Of a DNA stretch of 64,000 bases, positions 1-64,000 are shown piece after piece. Each line of letters starts with the position of its first letter. Within the stretch, counting starts at the first letter, position 1. Where the stretch lies: positions 6,944,001 through 7,008,000 of the forward strand of contig JAGIQG010000040.1 in NCBI GenBank assembly GCA_024679065.1. The letters are read 5' to 3'. Below the pieces are notes generated by a model. It searched no databases and was not told the origin of the DNA. It was given only the letters and a program-made list of their open reading frames with translations. The stretch is from Sphyrna mokarran (Eukaryota). A program made the translations under genes and the position numbers.

Positions 1-1639
1 ACCTAGCAATATTGTTTGGAATGTGTAGTCATGTGGCAGGATGAGTTCATTGTAGAGACGTTTGAAGTGTCAGTTTTTAGTAGGAAGAATGAGGGACAAC
101 CAAAACAATTAAGCTTACTGCTCTGAATAGAATGCAGGCTCAGAGGGACCTGAACACAGACCTACAGAAACTAATGTATGAAATAGGGTAAGATGATTAA
201 GCGGGTAACTGGAAATTTCATCAATGTTTGGTACACAATTTCGTAAGGATGAGAAGCTACAATGTAAACATGAAGAAACAGTTTATTGGAATGAATCTCC
301 GAGTCAGGTACTTCAGCTGCACCCATCATTTCGTTCCTTTATATCTCGCCTGAATATTCTGAATTCCTGAATATCTCGCCTTCTGAAAACTAATTCAATT
401 AATGGTTTTGGAAAAAAAAGTTGGTCATCGGATAAGGGCATGTCTGGGTGTGCAAGCTTTGATTAATTAATTGCTGCCATTAAGGAGGTAGTGATGAGTT
501 ACCTTATAGAACGGTTGCATTCCGCCTGGATTTGGAACACATCGGGCAGGGTTTTCCCTTCCCACTGACTGGTCGAGTAGCATGGCATTGCGAGAAAAGA
601 GTGAGATTAGAAAGGGAGTTCCAGGATTTGAACCAGCAACGGCAACGAAACAAGGATAAGGGACTAAGTGGTGATCGTTGTCTCTGTGGTAGAAACACAC
701 TGAGATGTGCAATGGAGTTAACACTTTTTATTTAACAATCCTAAAAGCCTAAGCATAAGTGATCGTCACCTTCAATTTTTGATGCACCAAACTTCAAACA
801 AGAGAAATATCAAATACTTGTTTGTCCTCCCAAGAGATTTCTTTATCTTTGCCTTTCAATGCAAATATCCTTCATTTTCAAACATTCAGAAAGCTTAGGC
901 TCCATTTATCCTCGTAGCGCATTCATCACATCAGAAAAATCTCCCTTGCGATCCTTTGTTTCAAGATAGGACAGTACAAATTTTCTGAGAAACGGAAACC
1001 AGAACGTTGCAGAGTAATACAACTGCGGTCAGGTCCAGCAAAGTAAACTTCGAAATAATCCAACTGATTTAACTGGCAGCAATTTGTCAATTGGTTGAGC
1101 TGCAGATTTCCACCTGGATTTGGAAAGGAGTCACGCTTTTGAAAGCCGCGAGCCAATGAATTGGTCACCAGCATGAAAAAAAACGCCAACTCTCTGAAGT
1201 TGTTCCAACCTTTCCATTCTCCTCTGTGCATCGTCAATTTTAATCGCTACATTATTGGGCTTTCAATTATCAGAGTTTAATCTCTGTAATTTTTTTCCAA
1301 TAGCTCTCCAGATCTCTACTCCCTTTCCCTGCTTCAAGGTGATATGTAGTAATTATTAACAGTGATGTGGGAAATAAAGTCTGATTGCTACGATTACTGC
1401 AATTACTCTGAGCTACACAGATGAAGGGGTTTCATTATATTTTCCCATTACAGTGTGCAAATGTATTATGTATTTTGCTGGAGGTAGTGTCACTGTGTCT
1501 GAAAACATCTAGCCGTCTCCAGCTTTTATACCTCGTATGTCCCTGCAGCTTGTCCGTCCAGGAAAATATTATAGAATATTCTTACCACATGCACCGGAAG
1601 ACCACAAAAAGACACACGAAATGATCGGCCCCATGGGAA

Positions 1640-2380
1640 AGTGCAAGGCTCTCCTTTTTGGAAGGAGAAATGGAGTCATAGACTATTTTCTAAATGGGGA
1701 AATACTTAGGAAACCAGAAATACAAAGAGACGTTGGAATGCTTGCTCCAAATTCTCGTAAGTTTAACGTTGAAGATTTCAGTTGGTAGTTTGGAAAGCAA
1801 ATGTAATGTTAGCATTCATGTCGAGAGGGCTCGAGCATAACAGCAGGCATGCACTGAGGCTGGATGAGGCTCTTGTCAGACCCCATTTGGGAAAGTATAA
1901 GCAGTTTTGAGCCCCGGTCCAGAGGATGTTCACGAAAATGTTCCCAGAACGAAGAGCTTAACATGGATTTGAGTCTGTATTAATTAGAGTTTTGAAGGAT
2001 GAGGGGGAAATCTCATTGAAACTTACATGATACTGTGAGGACGGAATAGAGTGAATGTGGAGATGATGTTTCCACTAGTAGGAAAAACTAGAGTCAGGGA
2101 CTCAACTTCAAATTAAAGGGATGATCCTTAAAACAGACATGAGGAGATGTTCCTTCAGCCAGAGAGTGATGAATCTGTGGGACGCTTTGCTGCAGAAGCC
2201 GTTGAATATCTTTAAGACAGAGATAAATAGATTCTTGGTTTATAAAAGGATCGGGGATTATGAGGAAAAGGCAGGAGAATGGGAATGATAAAAATATCAG
2301 CCATGATTGAATGGCGGAGCAGGCTCAATGGCATAGTCTAAGCCAAGTAGCCTAATTCTGCTCCTATGTGGTATGGTCTT
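1640..2380 (+). mobile_element. Decayed CR1-clade LINE 3' fragment
   Basis: Degenerate RT C-terminal coding sequence and 3' UTR similar to the copy at 23390-24668. Confidence 0.75.
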
Positions 2381-2389
2381 ATGAGAAGC

Positions 2390-3191
2390 CCACTTCAAAC
2401 AACCGCACAACCTCAAACAGACAATTGTCCACAGCAAGCTATTATCCAGAACTTCAGAAGAACAGTGACTACTGCACTACACAACACTGCCACAACAACC
2501 TCTGCAAGATGTACCTGATCATTGACACGGATGCCATCATCTCACGTGAGAACACCATCCATCAGGTCCAACGGACATACTCTTGCAAATTGGCCAATAT
2601 TGTGCACCTGATACGCTGCAGAAAAGAATGTCCCCAGGCATGGTACACTGGGAAGACCATGCAGATGCTACGACAATGGATGAATGAACATTGCTCAGCA
2701 ATCACCAGGCAAGAGTGTTCTCTTTCTGTTAGGAAACACTTCAGTGGTCACTTCATGCGGCCTCTGATCTTTGGCGAAGCATTCTCCAAAGCGGCCTTCA
2801 CGACACACGACAGTGCATTATCGCTGAGCAGAAACTGATAGCCAAATTCCGCACACATGAGGACGGCCTCAACCGGAATCTTGGGTTCGTGTCACATTAT
2901 CTGTAACTTCCAGGACTTCCCTGGGCTTGCAAAATCTCACTGTCCTGGCTGGAGACAATACACATCTCTTTAACCTATGCTTAATGCTATCTCCACTCAC
3001 ATTGTCTGTACTTTTAAGACTTTATTCGCATTCCAATCATTATTTTGTAAATTAGTTTGTGTCTTTATATGTCCTGTTTGTGAACAGAACTCCCACTTAC
3101 CTGACCAAGGAACAGCGCTCTGAAAGTTAGTGGCCTTTGCTACCAAATAAACCTATTCGACTTTAACCTCTGGCGTTGTGAGATTTGTTAT
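2390..3191 (+). mobile_element. Penelope-like element 3' part (GIY-YIG endonuclease remnant + terminal repeat)
   Basis: ORF 2368-2838 has C..C, 'YSC...NIVHLIRC..C...WYTGKT...LRQWMNEH', the PLE GIY-YIG pattern; the 3' part matches the arms at 25631-26546. Confidence 0.8.
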
Positions 3192-3304
3192 TATCGACTT
3201 ACATCCAGCTAAATTAATAAAGTATGTTAATGCATGCCACTGTCTCTGTCCTATCAGATATTCTGTCATGTGACTGTTTCTCCATTACTGTCTACATTTC
3301 CTGC

Positions 3305-3628
3305 TGCCTCGATAAAGCAGCCAGCATAATTAAGAACTTAGCGCACCCCTGACATTCTCTCTTCTACCTTCTCCCGTCGGGGAAAAAAGGTACAAAACTC
3401 TGAGGTCGCACACCTACCGGCTCAAGAAAAGCTTCTTTCCAGCTGCATGGACCTACCTTGCGTTAAGTTGATCTTTCTCTTCACCTTAACTATGACTGTA
3501 ACATGACATTTTGCATACACTCTCATTTCCTTCTCTATGAGCCGTATGTTCTGTCTGTATTGCAATGCAAAAATACTCTTCACTATATGCTAATACATGC
3601 GGCAATAATAAATCAAATTAAATCAAAT
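3305..3628 (+). mobile_element. Rex1/Babar-like LINE 3' end
   Basis: Degenerate HP.HSLF.LLPSG..Y..L...T.RLK.SFFP coding motif followed by AATAAA and a (AATCA)n-like tail. Confidence 0.65.
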
Positions 3629-4687
3629 GAAGATCTGACTTTCAACAGTTCCAGACTCCAAGTAACATTTGTCCAAAAATATCATCTTTTTCCTGCTTTG
3701 TGTAATATCTCTCCTTTACTTCAAACACAAATTTGATTTCTAAACTTTCTGTGAAACTCCTCTATAAAGTTCGCTATATTAATGGAAATCTGGTCACTTT
3801 AGTCATAGGTGCTGCATGAATGAAGCGCTTTTATTTTTCGCACAAAATTTAATGATGTAAATAATTAATCAAGTGTTGCTCTTGAATCCTTTCCCATTTG
3901 TAGATCATTAGTAAGTTCGGGAAAATACTGAGAATATTGTGATTAATAAATAAAGTTTTAATTCAGTAGAGATTTTCGCAAAAAAACGAACACACAAGTT
4001 TTGTGGCATCGAAGTAGGATGTGAATTCTAATCTGTTGATGCGGCATTCCGTTGCTTCACTGTAGTTTATTCTTATATCATCCTTCCTATTTCTAACAGT
4101 GCAACCTTCTATCCCCTTTTGCTTAGTTTCACTGTTTGGATTCCATTGAAACATCGATATAAAGTTCAATTCAAACTTGGAATAGAGAATGTTATAGAAT
4201 GTTATGTTGCCTTCTCACAACTCTTTGATTGAATACGTTTCATTCGAAGTCCAAGTTCGACTTCTTGCTGACCCTTTTTGTACCTGTGGCCTCGAATTAT
4301 GTCCTTTCTTACAAAGAAAACATCTCCTCCATACAGCCTCTGAAACATTCCTTTTTCCAATACCCGGTATTACCTCACCATTATGGAGACAGAAGTGAAG
4401 CAGGTTGTTAGCAGCAAGCTGGATTGTAAATTGAAGCATTTCAATATCATCCTTGAACATATTTTCTGCACTATCTGCTATCCCTGTGTTTGAATTTATT
4501 TTATAATGTGTCCTACAGAACTACATCCGGTATTTAACGGTGGACTGAACAATTTGATTTACAGACTTATTATAATTTGCTGACTTTTCATTAATATACC
4601 TCAAATTGAAACATTAATTGCTTTACTGTCTTAATATCCTGTGGCACAGCGATATGAAAGTGATTATTTCTGTTTCCCAGACACTTT

Positions 4688-5315
4688 GGCAAGAATTCTC
4701 CAGCCGCATTCACGCTGGCGGGTTTTTCCTGCCCCGCTGACAGCGCATCCCTAGAACATAGAACATAGAACATTACAGCACAGAACAGGCCCTTCGGCCT
4801 TCGATGTTGCGCCGACCAATATAAAAAGCAATGCCCCTCCAAACTAAACCATTCCCTTCTCTTCCATATACTTATCAACTAACCTCTTAAACGCCACCAA
4901 ACTTGGCGCATCTACAACTGCTGCAGGCAGGGCATTCCACTCCCGAACCACCCTTTGGGTAAAGAACCTACCTCTGATATCCGTCCTATAACTATCACCC
5001 CTTAATTTAAAGCTGTGTCCCCTCGTGCTAGCTTTCTCCATCCTAGGAAAAAGGCTATCACTGTCCACCCTATCTAAACCTCTAATCATCTCATATGTTT
5101 CGATAAGGTCCCCTCTTCGCCGCCTCCTTTCTAACGAAAACAACCTCAAATCCCTCAGCCTCTCTTCATAAGACCTGCCCTGAGGTTTCCCGCCGGTTTG
5201 GAGTGATTGAGAATTCCCATTCATAGTCACGATCTGGCAATCACACCGTTAGCAAACAACTCATTACTTCCCGCCAGTGGGAAACACGTCCTTCGGATGC
5301 CCGAGAATCTGGGCC
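4688..5315. mobile_element. MITE-like element with imperfect terminal inverted repeats, interrupted by a CR1
   Basis: GGCAAGAATTCTC ... GAGAATCTGGGCC ends; related sequence in reverse orientation at ~37150-37364. Confidence 0.4.
4752..5181 (-). mobile_element. Young 5'-truncated CR1 LINE (subfamily B)
   Basis: RT C-terminus (YEERL..L.LFSLE.RR.RGDLIE...FFTQRVV..WN.LP) and (GTTCTAT)n tail. Confidence 0.93.
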
Positions 5316-6603
5316 TCCATTTTTCCACCATGTGACAATGTGCAAACTTGAACTAACAGGTAGTTTCCATTTCCTATTAAAATGCAATTTATTATTTTCT
5401 GGAAACCAGAAAAAAAGTGGCAACATTTCAGCACGTACATCTGCGCGATTAGATTAGGGTGAATATTTTAGCTTCAGTTAAGGAGCAGCGAGGGAATTGA
5501 GGATGGACATCTGACAAGCAATTTTTTTTTTTGACTGAGATCGCATAATGTAGGCATTAGCTTTTCTGTATAGTTTAACGCTATGGCACATGAACGGTTA
5601 ATATGGTAGTATGTGCAGCAGCATCTAAAAAAATGATGTGAAGGGAGACATGCTCTCAGAGGTCAGTTCTCGGTTGACCGAACCAGTAATGGAAGCAAGA
5701 ATGGAGACAACTCACAGCTTACGCCTTCGCATCATAAATGCGTAGAACGTCTAGGTTTTTTTTAAACAAGTTCTAACTGTTGAGCTAAATAGGGCAAGGG
5801 ATATCTTAGTAAGACTTAGTGAGAACTGCCAAAACATCTGAGAGCACCGTGCTGAGTAAATGCCAACACCTTTTGGGCTAAGTAACGAATATCTTGACAT
5901 CCTCTGAAATATATTAATTGAAATAACATTCAATTAGCTTTTTATTTCATTCATGTTGTACCTTTGAAAACAATTGTACAAATATGTTGGGGAAACTTTA
6001 AACTGATTTGGCAAGAGGATTGAAACTGATGTAGGAAGTCAGACGGCAGTAAAGTGGAAACAGGAACACCAGGCAGTAAGGGGAAAGTGGAAGGCAGAGA
6101 AACCAAAGACAAAAATGACAAAGGGCCACATTATATCCGGATTTCGAGAGGGCATTAAATGCATCAATGAAAAAGGACCTGGAGACTCTTTGCCTTAATG
6201 TGAGGAACACTTGTAATCAGATGGATGAATTAACTGTATAGGCAGTCATTAACGGATATGATGGTAGAGCAATGACAGGCCTGGCTCCAGCTTGAAGAAT
6301 GATGGGAACTCAATATCCAAGTGTATTCAATATTGAAGAAAGATTGATGGAAAGGAAGAGGGCGAGGTAGCGCTACTGGTTAAACAGGAGCTTAACGCAA
6401 TAGTCAGGAAGGGCATTTACTCGGACAATGTTAAATCTGATGGGTGGACACATGGAACACCACAGGACAAAAAACGTTAGTGGGAGTTGTAAACAGGCCA
6501 TCAAACAGTAGTAGTGAGGTTTAGGATGGCCTCAAATAGAAAGTTAGAGATGCGTGCAGAAATGGTACAGCAGTTGTTGTTGTGTGACTTCAGCCTGCAT
6601 ATT

Positions 6604-6931
6604 CATAGAATCATAGAAACCCCACAGTACAGAAACAGGCCATTCAGCCCATCGAGTCTGCACTGACCACAATCCTACCAGGCCCCACCCCAATATCCCT
6701 ACATATTTACCCACGAATCCCTTTAACCTATGCATTCCAGGACACTAAGGGCAATTTGTATGGCATGGCCAATCAACCTAATACACACATCTTTGGACTG
6801 TGGGAGGAAACTGGAGCACACTCACGCAGACACGCGGAGAATGTGCAACCTCGACACAGAGAGTGACCCAAGCCGGGAATCAAACCCAGTTCCCTGGAGC
6901 TGTGAAACAGTAGTGCTAACCACTGTGCTAC
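6604..6931 (-). mobile_element. HE1/V-SINE-like tRNA-derived SINE
   Basis: A/B-box-like head, conserved core (..TCCCACAGTCCAAAGATGTG..), CR1-type tail TTCTATGATTCTATG. Confidence 0.85.
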
Positions 6932-7194
6932 AATGAGGCCCAATATTGATGGGCTCAGTAGACTTGTCGCAATGCGATGGAGGAGGATTTCCTCGAAAGT
7001 ATAAGAATGGTTTTCTCGAACAATATGTCGAAGAATCATCTAGAGAGCAGGCCATCGGAGGCTGGGTATTGTGTAACGAGTGATAGTTAAATAACAACTT
7101 TGTGGTGAGAGATCTTTGGGGAAGAGTGATCACAATATGGCAGAATGCTTCATTAAAATGGGAACGGAACTGTTAACCCTGAGACTGGGGTCCT

Positions 7195-7378
7195 GAACAT
7201 AGAACATAGAACACTACAGCGCAAACAGGCCCTTCGGCCCACGAGTTGCGCTGATCACATCTATACCTACCAATCCACAGACCTATTTATAACCCCCTAT
7301 AGAACATAAAACACTACAGCACAAACAGGCCCTTCAGCCCACGAGTTGCGCTGATCACATCCACAGACCTATCTATAA
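7195..7378 (-). repeat. Two tandem CR1 3'-tail fragments
   Basis: AGAACATA..ACACTACAGC.CAAACAGGCCCTTC.GCCCACGAGTTGCGCTGATCACATC present twice, ~100 bp apart. Confidence 0.8.
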
Positions 7379-7435
7379 AGTTGAAGTTAAGAAAAGCTAA
7401 CATTTATGAATTGAGATGTGCATTGGCTATTATAA

Positions 7436-7760
7436 ATCATAGAAACCCTATAGTGCAGAAAGAAGCGATCTGGCCCATCGAGTCTGCACCGACCACAATT
7501 CCAGTAGGCCCTACTCCCATATTCCTACACATTTACTCGCTAATTCCTCTAACTCACATATCTCAAAACACTAAAGGGCAACTTTAGCATAGCCAACCAA
7601 CCTAACCTGCACATCTTTGGACTGTGGGAGGAAATCGGAGCACCCAGAGGAAACCCACGCAGATATAAGGAGAATGTGTAAACTCCACACAGACAGTGAC
7701 CCAAGTTGGTGATCAAACTCAGGTCACAGGAGCTGTGAAGCACTATGCTACCATGCCGGC
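7436..7760 (-). mobile_element. HE1/V-SINE-like SINE
   Basis: Same core and tail as the other copies. Confidence 0.85.
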
Positions 7761-9673
7761 TAGAATAAGCTTGCAAAGGGTACTGAAGTGATTAATAGTG
7801 GACTGGGAATAATAGAGATTTTAATGACACATGAATGACCTTCAACCATTGTACATCCCTCTCTGGCGTATGAGGAAAACGGGGAAGATGGTTCAACCGT
7901 GGATAACAAGGGAAACCAGGCATAGCTTTAAAGTGAAAAAAGAGGCATAATAATTGGCCAGCCAAAACAGCAAATCGAGCACTGGGAGAACTTGAACATT
8001 CAGCAGAATAGGACAAGAGGTTTAATTCAGAAAGGGAAAGTACAAAAGGAGAGCATGCTTGTGGAAAACACAAAAACTGACTGCAATTGTTTCTATAGAT
8101 ATGGGAAGGGAAAAAAACAGGCTGTTGGAGACAAAGGATGGTTCCTGCGTTAGAATCAAGTGAATTCACAATGGGCAACAGAGAGATGACAGAATATGTG
8201 AATAAATACTCTGAAGGTGTATTATCTGAAGAGAACACGAAAGAACCTTCTATAGATACGAAGGGGTATGGAGTTTAGCATAAAGGAGGAGCTGAAGGAA
8301 ATTGATATCAGTCGGGGAATTCTATTTCGGAATTTCCTGGAATTAAAACCCGAAAGATTCCAGGGCCTCATGTTCTGAATTTCAGAGAATTATTGACGTG
8401 GTGTTAGAAATAGTGAATGCCCTTGTGATCATTTTCCAGCATTCTATAGTTTCTGGAAAGAGTTCAAATGGCTTGAAGGGTAGTTAAAGCAGCCTCACTT
8501 TTTCAAAGAGTTGGGAGAGAGAAAACGGAGAATTATGGTTTAGCCTGACATTAGCAGCGGGGAAAATTCTGGCATCAGTTATTAAGAATGCAACAACTGA
8601 GGATTTGGAAAGCAGTGATAGGTTGTCTCCAAGTCGGCGTGGATTCATTAAAGGAAAATGGTGCTTGACAAATATTGTGTGTGTTTTTTTTTAAGGATGT
8701 GACTTGCAGAGTGTACAAGGATGAACCAACGGATGTTATGTATTGGGATTTCCAAAAGACATTGACAAGGTCCCAAACAATAGATTAGTGAGCAAAACCA
8801 AATCTCATGGTATTGGGGGTAATGTGGGCAGACAACTGGTTGCTCGACACAAAACAGAGAGTGGGAGTAAACAGCTGTTTTTCAGAATGGCAGGTATTGA
8901 CTCACGCACCACGTGGTTCAGTGCTGGGACCTCAATTATTTACAGCATACACTAATGATTTGGACAAAGAAATTCAATGCAATATCTCCAAATTTGCAGA
9001 ATTCATCAAGCTTGGTGATTATTTGTGTGCTATGAGGAGAATAGTAAGATGCTGCAGGGTGATTTGGGCAGGCTGACTTAGTGGATAAATGCTATATAAT
9101 ATGGATGACTGTGAGGTTATTCACTCTGGTGGCAAAAATTTGAAGGAAGATTATTATCGGAATGGTGAGAGTTTAGGGGGAAAAAGAAGTGCAATGCAAC
9201 CTAGGTTTCATGGTAGAACAGTCGCTGAAGGTTTGCATGCAGGCACAACAGGCAGTGAGGAAAGCTAATGGCATGCTGGCTTTCATAACAAGAGAATTTG
9301 AGTAGAGGAGTAGGGATGACTTGCTGCAGTTATACAGAGCCTTGGGTAGGCCACATTTTGAGTATTGTGTGCAGTTTCGATCTCCTAGTCTGAGGAAAGA
9401 CATGCTTGCTATTAAGGGAGTCCAGCAAAGGTTCACCAGACCGACTCCTCAAATGGCAGGACTGTCATATGAAGAAAGTCTGGATCAACTGGACTTCTAC
9501 TGACGGGAATTTAGACAAATGAGAAGGGATCTAAAAGAAACACATCAAATCAAATGGGACTAGAACAGGAGAGATGTGGGAAGAATGTTCCCATGTTGGG
9601 AAGTCCAGAACTCGGGAACAAAGCCTAAGGAAAAAGATATGACATTCAGGACTGAGATGGGGAAGAATATCTT

Positions 9674-10530
9674 TCATAGAGTCATAGAGTTTTGCAGCAT
9701 GGAAACAGGCCATTTGACCCAACTTGTCCATACCTCCATTTTTTAAACCCCAAAACTAATCCCAATTGTGCGTATTGGGCCCGTATCCCCCTATACCCAT
9801 CTTACCCATGTAATGATCGAAATGCTTTTTAAAAGACAAAGTTGTACCCGCCTCTACTATTACCTCTGACAGCTTGTTCCAGACACTCATCACCCTGTGT
9901 GTGAAAAAAATTGCCCCTCTGGACGCTTTTCACCTTAAACGCATGCCCTCTAGTTGTAGGCTCCCCTATCTTTGGAAAAAGATGCTGACCATCTAATTGA
10001 TCTATGCTCCTCAATGTTTTATAGACGTCTATAAGATCACCCCTCTGCCTTCTATGCCCCAGAGAAAAAAAAACTCCCAGTCTATCCAGCCTCTCCTTAT
10101 AACTCAAACCATCAAAAATCGGTAGCATCCCAATAAATCTTCCTGCACTTTTTCTAGTCTAATAATATTTTTTTCTCTAAAGGGTGGCCAGGACTGTACA
10201 TAGTACTCAAAGTATGGCCTTACCAACGTCTTGTACAACTTCAACAAAAGTCCCAACTCCTGTGTTCAATGTTCTGACCAATGAAACCAAACATTCGAAT
10301 GTCTTCTTCATCACTCTGTCCACTTGTGACTCCACTTTCAAGAAGTTATGAACGTGTCCCCTAATTCCCTTTATTCTGTAACTCTACCCAATGCTCGACC
10401 ATTAACTGAGTAAGTCCTGCCTTTGTTCAATCTACCAAAATACATCACCTCGCATTTAACAAAATTAAATTCTATCTGCCATTCGTCAGCCCACTGTATC
10501 AATTGATCAAGATCCCATTGCAATCGGAGA
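9674..10530 (-). mobile_element. CR1 LINE 3' fragment nested in an older CR1
   Basis: ORF 9829-10128 RT C-terminus; CTATGACTCTATG tail. Confidence 0.85.
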
Positions 10531-11556
10531 TTATTGGAGATAATCTTTATTCATAGTTATGAATTATCTAACACAGAACGCTGTTGGGATCAGTTCGTTA
10601 GAAATACTCAAGATGGACTGGAGTTGACCTTTCTGGCTGAACTGATCAAGGGATATGGAGGGAAAGTGGGAGTCGGCCACGGAAAGTGGATGATCAGCCA
10701 AGATTATATTGAAAGTTGGTGCAGAATCGAAGAACCGAATGGCCTACTCCTGCAATTATTTTCTGTGCTTTTTAGGCTGATTGGTGTCAATAGATTGTGT
10801 CTGAATTGGATCTCCCTTAATCTAACTCCCTCAATATTCACCCCCTTTATTGTGGAGTTCCACTAGAGGTAGACAAAAACGTCGATGATCGATGGAAGAC
10901 TTGAATAAGGCACTCACTGAGTGTTAAAATGGGCAGCGCAGGCTTGTAGGGCCGAAGGACCTGTTTCCTGTGCTGTGCTGTTCGTTGTTCTATGTGTAGT
11001 TCGAAACAGACTTCCTCTTCTGCCGTTCATAATCCTTCAGCATTTTGAGCATATATACATTTACTCTACTTGCAAGGAAAGCATGTGACTTAATCTCTCT
11101 CGAATTTATCTACATCTGCTATACTTTTGGATGCATATTTTTAAATCGTATATTTACCAATGAAAAGTTGTGATCCCACCTGTACCACTTATTGTGACAC
11201 GTGCTTATTTCCCCTTCGAACATTGATATGCAAATTTCGAATTTGTCATGCAAGTCATATAGTGGATATTTGAAACATCAGTACAAATTCCTGGCAAACT
11301 ACCATTTGTAAAGTTCAATAAATCTGAATCTATAACATTTATTCCAACTTCCTCTATCCTTCCTTATGCAGCTTATTTTCTGAGCTTAGTTGTGAAAAAT
11401 TATTGGAACGCCTGCCGATTCCCTTACAATAAACATCGTGGGACACACTAATCTCTATTCATTAGCATAATCCACAAAAAAAGAAAGAGATTAGTAACAT
11501 CTCGCATCAGCTGAACAGAGAAATCTGGACCCTCGACATTTGATGTATAATGAACG

Positions 11557-13100
11557 TAGAACACAGAACATAGAACATTACAGCGCAGCACAGGCCCTTC
11601 GACCCTCGATGTTGCGCCGACAAATGCAACCAATCTAATGGCCCTCTAACTTAAACTATTCCAATGCTATCCATATGCCTATCCACTGACCATTTGATCG
11701 CCCTTAAACTTGGCGAGTCCACAACTGCTGCAGGCAGGACATTCCACGCCCTTACTACCCTCTGATAAGGGAACCTACCTCTGACATCCGTCCTATATTT
11801 ATCACCCCTTAATATAAAGCGATGTCTCCTCGTGTTATCCATCTCCACCCGAGGAAAAAGGCTCTCACTATCCACCCTATTTAACCCTCTGATCATCTTA
11901 TATGTCTCAAGGTCACCTCTTAGCCTTCTTCTAATGAAAATAAAATCAAGTCCTTCAGCCTTTTCTCATAAGACCTTCCCACCATACCAGGCAACATCCT
12001 GGTAAACCTCCTCGTCACCCTTTCCAATGCCTTCACATCTTTTTTATATTGTGGCGACCAGAACTGTATGCAATATTCCAGTGCGGCCGCACAGAGTTTT
12101 GTACAGTTGCAATATGAAGTCTCGACTCCGAAATTCAATCCCTCTACCAATAAAAGCTAACATACTATACGCCTTCTTAACAACCTTATCAACTTGCGTA
12201 CCAACTTTCAGGGATCTATGCACATGTGCATCGAGATCTCTCTGCTCGTCAACACTACTGAGTCCTATATTCCGTACACATATTACTCTTACCAAAGTGA
12301 ATCACCTCACACTTTTCCACATTAAACTCCATTTGTTATCTCTCGGCCCAGCTCTGCAGCATATCCATGTCCCTCTGCAAACTGTAATATCCATCTTCAC
12401 TGTCTACGACTCCTCCGACTTTGGTGTCGTCAGCAAATTTACTAACCCGTCCCCCTACACACTCATCCAGGTCATTTATAAAAATGACAAACGGCAGTGG
12501 CCCCAAAACAAATCCCTGAGGTATATCCCTTGTAACTGAACTCCCATCAACCACCACCCTCTGTCTTCTATCAGCTAGCCAATTCCTAATCCAAATTGCT
12601 AAATCACCCTCAATCCCATGCATCTGCATTTTCTGCACTAGCTTTCATGGGGAACTTTATGAAACACTTTGCTAAAATCCATATACAAAACGTCAACTGC
12701 ATTACACTTATCCACCTCTTTGGTCACCTTTTCAAAAAACTCGGTAAGGTTTGTGAGGCATGACCTACCCTTCACAAAACCGTATTGAATATCCCTAATC
12801 AATTCATTTCTCTCTGGATGACTATAAATCCTATCCTTTATAATTCTTTCCAAAACTTTGTCCACAACAGAAGTAAAGCTCACTGGTCTATAATTCCCAG
12901 GATGGTCTTCACTCCCCTTCTTGAACAAGGGGACATTTGCTATCCTCCAGTCTTCCGGCACTATACCTGTATCCAACGATGATATGAGGTTCAAAGCCAA
13001 AGGCTCTGCAATCTCCTCTCTAGCCTCGCAGAGAATCTTGGGGTAAATCTCATCCGGCCCAAGGGACTTATCTGTTTTCATACTCTCAAGAATAGCTAAC
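11557..13100 (-). mobile_element. CR1 LINE (subfamily C), frameshifted RT
   Basis: ORFs 11651-13102 with GPD.IYP, NYRPVS, GFVKGRSCLTNL, DFSK.F.KVPH, PQG.VLGP, KFADDTK; ATGAA at both flanks. Confidence 0.92.
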
Positions 13101-15705
13101 ATGAATCTGTATAAACTCAGCCAAACACATATTACATCATCGAGGAAAAAAGATAGAGTTCGGAATAATGGAGAGTTAAATGCAGAATGATAACTATACT
13201 TGCATGCGATTCGAAGCAGAATTATGGACGTAGGCTTTACTAGGAATGCATGATAAGATTTTCGAATACTTCACTGAATTAAAAAAAATCTGAACAAAAA
13301 AGTCGTCACGTAGCATGTTCATGGATAACGAAGCTCACCTAATCTTACATTGGCCAAGAATTTTCAGCTGAGCATCAGGTGCCAAAACATTTAATTCTAC
13401 CATTTCAACATTAGGCTACCCATGGTATTCTTACACTGCTGCCCTATAAATAAGATTGTGAGGGAAAAAAACAATGTCTGGTGCGAAGAATTGCTGCAAA
13501 ATTCCATATTTCAGAGGGATCTAATTGTTCTGGTGCATAAGCCCCAAAACCTATTAATTAAGAAGACTAAAGCAAATGCATAATTTAACAAGAGAGGAAA
13601 TGAACTTATAAAGATATTATGCTTCAATTATGCAAGGCATTGGTGAGACTGCGTTTTGGATAATGTGAGCAGTTTTCGTCTTCTTATTTACACAAGGATA
13701 TAAAAGGGTTGGAACAGGTTTGCTGGATTTATTCCTGGAATGAATGGGCTTTCTTATGAGGCTAAAGTCGAAATAATATATCTGTTTCCAGCGGAGTTTA
13801 GAATTGTGGGCTGTGACTTGTTTGAAGTACTTACGATTCTAAATAGTATTCACACAGTAGACGTGGAAAAGATGAAACCCTGAGTCTTATGGGTGAACCT
13901 ATAGCTAGAGGGCCATCGTTTTCAAATTAGTGGTCTGCTTTTTTGGGACAGAATGAAGTGATTGTTTTTCTATTTGCAGCTTTGGAATTCTCTGCTCAGA
14001 AAGGAGAGGAAGCCAGGTAATTGAATATGTCCAAGGCAGAAGTGGATACATTATTGTTCGAAAAGAGGCCAATAGTTATGGGAACGTGGCACTTAAAACA
14101 CAAAGTGAATCACCAGCATATTTCCAGTGGTGGAACAGGCTCGAAGGATTGAATTGCCTGCCTCTGCTCCTGTATCAAACTTGCTTCAAGAACGTGATTT
14201 AACACCCATAGATATTAAAGATCAAAGTATTATCACAGTGAGAGTGCCAAAATAAAGTTAAGAGAATAGCAGAGGAAATATTTCAACTCTTCCAGAAATT
14301 TCAATACAGTAATTCACCCGAAAAATTCCCCTGTGTACTGGTCGTCAACAAAAATGGAGAGGTGTAAAAGTATCCACCTCTAACATCAATATGATATCTA
14401 CCTGTACATTCCCCAACAAAAATATGTCCCACCACTTATCAGGACATGTTGACTTCTGACAGCGGCAATTAACTTAAGACTATTAGAAATAGGAACAGAC
14501 CGTTCTTCATGTCTGCACCATCATTTAATAATATTAAAGCTGAACTCACACAATCCTCGTTCCTGTTTTATCGCTGTCATCCTTAATTCCCACACTTACT
14601 TAGAATCTATCAATCAGAGTCTTGAAAATGCTCAACTATTAGGTTTCCGCAGCTTCTTGGGGTAAAGAATTACAAAGATCCACAAGCCTTTGAGAAAATA
14701 AATTCTTCCCCAACTCCGATTTCCATGATCACAACTTTATCCTGCAACTATGTCCTTGGTCCTCTACTCTCCCATAAGTGCAAATATTCTCCGAAAATTT
14801 ACCCCACCTAACCCCTCAAGAATAACTTTGTTTCTTGAGTTCTGTTCGGGAAATCAAAGATTGCTGATGACTCCACACGCCTTCCATTCACCAATCAACC
14901 CAAGCTTAATGTGGATGTTAATGTAGTTCTTGAACGAAACATTAAACATGTTGGGCGAATTTTACGGATTCACAACTTTAATTCTGAATTCACTCGATAA
15001 TTTTTTCTAAACTTAATGATGTACCATTGACACCCCCTAACAATTGAACACTCATTTCTTTTTATTTCATCTAACCTTTCCTCCTTTTTAATATTTTAAA
15101 ACATTCTTATTGTATCGACCCGTACTCAAAATTCTTTTGAAGGAAATTGAACCATTCGCTTATTTTTATTTATTTAACCTCTTGCTTGTGAAATCTCTGA
15201 TGAACCAGAGTGACAGCAGTTTGACGAGGTTGCAGAACAAATACTTTTACAGCTCGCTTAATAATAGAGAGGTCATTTCAGAAAACACCATAACAGCTTT
15301 CGAGTTCAAAAAAAATAAATTGATAAATATGTAACTAAAATTTGCAATGCTGACCGTAAAGATGCGGAATTGTGAAAATGATGCTTTTTAGGATATATTC
15401 TCCATTATGGAACAATATCTACATTTACCCAAAAAGTGCAACAATGTAAACTCTACTTAAGTTCTATCTAACGGAGTCATCCTGCTTCGAAAGAAGTTCA
15501 TAATTTGTCATGTGTAACAAGGAATAGACAATTTATATTGGTTTCCCCAAAGACATTTGCATCTTTGAATGAATAAAACTATAAGTTATTTCTTGTGCAG
15601 TATTTAAAGCCTCAATCTCCACACCATATTAACGGACCAAACATCACTTAATCCCCCTGTTCATTCCAAAGACCGAACAAAGCTCTATTTAGGGTTTCAT
15701 TGCTA

Positions 15706-15706
<1 letters not shown>

Positions 15707-15736
<30 letters not shown>
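15707..15736. repeat. (TA)n microsatellite
   Basis: About 15 perfect TA units. Confidence 0.95.
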
Positions 15737-15744
<8 letters not shown>

Positions 15745-16730
15745 ATATATATTGTTTACTTACCTCGAAGTTACTGATTGAATGACATCTGTCACTTTTT
15801 AGCTTGTTGCTCCATTTAAAAATGGCCTTGGTCTTCGAATTATTAACAATGTGAATTTACTTTTATTTTCGCTGTCACACCCATCTTTTCGAACACTCTC
15901 CATTGCACAACCGCATAAAACAACTAATATTTATCTTTATCCAGCACTTTCAACATAATGAATGTCCCAACAACTATCAGCAGATCCTTATGAAAGACAT
16001 AATAGGACTGAGACAAATAAGGAAATATTAGATCAATTTATGAAAATCCTGATAAAGAGGCAGCATATAATAATTGTATTAAAATTGGAAAGCAAAGTCG
16101 TGTAGAAGATAAGTAAACGGCTTATATTGCAAAAATCGTGGAGCAATTAAAACTGGGAGAGTACTGGAGGCTACAATTAGAGATGAATATATTGTGGATG
16201 AGCGTTTGGTAGCATTACAACGATACAAAAATCTGAAGCACTAGAAGGTTTTGTAAACCACGATGAGAATATTGAAATTACAGCCGTTGTAGGAGAATGG
16301 GATCTTATGCCTGTTTACGATATGGACATTAGATGCTTACAATACCTTAAATTTACTGTGGTTATTGTGTGGGAGATCGGAACACATTGAAATGATCGAA
16401 TATGGAAGGTAAGGGAGACAACGATGAGGGGTCCATGCAAGGCAAGCTGAAATGTACGTGAATCCAGCTGCTTTAGGATTGCAAATAGAGGGTCTTAGTG
16501 ATATTGCAAATACGAAGTGGAAAACTCCTTAGTGATTTAATTTATCATCAGGGTTGCAAAGAGACATTTTTAATGTAAACTTGCTGCAAGGTAAAGGACA
16601 CGCTCTGACGGTAGGTAAGGGATTTTTGGAACAAGGTTGATTAAAAAATTTGGATATATTGAGTAGACGAACATGGCTAAGAACAGATTCCTGTGGAATA
16701 TTTTATTAACACATATGCAATCGAACTGAG

Positions 16731-17496
16731 ACTTTGGCAGGAACAATAAATGTGTAGAGTATAGGGCTAATGGTAGGGCTCTTAATAGTGTTGAGGAACA
16801 GAAGGATCTTGGTGTATGTGTCAATAGATCCCTGAAAGTAGGCAGTCAAGTGGATAAAGTTGTTAAGAAGGCATATGGAGTCTTAGCTTTTATTGGTAGG
16901 GGGATTGAATTTAGGAGCCGCAGCATCATGTTGCAACTGTACAAAACTCTAGTGCGGCCGCACTTGGAGTATTGTGTGCAGTTCTGGTCCCCACATTATA
17001 AGAAAGATGTGGAGGCATTGGAGAGGGTACAGAGGAGGTTTACCAGGATGTTGCCTGGTATGGAGGGCAGGTCCTATGAAGAGAGGTTGAAGGATTTGAG
17101 GTTGTTTTCGTTAGAAAGGAGGCGGCTAAGAGGGGATCTTATTGAAGCATATAAGATGATTAGAGGTTTAGATAGGGTGGACAGTGATAGCCTTTTTCCT
17201 AGGATGGAGAAAGCTAGCACGAGGGGACACAGCTTTAAATTAAGGGGTATGAGTTATAGGACGGATATCAGAGGTAGGTTCTTTACTCAAAGAGTGATTA
17301 GGGAGTGGAATGCCCTGCCTGCAGCTGTTGTAGATGCGCCAAGTTTGGTGGCGTTTAAGAGGTTAATTGATAAGTATATGGAAGAGAAGGGAATGGTTTA
17401 GTTTGGAGGGGCATTGCTTTTTATTTTGGTCGGCACAACATCGAAGGCCGAAGGGCCTGTTCTGTGCTGTAATGTTCTATGTTCTATGTTCTATGT
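16731..17496 (+). mobile_element. Very young 5'-truncated CR1 LINE (subfamily A)
   Basis: Uninterrupted ORF 16850-17401, translation identical to other A copies over the shared region, (GTTCTAT)n tail. Confidence 0.95.
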
Positions 17497-18384
17497 CTGT
17501 TTGCCCTTTCGAAAAGCATCTTCAGTGTCAAAGAGGCAATACAAGTAGACAGTAAAACAGACAGAGCATGAAGCAATTTGGAAAATCTTAGTATTTATGT
17601 TTTGGCTAATATCGTTGCCAATTCTGCAGTGGAAACCCATCAAAAATGTTTGCACAATTCGCGTGCACAATGCAATATATAACTGAAAGTCAAACGACCA
17701 CAGCAAAAATGAGAAAGGTTTACTTCCAATAATGCAGTTAAAGAATTGCTACTTCATTCATATTATTTGCTTGTCATCTTTTTATTTCAAAGCTGACATT
17801 TGGGCTTCACTGATCTTACTTTCATGTATGGCCAGGTTGTTGAAGAGTGTAGAGTAATTTGCAGAGGCATCTTCGAAAGGACAATTCAAACACGAAAACG
17901 CAATTATTTTGAAGGGGAAAACAGCAAATGGATCAGAAAAATGCGATTTGAAGTTTATCCTCCAAGCCTCACAATATCCTGACTTGGAACCATGTCACTG
18001 GTCTCTCACAGTGATTGAATACACATAATATTATTAATCGGATCAATAAGAACTCTGTTCCTCGCAGCAGTTTATGTGCACCTGCATCAGTTGAACTGTA
18101 CACGTTTACATAGGCGGATCGCGACCACTTTCACATCCATGAGGTATGCTTTTCCTGCTGGCAACTGCCACACCTCTGGAAATAATATTGTTTTCAATAA
18201 AAAAGGAAAAAAAAAAACGATGTGAATGGAAACAAACTCAACATGTTGGCAGTATTCCCTGTAACTCTAACGGATTGTCCAAATTCATTGGATACAAATT
18301 CCAATAGCGTGACTATGGATATTATAGTCATATTGTAAGCCGTGGCACAGACTGAGCAATGCAGATTGATCGTGTTTGATCACT

Positions 18385-18425
18385 CCGCCCTATGCAAATT
18401 CACCCTGTTTCTTAAGGTTTATAAA
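18385..18425 (+). promoter_or_regulatory. V promoter: GC box CCGCCC (18385-18390), octamer ATGCAAAT (18392-18399), TATA box TATAAA (18420-18425)
   Basis: Exact motifs 90-130 bp upstream of the leader ATG, in the order typical of Ig heavy-chain promoters. Confidence 0.8.
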
Positions 18426-18516
18426 GTCGATGTTCAGCTGCTACCGTTACACAGAGCACTCAGTGTTGAGGTCGAGTGATCGTCCTGCTGAGGTTTTCAG
18501 TGCTTGTGAAGAAATA

Positions 18517-18559
18517 ATGCATATTTTCTGGGCTGCACTCCTTTTAACGTGGTTATCAA
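18517..18559 (+). CDS. IgNAR: IgNAR leader exon (signal peptide MHIFWAALLLTWLS, phase 1)
   Basis: ATG at 18517, hydrophobic peptide, donor A|GTAAGT at 18560; splices in frame to the V exon (N-AFS-AYVDQTP). Confidence 0.93.
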
Positions 18560-18699
18560 GTAAGTTTCTTTCAGAAGAAAAAATATGTGTCAACTGGATA
18601 AAATTGGGTGGCTGCGCATACATTGTGGAAAATTCTTTGCCTTTAAGTTCTTGTATTGTTTCAGACAAATAATTCATTTCGTATCTTTTCTCCATACAG

Positions 18700-18975
18700 A
18701 TGCCTTCAGTGCATATGTCGATCAAACACCACGGTCGGCAACTAAAAAAACAGGCGAATCTCTGACAATCAACTGCGTCCTAAGGGATGCTAGCTGTCCC
18801 TTGTGTGAAACAAGGTGGTTTCGGAAAAATCCTGGTTCAACAAATTGGGAACGCATTACCATTGGCGGCCGATATGTTGAAAACGTTAACAAGGGAAGCA
18901 AGTCGTTTTCTCTGCAAATCAACGACTTAACAGCTGAAGACAGTGTCACATTTTACTGTAAAGCTGGAGAAGACT
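18700..18975 (+). CDS. IgNAR: IgNAR V (VNAR) exon: AFS-AYVDQTPRSATKKTGESLTINCVLRDASCPLCETRWFRKNPGSTNWERITIGGRYVENVNKGSKSFSLQINDLTAEDSVTFYCKAGED
   Basis: Acceptor tccatacAG at 18698-18699; VNAR hallmarks VDQTP, GESLTINC22, W36, GGRYVE, KSFSL, YC83KA; no stop codons; followed directly by an RSS. Confidence 0.97.
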
Positions 18976-19013
18976 CACAGCAATAAGATTGAACTTTCAG
19001 TCATACAAAAATA
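18976..19013 (+). other. V 3' RSS (23-class, 22-bp spacer)
   Basis: CACAGCA (18976-18982) + 22 bp + ACAAAAATA (19005-19013). Confidence 0.92.
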
Positions 19014-19202
19014 TCTTCCGATCTCCAATACAGATAATACAATTTTGTTCGCCCTTCTGCTGAAACTGCATTTTAGCTATGACAACTATTCTGAAGCGAG
19101 GACATTTATACATATCTGGTGACAGTTCCAGGATCATAAACCCCAGAACTTGAAATGGGGATGAGCAGCAAATACATTCAACACATTGACAAACAGAGAA
19201 GC

Positions 19203-19279
19203 TGTTTTTGAACAGGGCTGGACCACTGTGTGGATATTCCCACAGCAATCGAGAAGACAGTTCCCGTCATACACAAACT
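19203..19279 (+). other. D1 segment TGGATATTCC (19231-19240) with 12/23 RSSs
   Basis: TGTTTTTGA-12-CACTGTG | D | CACAGCA-23-ACACAAACT; reading frames WIF / GYS / DI. Confidence 0.95.
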
Positions 19280-19406
19280 ATCGTCTGAATTGTTTTTTTA
19301 ACTGTAGAACATTTTAACTGTTTCTCAACTGGTTTTGCAGGAAGTTATTAATGAATAATCTGGAGGTTTAGCACGTTTAGTCGAAAGAAAACAATGAAGA
19401 AAGGAA

Positions 19407-19476
19407 CATTGTCATGTTCTGCGAAGTTCGAGGTGGCTCAGAACAATAAGATTGAACTTCCGGTTCTGCAAAAGTG
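19407..19476 (+). pseudogene. Fossil V 3' end plus decayed V-RSS (duplication relic)
   Basis: TTC TGC GAA GTT CGA GGT GGC T CAGAACA ataagattgaactt.. GCAAAAGTG aligns without gaps (offset 463) to the V end TAC TGT AAA GCT GGA GAA GAC T CACAGCA ataagattgaactt.. ACAAAAATA; heptamer has lost CAC. Confidence 0.8.
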
Positions 19477-19641
19477 AAGACAGGATAATATTGTACGCTC
19501 TTCTGGCTGAAACTATATTTTATTTGTTGATCGTATTCTGAAATGGGGACGTTTCTAAACATCTGGTGACATTTCGAGGATCATAAATCCCAGCATTTCA
19601 AATGTGGATGCGCAGCAACTGTATTTAAAACCCAGGTAAGC

Positions 19642-19718
19642 TGTTTTTGAACGGGGCTAGACCACTGTGTGGCTGTTATCACAGCAATCAAGCAGACGGT
19701 TCCTGTCACACACAAACT
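19642..19718 (+). other. D2 segment TGGCTGTTAT (19670-19679) with 12/23 RSSs
   Basis: TGTTTTTGA-12-CACTGTG | D | CACAGCA-23-ACACAAACT; frames WLL / GCY / AV. Confidence 0.95.
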
Positions 19719-19915
19719 ATCTTCAGATTTGTTTTCTTTAACAGTGGAACAAGTTAACTGTTTCTCCACTGGTTTAGCGAGAAGTTATTAATGAATATTT
19801 TGGAAGGATAGCATATTTAGTGGAATGAAAACAATGAAAAAAAAGAACATTGAGATATGAAGTCAAATCGGAGTAGACGTCTCGAGCTAAGAGGCTTGGC
19901 TGACTATACATGACA

Positions 19916-19994
19916 AGTTTTTGCACTGATCTCTGCGGCTGTGTGGGTGTGGGGACCACATTAACGAATCATAGATTCTCTTAGTACAAAAACT
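19916..19994 (+). other. D3 segment TGGGTGTGGGGAC (19944-19956) with 12/22 RSSs
   Basis: AGTTTTTGC-12-GGCTGTG | D | CACATTA-22-ACAAAAACT; frames WVWG / GCGD / GVGT. Confidence 0.88.
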
Positions 19995-20307
19995 AATCCT
20001 ATACTCCTGAAGACAAAACAAACAGATTTTACTTTCTGAGTGGCTACGGTAGTTCATAGTTAAACAACTGCTGTCCTCCTCAGACACCGATTGATGCATT
20101 GCAACATTTTTTCTGTTTATTTTGGCAATTATGTGTATAAATATTTGAATCACATTTATAACACATGGAGGTTTCTCCATGATTTGGACAAGTCCTTATG
20201 AGCGAGAGACACTGTTCGGGTTCCAATGTGAAGGGAACGATTTGCGCCAATTTCCAACGGATATTTTGGAATGATTGAAGCATTTTCTGCGAAGATTTGA
20301 ATAATGG

Positions 20308-20375
20308 ATTTATTGTGCTGATGTGAAGTGATGTGCAGCTATGGTGACACGATGATGCGGGCCACAACAAGAACC
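20308..20375 (+). other. D4 segment CAGCTATGGTGA (20336-20347) with 12/12 RSSs
   Basis: ATTTATTGT-12-TGATGTG | D | CACGATG-12-ACAAGAACC; the only segment with a 3' 12-RSS, which is required to join the J 23-RSS; frames QLW* / SYG / AMV. Confidence 0.85.
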
Positions 20376-20689
20376 TCCACTACAGTTATTTCCTTTACGA
20401 CTGGAGAACCAAGCTGTATAGTACTGTTCCTTACACCTCGAACTGCACAGCGTTGGAAATCCGTTCCCAATGGAATTTCATTTTTGGAATGCACCATTAT
20501 GGTCCTTAATATTGAATCACTGGACTGACTTTCTTTTAAGGCGTTACAAGTGTACAGTAGCTCATTTAATTCTCTCCAAGGATGGAAACAAGTCAAGAAT
20601 TTAGATGCATTGATAAATGCAATATATACAAAAGATCTTTGTAACGATGTTGCTTTAAGGCATCGAATAGCGGATTTTGTTTCATTGGC

Positions 20690-20728
20690 AGTTTGTGACA
20701 TGGCCGGAATGGATGATCACTGACTGTG
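20690..20728 (+). other. J 5' RSS (23-bp spacer)
   Basis: AGTTTGTGA (20690-20698) + 23 bp + GACTGTG (20722-20728). Confidence 0.9.
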
Positions 20729-20772
20729 TAACTGGTATGATGGGAGCGGCACCGTGCTGACTGTGAATCCTG
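20729..20772 (+). CDS. IgNAR: IgNAR J segment NWYDGSGTVLTVNP(G)
   Basis: G-x-G-T-x-L-T-V motif with the VNAR-type YDG start instead of WG; donor G|GTAAGT at 20773; no Cys in FR4. Confidence 0.95.
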
Positions 20773-21483
20773 GTAAGTGAAGTTTCTTGCTACTTCAATA
20801 AGATTTTTTCGTGCAAAAAAGGTTAAGAAGAACTAATGTTTTCATTAATATTGACTAAAGAAGTGAAATAACATTCATAGCTCTTTTTCAGTTCCTGACT
20901 TAATAGACTGTCTCTATTGATTTGACTGGAATTTATAACTATCTAGAATATAGTGACTGAAAATATTAGATTTATAAAGGTAACTTAGCTGTCAACAAAC
21001 ACTTTAAAGACTTGATTGGGAAGGTGATGCTGGTTTTTAGAGTTAAAACGGAACCAATTATACAATTTTCATCCTGACCGACCTGATAACTTGTAAAATG
21101 AACTGATATTATTTCTAACCCAAAACAAATCTATGGAATATTGTGATGAGGAGTGATCTCTATAATCATGTAATACTTGAAATGTATTGTTTCATAAAAT
21201 GCTAGTTACAGATTTATATGAGCTATTAAACACTTCTCATTAGTCATGACATGGAAAGTAACATTAACGTCTGATCGGGCCCCGAAAATATGTTGGCCAA
21301 TGATTTCTGTATATTTCAGAATTTGTTCAAAGGGAAAAAGCAAATGATCTAGTAAGAGACTGACTGGTCATGGCATTATTCTATTCCTGTAGCGCCAGGA
21401 ATGCACCAGTTGTTCAGCAACATATCTGACAAGTTTATTCCACTCTCCCCTGCCTCAACACCCTCAGCTCCTACCCCGTTTTA

Positions 21484-21957
21484 ATAGAACATAGAACATT
21501 ACAGCACAGAACAGGCCCTTCGGCCTTCGATGTTGTGCCGACCAAAATAAAAAGCAATGCCCCTCCAAACTAAACCATTCCCTTCTCTTCCATATACTTA
21601 TCAATTAACCTCTTAAACGCCACCAAACTTGGCGCATCTACAACAGCTGCAGGCAGGGCATTCCACTCCCTAATCACTCTTTGAGTAAAGAACCTACCTC
21701 TGATATCCGTCCTATAACTCATACCCCTTAATTTAAAGCTGTGTCCCCTCGTGCTAGCTTTCTCCATCCTAGGAAAAAGGCTATCACTGTCCACCCTATC
21801 TAAACCTCTAATCATCTTATATGCTTCAATAAGATCCCCTCTAAGCCGCCTCCTTTCTAACGAAAACAACCTCAAATCCTTCAACCTCTCTTCATAGGAC
21901 CTGCCCTCCATACCAGGCAACATCCTGGTAAACCTCCTCTGTACCCTCTCCAATGCC
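21484..21957 (-). mobile_element. Very young CR1 LINE (subfamily A) in the J-C1 intron
   Basis: ORF 21570-21953 identical in translation to the corresponding part of 16850-17401. Confidence 0.95.
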
Positions 21958-23389
21958 TTTTCTATTGACTTGGAATGTGGATTTAATTTCAGACCGACTT
22001 ACTTTAATGTAAGCGACAGCAGATCAGTTGAGTCTCAGTTTTGTGAATACCAGTGGAAAGCAGATGGACAGTAGATCAATCATTGAGGAAATCTGACTCT
22101 CGATTCGCCATCTGCTGGTGTGGCACAATTAATGAGACAGATTTAACCATGCGCTGTGTAATTCTGCGAGAATCCTGTTTATATCGAAACTTGTCTCCTT
22201 CAGCTAATAAGGGCTCTGAGTGTGTAAAACTAGCCGATTGAACCGAAAAGGAGACCTTGAAATTGAACACAACATTCAAAAGCTTTCTCTTTGTCCTTTT
22301 ATATATTAAATACTTTAAGATGTGTTTTAAGTCTCATTGTGAATAATGTTTTCTTACACTTCAGATGTTGTGTTGCCTATTTCCTTACTTTATGTGAAGA
22401 AGCATTTTGATAATTTGGAGTCTGAGGTTGGGAAATATGTCCTCGCGTGACAGTGCAAAACTTGGGCATGGGTACGGCATGTTATGTTCCATTGATTGCA
22501 ATGAATGTTTGTATGACAGCTGGCCCATACCAATTCGCCCGTTTTGCGCCATTAGCACAGATGAATATTTTATATTTCAACTTTCAAAGCAAACGGTGAG
22601 GTGCAGGTTGGATTAGAAACATCACTCGTGTATTGTTTCACTGCAGCAGTGGGGCAGTCGTTCGAAATATCAAGGAAAGCTGCGGTGCGAGAAATTGAGT
22701 TTTGCCACTTCAACAGCGCGTAACAAAATGCTAAAATAGTATTTGTGCTACGGCATATTAGTTAAGATTAATTTTAATTGTTCTGGTTATCGCAGGGCAT
22801 ATTAGCCAAGGTGTAGCAGGGATGTAAACAAAGATGGCTTTGGCCGAATAATTAAGGAGGAGCCTTTGACTGGATGTAGATAAATGTAGTAATGCGTCAT
22901 ATGCGGGTTGAAGAATTGCTTGATGTCTTGATTTGTTAGGATAAGAGATGAACTGCCAGGAGGCCTGATAGAAATAAATGCTGAATTAATTTCTAAAGAT
23001 AAATTTTCCAAAATGTCCAGGCAGAATGCAGACAAGTTTTATTGGAAAATGAGACTGTCAGGCTCAATGTTTGGCTTTCAGTAAAACCCTGCCCATAGGC
23101 TGAATCGCAGATTTGCCTCATTTTGTTCTCTACCATAAAATGATTTTACGATTTTTGCTGGTGTTTATTTTACAATGCCTCTTTGATATCCGCAAATAAC
23201 AGAACAGCTGTAATTAGCAAGGTTTTGCCGGGCATATTTTTATTATGGAATCTACAGATAGCAACGCATTGGAGTATACATTCAGTTGTATATGATCTTA
23301 TGTAGGAGAGGAGGCATGAGATGATTTAGTGAAAAGAATGGATGGTCTTGAGACGTCGAGCATATCAAGTTGATGCTCAGGAAAGAGGA

Positions 23390-24668
23390 AGTCATGTCTG
23401 ACAAATCCTTTAGATTTATTTAAGGAATTTAGAAGTTAGAAAAAGGGGGAGCATTGGACGTGATATATTTAGATTTCCAGAAGGCCTTTGATAAGGTGCC
23501 ACACAGGAGAATGTGAAATAAGTTAAGAGCTCATGGTGTTAAGGGTAAGATACTGGCTTGGATAGAAGATTGGCTGAATGAGAAGACAGAGATTGGAATG
23601 AAGGGCTCTTTTTCAGGATGGCAGCCAGTGACTTGTGGTGTGCCTTAGGGATGGTGTTGGGACAACAACTTTTCAGAATATGCATGAACAATTTGGAAGA
23701 AAGAACTGAAGACAATGTTGCTAAGTTGGCAGATGATACAAAGATATGTAGAGGGACAGGTAGCATTGAGGAAGCAGGGACAGGGCTGCAGAAGGAGATG
23801 GACAGGCTAGGAGAATGGGCAAAGAAGTGGCAGGTAGAATACAATGTGTGAGGTTCTGCACTTCGGAAGCAGGAATGGAGGCACAGACTATTATCTAAAT
23901 GAGAAATGGTTAGGAAATCAGAAGTACAAAGAGATTGGGGGTCCTTGTTCGACATTCTCTTTAGGTTAACATGATGGTTCAGCTGGCAGTTAGGAAGCAA
24001 ATGCAGTGTTAGCTTTCATATCGAGGGGGCTAAAACACAAAAGCAAAAATGTACTTCTGAGGCTGTCCACAGCTCTGAGCAGGCCTCAGTTGGAGCATTG
24101 TGAGCAGTTTTGAGCTCTGTATCTAAGGAAGGATATGCTGGCCTTGGAAAGGATCCAGAGGAAGTTCACAAGGATGATCCCTGGAATGAAGAGCTTGACG
24201 TATGAGGAACGGTAGAGGACACTGGATCTGTACCCGTTGGAGTTTAGAAGAATAACTGGGGGGGGGGGGTGGTGGTGCGGTTGCAGAGGGATGTTATTGT
24301 AACTTACAGGATACTGCGACACCTGGGTAGAATGGCCGTGAAGGGGATGTTTCTACTATCAGAAAAACTAGAGCCAGATGGCACAATCTCAGACGAAAGA
24401 GACGATCTTTTAAAACAGAGATGAGGAGGAATTTCTTCAGTTGGAGAGTAGTGAACTGGTAGAATTCTGCCACAGAAGGCTGTGGAAGCCAAGTCATTGA
24501 GTGTCTTTAAGGCAGAGATAGATATGTTCTTGATTAATAAGAGGTTCAGGGGTGTGTGGAAAAGGCAGGAGAATGAGAATGAGAAAAATGTCAGCTGTGA
24601 TTGAATGGCGGAGTAGACTCGATACAAGGAGTGGCCTAATTCTGCTCCTATGTTTTATGGTCTTATAG
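23390..24668 (+). mobile_element. Older CR1 LINE 3' half in the J-C1 intron
   Basis: LDFQKAFDKVPH, K.ADDTK motifs with stops and frameshifts. Confidence 0.85.
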
Positions 24669-25630
24669 GCAAGTGTGGTATGCAAGGTCAATGTTGTGGA
24701 CAGTCTATGCCTCAAGCAATGGCCAGCATAGAGAGTGAATTCAGCTATTTGACAAATTAGCTTTGATCTCAGTTAATGGGAATGAAATTTTACATTCTTA
24801 ATAATCAAGAAGTGTTATCATTACCTAATTGTTTAGAAAGAATATTTGTATTGGTCGGTAAAGAAAAGGCACTATTGTAAAATCATTTTGTTAAGATAAG
24901 TAAATATATTAAGCAGAAGTTTGTGTGAGTAACGAAAGCACTGCAAGAAGCAGTGATGCTATCAGAATAATTTTAATCTTAATTCTTCTGTGTTGGCATT
25001 GTGATTATTCTATTAGTCACTTAACGTTGAAAGCATTTCTGTTTCATCACATCTGACATACACATGCATTATGGCATTCTGTTATTAATGTAGGAATCCT
25101 TCTTTAAAAAAACAAATTGCTTAATTATTATTAAAGATGTCGGCAGTGTTAAGAACAGTGACAACGTGTACTCGCATCATAGTTTTAGCGTAAAAATGCA
25201 ACCCAAAGTAGTTAATGGGATCGTCAAACACTGAAGTTTAACAAGAAACACTGACAGTCACGTTATTGCCAGTTGGCAAAGCTTTGATTAGAGAGGTAGA
25301 CTTGTTTGTTTATATTTTACTTTATTGTATTTTATTTAATGAATATCATAAAGAAAAGAGGCCAGCTTGAAGGGCGGTGAAGCTTTGCAGAGAATTACAG
25401 GTCATGAGGAACGGCTGCTAATTGGAAGGCGACCAATGTTGGAGCAAGTGAAATTGAACACAAATAAGCAAGCACAAGTGCTTTGTACTTTGTGGAACAT
25501 CCAATTACGTTCTGTGATCTAGGAGAAGGATGTTATGGAAAGATTTGCAGAGAATTTAAAGATAAATATGTTGATTGACCTGGGCATGGTGTAGGTTATC
25601 GAGCATCGAACTCATGGGGCAAAGATACTT

Positions 25631-26546
25631 TAAGAAGTCTCACAACACCAGATTAATTTCGAACAGATTTATTTGGTAGCAAAAGCCACTAGCTTTCAGA
25701 TACTGCCCCTTCGGCAATTAAGTGAGAGTTCTGTTCACAAACAGGGTATATAAAGACACAAACTCAATTTACAAAATAATGATTGGAATGCGAGCATTAA
25801 CACGTCTTAAAAGTACAGACAAAGTGAGCGGAGGGAGGATTAAGCACAGGTCAAAGAGATATGTATTGTCTTCAGCCAGGACAGTTAGTGAGATTTTGCA
25901 AGCCCAAGCAAGTCATGGCCGTTACAAATAGTGAGACATATACCCAAGATTCCGCTTGAGGCCGTCCTCATGTGCAGAACTTGGCTATTCGTTTCAACTC
26001 AGTGACTGTGCACTGTGGTGTGTCATGAAGGCCACCTTGGAGAACGCTTACCCGAAGATCACAGGCTGAATGCCCGTGACCGCTGAAGTGTTCCCCAAAA
26101 AGAAGAGGACATTCTTGCCTGGTGATTGCCGAGTGATGTCCATTCATCCGTTGTCATATCATCTGCATGGTCTCCCCAATTTACTATGCTTCGCAGCGTA
26201 TCAGGTAGACAATGTACCCCCATGATTTGCCTGGGCTTGCAAAATGTCACTAACTGCTCGCTGGAGACAATTCATACCTCTTTAAGCTGTACTTAACCGT
26301 CTTTGGATTGATATTGTCTGTATCTTTAAGACCTGATTACCTATAAAGACATTATTACAACCAATATTTTGTAAATTGAGCTTATGTCTTTATATGCCCT
26401 GTTTGTGAACAGAACTTCCACTTACCTGACGAAGGGGCAGCGCTGCAAAAGCTAATGGGTTTTGCTACCAAATAAACCTGTTGGATTGGTGTTGTAAGAC
26501 TTCTTACTGTGTTTACCCCAGTCCAACGCCAGCATCTCCAGATCAT
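25631..26546. mobile_element. Penelope-like element with ~290-bp inverted arms (25631-25918 / 26220-26506)
   Basis: Arms are diverged reverse complements of each other and match 2910-3190; the loop is the GIY-YIG C-terminal region on the minus strand. Confidence 0.82.
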
Positions 26547-28062
26547 AACAAAGATACCGAGCATGGTTAAACATCGGTCAGTAGTGGCTTTGGTGGCTTT
26601 AAATTCACGGAAGGGAGAATGAAGAGTGATGATTTAGAATGGATTTCGATAGAGAAAGGAAATTAAATAATGATGATTTCAGCAATACTTGTGCTCAGGT
26701 GGAAGCGAAACTGGTCGCTGTATCTATTGTGAAATCTGACTGTCTTGAGAAATGAAATGAACATTTGGTCAGAATCTTGTCTTGTGGTCAAAGCAATATT
26801 CCATTGTAATCATCAGTCTAGACAGCCTCAGATAGAAAGTGGGTTCTATAGTGGGACTTGTTGTCCTTTGCATTTCAAGGGAACCGTTGCATTGCAGTGC
26901 CAGATGTTTGACTAACAATTGGTTAATTCAGTGACATTTGAACAATTGCTATTTGGGGCGGTATAAATTGTCAGTATACAACAGTGCACAGGTGTGTAGT
27001 CTCGTTTCGGTGTCAGATGATGATGTTAGAAATAAAAACATATATGAGAGGAAAAATGAATCCAATGCGCATTTAATTTTAGGCAACCGTTTTGCGCCGA
27101 GTCAAAAAGAATGAAATGTTTGACACATTGAATTCAGGATCATTTGGTCATCAATTTAAGTAATGGCAAGCAAATTTAAATGTTCATTATCATCTCAATT
27201 CCTTTAACACAATGTCCACACCCGAATATCCTGCTCATAATTCATGGCTGGCGGTAGATGTGGAGCTGACCGTCCTAATGTTGACTCTATTACTAACCAG
27301 ATTGTCAGTAGTTATCAAGAAATTATCAAAACATAGCTTTACGGTAGGGGAACCAGCTCCCTATCTGTTCCCTCACAGCTATTCAACAGTAGATAAATGT
27401 ACACAGCAACTTTCCAGGGAGTTTTATACCTGTTACGACTATTTTTTTCAATAAAATTGAACATCTTATCCAACACCTTGTGAAAAACCCAATGCCCTGT
27501 TGCAATTTGCTAGAGAAAATTGAGATAAGTCTTGAAATAAATCTCAAATTCAGGCTGCCAATGCGCTGCGAAACGAATTCTGAGTTGAATATGTACCTCT
27601 TAGCATTGACCATAAATATGTAAAGGACATTAAAAAGTTTGGAAATTTCTGTGAACTCAATTAGTGCTCTCAAAATGTAGATCCACTAGTATCTGCAGCA
27701 TAGAGTTTTTCTCAAGCTGTTGAGGCAAAATGCAATTTCCTGATGAGAGCATTAATTTACGCCCTGTAAGATGCGCCTCAGTTATGTCCCACAGTAATGC
27801 AATGGCAGGAAATTCCAGGCAGCTGTAATGATGAATAGGAATGAGTCAGGGGAATACAATCTGCGATATGTCAACTATGCCAATTCTCTCAACTCAGTGC
27901 TGCGAGTCAATTATGTCATTTTACACAAAAATATCTGGTCTATCTTTTTATCTAAACAAATCAAATATTGTCTAGTTTGTGAGGCTAATGATATAAAAGG
28001 AAAGTAATACACGACAACGGATTAATAGGTAAACCAAGAAAAAATAAAGCAGTTATAACCCT

Positions 28063-28506
28063 CCTGGTATGGAGGGCAGGTCCTATGAGGAGAGGTTGAA
28101 GGATTTGAGGTTGTTTTCGTTAGAAAGGAGGCGGCTAAGAGGGGATCTTATTGAAGCATATAAGATGATTAGAGGTTTAGATAGGGTGGACAGTGATAGC
28201 CTTTTTCCTAGGATGGAGAAAGCTAGCACGAGGGGACACAGCTTTAAATTAAGGGGTATGAGTTATAGGACGGATATCAGAGGTAGGTTCTTTACTCAAA
28301 GAGTGATTAGGGAGTGGAATGCCCTGCCTGCAGCTGTCGTCGATGCGCCAAGTTTGGTGGCGTTTAAGAGGTTAATTGATAAGTATATGGAAGAGAAGGG
28401 AATGGTTTAGTTTGGAGGGGCATTGCTTTTTATTTTGGTCGGCACAACATCGAAGGCCGAAGGGCCTGTTCTGTGCTGTAATGTTCTATGTTCTATGTTC
28501 TATGTT
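28063..28506 (+). mobile_element. Very young CR1 LINE (subfamily A) in the J-C1 intron
   Basis: ORF 28069-28410 identical to other A copies; TAACCC at both flanks (28056, 28507). Confidence 0.95.
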
Positions 28507-28754
28507 TAACCCGTTCTTCACATCCTCGTAACGCCACAAATGCTATACCGACCATGAAATATCTTTCAAATGCAGACACGGATTCATTCAGATAGATGAT
28601 GCCGTTAATATGTTTTCACATACAGCAATTTGATGCTGCCAGGATTATTTCATTTCCATTTCGATGTTGGTTCAGGAATAAAGTTTGGCTAACCACGTTA
28701 AAAACGACTTAATTTTAGTCAAACAAGAGACTAAGACCTTTTTTGTAATTTTAG

Positions 28755-29066
28755 GAGCAACTCCCCCAATCATTAGTCTCTTCTCTGAAACTGATGAATC
28801 GAGAGAAAAGGGGTTTGTGCAGCTGATTTGTTTGATCAGTGATTACAAACCAAAAAACATTGGAGTGAGCTGGTTGGAGAATGGAAACGTCCGACATTCT
28901 GGCGTCACCACTACGTCCTCATGTGAAACAACAGATGGAAAATTCCAATCCAGCAGCATCCTGAAGTTGCGGGTTCAGGAATGGAACAGCGGTTCCACAT
29001 ACAGCTGCCAAGTGACCCATTCTGCTACCAACAGCAACAAACGGAAAGACATTAGATCAACATCAG
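28755..29066 (+). CDS. IgNAR: IgNAR C1 exon (GATPPIISLF...QLICLIS...W...YSCQVTH...RKDIRSTS)
   Basis: ttttAG acceptor 28753-28754, donor G|GTGAGG 29067; 312 nt, phase 1-1; C1-set Cys/Trp/Cys motifs. Confidence 0.94.
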
Positions 29067-29369
29067 GTGAGGAAATGGAATCAACTCACAAACTTCCAGA
29101 TGTCATAATTTATTTTATTTACTTTATTTTAGGATTCACTGGGAAGCTGGCACATAAATTATTCATTAAACATTAAGAATCCCGGAAAGGAAATCCAGAC
29201 TTTTTAATGAAAACTCAGCAGTGTGTTTGGCGAAAGAAGCAGTAGGACTCTGGAATCCGTTTAACTCATCTTTAGCAACTTCTGTTTTTTTTTCAAATTC
29301 AGATTCACAGAATATCACATATTTCGTTGTTGGAGATCCTGGAGCAGGCCAATTGAGTCATATATTCAT

Positions 29370-29935
29370 AGTACATACGTTGCAGAATAGGCCCTTCAGT
29401 CTTTGGAATCTACAAGGACACCAAAGAAGCATGAACTCCCGCTTAATCCCATTCACCAGCAGTTGTCCCCATACCCTTGAATGTGATGAGTGCACATGTA
29501 GACGTGTTTTAAAAGGATGTGAGACAAACTACCTCTACCATCCTCTTCGGAAGTGCAGGCCAGACCAGTCTGGGAGTAAATCGTCTTTCCTCAAATCATT
29601 GGAAAATGCCTACCCTTCAACTTGAATTTCTAACCCCTCCTCACATATCTTTTAACTAAGGGCACAACCTTTCTAATCCACTATGCCCTTGTCCCTCATA
29701 ATCTTGTATGTCTCGTCCGGACAGCCCTCATTTCTCTCTGCTCCAAAGAAATCAACCTAAACCTATCCATCCTCTCTTCGTAAATTAAATGCTGCAAGCT
29801 AGGCAGCATTCTGGTGAATCTTCTCTGTACCCCTCCAGTTCAATCACATTCTTCCTACAGTCTGGCCACCAGAACTACACACACTGCATTAGCTAAGACC
29901 TCACAAAAGTTCGATACAATTATAACATGATTTCT
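29370..29935 (-). mobile_element. Decayed CR1 3' fragment in the C1-C2 intron
   Basis: Degenerate reverse-strand RT C-terminus and tail. Confidence 0.7.
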
Positions 29936-30093
29936 TTGGTAAATAATTTATCGAGTATAGTGTATTGACAACATTGCAAAAATATAGCGACAGGTCACCA
30001 AATCAATCTAGGTGAATAGAGCAGAAACATAGATCGTCATTTCTACCTCTAGCTATTTTTTCCGATTCTGACTCCCTCCCTCTATCTTTCTCT

Positions 30094-30105
30094 CACACAC
30101 GTGCG

Positions 30106-30151
<46 letters not shown>
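30094..30151. repeat. Compound (CA)n-(CG)n-(CA)n alternating purine-pyrimidine microsatellite
   Basis: Direct reading of the sequence. Confidence 0.95.
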
Positions 30152-30746
30152 GAAACTCGTTTTCTTTCCTCTCTGGTATCTCTCTCTACCACTTGATTTC
30201 TCGTGCCATTACCTCAAGCAGAAATAAACTGTTCATGGGTAGAAGTGGGAACATCGTAGTGGCGGTGCGGACTCGTTGGGCCGAAGGGCCTATTCCTCGT
30301 GTTGTTTTGTTCTTTGTTTGAGAACTCGGCATCCAAGAGCTGAACTTCCAACCTCATTTCCTCTTCACATATTTTTCTGACTCCCTGTTCCTGCAGTTTC
30401 CCTTCTCTCCGTCTCACTTTCTCCTGCTCCCTACTTTATTGTTTCTTTCTCAATCTATGTTTCTGAATCTTGCTGCGCATGATACTTTCTGTTGCATTTC
30501 TTTGTGCCTTGCTATATGCCATTACCCCGCAGCAAGTTGCACAGTCTAAATTCGCCGTTCAGAATTGTGGTTCCTATCAGCATCTTGCCAAACTGTAAAA
30601 TTATGTTTCACATTCAAGAAAACTCAGTAAAGACAAAAATTGCTACACGAACGGTTCTCATTGACATTAAAATTCTCATTATAAAGAAAATCATTACCAT
30701 TAAAGCCTGCCATTGATTCAGGATTTATGTTATTTTCCATTGACAG

Positions 30747-31046
30747 AAATCACACTATTTCTCAGAGAACCCTCACTTGAAGAAATTTGGATAAAGAAAA
30801 CTGTCATGCTCATTTGTGAAGCGGTATCCACAGTTCCCAGTGTGGTTGGGATCACTTGGACAGTGGATGGTAAGAAAAGGACCGAAGGTATTCAAACTGA
30901 AGGACCTCAACAAGGAAACAAGTATCTGACCATCAGCCGCTTGACCAGCAGTGTGGAGGAGTGGGATCGTGGGGCTGAATACAACTGTTCAGCACAACAG
31001 AGCGAATCATCGACTCCAGTCTCAAAACGAACACGAAAGTTAAAAG
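30747..31046 (+). CDS. IgNAR: IgNAR C2 exon (EITLFLREPSLEEIW...ICE...W...YNCSA...RKLK)
   Basis: gacAG acceptor, donor G|GTGAGT 31047; 300 nt, phase 1-1. Confidence 0.95.
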
Positions 31047-31134
31047 GTGAGTTATAGCACGATGAGCAAACACAATCATTCTTTTCTGAATGAAATTGAA
31101 GAGATGGAAATCACTGGTTGTTATTCTGTTGCAG

Positions 31135-31452
31135 TCGAGCCATCGAAGCCCAATCTCCAACTCCTGCCTCCATCAGCAGAGGAGCTTCAAAGTTCCAGCG
31201 TCGCTACTCTCACTTGTTTGATAAGAGGATTCTACCCGGACAAAATATCCATTTCCTGGCAGAAGAACGGAGCTGTTTTGAGCTCGAACATCACTCGCCT
31301 CCCCACTGCTCTGGAACAAGACCAGACCTTCAGCATAAGCAGCCTCCTCATTTTGCCGGCAGGGGAATGGAAAACAGGAGCAAGATACACCTGTGTCGCT
31401 TCACATCCAGCTACAAAATTTACCGGAAAGAAGACGATCAACAGCCCGAAAG
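31135..31452 (+). CDS. IgNAR: IgNAR C3 exon (VEPSKPNLQLLPPS...TCLIRGFYP...YTCVASH...NSPK)
   Basis: ttgcAG acceptor after an 88-bp intron, donor G|GTAAGC 31453; 318 nt, phase 1-1. Confidence 0.95.
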
Positions 31453-31580
31453 GTAAGCACAGTTTGTTGGAATATTTTTTTTTTCAAAAATCCGGCCACA
31501 ATATCCAAAAAAGAATATACTGCCGAGCAGATTCAAGTAGGATCCAGCAAATCCAAAATGTTTGGGATCCAGCAAATCCA

Positions 31581-32417
31581 GGATGCAAGACTGGGCAGAG
31601 AAGTGGCAGATGGACTTCAACGCGGATAAATGTGTTGTGGTCCATTTTGGCAGATCCAACGGGATGAATGAGTACACTATCAAAGGTAGGAGACTTAGAT
31701 GTGTGGAAGAGCAGAGGGATCTTGGGGTCCGGGTCCATAAGACTCTCAAATCGGCCTCCCAGGTGGAGGATGTGGTTAAGAAAGCTTACGGTGTACTGGC
31801 CTTCATTCATCAAGGGATTGAGTTCAGGAGTCAGGAGGTAATGCTGCAGCTTTATAGGACCATTGTCAGACCACACTTGGAGTACTGTGCGTAGTTTTGG
31901 TCGCCTCACTATAGGAAGGACGTGGAAGCTATTGAAAGGAGGCAGAGGAGATTTACAAGGATGTTGCCTGGATTGGGAGGCATGCCTTATGAAGACAGGT
32001 TGAGGGAGCTGGGACTGTTCTCCCTGGAGAGACGAAGGTTGAGAGGCGACCTGATAGAGGTTTACAAGATGTTGAGAGGAATAGATAGGGTGGACTTTCA
32101 GAGACTATTTCCCAGGGCTGAAATGGTCGTGACGAGAGGGCACAGATTTAAGGTGCAGGGAAGCACGTACAGAGGGGATGCTAGGGGAAAGTTTTTCACT
32201 CAGAGGGTGGTGAGTGAATGAAATCGGCTGCCGTCGGTGGTGGTCGAGGCAAAGTCGCTGGGGTCTTTTAAAAGACTTCTGGATGAGTATATGGGATCCA
32301 ATGGGATTGGGGGTTATAGATAGGTCTACGGCTGGGTAGGTTTTTAATGTGTTCAGCACAACTTGTGGGCCGAAGGGCCTGTTTGTGCTGTAGTGTTCTA
32401 TGTTCTATGTTGTATGT
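31581..32417 (+). mobile_element. CR1 LINE (subfamily D) ~130 bp downstream of the C3 donor
   Basis: ORFs 31562-31894 and 31922-32221 RT C-terminus; TSD ATGTTTGG at 31558 and 32418. Confidence 0.93.
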
Positions 32418-33834
32418 ATGTTTGGACACCAATTAATGTGTCTTGTCCGCGGAAAGGAAATGATAGTCAACACTCAATTGGTAGGCCCAAGCAAGCTACC
32501 TGAGAATCCAGTGAAATGAACAGATGAAGGATGTGCAAAGATGTGCGGGTTAGGTTTATTGGCCATGCTAAAATTGTCCCTTAGTATCCTGAGATGCGTA
32601 GGTTAGTGGGATTAGCAGGTAAAATATGTAGGGATATCGGGGTAGGGCCTGGGTGGGATTGTGGTTATTGCAAACTCGATGGGCCAAATGACCTCCTTCT
32701 GCACCATGGGGTTTCTACAATGATGAAGATGATGATTCTATGATGATGAAAATGCCTATGAATTAATTGTGTAGTTTTCTGCTGACTAAAACATGCTTTG
32801 ACACAGTACCGAGCAGTGCATTAAGACAATGAAGGCACCGCACGATGAGGGAGGAGGCGTTATCACCTCTCTCTTCCATATTGAACTTACTGTTTTAACG
32901 CAGCGCAACATTGTGTGCTCCGAGTCAGCCAACTGAAAGTCAGAAACAACCAACTGTTAAGACATTCAACCAAATAGCGGAAAGAAATGCGCACATTTTT
33001 AGTCTTAAAGGTACACTAACAAGTGGGACAGATATCACAGGGTCTAATCAAATACAGTTTTCATGCCCTCAAACTAATCAAGGGTCCAATGCTTTTGATC
33101 AAAGAAGTCATCTCTCATGATTTACTTATAATTTATGATTGGATTTTTTTCCCAGTACAAAAACATTGTGCCTGCAATAATTGCACTGGCATTTCTACAA
33201 TAGCACTGGAAAATTTAAAACTTCCCAGAATATCTGGTTATGCTCTGGCATTTGATAATTTAATTGATCTTGTCTGTTCTCCATCCCGTCTCTAGCCACC
33301 ATTTAGCAATAAATAATAGTTCAATTCTCTATTTAGTATAGCTTACCATGTACGAGTTCCAATCAAATGAAAATCCAATTAACCTGTGATGCTCTCATTG
33401 TACAGTCATTACTGGTCTTTGCTGCATATGTTGACACATGAGGAAAGTTCTTTGGCTACAATAACTGAGGCACCTACCAGCACTCTTGTAATAACAAGTA
33501 TTACAATTAATTCTTGCTAAACTCGTTAAATGGAGCACATACGTTTGGGAAGCATCATTAGGTTGTAGTACCTTCTTATGCAGTGTAATAACTCTTAAGT
33601 TCAGCTGCTGTGCTTCACCAGGTTATCCACGTTAAAACAGCGGCTGTTGGAAGTTACAGTAGTCTCATCAAATCCTGAAAATATAGAGAGACCCATTCTT
33701 TCATCATCCTCCGACCAAAAGAACTATTTTGGAGCCGGCATGTTTCCACTTCGATGAAGTAAATTTTTCACGTGGCTCTAATACATTTGTGTTAAATTAG
33801 GCTATTGATATCCTGACTTCACACTGATAGAACA

Positions 33835-35370
33835 CAGATCATGGAACAGGACAGCATCGTATAGGCACTTCGGCCCTCGATGTTGTGCCGAGCTATGTCC
33901 AAACTCAAGAACAAACTATCCCACTCCTTATCATTCCGGAGTGCTCCATGTGCCCATCCAATAACCACTTGAAAGTTCCTAAAGTGTCCGATTCCACTAT
34001 CACAGCAAGCAGTCCATTTCACACCCCAACCACTCTCTGAGTAAAGAATATACCTCGGACATCCGTCCCATACCTCCCATCTGAGTAAAGAATATACCTC
34101 GGACATCCATCCTATATCTCCCTAGTAAAAGCTACATCCATCCGAGGAAATAGTCTCTGCACGTCCACTCTATCTATTCCCCTCAACATCTTATAAACCT
34201 CTATTAAGTCGCCTCTCATCCTCCTCTATTCTAAAGAGAAAAGCCCCAGCTCCTTCAGCTTTTCCTCATAAGTCCTCTCCTCCAAACCAGGAAGCATCTC
34301 CTCTGCTAAACCTACTCTGCACTCTCTCCAATGCTTCCATATCCTTCTTAAAGTGAGATGACCAGAACTGCCCACAAATATTCCAAATGTGCTCTCACTA
34401 AGGTCCGGTATAGTTGCACCTGGGTTCTTAAACTCAAACCTTCTGTAAATGAACGCTAACGCACTATGAGCCTTCTTCATGGCTTTATCCACTTGAGTGG
34501 CAATCTTCTGAGATCTTTGGATATGAACATAGAACATAGAACATTACAGCGCACTACAGGCCTTTCGGCCCTCGATGTTGCGCCGGCCAGTGGACCCTCT
34601 AACTTAAACTATTCCAATATCATCCATATGCCTATCCACCGAACATTTGAATGCCCCCAAAGTAGGCGAGTCCACAACTGCTGCAGGCAGGGCATTCCAC
34701 GCCCTCACCACCCTCTGTGTGAAAAACCTGCCTCTGACATCCGTCCTATAACTACCACCTCTTAATTTAAAGTTATGTCCCCTCGTGTTGGTCATCACCA
34801 TCCGAGGAAAAAGGCTCTCACTATCCACCCTATCCAATCCCTTGATCATCTTATACGCCTCAATTAGGTCACCGCGTAACCTTCTTCTCTCTAATGAAAA
34901 TAACCTCAGGTCCCTCAGCCTTTCCTCATAAGGCCTTCCCACCATACCAGGCAACATCCTGGTAAACCTCCTCTGCACCCTTTCCAATGCTTCCACATCT
35001 TTCTTATAATGCGGCGACCAGAACTGTACGCAATACTCCAAGTGCGGCCGCACCAGAGTTTTGTACAGTTGTAACATAACCTCACGGCTCCTAAATTCAA
35101 TCCCTCTACCAATAAAAGCTAACACACCGTACGCCTTCTTAACAACTTTATCAACCTGGGTGCCAACTTTCAAAGAGCTATGTACTTGTACCCCAAGATC
35201 CCTCTGCTCGACAACACTATTAAGGGTCTTTCCATTAGCCCTATATTTCATATGCCTGTTATTCCTACCAAATGAATCCCAAGATCTCTCTACTCCTCCA
35301 CATTCCTTAGAACCCTGCCGTTGATCCTCTAATCCACAATGTCCTACCAAAATGAATCAGCTCACACTTA
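33835..35370 (-). mobile_element. Older CR1 with a nested younger CR1 (34525-35273, subfamily C)
   Basis: ORFs 34226-34537 and 34604-35350; host sequence resumes after 35276; ATGAA at both junctions. Confidence 0.88.
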
Positions 35371-37963
35371 TTCAAAAAGAATCTGTGGGCATCGCTGGCT
35401 CAGCGAACATTTATTTCTCATCGCTGAAAAGCCTTGAGAAGATAGGGATGAGCCGCCTTCTTGAACGACTGCAGTCTACGTGTTGAAGTATACCCACAGT
35501 TGTGTTGGAGAGGCATATCCAGGATTTTGACCCAGCGTTATTAAAAGGAGACAGTATATTTCCAAGACACAATACATCCTGACTTGGAAATATATTGGTC
35601 CTTTCCTTCATTTTCCCTAAGGCAAAATCATGTAAACCCAACACAACTACTTGGATGTACCAACACCACACTAAAGGCAGCATTTCAGGAAAAGGACTCA
35701 CTATTATCTTGTGAAAGGCAATTAGGCATGGGTGCTTGTTTTTGCAGAGTCACAGATTTAAAAGGGCATTTGGCAGAGACAGGCAAAGTGACCTTCCTTG
35801 TTAGATATAATAACAGAAAACAATGTTTAAATGATACTGTTAAAAGTTTCACGCTTCTCAATATAGTTCCATGTTAACTGTTGGGAAATAAACCAAATGC
35901 TTCTCAGTGGAATGACTAGGACGATTACCTGAAGGTTTCAGTTGGTGAAACCAATCCGTTTCATGCATGGGGATTTTATTGCTTGCTATTTCGTTGCAAA
36001 ATGCATTCACGTTGGTGCGCTGTTGTTTTAAACTAACTCGATGGTCATTATATTTCAGTCAAACTTCCAAACTTTTCATGGCTTTTTTCCCCTACTAATG
36101 TTTTATGTTTACGCCAATTAAGGAAAACCGATATAACAAAACAGGTTGTTGTTCCAAAAATGTTTTCAGGAACAGGCAGAGTTAGCGATACATGTGTGAA
36201 AATCAGTAGAAATGACGGAAAAGTTGAAAAATTGTTAAATATAACAAGATCTAGGGCTGTTCAAAGAGAAACACTTCACTCTTGATCAAGGAGTTCTTCA
36301 ATACAAGCTTTGAATTAAATTGAATAAGGTGTCTAATTCTGGGCAGCAAATCCATTCCACTATCGGCATCTTAGCAAATTTAGAGATTACCACTTCGGAC
36401 CGTATGTTGAACGTGATTTTTTTTGTCAGTTTCAAAAAAGTATGTTTCTCGGTCACAGAAAAGGGAAGAATGTGCAGTGATTTAAACCTTGTGGTTTAGA
36501 TGCAAATGTACTATAGAAGCATGTTGAAAGTTGATAAAGATTGATATTAATATTGTTAGGCAAACACCAATCCACAAAGTTAAAAGGCTTGCAGGAATGG
36601 CAGAAGTTACAATCAGAGTAAATGAGCAGAAAGGATATAAAGACTTGGAGGTTGAATTTGAATTGATGGAGATTAAGAATCACAAACGTGAAATAAAAGC
36701 TTTTGTTTTACAGTTCTTTATGGACTCGTTTCCTATAGAGTGAAACTCTTGGAGATACCATTAAGAAATATGCAACACTAGCTTCTAACAAATGCAATAC
36801 AATCATTGTGGATGTAATTGTTGTGGTGGGCGTGGGAGAGAGGTTTTAGTCTCCATATATCCAAGTCAGAGAGGAATCCATCTCAATATATAATACAGAG
36901 CTAGGTGGAAGTGTAAACTATGTTGAGGACACACATGGACTGCAATGAGGCACTCAGGAACTGAACAACAATTGGGTGAAGGTGAGTAATGTGAGGAATT
37001 GTGGAGGAATTAATTTTGGCAAGAACAAGAAAAAATTAAGCTTTTTATTAAGTCATATAATTAGCTAATATGGATTTCTGTATTGCCTGAGGTGCATTCT
37101 TACCAGGAATTTAGAAAATTATCGTTGAGATCGAGAAAGTAATTAGAACATGGAAAACCCAATTTTCCGGGTCCTCACCATGTGGTTCGAGCAGCGAGAG
37201 GTGGCACATTGTTTGCAAGTGGTAGGATTCTCATATCCTTTGCTGTGAATGGAAAACTCCATTGGCGTTACACTGCGCCAGTAGGAAGCCCGCGGGCATG
37301 GTTGCGATACTGGAGGGATCAGAGAATACTGCCAGTTTGAACTAGCAGTGAATTTCTGCCGCCCTTTATTTCGATGGCACTGAAGTGGAGAATGTAATCA
37401 AGTTATACTGCAATTCTATGGGCTTTGTTAACATTTCGCCTCTTTTGCTGTGTTTTACTTTTCCCAATTCAGGAAGGACACACTTATAATGTATATGTTA
37501 TTATGAAGATTCACAGGCTGGTTTCATAGAATAAGAGTATGTATAAATGATGAGAGATTGAGAAAGTTTGGACTATGCGCTTAGGCGAATCGTTTAGTAG
37601 AATGTCAAATTATAACGCCATACTCGATTCTGAAAAAAATTTACATTGTCACTGAGAGGTTCCTTGGTCGGTCTCTCCAGATTGTGGGCGCACAATTGAA
37701 GACGACAGGGGCTGTTCATTTGAACTGAGTTGAGGAATATTTCATCAGATAAAGGGTTCTAACTTTTTTGTAATTCCCTATCGCAGAGGCTTGTAGATGC
37801 TTCGTCGTTCACCAGGTCTTACGGTCACATCTACGAAGTATTCGTCTCTCAGGCGATCAAGCGGTCTACGTTTGTGGGCGGGGAGGTGTAGTTCACAATA
37901 AGAATCCTTGTCATATTGAATAGTAACAGAGAATTGAAATACCGAATGGCCTTCTCCTGCTCG

Positions 37964-38230
37964 TAGAATCATAGAATCCCTATAGCACAGAAGGATGCCA
38001 TTCGGCCTACTAATGCTTTATTCCCGTAACCCTAGACATTTACCCTGATAATTCCCTGATACAAGGGTAAATTTACCATAGCCAATGAATCCAGCCCACA
38101 CATGTAGAAGAAAACCGGGGCACCCGGAGGAAACGCACGCAAAGGAAGAATGTGCTAACTCAACACAGACAGTATCTGAGGCCAGAATTGAACCTGTCTC
38201 GCTGGCGCTGTGAGGCAGCAGTGCTAACTA
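37964..38230 (-). mobile_element. HE1/V-SINE-like SINE
   Basis: Shared head, core and tail. Confidence 0.8.
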
Positions 38231-38883
38231 CAACTGATGTTCTTATTCTCTGGCCAGAGATATGTTTTTAACTTAAATTTAAATGGCTTCTTTCCCATTT
38301 TCGTTCGTATTGCTGTCTCGGTGTCAATGAATGGATGGTATGGAATGTAATAGAGAAGGCCTGCCCATTTTCAGACACATAAGTGTTGAGAATCTCAGGG
38401 TCAGGCATACCATCATAATAATATATGTTTGGCCACTCTACATTTGAAAACAAATATGTTTGATTTGCTTAAAAATTCCAGCAATGCTTAACAATCTGAA
38501 CTTAACTGGTATTTACTTTCCTCTTTAACTTTATCAAACTTTCATGTCAAATAACGAGGTATATCTGCAAAATCGGCTGGAGGGCAAGATTTTTAGGGGT
38601 ATAATCTCAGCTGAAATGCAGGGAACTTTTTTTTAACTTTATTTGAGCATTTGATTGCACATATGTATTCATTTGGAAATGATTGATATGAGCCATAAGA
38701 AGGAAATTAATGCAGCAAGGAGCACATAGAAACTCGTCAGCTCAGCTGCAGCAAGATAATGTAATCTCAAAGCACATTGCAGTAAGTATTTTCCACGTTT
38801 AGTTTTTTGTTAGCACGTGATAGCTGTTGCCAACAGTGATTTCAACATGAAACATTAAAATAACCCTTCACACTTCTTCCTAG

Positions 38884-39204
38884 TTGATTGCTACGAGGAA
38901 GACATTTCCATAAATATATTGAACCCTCCATTTGAGGAGATTTGGGTCCAAAAGACAGCAACAATTGTTTGTGAAGTCAGTTACACTGTGTTAGAAAACG
39001 TCAGTGTCTCCTGGCAAGTGGATGGGAGAATGAGAACGGAAGGAGTTGAGACCCAAACTCCTGAATGGAGTGGAAGTAAAACAACGATCACGAGTCAACT
39101 GAAAGTCACAGCAGCAGAATGGGACACTGGGGTGGAATATGTCTGCATCGCAGAAGGAAGTGAATTACCAACACCGAAGAAACGATCCACTCGGAAAATA
39201 AAGG
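38884..39204 (+). CDS. IgNAR: IgNAR C4 exon (VDCYEEDISINILNPPFEEIW...VCE...YVCIAE...RKIK)
   Basis: cttcttcctAG acceptor, donor G|GTAAGC 39205; 321 nt, phase 1-1; N-terminal extra Cys at the position of the C3/C4 inter-chain disulfide known for IgNAR. Confidence 0.95.
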
Positions 39205-39637
39205 GTAAGCGTAGATAATACTCGTTCAGACACTGGTTCAATTATCAATGTTGTTCGTCGAAAACAAAAATCTGATTCTATCGTTAAACGCTTCTATAAT
39301 ACACTTCACATAGTCTTGGAACTCAGCAGTCGCCACATGGATAAAAACTGCCATGAAAAATGCAACGTACGAGAATCCGCTGAGCTGCAAACTCAAAAAG
39401 TGTCCGTACCTTTAAAAGTTATTTCTCTAATCTGTTCAAAATAACATCAAACCACAACGAATTAATGAATATTAATGATACCCATGAACAAGAAAAACAT
39501 GCCTTAAAACTCTGAGAGGTAGCAAGCATTGCACATTTGCAGTATATGATATCTCTAAGACAGGCAACTGGATAGAAAAAAATGAGACAATAAAACGATT
39601 TGGTTTACGAAATGTATGCATTTTTCTCTTTTTACAG

Positions 39638-40020
39638 TTGGTGCGATGAATAGTCCTAAAGTGTACGTTCTGCCACCATCAGCGGCCGAAATTGACTCAG
39701 AAAATACGGCAACTTTGATGTGTACAGCCTCTGGCTTTTATCCTGCTGAAATTTATATCGCTTGGTTGGCCAATGACACGCTTTTAGATTCGGGTTTCCC
39801 CAGTCAACCAGTGAGCGAGGAAGGAAATCGTTCCAACTTCATTGCCAGCAGATTGAGGCTCACAGCGACGGAGTGGAACACTGGCACAACTTATTCCTGT
39901 TTAGTGGGACACCCGTCCCTTGAAAGGAATTTAATCCGAAGTATAAATAACTCTTATGGTAAACCTACTTTAGTTAACGTTTCGCTTGCCCTAACTGACA
40001 GTATTAAATCTTGTGTATAG
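39638..40020 (+). CDS. IgNAR: IgNAR C5 exon plus secretory tailpiece GKPTLVNVSLALTDSIKSCV*
   Basis: tttttacAG acceptor; C1-set motifs; internal donor TATG|GTAAAC at 39959 for the membrane form; tailpiece with NVS sequon and penultimate Cys; TAG 40018-40020. Confidence 0.96.
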
Positions 40021-40321
40021 CCCGCCACGATTCAATTGTTCTTTTCTGTCAAAGTGTCACCACTTTCGGTTCATTTTTTTAGTAATTGGAACCAGCAAAT
40101 CTCCCAATCATATGAAGGCACAATCACGCTTCAGAGCAGCAAATATTTGCTTTGTCATTTTGCTAACACATAAAACTATATCATTCGATGAAGGATAATT
40201 GTGTTTAGAATCTGAGACACTCAGATAAGCATAGTAATATTTGATACAGGTTGTCATTTTATCGAAGATCTCTTGGAGGCTTTAGGGCTCTTTTTCGATA
40301 TGTATAGGCCTGACGAGACGC

Positions 40322-40327
40322 AATAAA
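40322..40327 (+). terminator. Probable polyadenylation signal of the secretory mRNA
   Basis: First AATAAA seen after the secretory stop, ~300 nt downstream, followed by a GT-rich tract. Confidence 0.7.
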
Positions 40328-41879
40328 AGCAAAATGAAAACTTTCGTACTTGCCTATTCCTGGTTTATGTGTGTGACATATTTGAGCGCACGATTTATAT
40401 TTTTAGGAAAAGATAAATTATGTCTATGCTGTAAGGTTCCAAAAGTGCAATAACTTTGCATTTACCCACATAAAAATGCTCAGGGCTTCCATCATCTGAT
40501 CAAATTAACTTATAAGCGGTCTTGGCAACTTTATTGACAAGTGATCTTGTGATTTATTCCTTGACCATGAAGTCTTTACCCATAGAATGGAATGAATGAA
40601 GATGGAGGAACAGCTGTTCAACCTATAGAGCCACATTCATTCACCAACACTGGTTGCCTGATTTAACTCTGTTTAATCCAGTTCTAGAAAGGCAACCTGT
40701 TTCAGTGAAATGCCTTCGCTCTCCACAACATTTACGTCCTCATATTCTACAACTGCATGCTGCTTCTCGATCAAAAAATTCAAAGACACCTTATTCCATT
40801 GCACTTGTTTGCAGATATTAGCCAGCAGTATCTCATTGCGTTTTATCTACGCGCTCCACTGCTCCTCATTTTTGACATTGCATATCTGGTGCAGCATTAG
40901 ACGGACAGAGACTGACAAATTTTGAGTTGAATTTTGAGAGCATCAAAGTTATAATCTTTATACTCACTTAGACTCAATCTCATGTTACCGATCCCAGCCA
41001 GAACCAGCCATAAGTTTTCATCCCCTTCCTACTTCATTGCATATCGCTATTAACCCACCATTCTGTGCCTGTTCACCCCCAATGGCTCCCAGGTCCAGTA
41101 GCAACACGACTTCAAAATTCTTACTTTTTTTTTCAAATATGTCCATGGCTTCTATGCTCTGTAAACAGTTTATTGTATTACTTCTGGATTTGTTAATGTT
41201 GCTGGAAAGGTGAAAATCTGTTTCTCATCCATAATTTCCCTTGAGATGATGGAAGTGAGCCATTTGGTGTACAAATATGGTGTGTGCGTGCGCACTTGGC
41301 ATTAAAATATTGATCCAGAAATAATGAAGGAAATGGAAATTTGCTGTCAAATACAGATGTGTAACTTTGAGGGCGATTTGGGAGTGATGCTGGTCCTATG
41401 CATCTGCCGCTGTTGTCCATGATGCGGTAGTGATCTCGGGTTTGTAAGCAGCCATCTGAGGACCCGTGGGGAGTGGTCGCTGTGTTTGCTGCAGAACGTC
41501 CACACTGCTGCCACTGTGCCACTGTGAGTGAAGGGAAAGAAATTGATTGGAAATGTGAACGCATTGCCAATCAAGGAGGAATTTTAAATTCCAATCTTGA
41601 GTTAATCACTCCTCTCCAAACTCCACATGCCTCCAATTCAGAACTTGTATCGATCCTTTTTTTTTCTATTTTATTATTTCATGGGAAGTCGCTGGGAAGG
41701 TCAATATTGGTTTCCCACCACAAGGTTCCCTGTTGTACCATTTTCTAGACCATGGCAGAGGTCAGTCGTGAGTCAAAAATTGCTGTGCGCCGGAAATCAC
41801 TTGGAGGACTCATGTAAGGATGACAGATTTCCTTACTTTAGTATACCAATGATGATTTTTTTCAATAATTGATGAATTT

Positions 41880-43390
41880 TCTAATGGCTCGCCGTTGCTA
41901 GAACCTCTGTTTTACCACGTTACAATTTTGAAAGGGAAGGAGAGACAAAATAGGGAACTATAGACCGGGCAGCCTAACGTCAGGACAGAGGAAGTTGCGA
42001 GATCCATTACTGAGGGCTTGATAACCCAATATTTGAAAACAGTGGTAGAATCAGACAAAGTGAACATGGATTTACCAACGGGAAATCATGCTTGGTAAAC
42101 GTATTGGAATTCTTGGAGAATGTATCTAGAAAAGATGAACAAGGAGAACTGTTGTAATTTCAGAAGACCCTCAACAAGATCTAACATAATGGATTACTAT
42201 GTAAAGTTAATGTGCATGAGATTGTGGGTATTGTCTTGAGATGGATAGAAAGTTGGTTAGCAACAGGGAGAAACGTGCTGGCATAAATTGGTCTTTTTTC
42301 AGATCGGCAGTATGTGACAAGTAGAAGTATGTAAGCATCAATGCTAGGACCGAAACTGTTCATATTTTATATTAATGATTTGGAAGAGAACAACAAATTT
42401 TTTTATCTCCAAATGTGCGGATAATAAAATTTGGGAGTGTGGGGAAATGTTGAGCTGTGAAGAGAATGCAGTGAAGCTTCAGCGTCAGTAGAACAGACTG
42501 AGTGAATGGGCATATGCATGGCCGATGCATTATAAAATAGTGTGAGTAAATATGAGGCTTTCCGTAGATCCAATAAAAAGAAGGCAGACTATTTTTTGAA
42601 TGGATATAAATTGGAAGCGATAAATTCTCAACGATACTTTGGTGTCCTCATGTATCAGTCCTTATGTATCAGTCGGTAAATTGGGAGAGGTAAATACTCA
42701 ACGATACCTCGGTGTCCTCATGTATCAGTCAGTGAAAGTAAGCACACAGGTGCAGCAGTCAGTAAAGAAACCAAATGCTGTGTTTACCTTCACAGCGAGA
42801 AAATCTGAGAGTAGGTATAAGGATATTGTGCTGCAAATGTATAGGGCGTTTGTTACGGAACACCTGACGAACTGTACAGTGTTGGTGTCCTTATCTGAGG
42901 AAAGATGTTCTTTCTATAGAGGCAGTGCACCGAACGTTTACTGGGCTGACTCCTGGGATGATATATCTGTCATATGAGGAGTGTCTATGTCTATGAGAAT
43001 TACATTACTTGGAAGTTAGAGTGAAAGGAGATCTCACAGTTAATTATAAAATTCTAACAGAGTGGATTCAGAAAGAATGTTCCCATTGGTGGGTGAGTTC
43101 AGGCTAAGTTTCCTAGCTTGAGGATGAGGGCCTTATGAGATTGGGGTGAGGAGAAATTTCATCACACAGTGAGTGATGTTTCTGTGGAATTTATTACCAC
43201 AGTAAGTGGTCGAAGTTATATACTTTCAAGAATAAATGAAATATATCTCTTGGGGCTAACGGTAGCAAGCATTATGGGGGATGGGTGGGTAGGGGGATCA
43301 GATTATTGAATTTGTTGATCAGCAATGATGAAAATTAATGGTGGAGCAGGCTGTAAGAGATCAATGGCTTACTCCTACTTCTAATTTATG
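41880..43390 (+). mobile_element. Decayed CR1 LINE in the C5-TM1 intron
   Basis: NYRP.SLTS and HGF..GKSCL.N..EF motifs, RT C-terminus; internal ~60-bp tandem duplication at ~42605-42730. Confidence 0.8.
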
Positions 43391-46216
43391 TTTTTATATT
43401 ATTACTATCTCTCCATGTGCACGTGTAGATTAAGTTTTCTGATTTCAGTTGCCCAAGTCCGACAGAATAGAGTAGAATAGTGCTTCTATTCGTCCTCAAG
43501 TATAATCTCTTAATTTACAAGAACTACAAATCACCATTATTTTGCCAAGTATTCATTCACTTAAGCTCTTGTCCGCTTATATGACTAGGCAACAATTTGG
43601 AGCCTTTTACAATCTTAAAATGCTGTAAAAATGTAACTTGATGATGTTGTGCATTGAAGTACTGATATATGCAAGCTCCAAATGTCAAATTCGGAACTGT
43701 GCATTGACTTTGAATGTATCACCCTGTCGTTAAAGGCCCCAATTCTATCGTGGATAGTTTCTGACTCAGAAGTTGTTACATTCAACATCATATCCAACAT
43801 TTTGCTCTTTCATTAATGCAGCTCGTCACTCTTTGTGTTGCTACAGCCATAATAGTGCTGCGTTTCAATTGAAACATTTCTTCCTGGCCTGAACCGATTG
43901 TTCAGATGTATGTTGAATATTCTTTTGGTGAATTACTGGAGAAGCGATCCCTCCCAATCCCAGTGTTAGATACACTGACATCCCATTAATTGTAACATGG
44001 CTTTATTTTTGACACGTCTTATGAGAGGTAAATTTGCTGTATGGATTTAACTAAAATGGATTTAAAATGAAATCGTTTGCTTAAAAACCTTCGGCAACCA
44101 GTGAATGACGACCTATGAAGCAGCAATATATTTATCTGTTGCCATGATCGTCAACCTGGTTAAACCCACATGATGTAAAAGAGAATACGGCATTTGTCAG
44201 TTTATGCAATGGCAAGGGGAGGCATCAAGAGCTGAATATATCAAGAAAATCAGCTGCTTGACTCCTTGCCGCAAACAGTACAGCTGCTTCCCATTCCCTT
44301 GGTGCATCAGTTCATTATTGATTCCATGATGTTGGAAAATACACTGATACCAATGGCATATGTCAGTACATCTCTTTACCAGCCAATGCATGAATATCTC
44401 TCGCATTCTTAAGATGCGGATTAAACTTTGCAGACAAGAAATTATGCAAATCAGGTTTCATTGCATTACTCCCTTCTGCAGAGTATATTCTGATGGAACT
44501 TAATGTGTTGGCTCCAAAACAGTACAGGAATCCATTAATTCGTCAATGTCAGCTAAATTGTAGAAAAATGCATGTGTGCTGAGGTTGGAGAACGTGTGGA
44601 AGTGACTGGCTGTGTCTACCCGCCTTAACTGAGGCAGAGTTAAACAGAGATTGCTGAGATACTGTGCCTCCAATAACTGTTGCTGTTTGTGCTATGGTGT
44701 GTCTCCATGCTGGGGTATGTCATGCTGTGTCTAATGGGTTTGGTAGCTTTACGTGCTGAAATTTCATTGAGTGGAAATTATCCAGCATAGAATAAGGATA
44801 TTTGGTCCATCTATCCATGCCACATAGTTTGGGTGAAGTAACCAGCTGTGTATTTTACATAGTGACAAACGCCTACTTGACAAAAGTTCAACTATTCCAA
44901 TATAGTGAATGCAATATGTATCTGTGTAATTACGTTGATTTATATCTGGCTGAATAGGATACACAGCTGTTTTACTCTAGTACTGATCCATCATCAGGTC
45001 GCTGGGCTTCACTCTGTTTCATTCGTTAACACTATTGAAGGGCATGTATGGCCCATTGTCGAATATGTCTAGTAGGAGCCACAGTCACGTTCATCTTGTA
45101 TTATTGGAAGGTCTTGTTTTGAGGTGGCATTTACCCTTTCTGACACTGTTATTTAGAACATGTGGCATGCCAGTTTTTTATGTACCAGAAGATATTAAAT
45201 TATATAATAAATTTCAAACAAAATGACAAAATAGAATCTGCTGTAGGGCAATTCATGCTAAGTTTACGACACTTTACAAATAACTGTAAACGTTAATGCA
45301 AACATAAAACTATCACACCCTCCACAAAATATTGACCAGCATTATCCAAAACAGCAGTTTGAAAAAAAAATCGACTTTGATCATAGTGATGCCCTCAGGA
45401 GATTGAGAGAATTGTTGATGTCCTTTGTAATTCAGAAATCCATAAAAATGATAGTGTCCACACCTGAGAATTTTTCAATCACTGAATACTAGAGCTACCG
45501 TAGAGAAGCAAATGGATTCCATAAGAACTCACCAACCCAGTAAACAGAGAACTATAACTGTAATTTGACAGAACAGCCTTACAAAGTCTGGTCGTATGGC
45601 AATTCTAATATTATGAATAACAAATAATTCCAATGGCAATGGGCATCGTTGAACACCATTGTGCAGAAGTAGACATACTTTGCTGGTTTGCAGTTGCGTG
45701 AAAGAATTTATCCTATGAGTGACTTTTGCCATAAAATGTCAATAACGTAACAGATGCGAATATAATCTACACAAATTAGAAACCCTCAAATCTTCAGCTG
45801 AAAAATGACTCATTTCCAGTTGTAATATTCTTGTCTTAAGTTAGCATGTGAATATGCTAAGTTAACATGCAAAAGATTTGAGCCCCGCTCAACCCTTCTG
45901 TTCAAAATGGAACCGAGTTCAGCTTGTGATTATGACTGTTGAAAAAATAAGGAAGTAAAATGTAACACCTGTGATTGGCTGTGTTCACTGGAATATGGGA
46001 AGGATAACGCATGTATCATTTAAAATAATTCATCTGCCCTGTGTGTCCTATTAGGCTTCAATTATTGCCAACCAGCACGTATCTCCATGTTTTCTGAAAT
46101 CTATCTCGATCGTGTTTGGAGCTTTTCATGTTCTATTATTTCAGTGTACAATGCAATATATCTAGTCTATTTTCAACAGGATTTAATTGACAAAAACATT
46201 CATCTATTGATTATAG

Positions 46217-46374
46217 AAATCCCTCCAATAAAGGACTTAGTGGATAACGAAGTGGTAGTGGAAGATGGATTGGAAAACATCGATGAAGATCTCAGCACTT
46301 CATCAACAATAGTTGCTTTCGTCACCTTATTCGTTTTCAGTATGATGTACAGCGCATATGTGACAGCTGTCAAG
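46217..46374 (+). CDS. IgNAR: IgNAR TM1 exon EIPPIKDLVDNEVVVEDGLENIDEDLSTSSTIVAFVTLFVFSMMYSAYVTAVK
   Basis: Acidic spacer plus CART transmembrane motif (F..LF..S..YS..VT); phase-1 acceptor ttatAG 46215-46216; donor AAG|GTAATA 46375. The 5' boundary is less certain than the 3' boundary. Confidence 0.88.
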
Positions 46375-47276
46375 GTAATAATAGCTCACAATTGTAGGTA
46401 ACATTGTAAATATATGTTTGTAAATTGAAAGTCATCCACATATATTGTTGCAGCACAAATGGTTAACTAAATGTCCCAACATACACACTGTTACCACTTT
46501 CTCAATTGAATTTAATGTTCGTTCCCATGTGATGCATAGAAATAATACATAAATCTCCAGAACATGAAGATTAAAGAGAAAATTGAATACATGTGGACAT
46601 TGGAAGGAAAACGGGAAATTAGTAAATAATGAATAAATACCTTGAATCCAGATTGCAAATCATTAGATGCGTACAAAAATGATGTTTCTGAGAAATGATC
46701 CAAATAGTCATGTCGTGAAAAAAGGAAATAGCGTTGAGAATGATATCTCAGCAGTCTAGTGAATTGGGAGGGGAATCTGCAAACAATGCTTCACATGGCG
46801 ATGTGGACCTTTGTGCAGAAATGAAGAAAGCATTGACTCCAACTTGAGAGGAGATGAATCAATGTGAAAATTCTTGATAATGGAAGGATGGGATTTGGAG
46901 TATTGTATATAGGTGAGGAAAACAGTGACAAGATGTGAGATGAATCATTTTGAAACGATGGCGAAAGGTTTAACAAGGAAACCTTGGGGCATGGTGGATA
47001 GATGAGGCAAACATTTCTTATGGAAGGATGGGAGATGAGAAAATTGTTGACAGTTGGCAAAAAACTGTGGCAACGGAAAGTATTGCAGAAAGTATCAGCC
47101 TTCATCTTGATAGACAACGAGTACAAGACGGCAAACTGTGGGCACGAAAACTACAAACAATCAAACAGATATAATCGTTCTCAGAGCAAAGCTAAGTAAA
47201 TAGAATTTTTTAAAAATGACAGATGATGATAATGGGATTTTTGAAAATTAGAATAATAGAATTATAATCATTTATA

Positions 47277-47618
47277 ATCATAGAATCCTACAAAGCAGAA
47301 CGGCCCATCGAGGTCGTACTGACCACAATCCCACCCAGACCTTATCCCCATATCCCTACATATTTTATCTGCTAATCCCTCTAATATACGCATCTCAGGA
47401 CACTAAGGGGCTATTTTAGCATGGCCAATCAACCAAACCTGCACATCTTTGGACTGTGGGAGGAAACTGCAGAACCCGGAGGAAACCCACACAGACACGA
47501 GGAGAATGTACAAACTTTACACAAACAGTGACCTGAGCTGCGAATTGAACCGAGATCCCAGGAGCTGTGAAGCAGCAGTGCTACCATGCCACCCCACCAC
47601 TGTGCTACCGTGCTGCCC
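47277..47618 (-). mobile_element. HE1/V-SINE-like SINE
   Basis: Full-length copy with head GGGCAGCACGGTAGCACAGTGG on the minus strand. Confidence 0.88.
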
Positions 47619-48145
47619 CATTTATAATGGATTGTTCAACTGATTAACAAGGCATCGTCACTCGCTTTGTTAATATGCTTACCGAAAAAAGTCTGTAAAA
47701 ATCAGTTTTCAAACGAATCTGGCCTAGTCATATCAGTTTGTTTGCTTTTTGTGCGTGGGGAATGTTTCAGCTTCTGTCCAACCAATGTGTGAAGAACATT
47801 TTTCTGACCTCATCCCAGAAAACAAACAAATGAGTTTTAGGTGTATTTCCAAGCTTTTCTCACATTTCTCACCAGAAAAAATGTCTACATTAAAAGACAT
47901 ATCAATTGCTATCATTAAATGATTCCACTGCTGCCTTACAGCGCCAGGGACCCGGGTTCAATTCCATCCTTGTGTAACTGTGTGCATATAATTTTGACAT
48001 TCTACTTGTTTCTGTGTAGGTTTCCACTGGATGCACTGGTTTCTTCGCACAATCCGGAAGTAACAGTTTAATCAGACCTGGCCTTGGAAAAGTGTCCGTT
48101 AGAGTCCCATTATATGTAGGTTAAATAAACGCTCAGTAAACGTAA

Positions 48146-49305
48146 ATGGACTTTAGTAAGGCTTTTGATAAGGTGGCCCATGGAAGACTTCTACAGAAAA
48201 TGCAGATGTGTGGAATAGAGGGTGATTTAGCTAATTGGATTAGAAATTGGCTGGCAGATAGAAGACAGAGGGTGGTGGTTGATGGGAGATATTCATCGTG
48301 GAGTTCGGTGACGAGTGGTGTGCCTCAGGGGTCTGTTTTGGGGCCCCTGCTGTTTGTAATTTTTATAAATGATCTGGATGAGGGTATTGAGGGATGGATC
48401 AGTAAATTTGCAGATGATACTAAAGTTGGTGGAGTGGTAGATAGTGAAGAGGGGTGTTTTAGTTTACAGAGTGACTTGGACAAGTTGCAGAGCTGGGCCG
48501 AGAGGTGGCAAATGGAGTTTAATGTGGAAAAGTGTGAGGTAATGCACTTTGGCAGGAACAATAAATGTGTAGAGTATAGGGCTAATGGTAGGGCTCTTAA
48601 TAGTGTTGAGGAACAGAAGGATCTTGGTGTATGTGTCAATAGATCCCTGAAAGTAGGCAGTCAAGTGGATAAAGTTGTTAAGAAGGCATATGGAGTCTTA
48701 GCTTTTATTGGTAGGGGGATTGAATTTAGGAGCCGCAGCATCATGTTGCAACTGTACAAAACTCTAGTGCGGCCGCACTTGGAGTATTGTGTGCAGTTCT
48801 GGTCCCCACATTATAAGAAAGATGTGGAGGCATTGGAGAGGGTACAGAGGAGGTTTACCAGGATGTTGCCTGGTATGGAGGGCAGGTCCTATGAAGAGAG
48901 GTTGAAGGATTTGAGGTTGTTTTCGTTAGAAAGGAGGCGGCTAAGGGGGATCTTATTGAAGCATATAAGATGATTAGAGGTTTGGATAGGGTGGACAGTG
49001 ATAGCCTTTTTCCTAGGATGGAGAAAGCTAGCACGAGGGGACACAACTTTAAATTAAGGGGTATGAGTTATAGGACGGATATCAGAGGTAGGTTCTTTAC
49101 TCAAAGAGTGATTAGGGAGTGGAATGCCCTGCCTGCAGCTGTTGTAGATGCGCCAAGTTTGGTGGCGTTTAAGAGGTTAATTGATAAGTATATGGAAGAG
49201 AAGGGAATGGTTTAGTTAGGAGGGGCATTGCTTTTTATTTTGGTCGGCACAACATCGAAGGCCGAAGGGCCTGTTCTGTGCTGTATTGTTCTATGTTCTA
49301 TGTTC
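48146..49305 (+). mobile_element. Very young CR1 LINE (subfamily A) inserted into a SINE (47925-48125 / 49312-49398)
   Basis: ORFs 48146-48973 and 48970-49215 separated by a 1-bp deletion; TAAACG at both flanks. Confidence 0.95.
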
Positions 49306-52233
49306 TAAACGGGGCGAGAATCAGGGTAAGATATTTTGTAAGGAAGTCGGTGGAGTTTAAATGGATCAAATGGCCTCCTGCGCTGCAGGGATTCTATGAG
49401 GCCGGCCTGTAACTTCCTTGGCAAAAGAAACCGAATATGAAGGCATGTTGGCATCATGTCAACTGCCTTAATTTCCGGAGTCATGGTGGAGAACTTGTGT
49501 TGTACCCCTCTAAGTGCTTTCTGGGTTGTTCGTCCCCAGAATTGAACTCGATAACCAGTGATTTATACAACTGAAACAAAACTTTTACCTCCTTGTATCA
49601 GACTTCGCCCACCAGCGTCAAAACAAGTGCTCAATTTGTCTTTTAGCTATTGTAAACGTTGCCATTTAGCTTTGTAAATTCAATGTGAAGGGAAAGCCAA
49701 ACTCTACAGTTCCAATCATCTAATTATTTGTAACATAACTAGGATTTCATTTTTTTGTTTCAAATTGGACGTCATCACGTTTCTATATGGGATTTCATAT
49801 ATCATTGTGCACCCTCTGACCCCATTCCCACATTTGCAAAGGTTATATCCACTTTGCAGCTGTTTAATATTATATCGTCAGCAATTTTTGTTTATGGTTC
49901 TCCTTCATTATAACTCATTGATAAATATGTTGGAGACTGCCTGACAGAATTCAGACGTTCCCTTCGTGGTGGAGTCAATTCAATGGAAGTTGTTTCCATT
50001 AATCATTTAAAATTTCTCAGGAACGCCCCTGTCCAATTATTCTTCATTGTTACCCCATAACTGTCTTCTTTTATTCCTGGTACTATTCCAGTAAATATTA
50101 TTGTTGTTCTCCTGAAGTCTAAACATCCTGAATGATACAACTCAACATTGGTAACAACACTGAGTAATGGTATTTGAAACTTCCTCCACTACTGGCGGAG
50201 GACAGACTGGTGTGAAGATACGTAGTTTAATTTTTCCCTTTTCTGGGAAAAAAGAAAGTCGTACACTCTCCAGGAATTCATCTGCCACCGTAATGCTGCC
50301 AATTTTATTAGCTCAATCTGTGTGCAGATTAAAGTCACCAATGATTACTGTAACACCCATTGTTATGTACACCTCAGACTCCTTGTTTAAATGCCACACT
50401 CAACTTTGTCATTACAATCTGGAGGCTTGTAGAAAATTCACACTGTTTATCTGCCTCTTGTTGCTTCTTATCTCCACCCAGACTGAATCAACTTTTAGAT
50501 TTTATGACCTAATACTCTGTCGCACAATGCACTAATTTAATCCTTAAATAACAACACCTGTCATCTCTTTCCCTTTATGTTTGTCTTCTCTAAACATCGA
50601 GAACACTTGGTCATTCAGTTCCAAACATTGGCCATTTTGCAGCTAACTGTGGTTACAATGATGTCATACCCATTTATATCTATTTGCCTGTTTATTCATC
50701 TTCATTACCGTGAATGATCAGTGCAATCAGACATAGTGTTTTTAGACAAGCCCTTCTAACATTTTACACACGATGTTTTCTACAATAGCTTCATTTATTA
50801 CTTATTTTTGCTCCCTCTACTTTCTCTCTTGGTTTTATTTTATTTATTTCAGTTCACATTTGTTTGCCATTCTCCTGTCTCCACGCACAGTTCCCATTCC
50901 CAGCATTAGTAGCAAATAACTAATCGAGGATACCTATTGTTTTTTTTCCCTGCTGGAGTGCAGCCCATGCCGCTTGCACATGTCGCACCTTCTCGAGAAT
51001 CAGTTCTAATGCCTCCAGAAGCTAAATCTTTCCAACTTACACTTGTCATCTAATTCATCATTTGGTGTGTCTTGTTAGCCCTTCTCTTCCATATTAGCTG
51101 AAACTCTCTGCCACGGCGTTCCTGAACATTCTTGCAGGAAAATTACAGTTAACCCTGTAGGTGTGCCATTTTTCAACCGACCTCAACTGATGTCAATGCC
51201 CTTGTAATGTGAAAAATCCGTTGAAATATTCACAGCTCTCATATTAAAATATTTTACTTCGCTGCTGCTGCACTGACTATCCCGTAACAGCTGGAGTAAT
51301 CAAGAGATTGCTTTCTTCCATGTTTTCTTGCAGATGCCAATGCTATTTCAAAGTGCGTTCGTCGTCACTTCCCCTTATATGATTCTCTGAAAAATGTGTT
51401 GTGTTTTTTTTTTGCTTCACAATGTTATCTTCAGTATGCAGTGATGTTACTTCACACCACTGAGACAACCTGCCATGAGAAACTCATGTTTCTTTTTGCA
51501 GAAACACCAGTCAATTTGACTACCAACTTCCCCCAGGCATTTCAATTTTACACTTTCCGATTCCATCGTTTATTAAATAACTTCCTCAAAGTGCTATGCA
51601 CAAGCACTCGGCAGCACCAGACCAAGCTCTGCAAAGAGATCTGAATATGCAGTTTGCATATTGAGCTGCACTGGAGTTTCATTGGAACATTGCAGCAAGC
51701 CAAGGACAGACATGTGAGCATGGGAACCAGATCGTGTGTTAAAATGGCAAGCAACCGGATAGTCAGGGTCCTGATTTCACACAGACTGAAGATGCACAGC
51801 AAAGAGGTCACCTGTCTACGCTTGGTATCTTCGAAATAGAGGAGGCTACCTTGGCCTCATAAGGCATGGCACCCAATCCAGGCAATATCCTTTTAAATCT
51901 CCTCTGCGCCCTTTCAATAGCTTCTGCATCTTTCTTGTAATGAGGCGACAGAACTGCGCACAGTACTCCAAGTGGGGTCTGTGTATGGAAACGTTTTTGA
52001 CGATATATTGTTTTGTGGGTAGGAATAGTAAGTCAGAATAATAAAGTCAGTTAATATATTAACATATTACTTAATCTCTAAATATATGATATATTCAGTT
52101 AATATATAAATATATTATACGTAATATATTTATTATTGTATCTATATTTTCTGGATTGCTCCCTTGGATTGTATATCATCTGTCTCCTTAAATAACTCAC
52201 GTGGTTTAAATGCACTTTTTTCCTCCCCTGCAG

Positions 52234-52242
52234 GTGAAATAG
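52234..52242 (+). CDS. IgNAR: IgNAR TM2 exon coding part (VK*), giving a KVK cytoplasmic tail
   Basis: Strong polypyrimidine acceptor ttttttcctcccctgcAG followed by GTG AAA TAG, the canonical IgM-type TM2. Confidence 0.88.
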   Translation: MK

Positions 52243-53748
52243 CGGCTGCTTGGCTTGAAGAAAGTTCTATTCAAAGGGAACCTCTCTTTAATTCCGAACC
52301 CTGCTTGTGTCAAATTGTCTCACCATATCAGAAGTATCACTGCTCCACAGCGACCTCTCTTTATTTGTTCCTATCTATTCTCATCCAATCCACGTCATTT
52401 TTTTTGCTTCATTTTCTTTAATTGTCTCACAATGTTTGGTTAAGCATTTTTGGTTAAACAAAACAGTGTTTCGGAAAATCCCACTAAGCCAATTGAAATC
52501 AATTGTAAATACATTACTGAATGATGCGCTAAGTTGATTGTGCTTTTGAGATAGAAGTTGCCTTACTTAGCTCCTTTATATATTAAACTTTTGCAGTCAA
52601 ATTGAATTGAAAAATGTAAAATGATTAATGTCCTTACCACATCCTGAATACATCGATAAACCGCTGTTGTTGCAGAACTTGATCTTGGATGAGTTTATGC
52701 TCGTCAGTTGCAACCGAAGGTCGAAGCATTCTCTATGATTAAAAACACATTGGAGTAATCAACCAATGACATTCGTTGAGCAAATTGGAGACAGGATGCA
52801 CAAGAGGAATATGTTTTTCTCAAGTACAAACCTACTTTACAATCCTGTTGTGGAAGGAAATATTGTCTTTGTTTGGCCTTTTTTTCTCACAATTGGTAAC
52901 ATGTCATAGCTAAGCAAAACATGTTTGAATTAGAGACTGAAACATTTTCAAGTATTGTATTTGCATAGCTCACATGCAGAACCCAGAAGAGCACAAAATT
53001 GCATTATAGCTTAGCATAGGCACATGCTTAACATATACAACTGTTTCTGACACACTGACAAAACTCAACCCTTGCAGACACCAAACGGAATCGAAAGGCT
53101 GAAATGCCTTCTGATTAGCTACTCATATTTCTAAAGAAACAGCCATTTAAATGCTGATTCTTGATTCAAAGCATGCTTCTAAATTCTTCAGGAACCTTGC
53201 TATTTTATGATCAAGAATGCTTCCAGGCTAATTTCTCTGGGTATGAGCAAAATCATAATGCATTTTAAGAGCAACTGTTCTCAGTAATATAAGCTAGAAC
53301 CTGCAGCATATCCTGTGAAGCATATGCCCAAATCGAGAAAATAGGTTCTCTCCTGTATATAATTTTAGGCACCAATCCTAACTTTCCATGTACTTATCAA
53401 TTGTCATGTAAAATGAATGAACGTTATAAATTAGGAAAATTTTGTTTTTGCAGTGCAAATTTAATGCATTCTGCATAACAATTGGTCTTTATATTTGACA
53501 ATGTGTGACATGAACCTTAACTTGGTGGCTAATGATCGTTTGTTGATTTTACCTGAAATTTAATATTTACATTGACTTGTCTAAGTGAAATGACAGAAAT
53601 ATTGAAAATTTTTGCCCAATTGATGTACGTGTGGGTATTGCATATTCTCTTTAATAGACTTTGTACTCATCATTGTTTTCAATTTTGATGTAGTATTTTT
53701 GTGTAGAAGCAATTTCTAGACTGTCGAAAGGTAAATGACATAAAATGT

Positions 53749-53754
53749 AATAAA
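53749..53754 (+). terminator. Candidate polyA signal for the membrane-form mRNA (another at 53921-53926)
   Basis: AATAAA within the repeat-poor AT-rich stretch following TM2; cannot choose between candidates from sequence alone. Confidence 0.3.
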
Positions 53755-55142
53755 ATATGTGTTTTATACCAGATTCCGTGTTTCTTTCCATTGAATATAC
53801 CAGTTTATATCTAACACGTGCTTTTCTGTTAAACATAGTTGACGTTTTTGTGTGCTTCGATGATTAACTCAATGAATCTCATGCGTACACATTTTAAATG
53901 CTGAAACATAAAAAAGAACAAATAAAGCTCCAATACATAAAGTTTCAGACAACAACGAACTTCGTAAACGCCGTTCATTTGCAGAAGCCATTTAATGGAC
54001 CAGCACAGCATAGACTTGGACATGTTACATAAACGTTGGAAATAACCTTGAACGTTGAACACATCTATTAAGAAGTATAATATTTATTAAAACACATTTC
54101 ATGACTTCGATATCAAACTCAGAAGCTCCGCTCTGATAATTATTTTGATAAATTAAAAATCTGATTTACTATAGTCCACTTGCACTTTATATAAGCCATA
54201 CGGTGCAAAAAGCCACCAGTCCACCGAGCATGCAGTGACAACAATTCCACCTAAGCCTTAACACAGTATTTAGCCTGCTTTTGCCCTGAAACTAATGGGT
54301 AATTTGGCATGGCCAATGGACATAGCCTGTGCATTTTTCTAGTTCCGTAGAGTTCAAGTAATTAAGTATGTTTTGCAGGAGTACAACATGAGACGAATAT
54401 GCCAATTTAGAACAGGAATGGGAATGAAATTAGAATGTCAGTGCAGTTGGGAAACATTAATTTGTTCTCTGGATATTGATACGTAGGTCATCATTTATTG
54501 ACCACATCTAAATACCTTTTAAACAGTGGTGGCGGTCGTGTTCATTGAACTGCTGTGGTCCATGTGGTTCAGGTATAACCTCACTGATATTCGGAAGGCA
54601 ACTAGAAGAGTTTTGCCCAACAACAATAAATGAAAGACAAATTATTTGAGAGACAGAAATGTGTGGGTTGCGGAACGGAAGATGCTGTCATAGTGAACCT
54701 GGTATGTTGTTGCAGTATGCATCTTGTCTTGGTGCATACTGCTGACACTGCCTGTCGCTGATTGAGGGAGTGAATGAATAAAGTGGTAGAGAGAGTACCA
54801 ATCTTCCTGGATGTTGTTGGGTTACTGAATATTGTTGGAGCTGCATTCACCCAGGTATTTGACAAGTATTCCATCACACTCCTGAGGTGCAGCTGTGGAT
54901 GATAGGGAGTCCTAAACTGATTTGCTGACAGCACAGTACACAGTCTGTGAACTGTCTTCCTGATAAGATCCAATTGGCTAGCTCAGTTCAGTTTCTCAAC
55001 TGTAGTAATCACTGAAGGAAATTTTAGCATGATAAATGAGATTAGTCAGCAGGTCTGGAGATGTTGGAAATGGCTTTTGGCTGACACTTGTATGGAACGA
55101 ATATTACTTGCCTTTTATCAGTTCAAACCTGGATATCATTTA

Positions 55143-55448
55143 ATCATAGAATCACTTCAGCACAGAAAGAGACCATTCTGCCCATCAAGTCTGTACCAAC
55201 CACAATCTCACCCAGGCCCTATTTAGTTTCACTGCTAATTCCCCTGACACTCGAGTTAAATGAGCATGGCCGATCAACCAAACTCGAACATCTTTGGGCT
55301 GTGAAGGAAACCGGAGCACCCAGAGGAAACCCACGCAGACATGGAGAGAAAGTGTAAACTCCACATAGACAGTGACTCGAGGCCGGATTGAACCTATATC
55401 CCTAGGGCGGTGAGGCAGCAGTAGTAACCACTGTGATGGCGTGCCGCC
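55143..55448 (-). mobile_element. HE1/V-SINE-like SINE
   Basis: Shared head, core and tail. Confidence 0.82.
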
Positions 55449-55719
55449 TTGCTTCGTATTGTCCACACCTTCCAGAACAGGAAAGTGACAGGTTTAATAT
55501 TGGGTCAGCTGCTATATTGGCAAGATTCAAAAGATTTTCTGTTTTCCATCAGCGCCTGATGGCTGCCCAGTTTTTTTAGCGGCTAGATCTTCCATGATTG
55601 CAAGTGTCACATATCAGCATTTTCACTATTAAGGTTTTGTTTCAAGCTATGTTTCAAATTGCCATTTACTCCTTGGAACGAGTCTTCAAATCTGCCTCGT
55701 ACATCTTCTTTAAAGGAGA

Positions 55720-56090
55720 ATTTTGTACAAGATTATGAAGGGTACAGATAGAGTAAACAGTGGTAAGCTTTTTCCTAGCTTGGACTCAAACATCACGAGG
55801 GGCCACGGGCTTAGGGTGAGGGGGGCAAGGCATAATTTGGATGCTAGAGTCAGTTTTTTCACACAGAGGTTTGTAGGGGTATGGAACGCACTGCCAAGTA
55901 AGATGATGGAGGCAGGCACGCTGAAGTTATTTACGAGGTACTTAGATGAGCAGAATAGGGATGGAGGGATATAGAAGACTGATTTAAAATAGACATCACG
56001 AGCCTTGGGACGTTCCTGGAAATTGCGTAAGTTGTACATGATATTGATGTATTTCTCTTTTACCCTACAGGCATTTCGGTCCTCCTTGTT
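55720..56090 (+). mobile_element. CR1-clade LINE 3' end, distinct subfamily
   Basis: ORF 55723-55974 YKIMKG.DRV...TRGH...FFTQR.V..WN.LP with a different 3' UTR. Confidence 0.8.
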
Positions 56091-56800
56091 GTCCAATAAG
56101 GGGCATACACGCGACGGGTCGTGAGAGGGCTGCTCTTGGATTTTTCGAGACTTGCCTAGTGCTTCACATCGTTAGTGTACGCTTGAACTGGACCAGTTGA
56201 TGGGCAACACAATGACTATAACTGTTGCTGTGCAGATACATGGATTTGGGCCGCTTTCTGTGGGAGTTTGCGCATTCTCTCCGTGCTTGCGTGGGTTTCC
56301 TCAGGGCGCTCCGGTTTCCTCCTACACCCTAAAGATATGCTCTTAGGCTGATTGGCAAAACAAATTCTCCCTAAATTGTATCGCTAATTTAGTTCCAATG
56401 CAGATTTCTATGAACATAGACAAGGATCATGAGTGGAAGTGGGAACATCGGGGTGGCGGCATGGGCTTTTCGGGCTGAAGGGCCTGTTTCCCGTGCTGTG
56501 TTGTTCTTTTAAACCTTACTCCTTGCACCTTAAACCCATGCCCGCGAGTAATTGACTCTTACGCATGGGAAAACGTTTCTGACTATCCACTCTATCCGTG
56601 CCTCTCATAATCTTGTAGACTTCTTTCTAATCACCCCTCAACCACGACATTAGAGTGAAAACAATCCAAATTTCTCCAACCTCTCCTCATAGCTAATGCT
56701 CTCCATACCAGGCAGATCCTGGTAAATCTTTTCTGTATCCTCTCCAAAGCCTCCACATCTTTCTGGCAGTGTGGCGACCAGGATTGAACACCACAGGATT

Positions 56801-57685
56801 GTGGTAGATAGTGAAGAGGGGTGTTTCAGTTTACAGAGTGACTTGGACAAGTTGCAGAGCTGGGCCGAGAGGTGGCAAATGGAGTTTAATGTGGAAAAGT
56901 GTGAGGTAATGCACTTTGGCAGGAACAATAAATGTGTAGAGTATAGGGCTAATGGTAGGGCTCTTAATAGTGTTGAGGAACAGAAGGATCTTGGTGTATG
57001 TGTCAATAGATCCCTGAAAGTAGGCAGTCAAGTGGATAAAGTTGTTAAGAAGGCATATGGAGTCTTAGCTTTTATTGGTAGGGGGATTGAATTTAGGAGC
57101 CGCAGCATCATGTTGCAACTGTACAAAACTCTAGTGCGGCCGCACTTGGAGTATTGTGTGCAGTTCTGGTCCCCACATTATAAGAAAGATGTGGAGGCAT
57201 TGGAGAGGGTACAGAGGAGGTTTACCAGGATGTTGCCTGGTATGGAGGGCAGGTCCTATGAAGAGAGGTTGAAGGATTTGAGGTTGTTTTCGTTAGAAAG
57301 GAGGCGGCTAAGAGGGGATCTTATTGAAGCATATAAGATGATTAGAGGTTTAGATAGGGTGGACAGTGATAGCCTTTTTCCTAGGATGGAGAAAGCTAGC
57401 ACGAGGGGACACAGCTTTAAATTAAGGGGTATGAGTTATAGGACGGATATCAGAGGTAGGTTCTTTACTCAAAGAGTGATTAGGGAGTGGAATGCCCTGC
57501 CTGCAGCTGTTGTAGATGCGCCAAGTTTGGTGGCGTTTAAGAGGTTAGTTGATAAGTATATGGATGAGAAGGGAATGGTTTAGTTAGGAGGGGCATTGCT
57601 TTTTATTTGGTCGGCACAACATCGAAGGCCGAAGGGCCTGTTCTGTGCTGTATTGTTCTATGTTCTATGTTCTATGTTCTATGTT
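56801..57685 (+). mobile_element. Very young CR1 LINE (subfamily A) nested in an antiparallel older CR1 (56511-56800 / 57686-57712)
   Basis: Uninterrupted ORF to 57583, (GTTCTAT)n tail, host resumes CCAAATGCGGCCTAACTAA. Confidence 0.94.
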
Positions 57686-57989
57686 CCAAATGCGGCCTAA
57701 CTAAGTGTTCTAATTGTTCTATAAAGCCAAACAGAAGAAATCTAACCCGGCCAATAAATCATCGATCATCAGTAAAGTAATGGAATGGGACATTAACAGT
57801 GCTCTCAAAAGCACTGACTCCGAATTAAGCTGCTTACAAAAGTTCAGTTTCACTGTATTTCAGGAATCACTCAGCTCCTAATATCATTCAAGTTTGAAGT
57901 TTATTTATTAATGTCATAAATAGGCTTGCGGTAACATTGCAATTAAATTGCTGTCAAAATATCCAATACAATCTCAATGCAAGAATGCA

Positions 57990-58720
57990 CAAAGCAGCTG
58001 ATTACCAAGCGGGAAGTGACATCAACTGCACTTAGCATCGAAGCAGCATTTGGCAGAGTATGGCATCAAGGAGACCGAACAAAAAAATGAGACAATGGAA
58101 ATTGGGGTGGCGGAGGTTTGGGGGGTTGGGGGGTGGCAATGGGCTCTGCTGGTTCAAGTATTCCTGGAACCAAGTAAGATGGTTGTGGTGACTGACAGTT
58201 AATTATCTCAGCTCCAAGTCATCATCATAGCATTGCACAGGTTATTGTCTCAGGCCAAGCTATCTTCAGCTGTTTCATCAATGGCCGGCCATCCATCATG
58301 AGGTCAGAAGAGTGGGTGTTCGCTAATGATTGCACAATGTTCAGTATTATTAGTGGCTTCTCGGATACTGAAGCAGACTATGTCCAAAAATAGCAAAGCA
58401 TATCCAGGTTTAGGCGACAAGTCGCAATATTCACACTATTCAGATTGCAGGCAATAAAAATGTCCAACATGGGAGATTTAAACATTGATTTTTGATACTC
58501 AATGCCATTACCATTGCTGAATTCCCCACTATCAAAATCCTTTTGCTTACTATTAAACAGAAACTGAACTGGATTAACCATATAAAATTTGTTGCGAACG
58601 GAGCAGGTAAAGGACTAAGAATCCTGTGGTGAATATCTCACATCCTGAATTCCCAATCTCTGTCCGTTATCCACAATATACAAGTTCGAATTGAGTGCAC
58701 TTCCAACAAGAGTAAATGAA
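57990..58720 (+). mobile_element. Decayed L2/Crack-like LINE RT fragment
   Basis: Degenerate 'AAF.RVWHQG' and 'FA.D' RT motifs. Confidence 0.5.
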
Positions 58721-58893
58721 ATGACATTATTCAGGAAGAATCAGCTCGCCTGATACCCCACCCACAAACATTGAACTCCTTCATCACTTCCGAATCGTGC
58801 AAAAATAAGTTGCACTGCAGAAAGTCCCTCCGGTTTAATCTGCAGAACCTTGCAAAAGCGTAACGAATGCCATCTGAAAGGGTATGAACAGCA

Positions 58894-59200
58894 GGGTGAC
58901 ACGGTAGCGCATGTGGTTCGCACTGCTTCCTCACAATGTCGGAGACCTGTGTTCAATTCCCGACTTGGGCAACTTTGCACATTTGGGTGGAGTTTGCACA
59001 TTTTCCCTGTGTCTGTGTGCATTTCATCTAGGTGTCCCGTTTCCTCCAACATTTCAAAGATGTGCAGGTCCTGTGAATTGGCCATGCTAAGTAGTCCCTT
59101 GGTGTGAGAGAGATTAGCAGGTTAAATACATGGATTAGAATGGAATTGTTGTCGGCACATAGTCAACATGCCGAATGGCCTCATTTTGCATTGTAGGTTT
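58894..59200 (+). mobile_element. HE1/V-SINE-like SINE
   Basis: Shared head and core. Confidence 0.8.
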
Positions 59201-60535
59201 TCCAAGTTACTTTGGAGGACAAACACATGAGTGTTTCACTCTTTGAGTGAATCACTATTCTGACGTGAAAATATATTGTCGTTTCCTCACTGTTGCTGAT
59301 TCAAAGTCCTGAAATTCCACCCCTAATGGCACAATTGTGTAACTAAATCTCGGGGACTGCAGCGGTTCAAGATTGCACCTGATGACTTGCACCTCAACGG
59401 TACCTAAGAATTGATAATGAAAGGGGGCCTTTCTTTAACCAAATTCCGCAAAAGAATAGTAAATATTATTGCCTCACCAAAAATTTTCAACACACACGCA
59501 ACCATTGCAAAAATTTGTAACATGTTGCACAGATGTCCTTTCAAATATCTAACAGCAAGTCATCTAAGCGAGATTAAAACTTAATTCATATATCAATTAC
59601 AGTTTAATTTGCAACTATGTTAGAACTGGATTATATAGCATTCAAACAGTGAATATGTAAGTAGATGTTTGGGTTAATGATGCACCATCGAGAAAAGCTA
59701 ATAGTCTGTTTGACGAGACAAATGAATAAAGAGAGAGGGTGAGAGAGAGATAGAGGATGAAGGAGGAGCACAATAGATAGTTTTGTACACTGTAAACAGT
59801 TATGAAAGAGTAGTAATAAATAAGGTTGAAATAGTATGTGTATATGTCTGCAGTCTTTCCAAGAATTAAGAACCACGCTGAGGCAGAATTCAGTGCCAAG
59901 GAAATCAACGCCAGCACATACGCTTGCTTGGAACTTTCTCGAGTACCTTTGACCCAACGTTGAATGCCATCACTATCAGCCTTGATGCTGCTGCAATGAA
60001 ATTTCCTGATACCAGTGTTTTCCCTATTTGGAGCAAATTTATGACTAGTCCAGGGTTGGTACAAGTACTGAACATGCGCAAATTACAAGTTACTATGTGA
60101 TTCAACCTTGTACTTTGAAGGATGCTGAGAAAGTATCAGTTATTTCATGTTACCACAGTTAATAAACAATCAGAAAAGAAAGAAAAAAATCCAATTGGAG
60201 GCGAATAGACAGAGCTGAAAAATCATCAATGATGTACTCGTAATTTCTAAATGTATTGCCGTTCACCAATTTGCTTCAAACCCTGAGCCAATAAAATGGA
60301 TGATGTGTATTGCCAGGACACTAATGAACTTTGTTTTTGATGTGCATGTATTAAAATGCTACTTTATATATTACAGCTTTTTTGGCTACCCTGTGACCAA
60401 TTACTGTTCCTTCAATGTTATACCAACACAAGGTGATGAAAAAAATCACTCAGGTCTCACAGTCTTTTCTTCATTCAATGAGGGTGTATTAAGCCAGATT
60501 TCCCACTAAGAATTCGTCTTGTCCACTCGAAAGTA

Positions 60536-60775
60536 GAAAGAGACAAACAGAGGCAAGGAGACAGCGCAGGCATACAGAAACAGAGGCACAGAGACTGGTA
60601 CATAAGTACCGAGAGACAGATACAAGGAAACAGAGTGAGCGAGAGAGAGAAAAAGCGAGAGAAAGAGAAAGAGAGAGAGAGAGATAGACAGAGAGAGGAG
60701 AGAAAAAAGCGAGAGGAGAAAAGTACAAGAGACAGGGAGAAGAGAGAGAGGGAGAGATTGGGAAAATGGATAAGA
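60536..60775. repeat. GA-rich low-complexity / (GA)n region
   Basis: Polypurine tract with degenerate GAGA units. Confidence 0.85.
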
Positions 60776-61144
60776 TATATTTGGTCACTCTGTAACCAGT
60801 TTTGAATTGGCATTAATAATTAAGTATTGAGTAGATCCAAGAGCATGTCGGCAGTCTTTCCACAAAACAACAAACATGCCACGCCGAATCCAAGGCAAAA
60901 GGAAAAATCCCAAAACAGTAACTTGTTTGGAGTTTCTTCCGTTTTACTCGTGTAAATTCGACCAAAAGTCTAATGCCATTCCAATTAATCCAAATGATGT
61001 TTCAACGCAATTTACTGCAAACAGTGTTCATACTTTTTGAGCATGATTGTTTCATTAAAGGACAATGAACAAAATGTTTGTGTGCTATATTGACACAAAA
61101 GCTGTGTAGTTGAAAATGACTGGGCTCATGTAGGTGGCATGTAA

Positions 61145-62470
61145 AACATAGAACATAGAACATTACAGCACAGAACAGGCCCTTCGGCCTTCGATGTTGC
61201 GCCGACCAATATAAAAAGCAACGCCCCTCCAAACTAAACCATTCCCATCTCTTCCATATACTTAAACGCCACCAAACTTGGCGCATCTACAACCGCTGCA
61301 GGCAGGGCATTCCACTCCCGAACCACCCTTTGGGTAAAGAACCTGCCTCTGATATCCATCCTATAACTATCACCCCTTAATTTAAAGCTGTGTCCCCTCG
61401 TGCTAGCTTTTTCCATCCTAGGAAAAAGGCTATCACTGTCCACCCTATCTAAACCTCTAATCATCTTATATGTTTCGATCAGGTCCCCTCTTAGCCTCCT
61501 CCTTCCTAACGAAAACAACCTCAAATCCCTCAGCCTCTCCTCATAAGACCTGCCCTCCATACCAGGCAACATCCTGGTAAACCTCCTCTGTACCCTCTCC
61601 AATGCCTCCACATCTTTCTTATAATGTGGGACCAGAACTGCACACAATACTCCAAGTGCGGCCGCACTAGAGTTTTGTACAGTTGCAACATGACGTTGCG
61701 GCTCCGAAATTCAATCCATCTACCAATAAAAGCCAAGACTCCATATGCCTTCCTAACAACCTTCTCGACCTGACTGCCTACTTTCAGGGATCTATGCACA
61801 TACACACCAAGATCCCTCTGTTCATCTAGACTACTAAGAATCCTACCATTTGCCCTATACTCTACACATTTATTATTTCTGCCATAGTGCATTACCTCAC
61901 ACTTTTCCACATTAAACTCCATTTGCCACCTCTCGGCCCAGCTCTGCAACTTGTCCAAGTCCCTCTGCAAACTATAACACCCCTCTTCACTATCTACCAC
62001 TCCACCGACTTTAGTGTCATCTGCAAATTTACTAATCCATCCTTCAATACCCTCATCCAGATCATTTATAAAAATTACAAACAGCAGGGGCCCCAAAACA
62101 GACCCCTGAGGTACACCACTTGTCACCGAACTCCAAGATGAATATCTCCCATCAACCACCACCCTCTGTCTTCTATCTGCTAGCCAATTCCTAACCCAAT
62201 TAGCTAAATCACCCTCTATCCCATACATCTGCATTTTCTGCAGAAGTCTTCCATGGGCCACCTTATCAAACGCCTTACTAAAGTCCATATATACCACATC
62301 AACCGCCTTACCCCCATCCACCTCCTTAGTCACTTTTTCAAAAAACTCAATGAGGTTAGTAAGGCACGACCTACCCTTCACAAAACCATGCTGACTATCT
62401 CCAATCAATTCATTACTCTCTAAATAACTATAAATCCGATCCCTAATTATTCTCTCCAACACTTTGCCCA
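61145..62470 (-). mobile_element. Young CR1 LINE (subfamily B), inserted into the 5' end of a SINE
   Basis: ORF 61530-62471 (313 aa RT), 1-bp frameshift, 15-bp deletion near the 3' end; ATGTA at both flanks. Confidence 0.95.
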
Positions 62471-62476
62471 AATGTA

Positions 62477-62797
62477 GGTAGCACAGTGGTTAGGTCTGCT
62501 GCTCTACAGCTCCAGGTCGATTCCCGGCTTGGGTCACGGCCTGTACGGATGTTGCACATTCGCCTCGTGTCGGCGCGGGTTTCCTCTGGGTTCTCCAGTT
62601 TCCATTCTCAGTCCAAAGATGTACGGGTTAGGTTGACTGGCCTTGCTAAAAATTGTCTCTTAGAGTCCTGAAATGCGTAAGTGAGATGGATTGGCGCTAA
62701 ATATCTCGGGAAATCGGGGTAGAGCCTGGGTGGTTCTGTGGTTGGTGCAGACTCGATGGACCAAATGGCCTCCTTCTGCACTGTAGGGATTCTATGA
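62477..62797 (+). mobile_element. HE1/V-SINE-like SINE
   Basis: GGTAGCACAGTGGTTAG head, core, GGATTCTATG tail. Confidence 0.88.
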
Positions 62798-63212
62798 TGT
62801 GCAATTTAAAGTTGAAATTTGTTGAAAGAATCAGCCATTTGTTCACATCCTATGTAATTAATAAAGTTCCTGCAAACAAAATGCGTTTAAACTTGAACAT
62901 TTGAAAGTAATGAATTCAAAGTCCAGTTGTAAATGAATAAACGGCGCAAAAGTTGTCTGATGCTATCTTCGAAATCTATTAAAGTGTTGCTGTTGAACAA
63001 CTTGCATCAAACCGTTCACATGATCCTAAAAACCACCAAGCAATTTCCCAATGCACAACAACAATCGCGCTAGCTAAAAGCAGCAGTTTAACAAGGAAGG
63101 ATTAACACAGAACGTAGCACCACAGAAACTGAATTCAGGAGAATGCATTTTGCTGTTATCCTAAAACACAATCGTGATACATGGCATTGCGGTGAAGAAC
63201 AAAACTAAATCA

Positions 63213-63429
63213 AATATATGGGATCCAATGGGATTGGGGGTTATAGATAGGTCTATGGCTGGGTAGGTTTTGATGTGTTCGGCACAACTTGTGGGCTGAA
63301 GGGCCTGTTTGTGCTGTAGTAGAACATAGAACATAGAATATTACAGCACAGAACAGGCCCTTCGGCCTTCGATGTTGCGCCGACCAATATAAAAAGCAAT
63401 GACCCTCTATGTGTTCTATGATCTATGTT
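63213..63429. mobile_element. CR1 subfamily D tail (+) with a subfamily B tail (63320-63408) inserted antiparallel
   Basis: Matches 32288-32410 and 4752-4840 respectively. Confidence 0.85.
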
Positions 63430-63734
63430 AAACTGAAAAAATTATACATTACAGCATTTGGGGTCACCTAGCGACCAAATACTGCTGGGTCATCGATAAA
63501 GGAATACAGAGTTATGATATTCAATACAGATCATGTCTGCTTCTCTTTCGTTTGTATTTACAAACCTGAGATTTGAATGTCTTGGTAAGCTCAGCAAATT
63601 ATTATCTAGCTATCACAGTGAGATTTTATTTTCAACTTGTGAGCAAACACAGATTGTTTTGATTAAATTAAAGTTTTATTTAGTGTTAGGCTTACATCAA
63701 CACTAAACATCAATTTAGTGTGAAAATCTTTTAT

Positions 63735-63965
63735 TCTCCCTATTCTGGATCCGGTACACTGAGCGAGGACTTTGCATGCCAATCCACCTAGTCTGCATAT
63801 TTTTGGACTGTGCGAGGAAATCGGAGAGGGGTATTGGCGAGTTGGGGGTGTGGGTACGGGTGGGGGAGAGAGGATTTGCAGTCTCCACACAGACCGTGAG
63901 GCAAGCTGGGATTCCAACCCAGGTCCTTGGAGGTGTGAGGCAGCAGTGGTAATCACGGTGGCGCC
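63735..63965 (-). mobile_element. SINE fragment (HE1/V-SINE-like)
   Basis: tRNA-like head and core on the minus strand. Confidence 0.7.
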
Positions 63966-64000
63966 TTACCGATCTTGTTAGGTAAGGATTTGTGGTTTTT

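Follow-up and report, generated by a model that had tools for sequence, protein, structure and literature searches.

Types I to IV of the shark VNAR domain are set out in PMC12907318, PMC6312525, PMC11641339, PMC12865624, PMC8692893, and PMC4622739, and a further 'type V' vNAR was put forward in 2019 on the basis of no fewer than 10 isolates from Heterodontus francisci, the horn shark (Cabanillas-Bernal et al., PMC6576789). As given in the accessible text of that paper, type V carries Cys residues at positions 29 and 32 of CDR1, a pair of Cys residues in CDR3, and the canonical Cys22 and Cys83, with none in FR2 or FR4; its bond arrangement was left for further study, and a synthetic library built on the type V frame gave zero functional binders. 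The word 'germline' is absent from the main text of the paper (PMC6576789). One clone of the Japanese topeshark was classed as type V on two CDR3 cysteines (PMC10672104, available part), and the accessible text of a 2026 VNAR review does not use the term 'type V' (PMC12907318). In the open-access literature searched, outside of which lie subscription journals and patents, type V is thus far based on the expressed clones of one paper, and no germline type V locus appears in titles or abstract openings.

We analyzed a stretch of 64,000 nucleotides of the Sphyrna mokarran genome (hereafter the window; G000:C994:6944001–7008000), in which the IgNAR elements described below lie on the forward strand. 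A VNAR V exon at 18700..18975, with mature residue 1 at 18711 and 85% identity to the Triakis scyllium IgNAR V, reads TGT CCC TTG TGT at 18795–18806, that is, C-P-L-C at residues 29–32 counting from the mature start. Cys29 (18795..18797) is the CDR1 cysteine usual in types II and III, and Cys32 (18804..18806) is a second CDR1 cysteine, which defines type V and lies one base away from the Tyr codon seen in most relatives' contigs. The preliminary description of the window had reported the two TGT codons beside C22 and C83, together with the lack of Cys in FR2 and J, and both observations hold: the codons stand in the V-exon frame and in contigs of two read runs (X1 and X2), the canonical cysteines are intact (C22 at 18774, C83 at 18957), and neither the FR2 translation nor the open frame of J (20729–20773) contains Cys. 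It had further held that such a germline pattern fits none of types I to IV cleanly, and so implied that the pattern was undescribed. This is correct in that the locus belongs to none of types I, II, III, and IV/IIb, but the cysteines of type V lie at exactly positions 29 and 32 in the published account (PMC6576789, accessible text), and the claim that the pattern fits no known type was therefore rejected. The locus matches type V in three of its four sequence features, namely the canonical Cys22 and Cys83, Cys29 and Cys32 in CDR1, and cysteine-free FR2 and FR4, whereas the fourth, the CDR3 pair, was seen once.

The window contains a complete and intact IgNAR cluster with leader, V, four D, J, C1–C5, and secretory and transmembrane exons. 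A putative octamer-like promoter element was read from the sequence 5' of the leader (18392..18399). The leader exon (18517..18559) is open, matches the Triakis IgNAR leader, and is spliced from 18559 to 18700 in run X2, the leader–V intron (18560–18699) being bounded by GT..AG. A recombination-signal scan placed the V signal, with a 22-base spacer, at 18976..19013, and four D segments follow: D1 (19231..19240; 12/23 signals), which encodes Cys in no frame; D2 (19670..19679; 12/23 signals), which reads G-C-Y in frame 2; D3 (19944..19956; 12/22 signals), which reads G-C-G-D in frame 2; and a putative D4 (20336..20347; 12/12 signals, the 5' one degenerate), which lacks Cys. The J segment (20729..20773) has a 23-spacer signal, no Cys, and a GT donor 3' of it. 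The constant exons were located by tblastn with Triakis IgNAR and by their splice sites, as C1 (28755..29066; 78%), C2 (30747..31046; 87%), C3 (31135..31452; 90%), C4 (38884..39204; 93%), and C5 with the secretory tail (39638..40020; 88%); all five are open and bounded by GT-AG. A transmembrane exon with approximate ends (46180..46374) was found by tblastn with a skate IgNAR transmembrane tail (E 6.5e-8). The single V, the D segments, the single J, the five C exons, and the recombination signals together identify an IgNAR cluster. The V domain aligned without gaps to solved shark VNARs and lacks the CDR2 region as VNARs do, and the structure predicted for the V exon alone, a model that covers neither CDR3 nor strand G and gave no distances, has the VNAR fold (TM 0.91 to solved VNARs).

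IgNAR clusters have been described with three D segments (PMC4622739, PMC8692893, in the parts available), as against four here and five in a sister cluster. The extra D segments (19231–20347; sister, L031:2109–3686) seem to be products of a tandem unit of ~440 bases, and between D1 and D2, at ~19440–19480, the V 3' signal region recurs in degenerate form, probably left over from the duplication by which the D segments became more numerous. Long open reading frames also occur in the window at 12641–13270, 16730–17398, 31487–32104, 34607–35356, 48146–48970, 56726–57580, and 61533–62489; most of these seven presumably represent LINE-type reverse transcriptase fragments.

Both cysteine codons were compared with read runs X1, X2, X3, X4, X7, and X23 (6 of 23 runs). 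The contig of DNA run X1 over 18681–18873 showed 0 differences at a depth of 21.2, although X1 is possibly the source of the assembly and hence no independent check; in run X2, which bears the same organism label but comes from a different sample and study, the contig over 18760–18840 showed 0 differences at a depth of 39.3. Neither run contained a variant contig at the Cys29 or Cys32 codon. In the raw-read run X23, of which ~3/100 was sampled (bin depth 0.46), no window-type read was listed across the codons. Because both codons are unchanged in X1 and X2, a sequencing error or a private allele, either of which the preliminary description had named as grounds for dismissing C32, is unlikely.

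Run X2, which we only guess to be RNA, none of the listed runs being recorded as such, and which also includes unrearranged stretches, contains the leader–V splice, four V–J joints, and one J-to-C1 loose end, and the spliced joints are absent from the DNA run X1; the cluster is rearranged and spliced, and we read it as transcribed. One spliced and V–J-joined X2 contig carries 49 differences in 275 bases (18%). It lacks the diagnostic base of the sister cluster at 18747, is aligned through 18806, and diverges directly after. No change is listed in either Cys codon, where two of the six differences within 18760–18806 are listed, and, since the other four are unlisted, retention of both cysteines is probable, short of proven. 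Probably, then, this contig is a hypermutated transcript that keeps both cysteines, and it may alternatively be a third, unassembled allele. The loss of Cys32 from expressed clones, the other outcome foreseen as fatal to the earlier claim, was accordingly not encountered, since one transcript with many mutations probably retains both cysteines. As for an artefact, be it an assembly error, a rare allele, or a pseudogene, one further sample only is informative if X1 is the assembly source; against this, two samples from two studies gave zero-difference contigs, every exon is open with GT-AG borders, and spliced and rearranged molecules exist, so that we regard an artefact as scarcely credible. 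Sequencing error and pseudogene were rejected on these same grounds, the zero-difference contigs, the open and properly bordered exons, and the spliced and joined molecules.

The pattern is rare among the proteins compared. Two cysteines between C22 and W36 were found in none of 38 other VNAR proteins (36 parsed by script and 2 by eye; the set is partly redundant and many members are engineered), and two CDR1 cysteines in none of seven displayed alignments to solved VNAR structures; Cys32 is absent from the solved VNAR sequences compared. Among the matches of the protein searches, neither a VNAR bearing a CDR1 cysteine pair nor a type V sequence from the horn shark turned up for comparison.

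Possible partners of the CDR1 cysteines are encoded by D2 and D3, in one frame each, and by neither D1 nor D4. A loose end in X2 behind 18972 runs in frame, as read by hand, from the 3' end of V into C-T-R-C, a junction built of pieces matching D1, D2, and D3, of whose three motifs two are missing from the D segments of the sister cluster; the letters read for this junction include neither CDR1 nor an in-frame passage into J. Two CDR3 cysteines are thus present in the single readable X2 junction (1/1), the other four V–J joints being without letters. In a crude joining model (geometric trimming, 0–8 random bases, six settings), in-frame junctions contained two CDR3 cysteines in 10–20% of cases, one in 36–42%, and none in 33–51%. 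Set against this model, the one clone with two cysteines favors pairing between the loops ~3–6 fold over a self-closed CDR1. Among the VNARs parsed, many of them engineered or redundant, exactly one CDR3 cysteine accompanies Cys29 in 16 of 17 cases, the exception being a genome-predicted model, and the number of CDR3 cysteines is even in all ten that lack Cys in CDR1 and FR2. The D-segment cysteines were also considered as proof of co-adaptation with CDR1, which was ruled out by the sister cluster as a control: it lacks a CDR1 cysteine, and yet three of its five D segments, and its J as well, encode Cys, so that cysteines in D are no sign of co-adaptation.

On this evidence we lean towards an arrangement in which Cys29 and Cys32 each bond a CDR3 cysteine, forming two CDR1–CDR3 disulfides. 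The preliminary description had listed this among its guesses, and it is the best-supported reading, while the bond pattern itself is one that we infer. A single transition in a type II-like gene would turn Tyr32 into Cys32; B cells whose junction leaves one cysteine unpaired would be eliminated, and expressed clones would consequently be enriched for two CDR3 cysteines; C29 would retain its usual CDR3 partner and C32 would gain a second one; and the bonds would span the loops, stapling CDR3 twice onto CDR1. The exact 29/32 match to type V, whose horn-shark clones bear a CDR3 pair in the published text (PMC6576789), argues for two such bonds, as does the solved camelid bond described below. 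On the other side, the CDR3 pair observed here is also C-x-x-C and could close on itself, and, since its CDR3 pair is what defines the horn-shark type, the association of the CDR1 and CDR3 pairs may reflect ascertainment. The absence of Cys32 from the solved VNARs compared and the lack of functional binders from the type V library also count against two such bonds.

The same observations bear on a C29–C32 bond that would close CDR1 as a ring and leave CDR3 free, with 0 or 2 self-paired cysteines, so that the paratope would resemble type IV and have a rigid CDR1. Known C-x-x-C rings share the i/i+3 spacing seen here with Pro30, the CDR3 pair that was read is likewise C-x-x-C, and the sister cluster encodes CDR3 cysteines despite the missing CDR1 partner; moreover, CDR3s with zero cysteines occur in type I repertoires (PMC6312525, available part). 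However, CDR3 is where the usual partner of C29 resides (PMC4622739, available part), and the joining model produces zero-cysteine CDR3s 1.6–5 fold more often than two-cysteine ones, yet the readable junction has two. The predicted structure, a weak guide as it gave no distances, also depicts CDR1 as a helix-free loop. A closed CDR1 is accordingly, in our estimate, a possible but rather improbable arrangement. Far less likely still is a metal-binding or redox-switch role for the C-x-x-C of CDR1, either by itself or together with the CDR3 pair; the preliminary description had raised both roles for the CDR1 motif. It is the motif alone that suggests this, C-x-x-C occurring in CDR1 and in the single readable CDR3, and no analysis lent the redox-switch or metal-site ideas support; secreted antibodies fold in an oxidizing compartment, the extra cysteines of solved type I and II VNARs are disulfide-bonded in the account available (PMC4622739), and a CDR3 spacing set by random joining would be easier to reconcile with bonds than with a fixed site for a metal.

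The surroundings of the locus in the assembly were surveyed by genome searches, from which counts of clusters are lower bounds, as a cluster could have been missed. At least 30 V matches were listed among 82 candidates of the protein search, and those listed comprise, besides this V, a sister V lying 93 kb upstream (71%), one V that is germline-joined (56%), and a further 27 more distant V segments (41–54%; L004–L030) that we take to be NAR-TCR-like. Several of the distant segments have a long 3' extension before the heptamer, and some are repeated on small contigs. The DNA search of the genome found this V and the sister V only, and X1 over 18681–18873 listed two contigs, one identical and the other with 19 differences, which together point to two rearranging clusters. 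Within this lower-bound search, the assembly yielded no type II cluster of the classical kind. In the sister cluster (L031:1591–4109), CDR1 is without Cys, three D segments out of five and the J segment contain Cys codons, and the junction model gives at least three CDR3 cysteines in 28–49% of cases; its FR3 is unusually diverged. In the germline-joined VNAR-like gene (G000:C994:7566190–7566435, minus strand), V is open straight into J, CDR3 is short, and extra cysteines are lacking; a frameshift and a stop interrupt its C2 exon, and a C1 match above 45% was absent from the 30 kb examined.

Cys32 was also sought in runs of other sharks, X3 (organism B), X4 (organism C), and X7, where the letters assigned below by subtraction come from arithmetic on rounded depths rather than from printed sequences and the kind of run is unrecorded for X3 and X4. 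In X4, seven of eight covering contigs have A at 18805, and one record (record 12; depth 8.09) has, by subtraction, the window letters at all six cysteine bases, reading C-G-L-C. In X3, six of nine contigs have A at 18805 and one has C; one record (record 9; depth 7.84) has, by subtraction, both cysteines with one extra codon before them, and a second contig (depth ~5.3) has G at 18805 with codon 29 ambiguous. The single X7 contig, at depth 2 too thin to count, has Tyr32. X3 covers introns throughout and both X3 and X4 are genome-sized, which makes germline copies likely. A V paralogue with an extra codon just 5' of Cys29 (18790) is shared by X3, X4, and X7, three other sharks; X4 and X7 have Tyr as its residue 32, X3 has His or Cys, and no extra codon stands in the Cys32 copy of X4. 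This pattern suggests repeated gain of Cys32, or gene conversion, starting from a Tyr codon that differs by one transition. A protein tree built from 23 V regions left 14 of its 19 inner branches open and placed the window V in no supported group, and so favored neither a single nor a repeated origin of Cys32.

The proximity of the Tyr codon equally raises the possibility that Tyr32-to-Cys is a near-neutral change in an ordinary type II gene that still functions as type II, C32 being tolerated, occasionally used, or lost by hypermutation. The Tyr codon, one transition off, prevails in the relatives' V contigs (A at 18805 in 7/8 for X4 and 6/9 for X3), residue 32 varies across VNARs, and hypermutation targets the type II CDR1 (PMC4622739, available part). 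We nevertheless judge a near-neutral change unlikely: no variant contig occurs at either codon in X1 or X2, the pair recurs in the horn shark and, by depth subtraction, in organisms B and C, and it is probably kept in the transcript that differs by 18%. Taken at its widest, the view of two CDR1–CDR3 bonds could be extended to propose that type V is a germline IgNAR class and not a horn-shark oddity, acquired on more than one occasion among sharks through one Tyr32-to-Cys change in differing paralogous clusters, in which the CDR1 C-x-x-C and two D-encoded cysteines form a doubly stapled, possibly isomerizing paratope that has wholly replaced type II in Sphyrna mokarran; we put this forward tentatively, and as a whole it may well prove too broad.

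The 29/32 cysteine pattern itself is already known as the published type V. What is new is a germline locus for it, its likely recurrence in other sharks, the apparent absence of a type II cluster in the assembly, and the finding that D2 and D3 each encode Cys and that one junction uses both. With a germline locus at hand, at least one shark can be said to inherit the pattern and not to owe it to hypermutation. Because one of the two rearranging clusters found carries the pattern, counts of CDR3 cysteines from ordinary repertoires would tell the competing bond patterns apart. If real, a CDR3 that is doubly tethered in nature would offer work on single-domain antibodies a new rigid scaffold, though a library on such a frame has failed once. 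The general understanding of shark immunity is unchanged by the finding.

Compared with known systems, the locus resembles the horn-shark type V in Cys29/32, Cys22/83, the lack of Cys in FR2 and FR4, and, as far as the single readable junction goes, two CDR3 cysteines, but that type consists of expressed clones only, whereas here the V lies in an unrearranged locus with its D and J and is closest to Triakis. Type II (Triakis scyllium BAJ20185-8, nurse shark) is the nearest in sequence (85% over V) and shares Cys29, as well as the encoding of CDR3 cysteines by D described in the available part of PMC6312525; it differs in having one CDR1 and usually one CDR3 cysteine in place of the two CDR1 cysteines seen here, residue 32 of the four Triakis chains being Tyr or Asp. 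In nurse shark type I, two extra germline cysteines are matched by an even number of CDR3 cysteines, as in the one junction read here, although those of type I sit in FR2 and FR4, which are both free of them here. Type III has Trp adjoining its CDR1 cysteine, where residue 30 of the present V is Pro, and type IV/IIb has no non-canonical cysteine as against two. Outside the sharks, the camelid VHH 1YC7 has a solved C32–C99 bond between CDR1 and CDR3 (PMC11509895, available part) and is thus a single-domain antibody with a late-CDR1 cysteine, presumably equivalent in position to that of the present V, bonded to CDR3; unlike the two bonds considered here, the camelid domain has one, and it belongs to an unrelated lineage.
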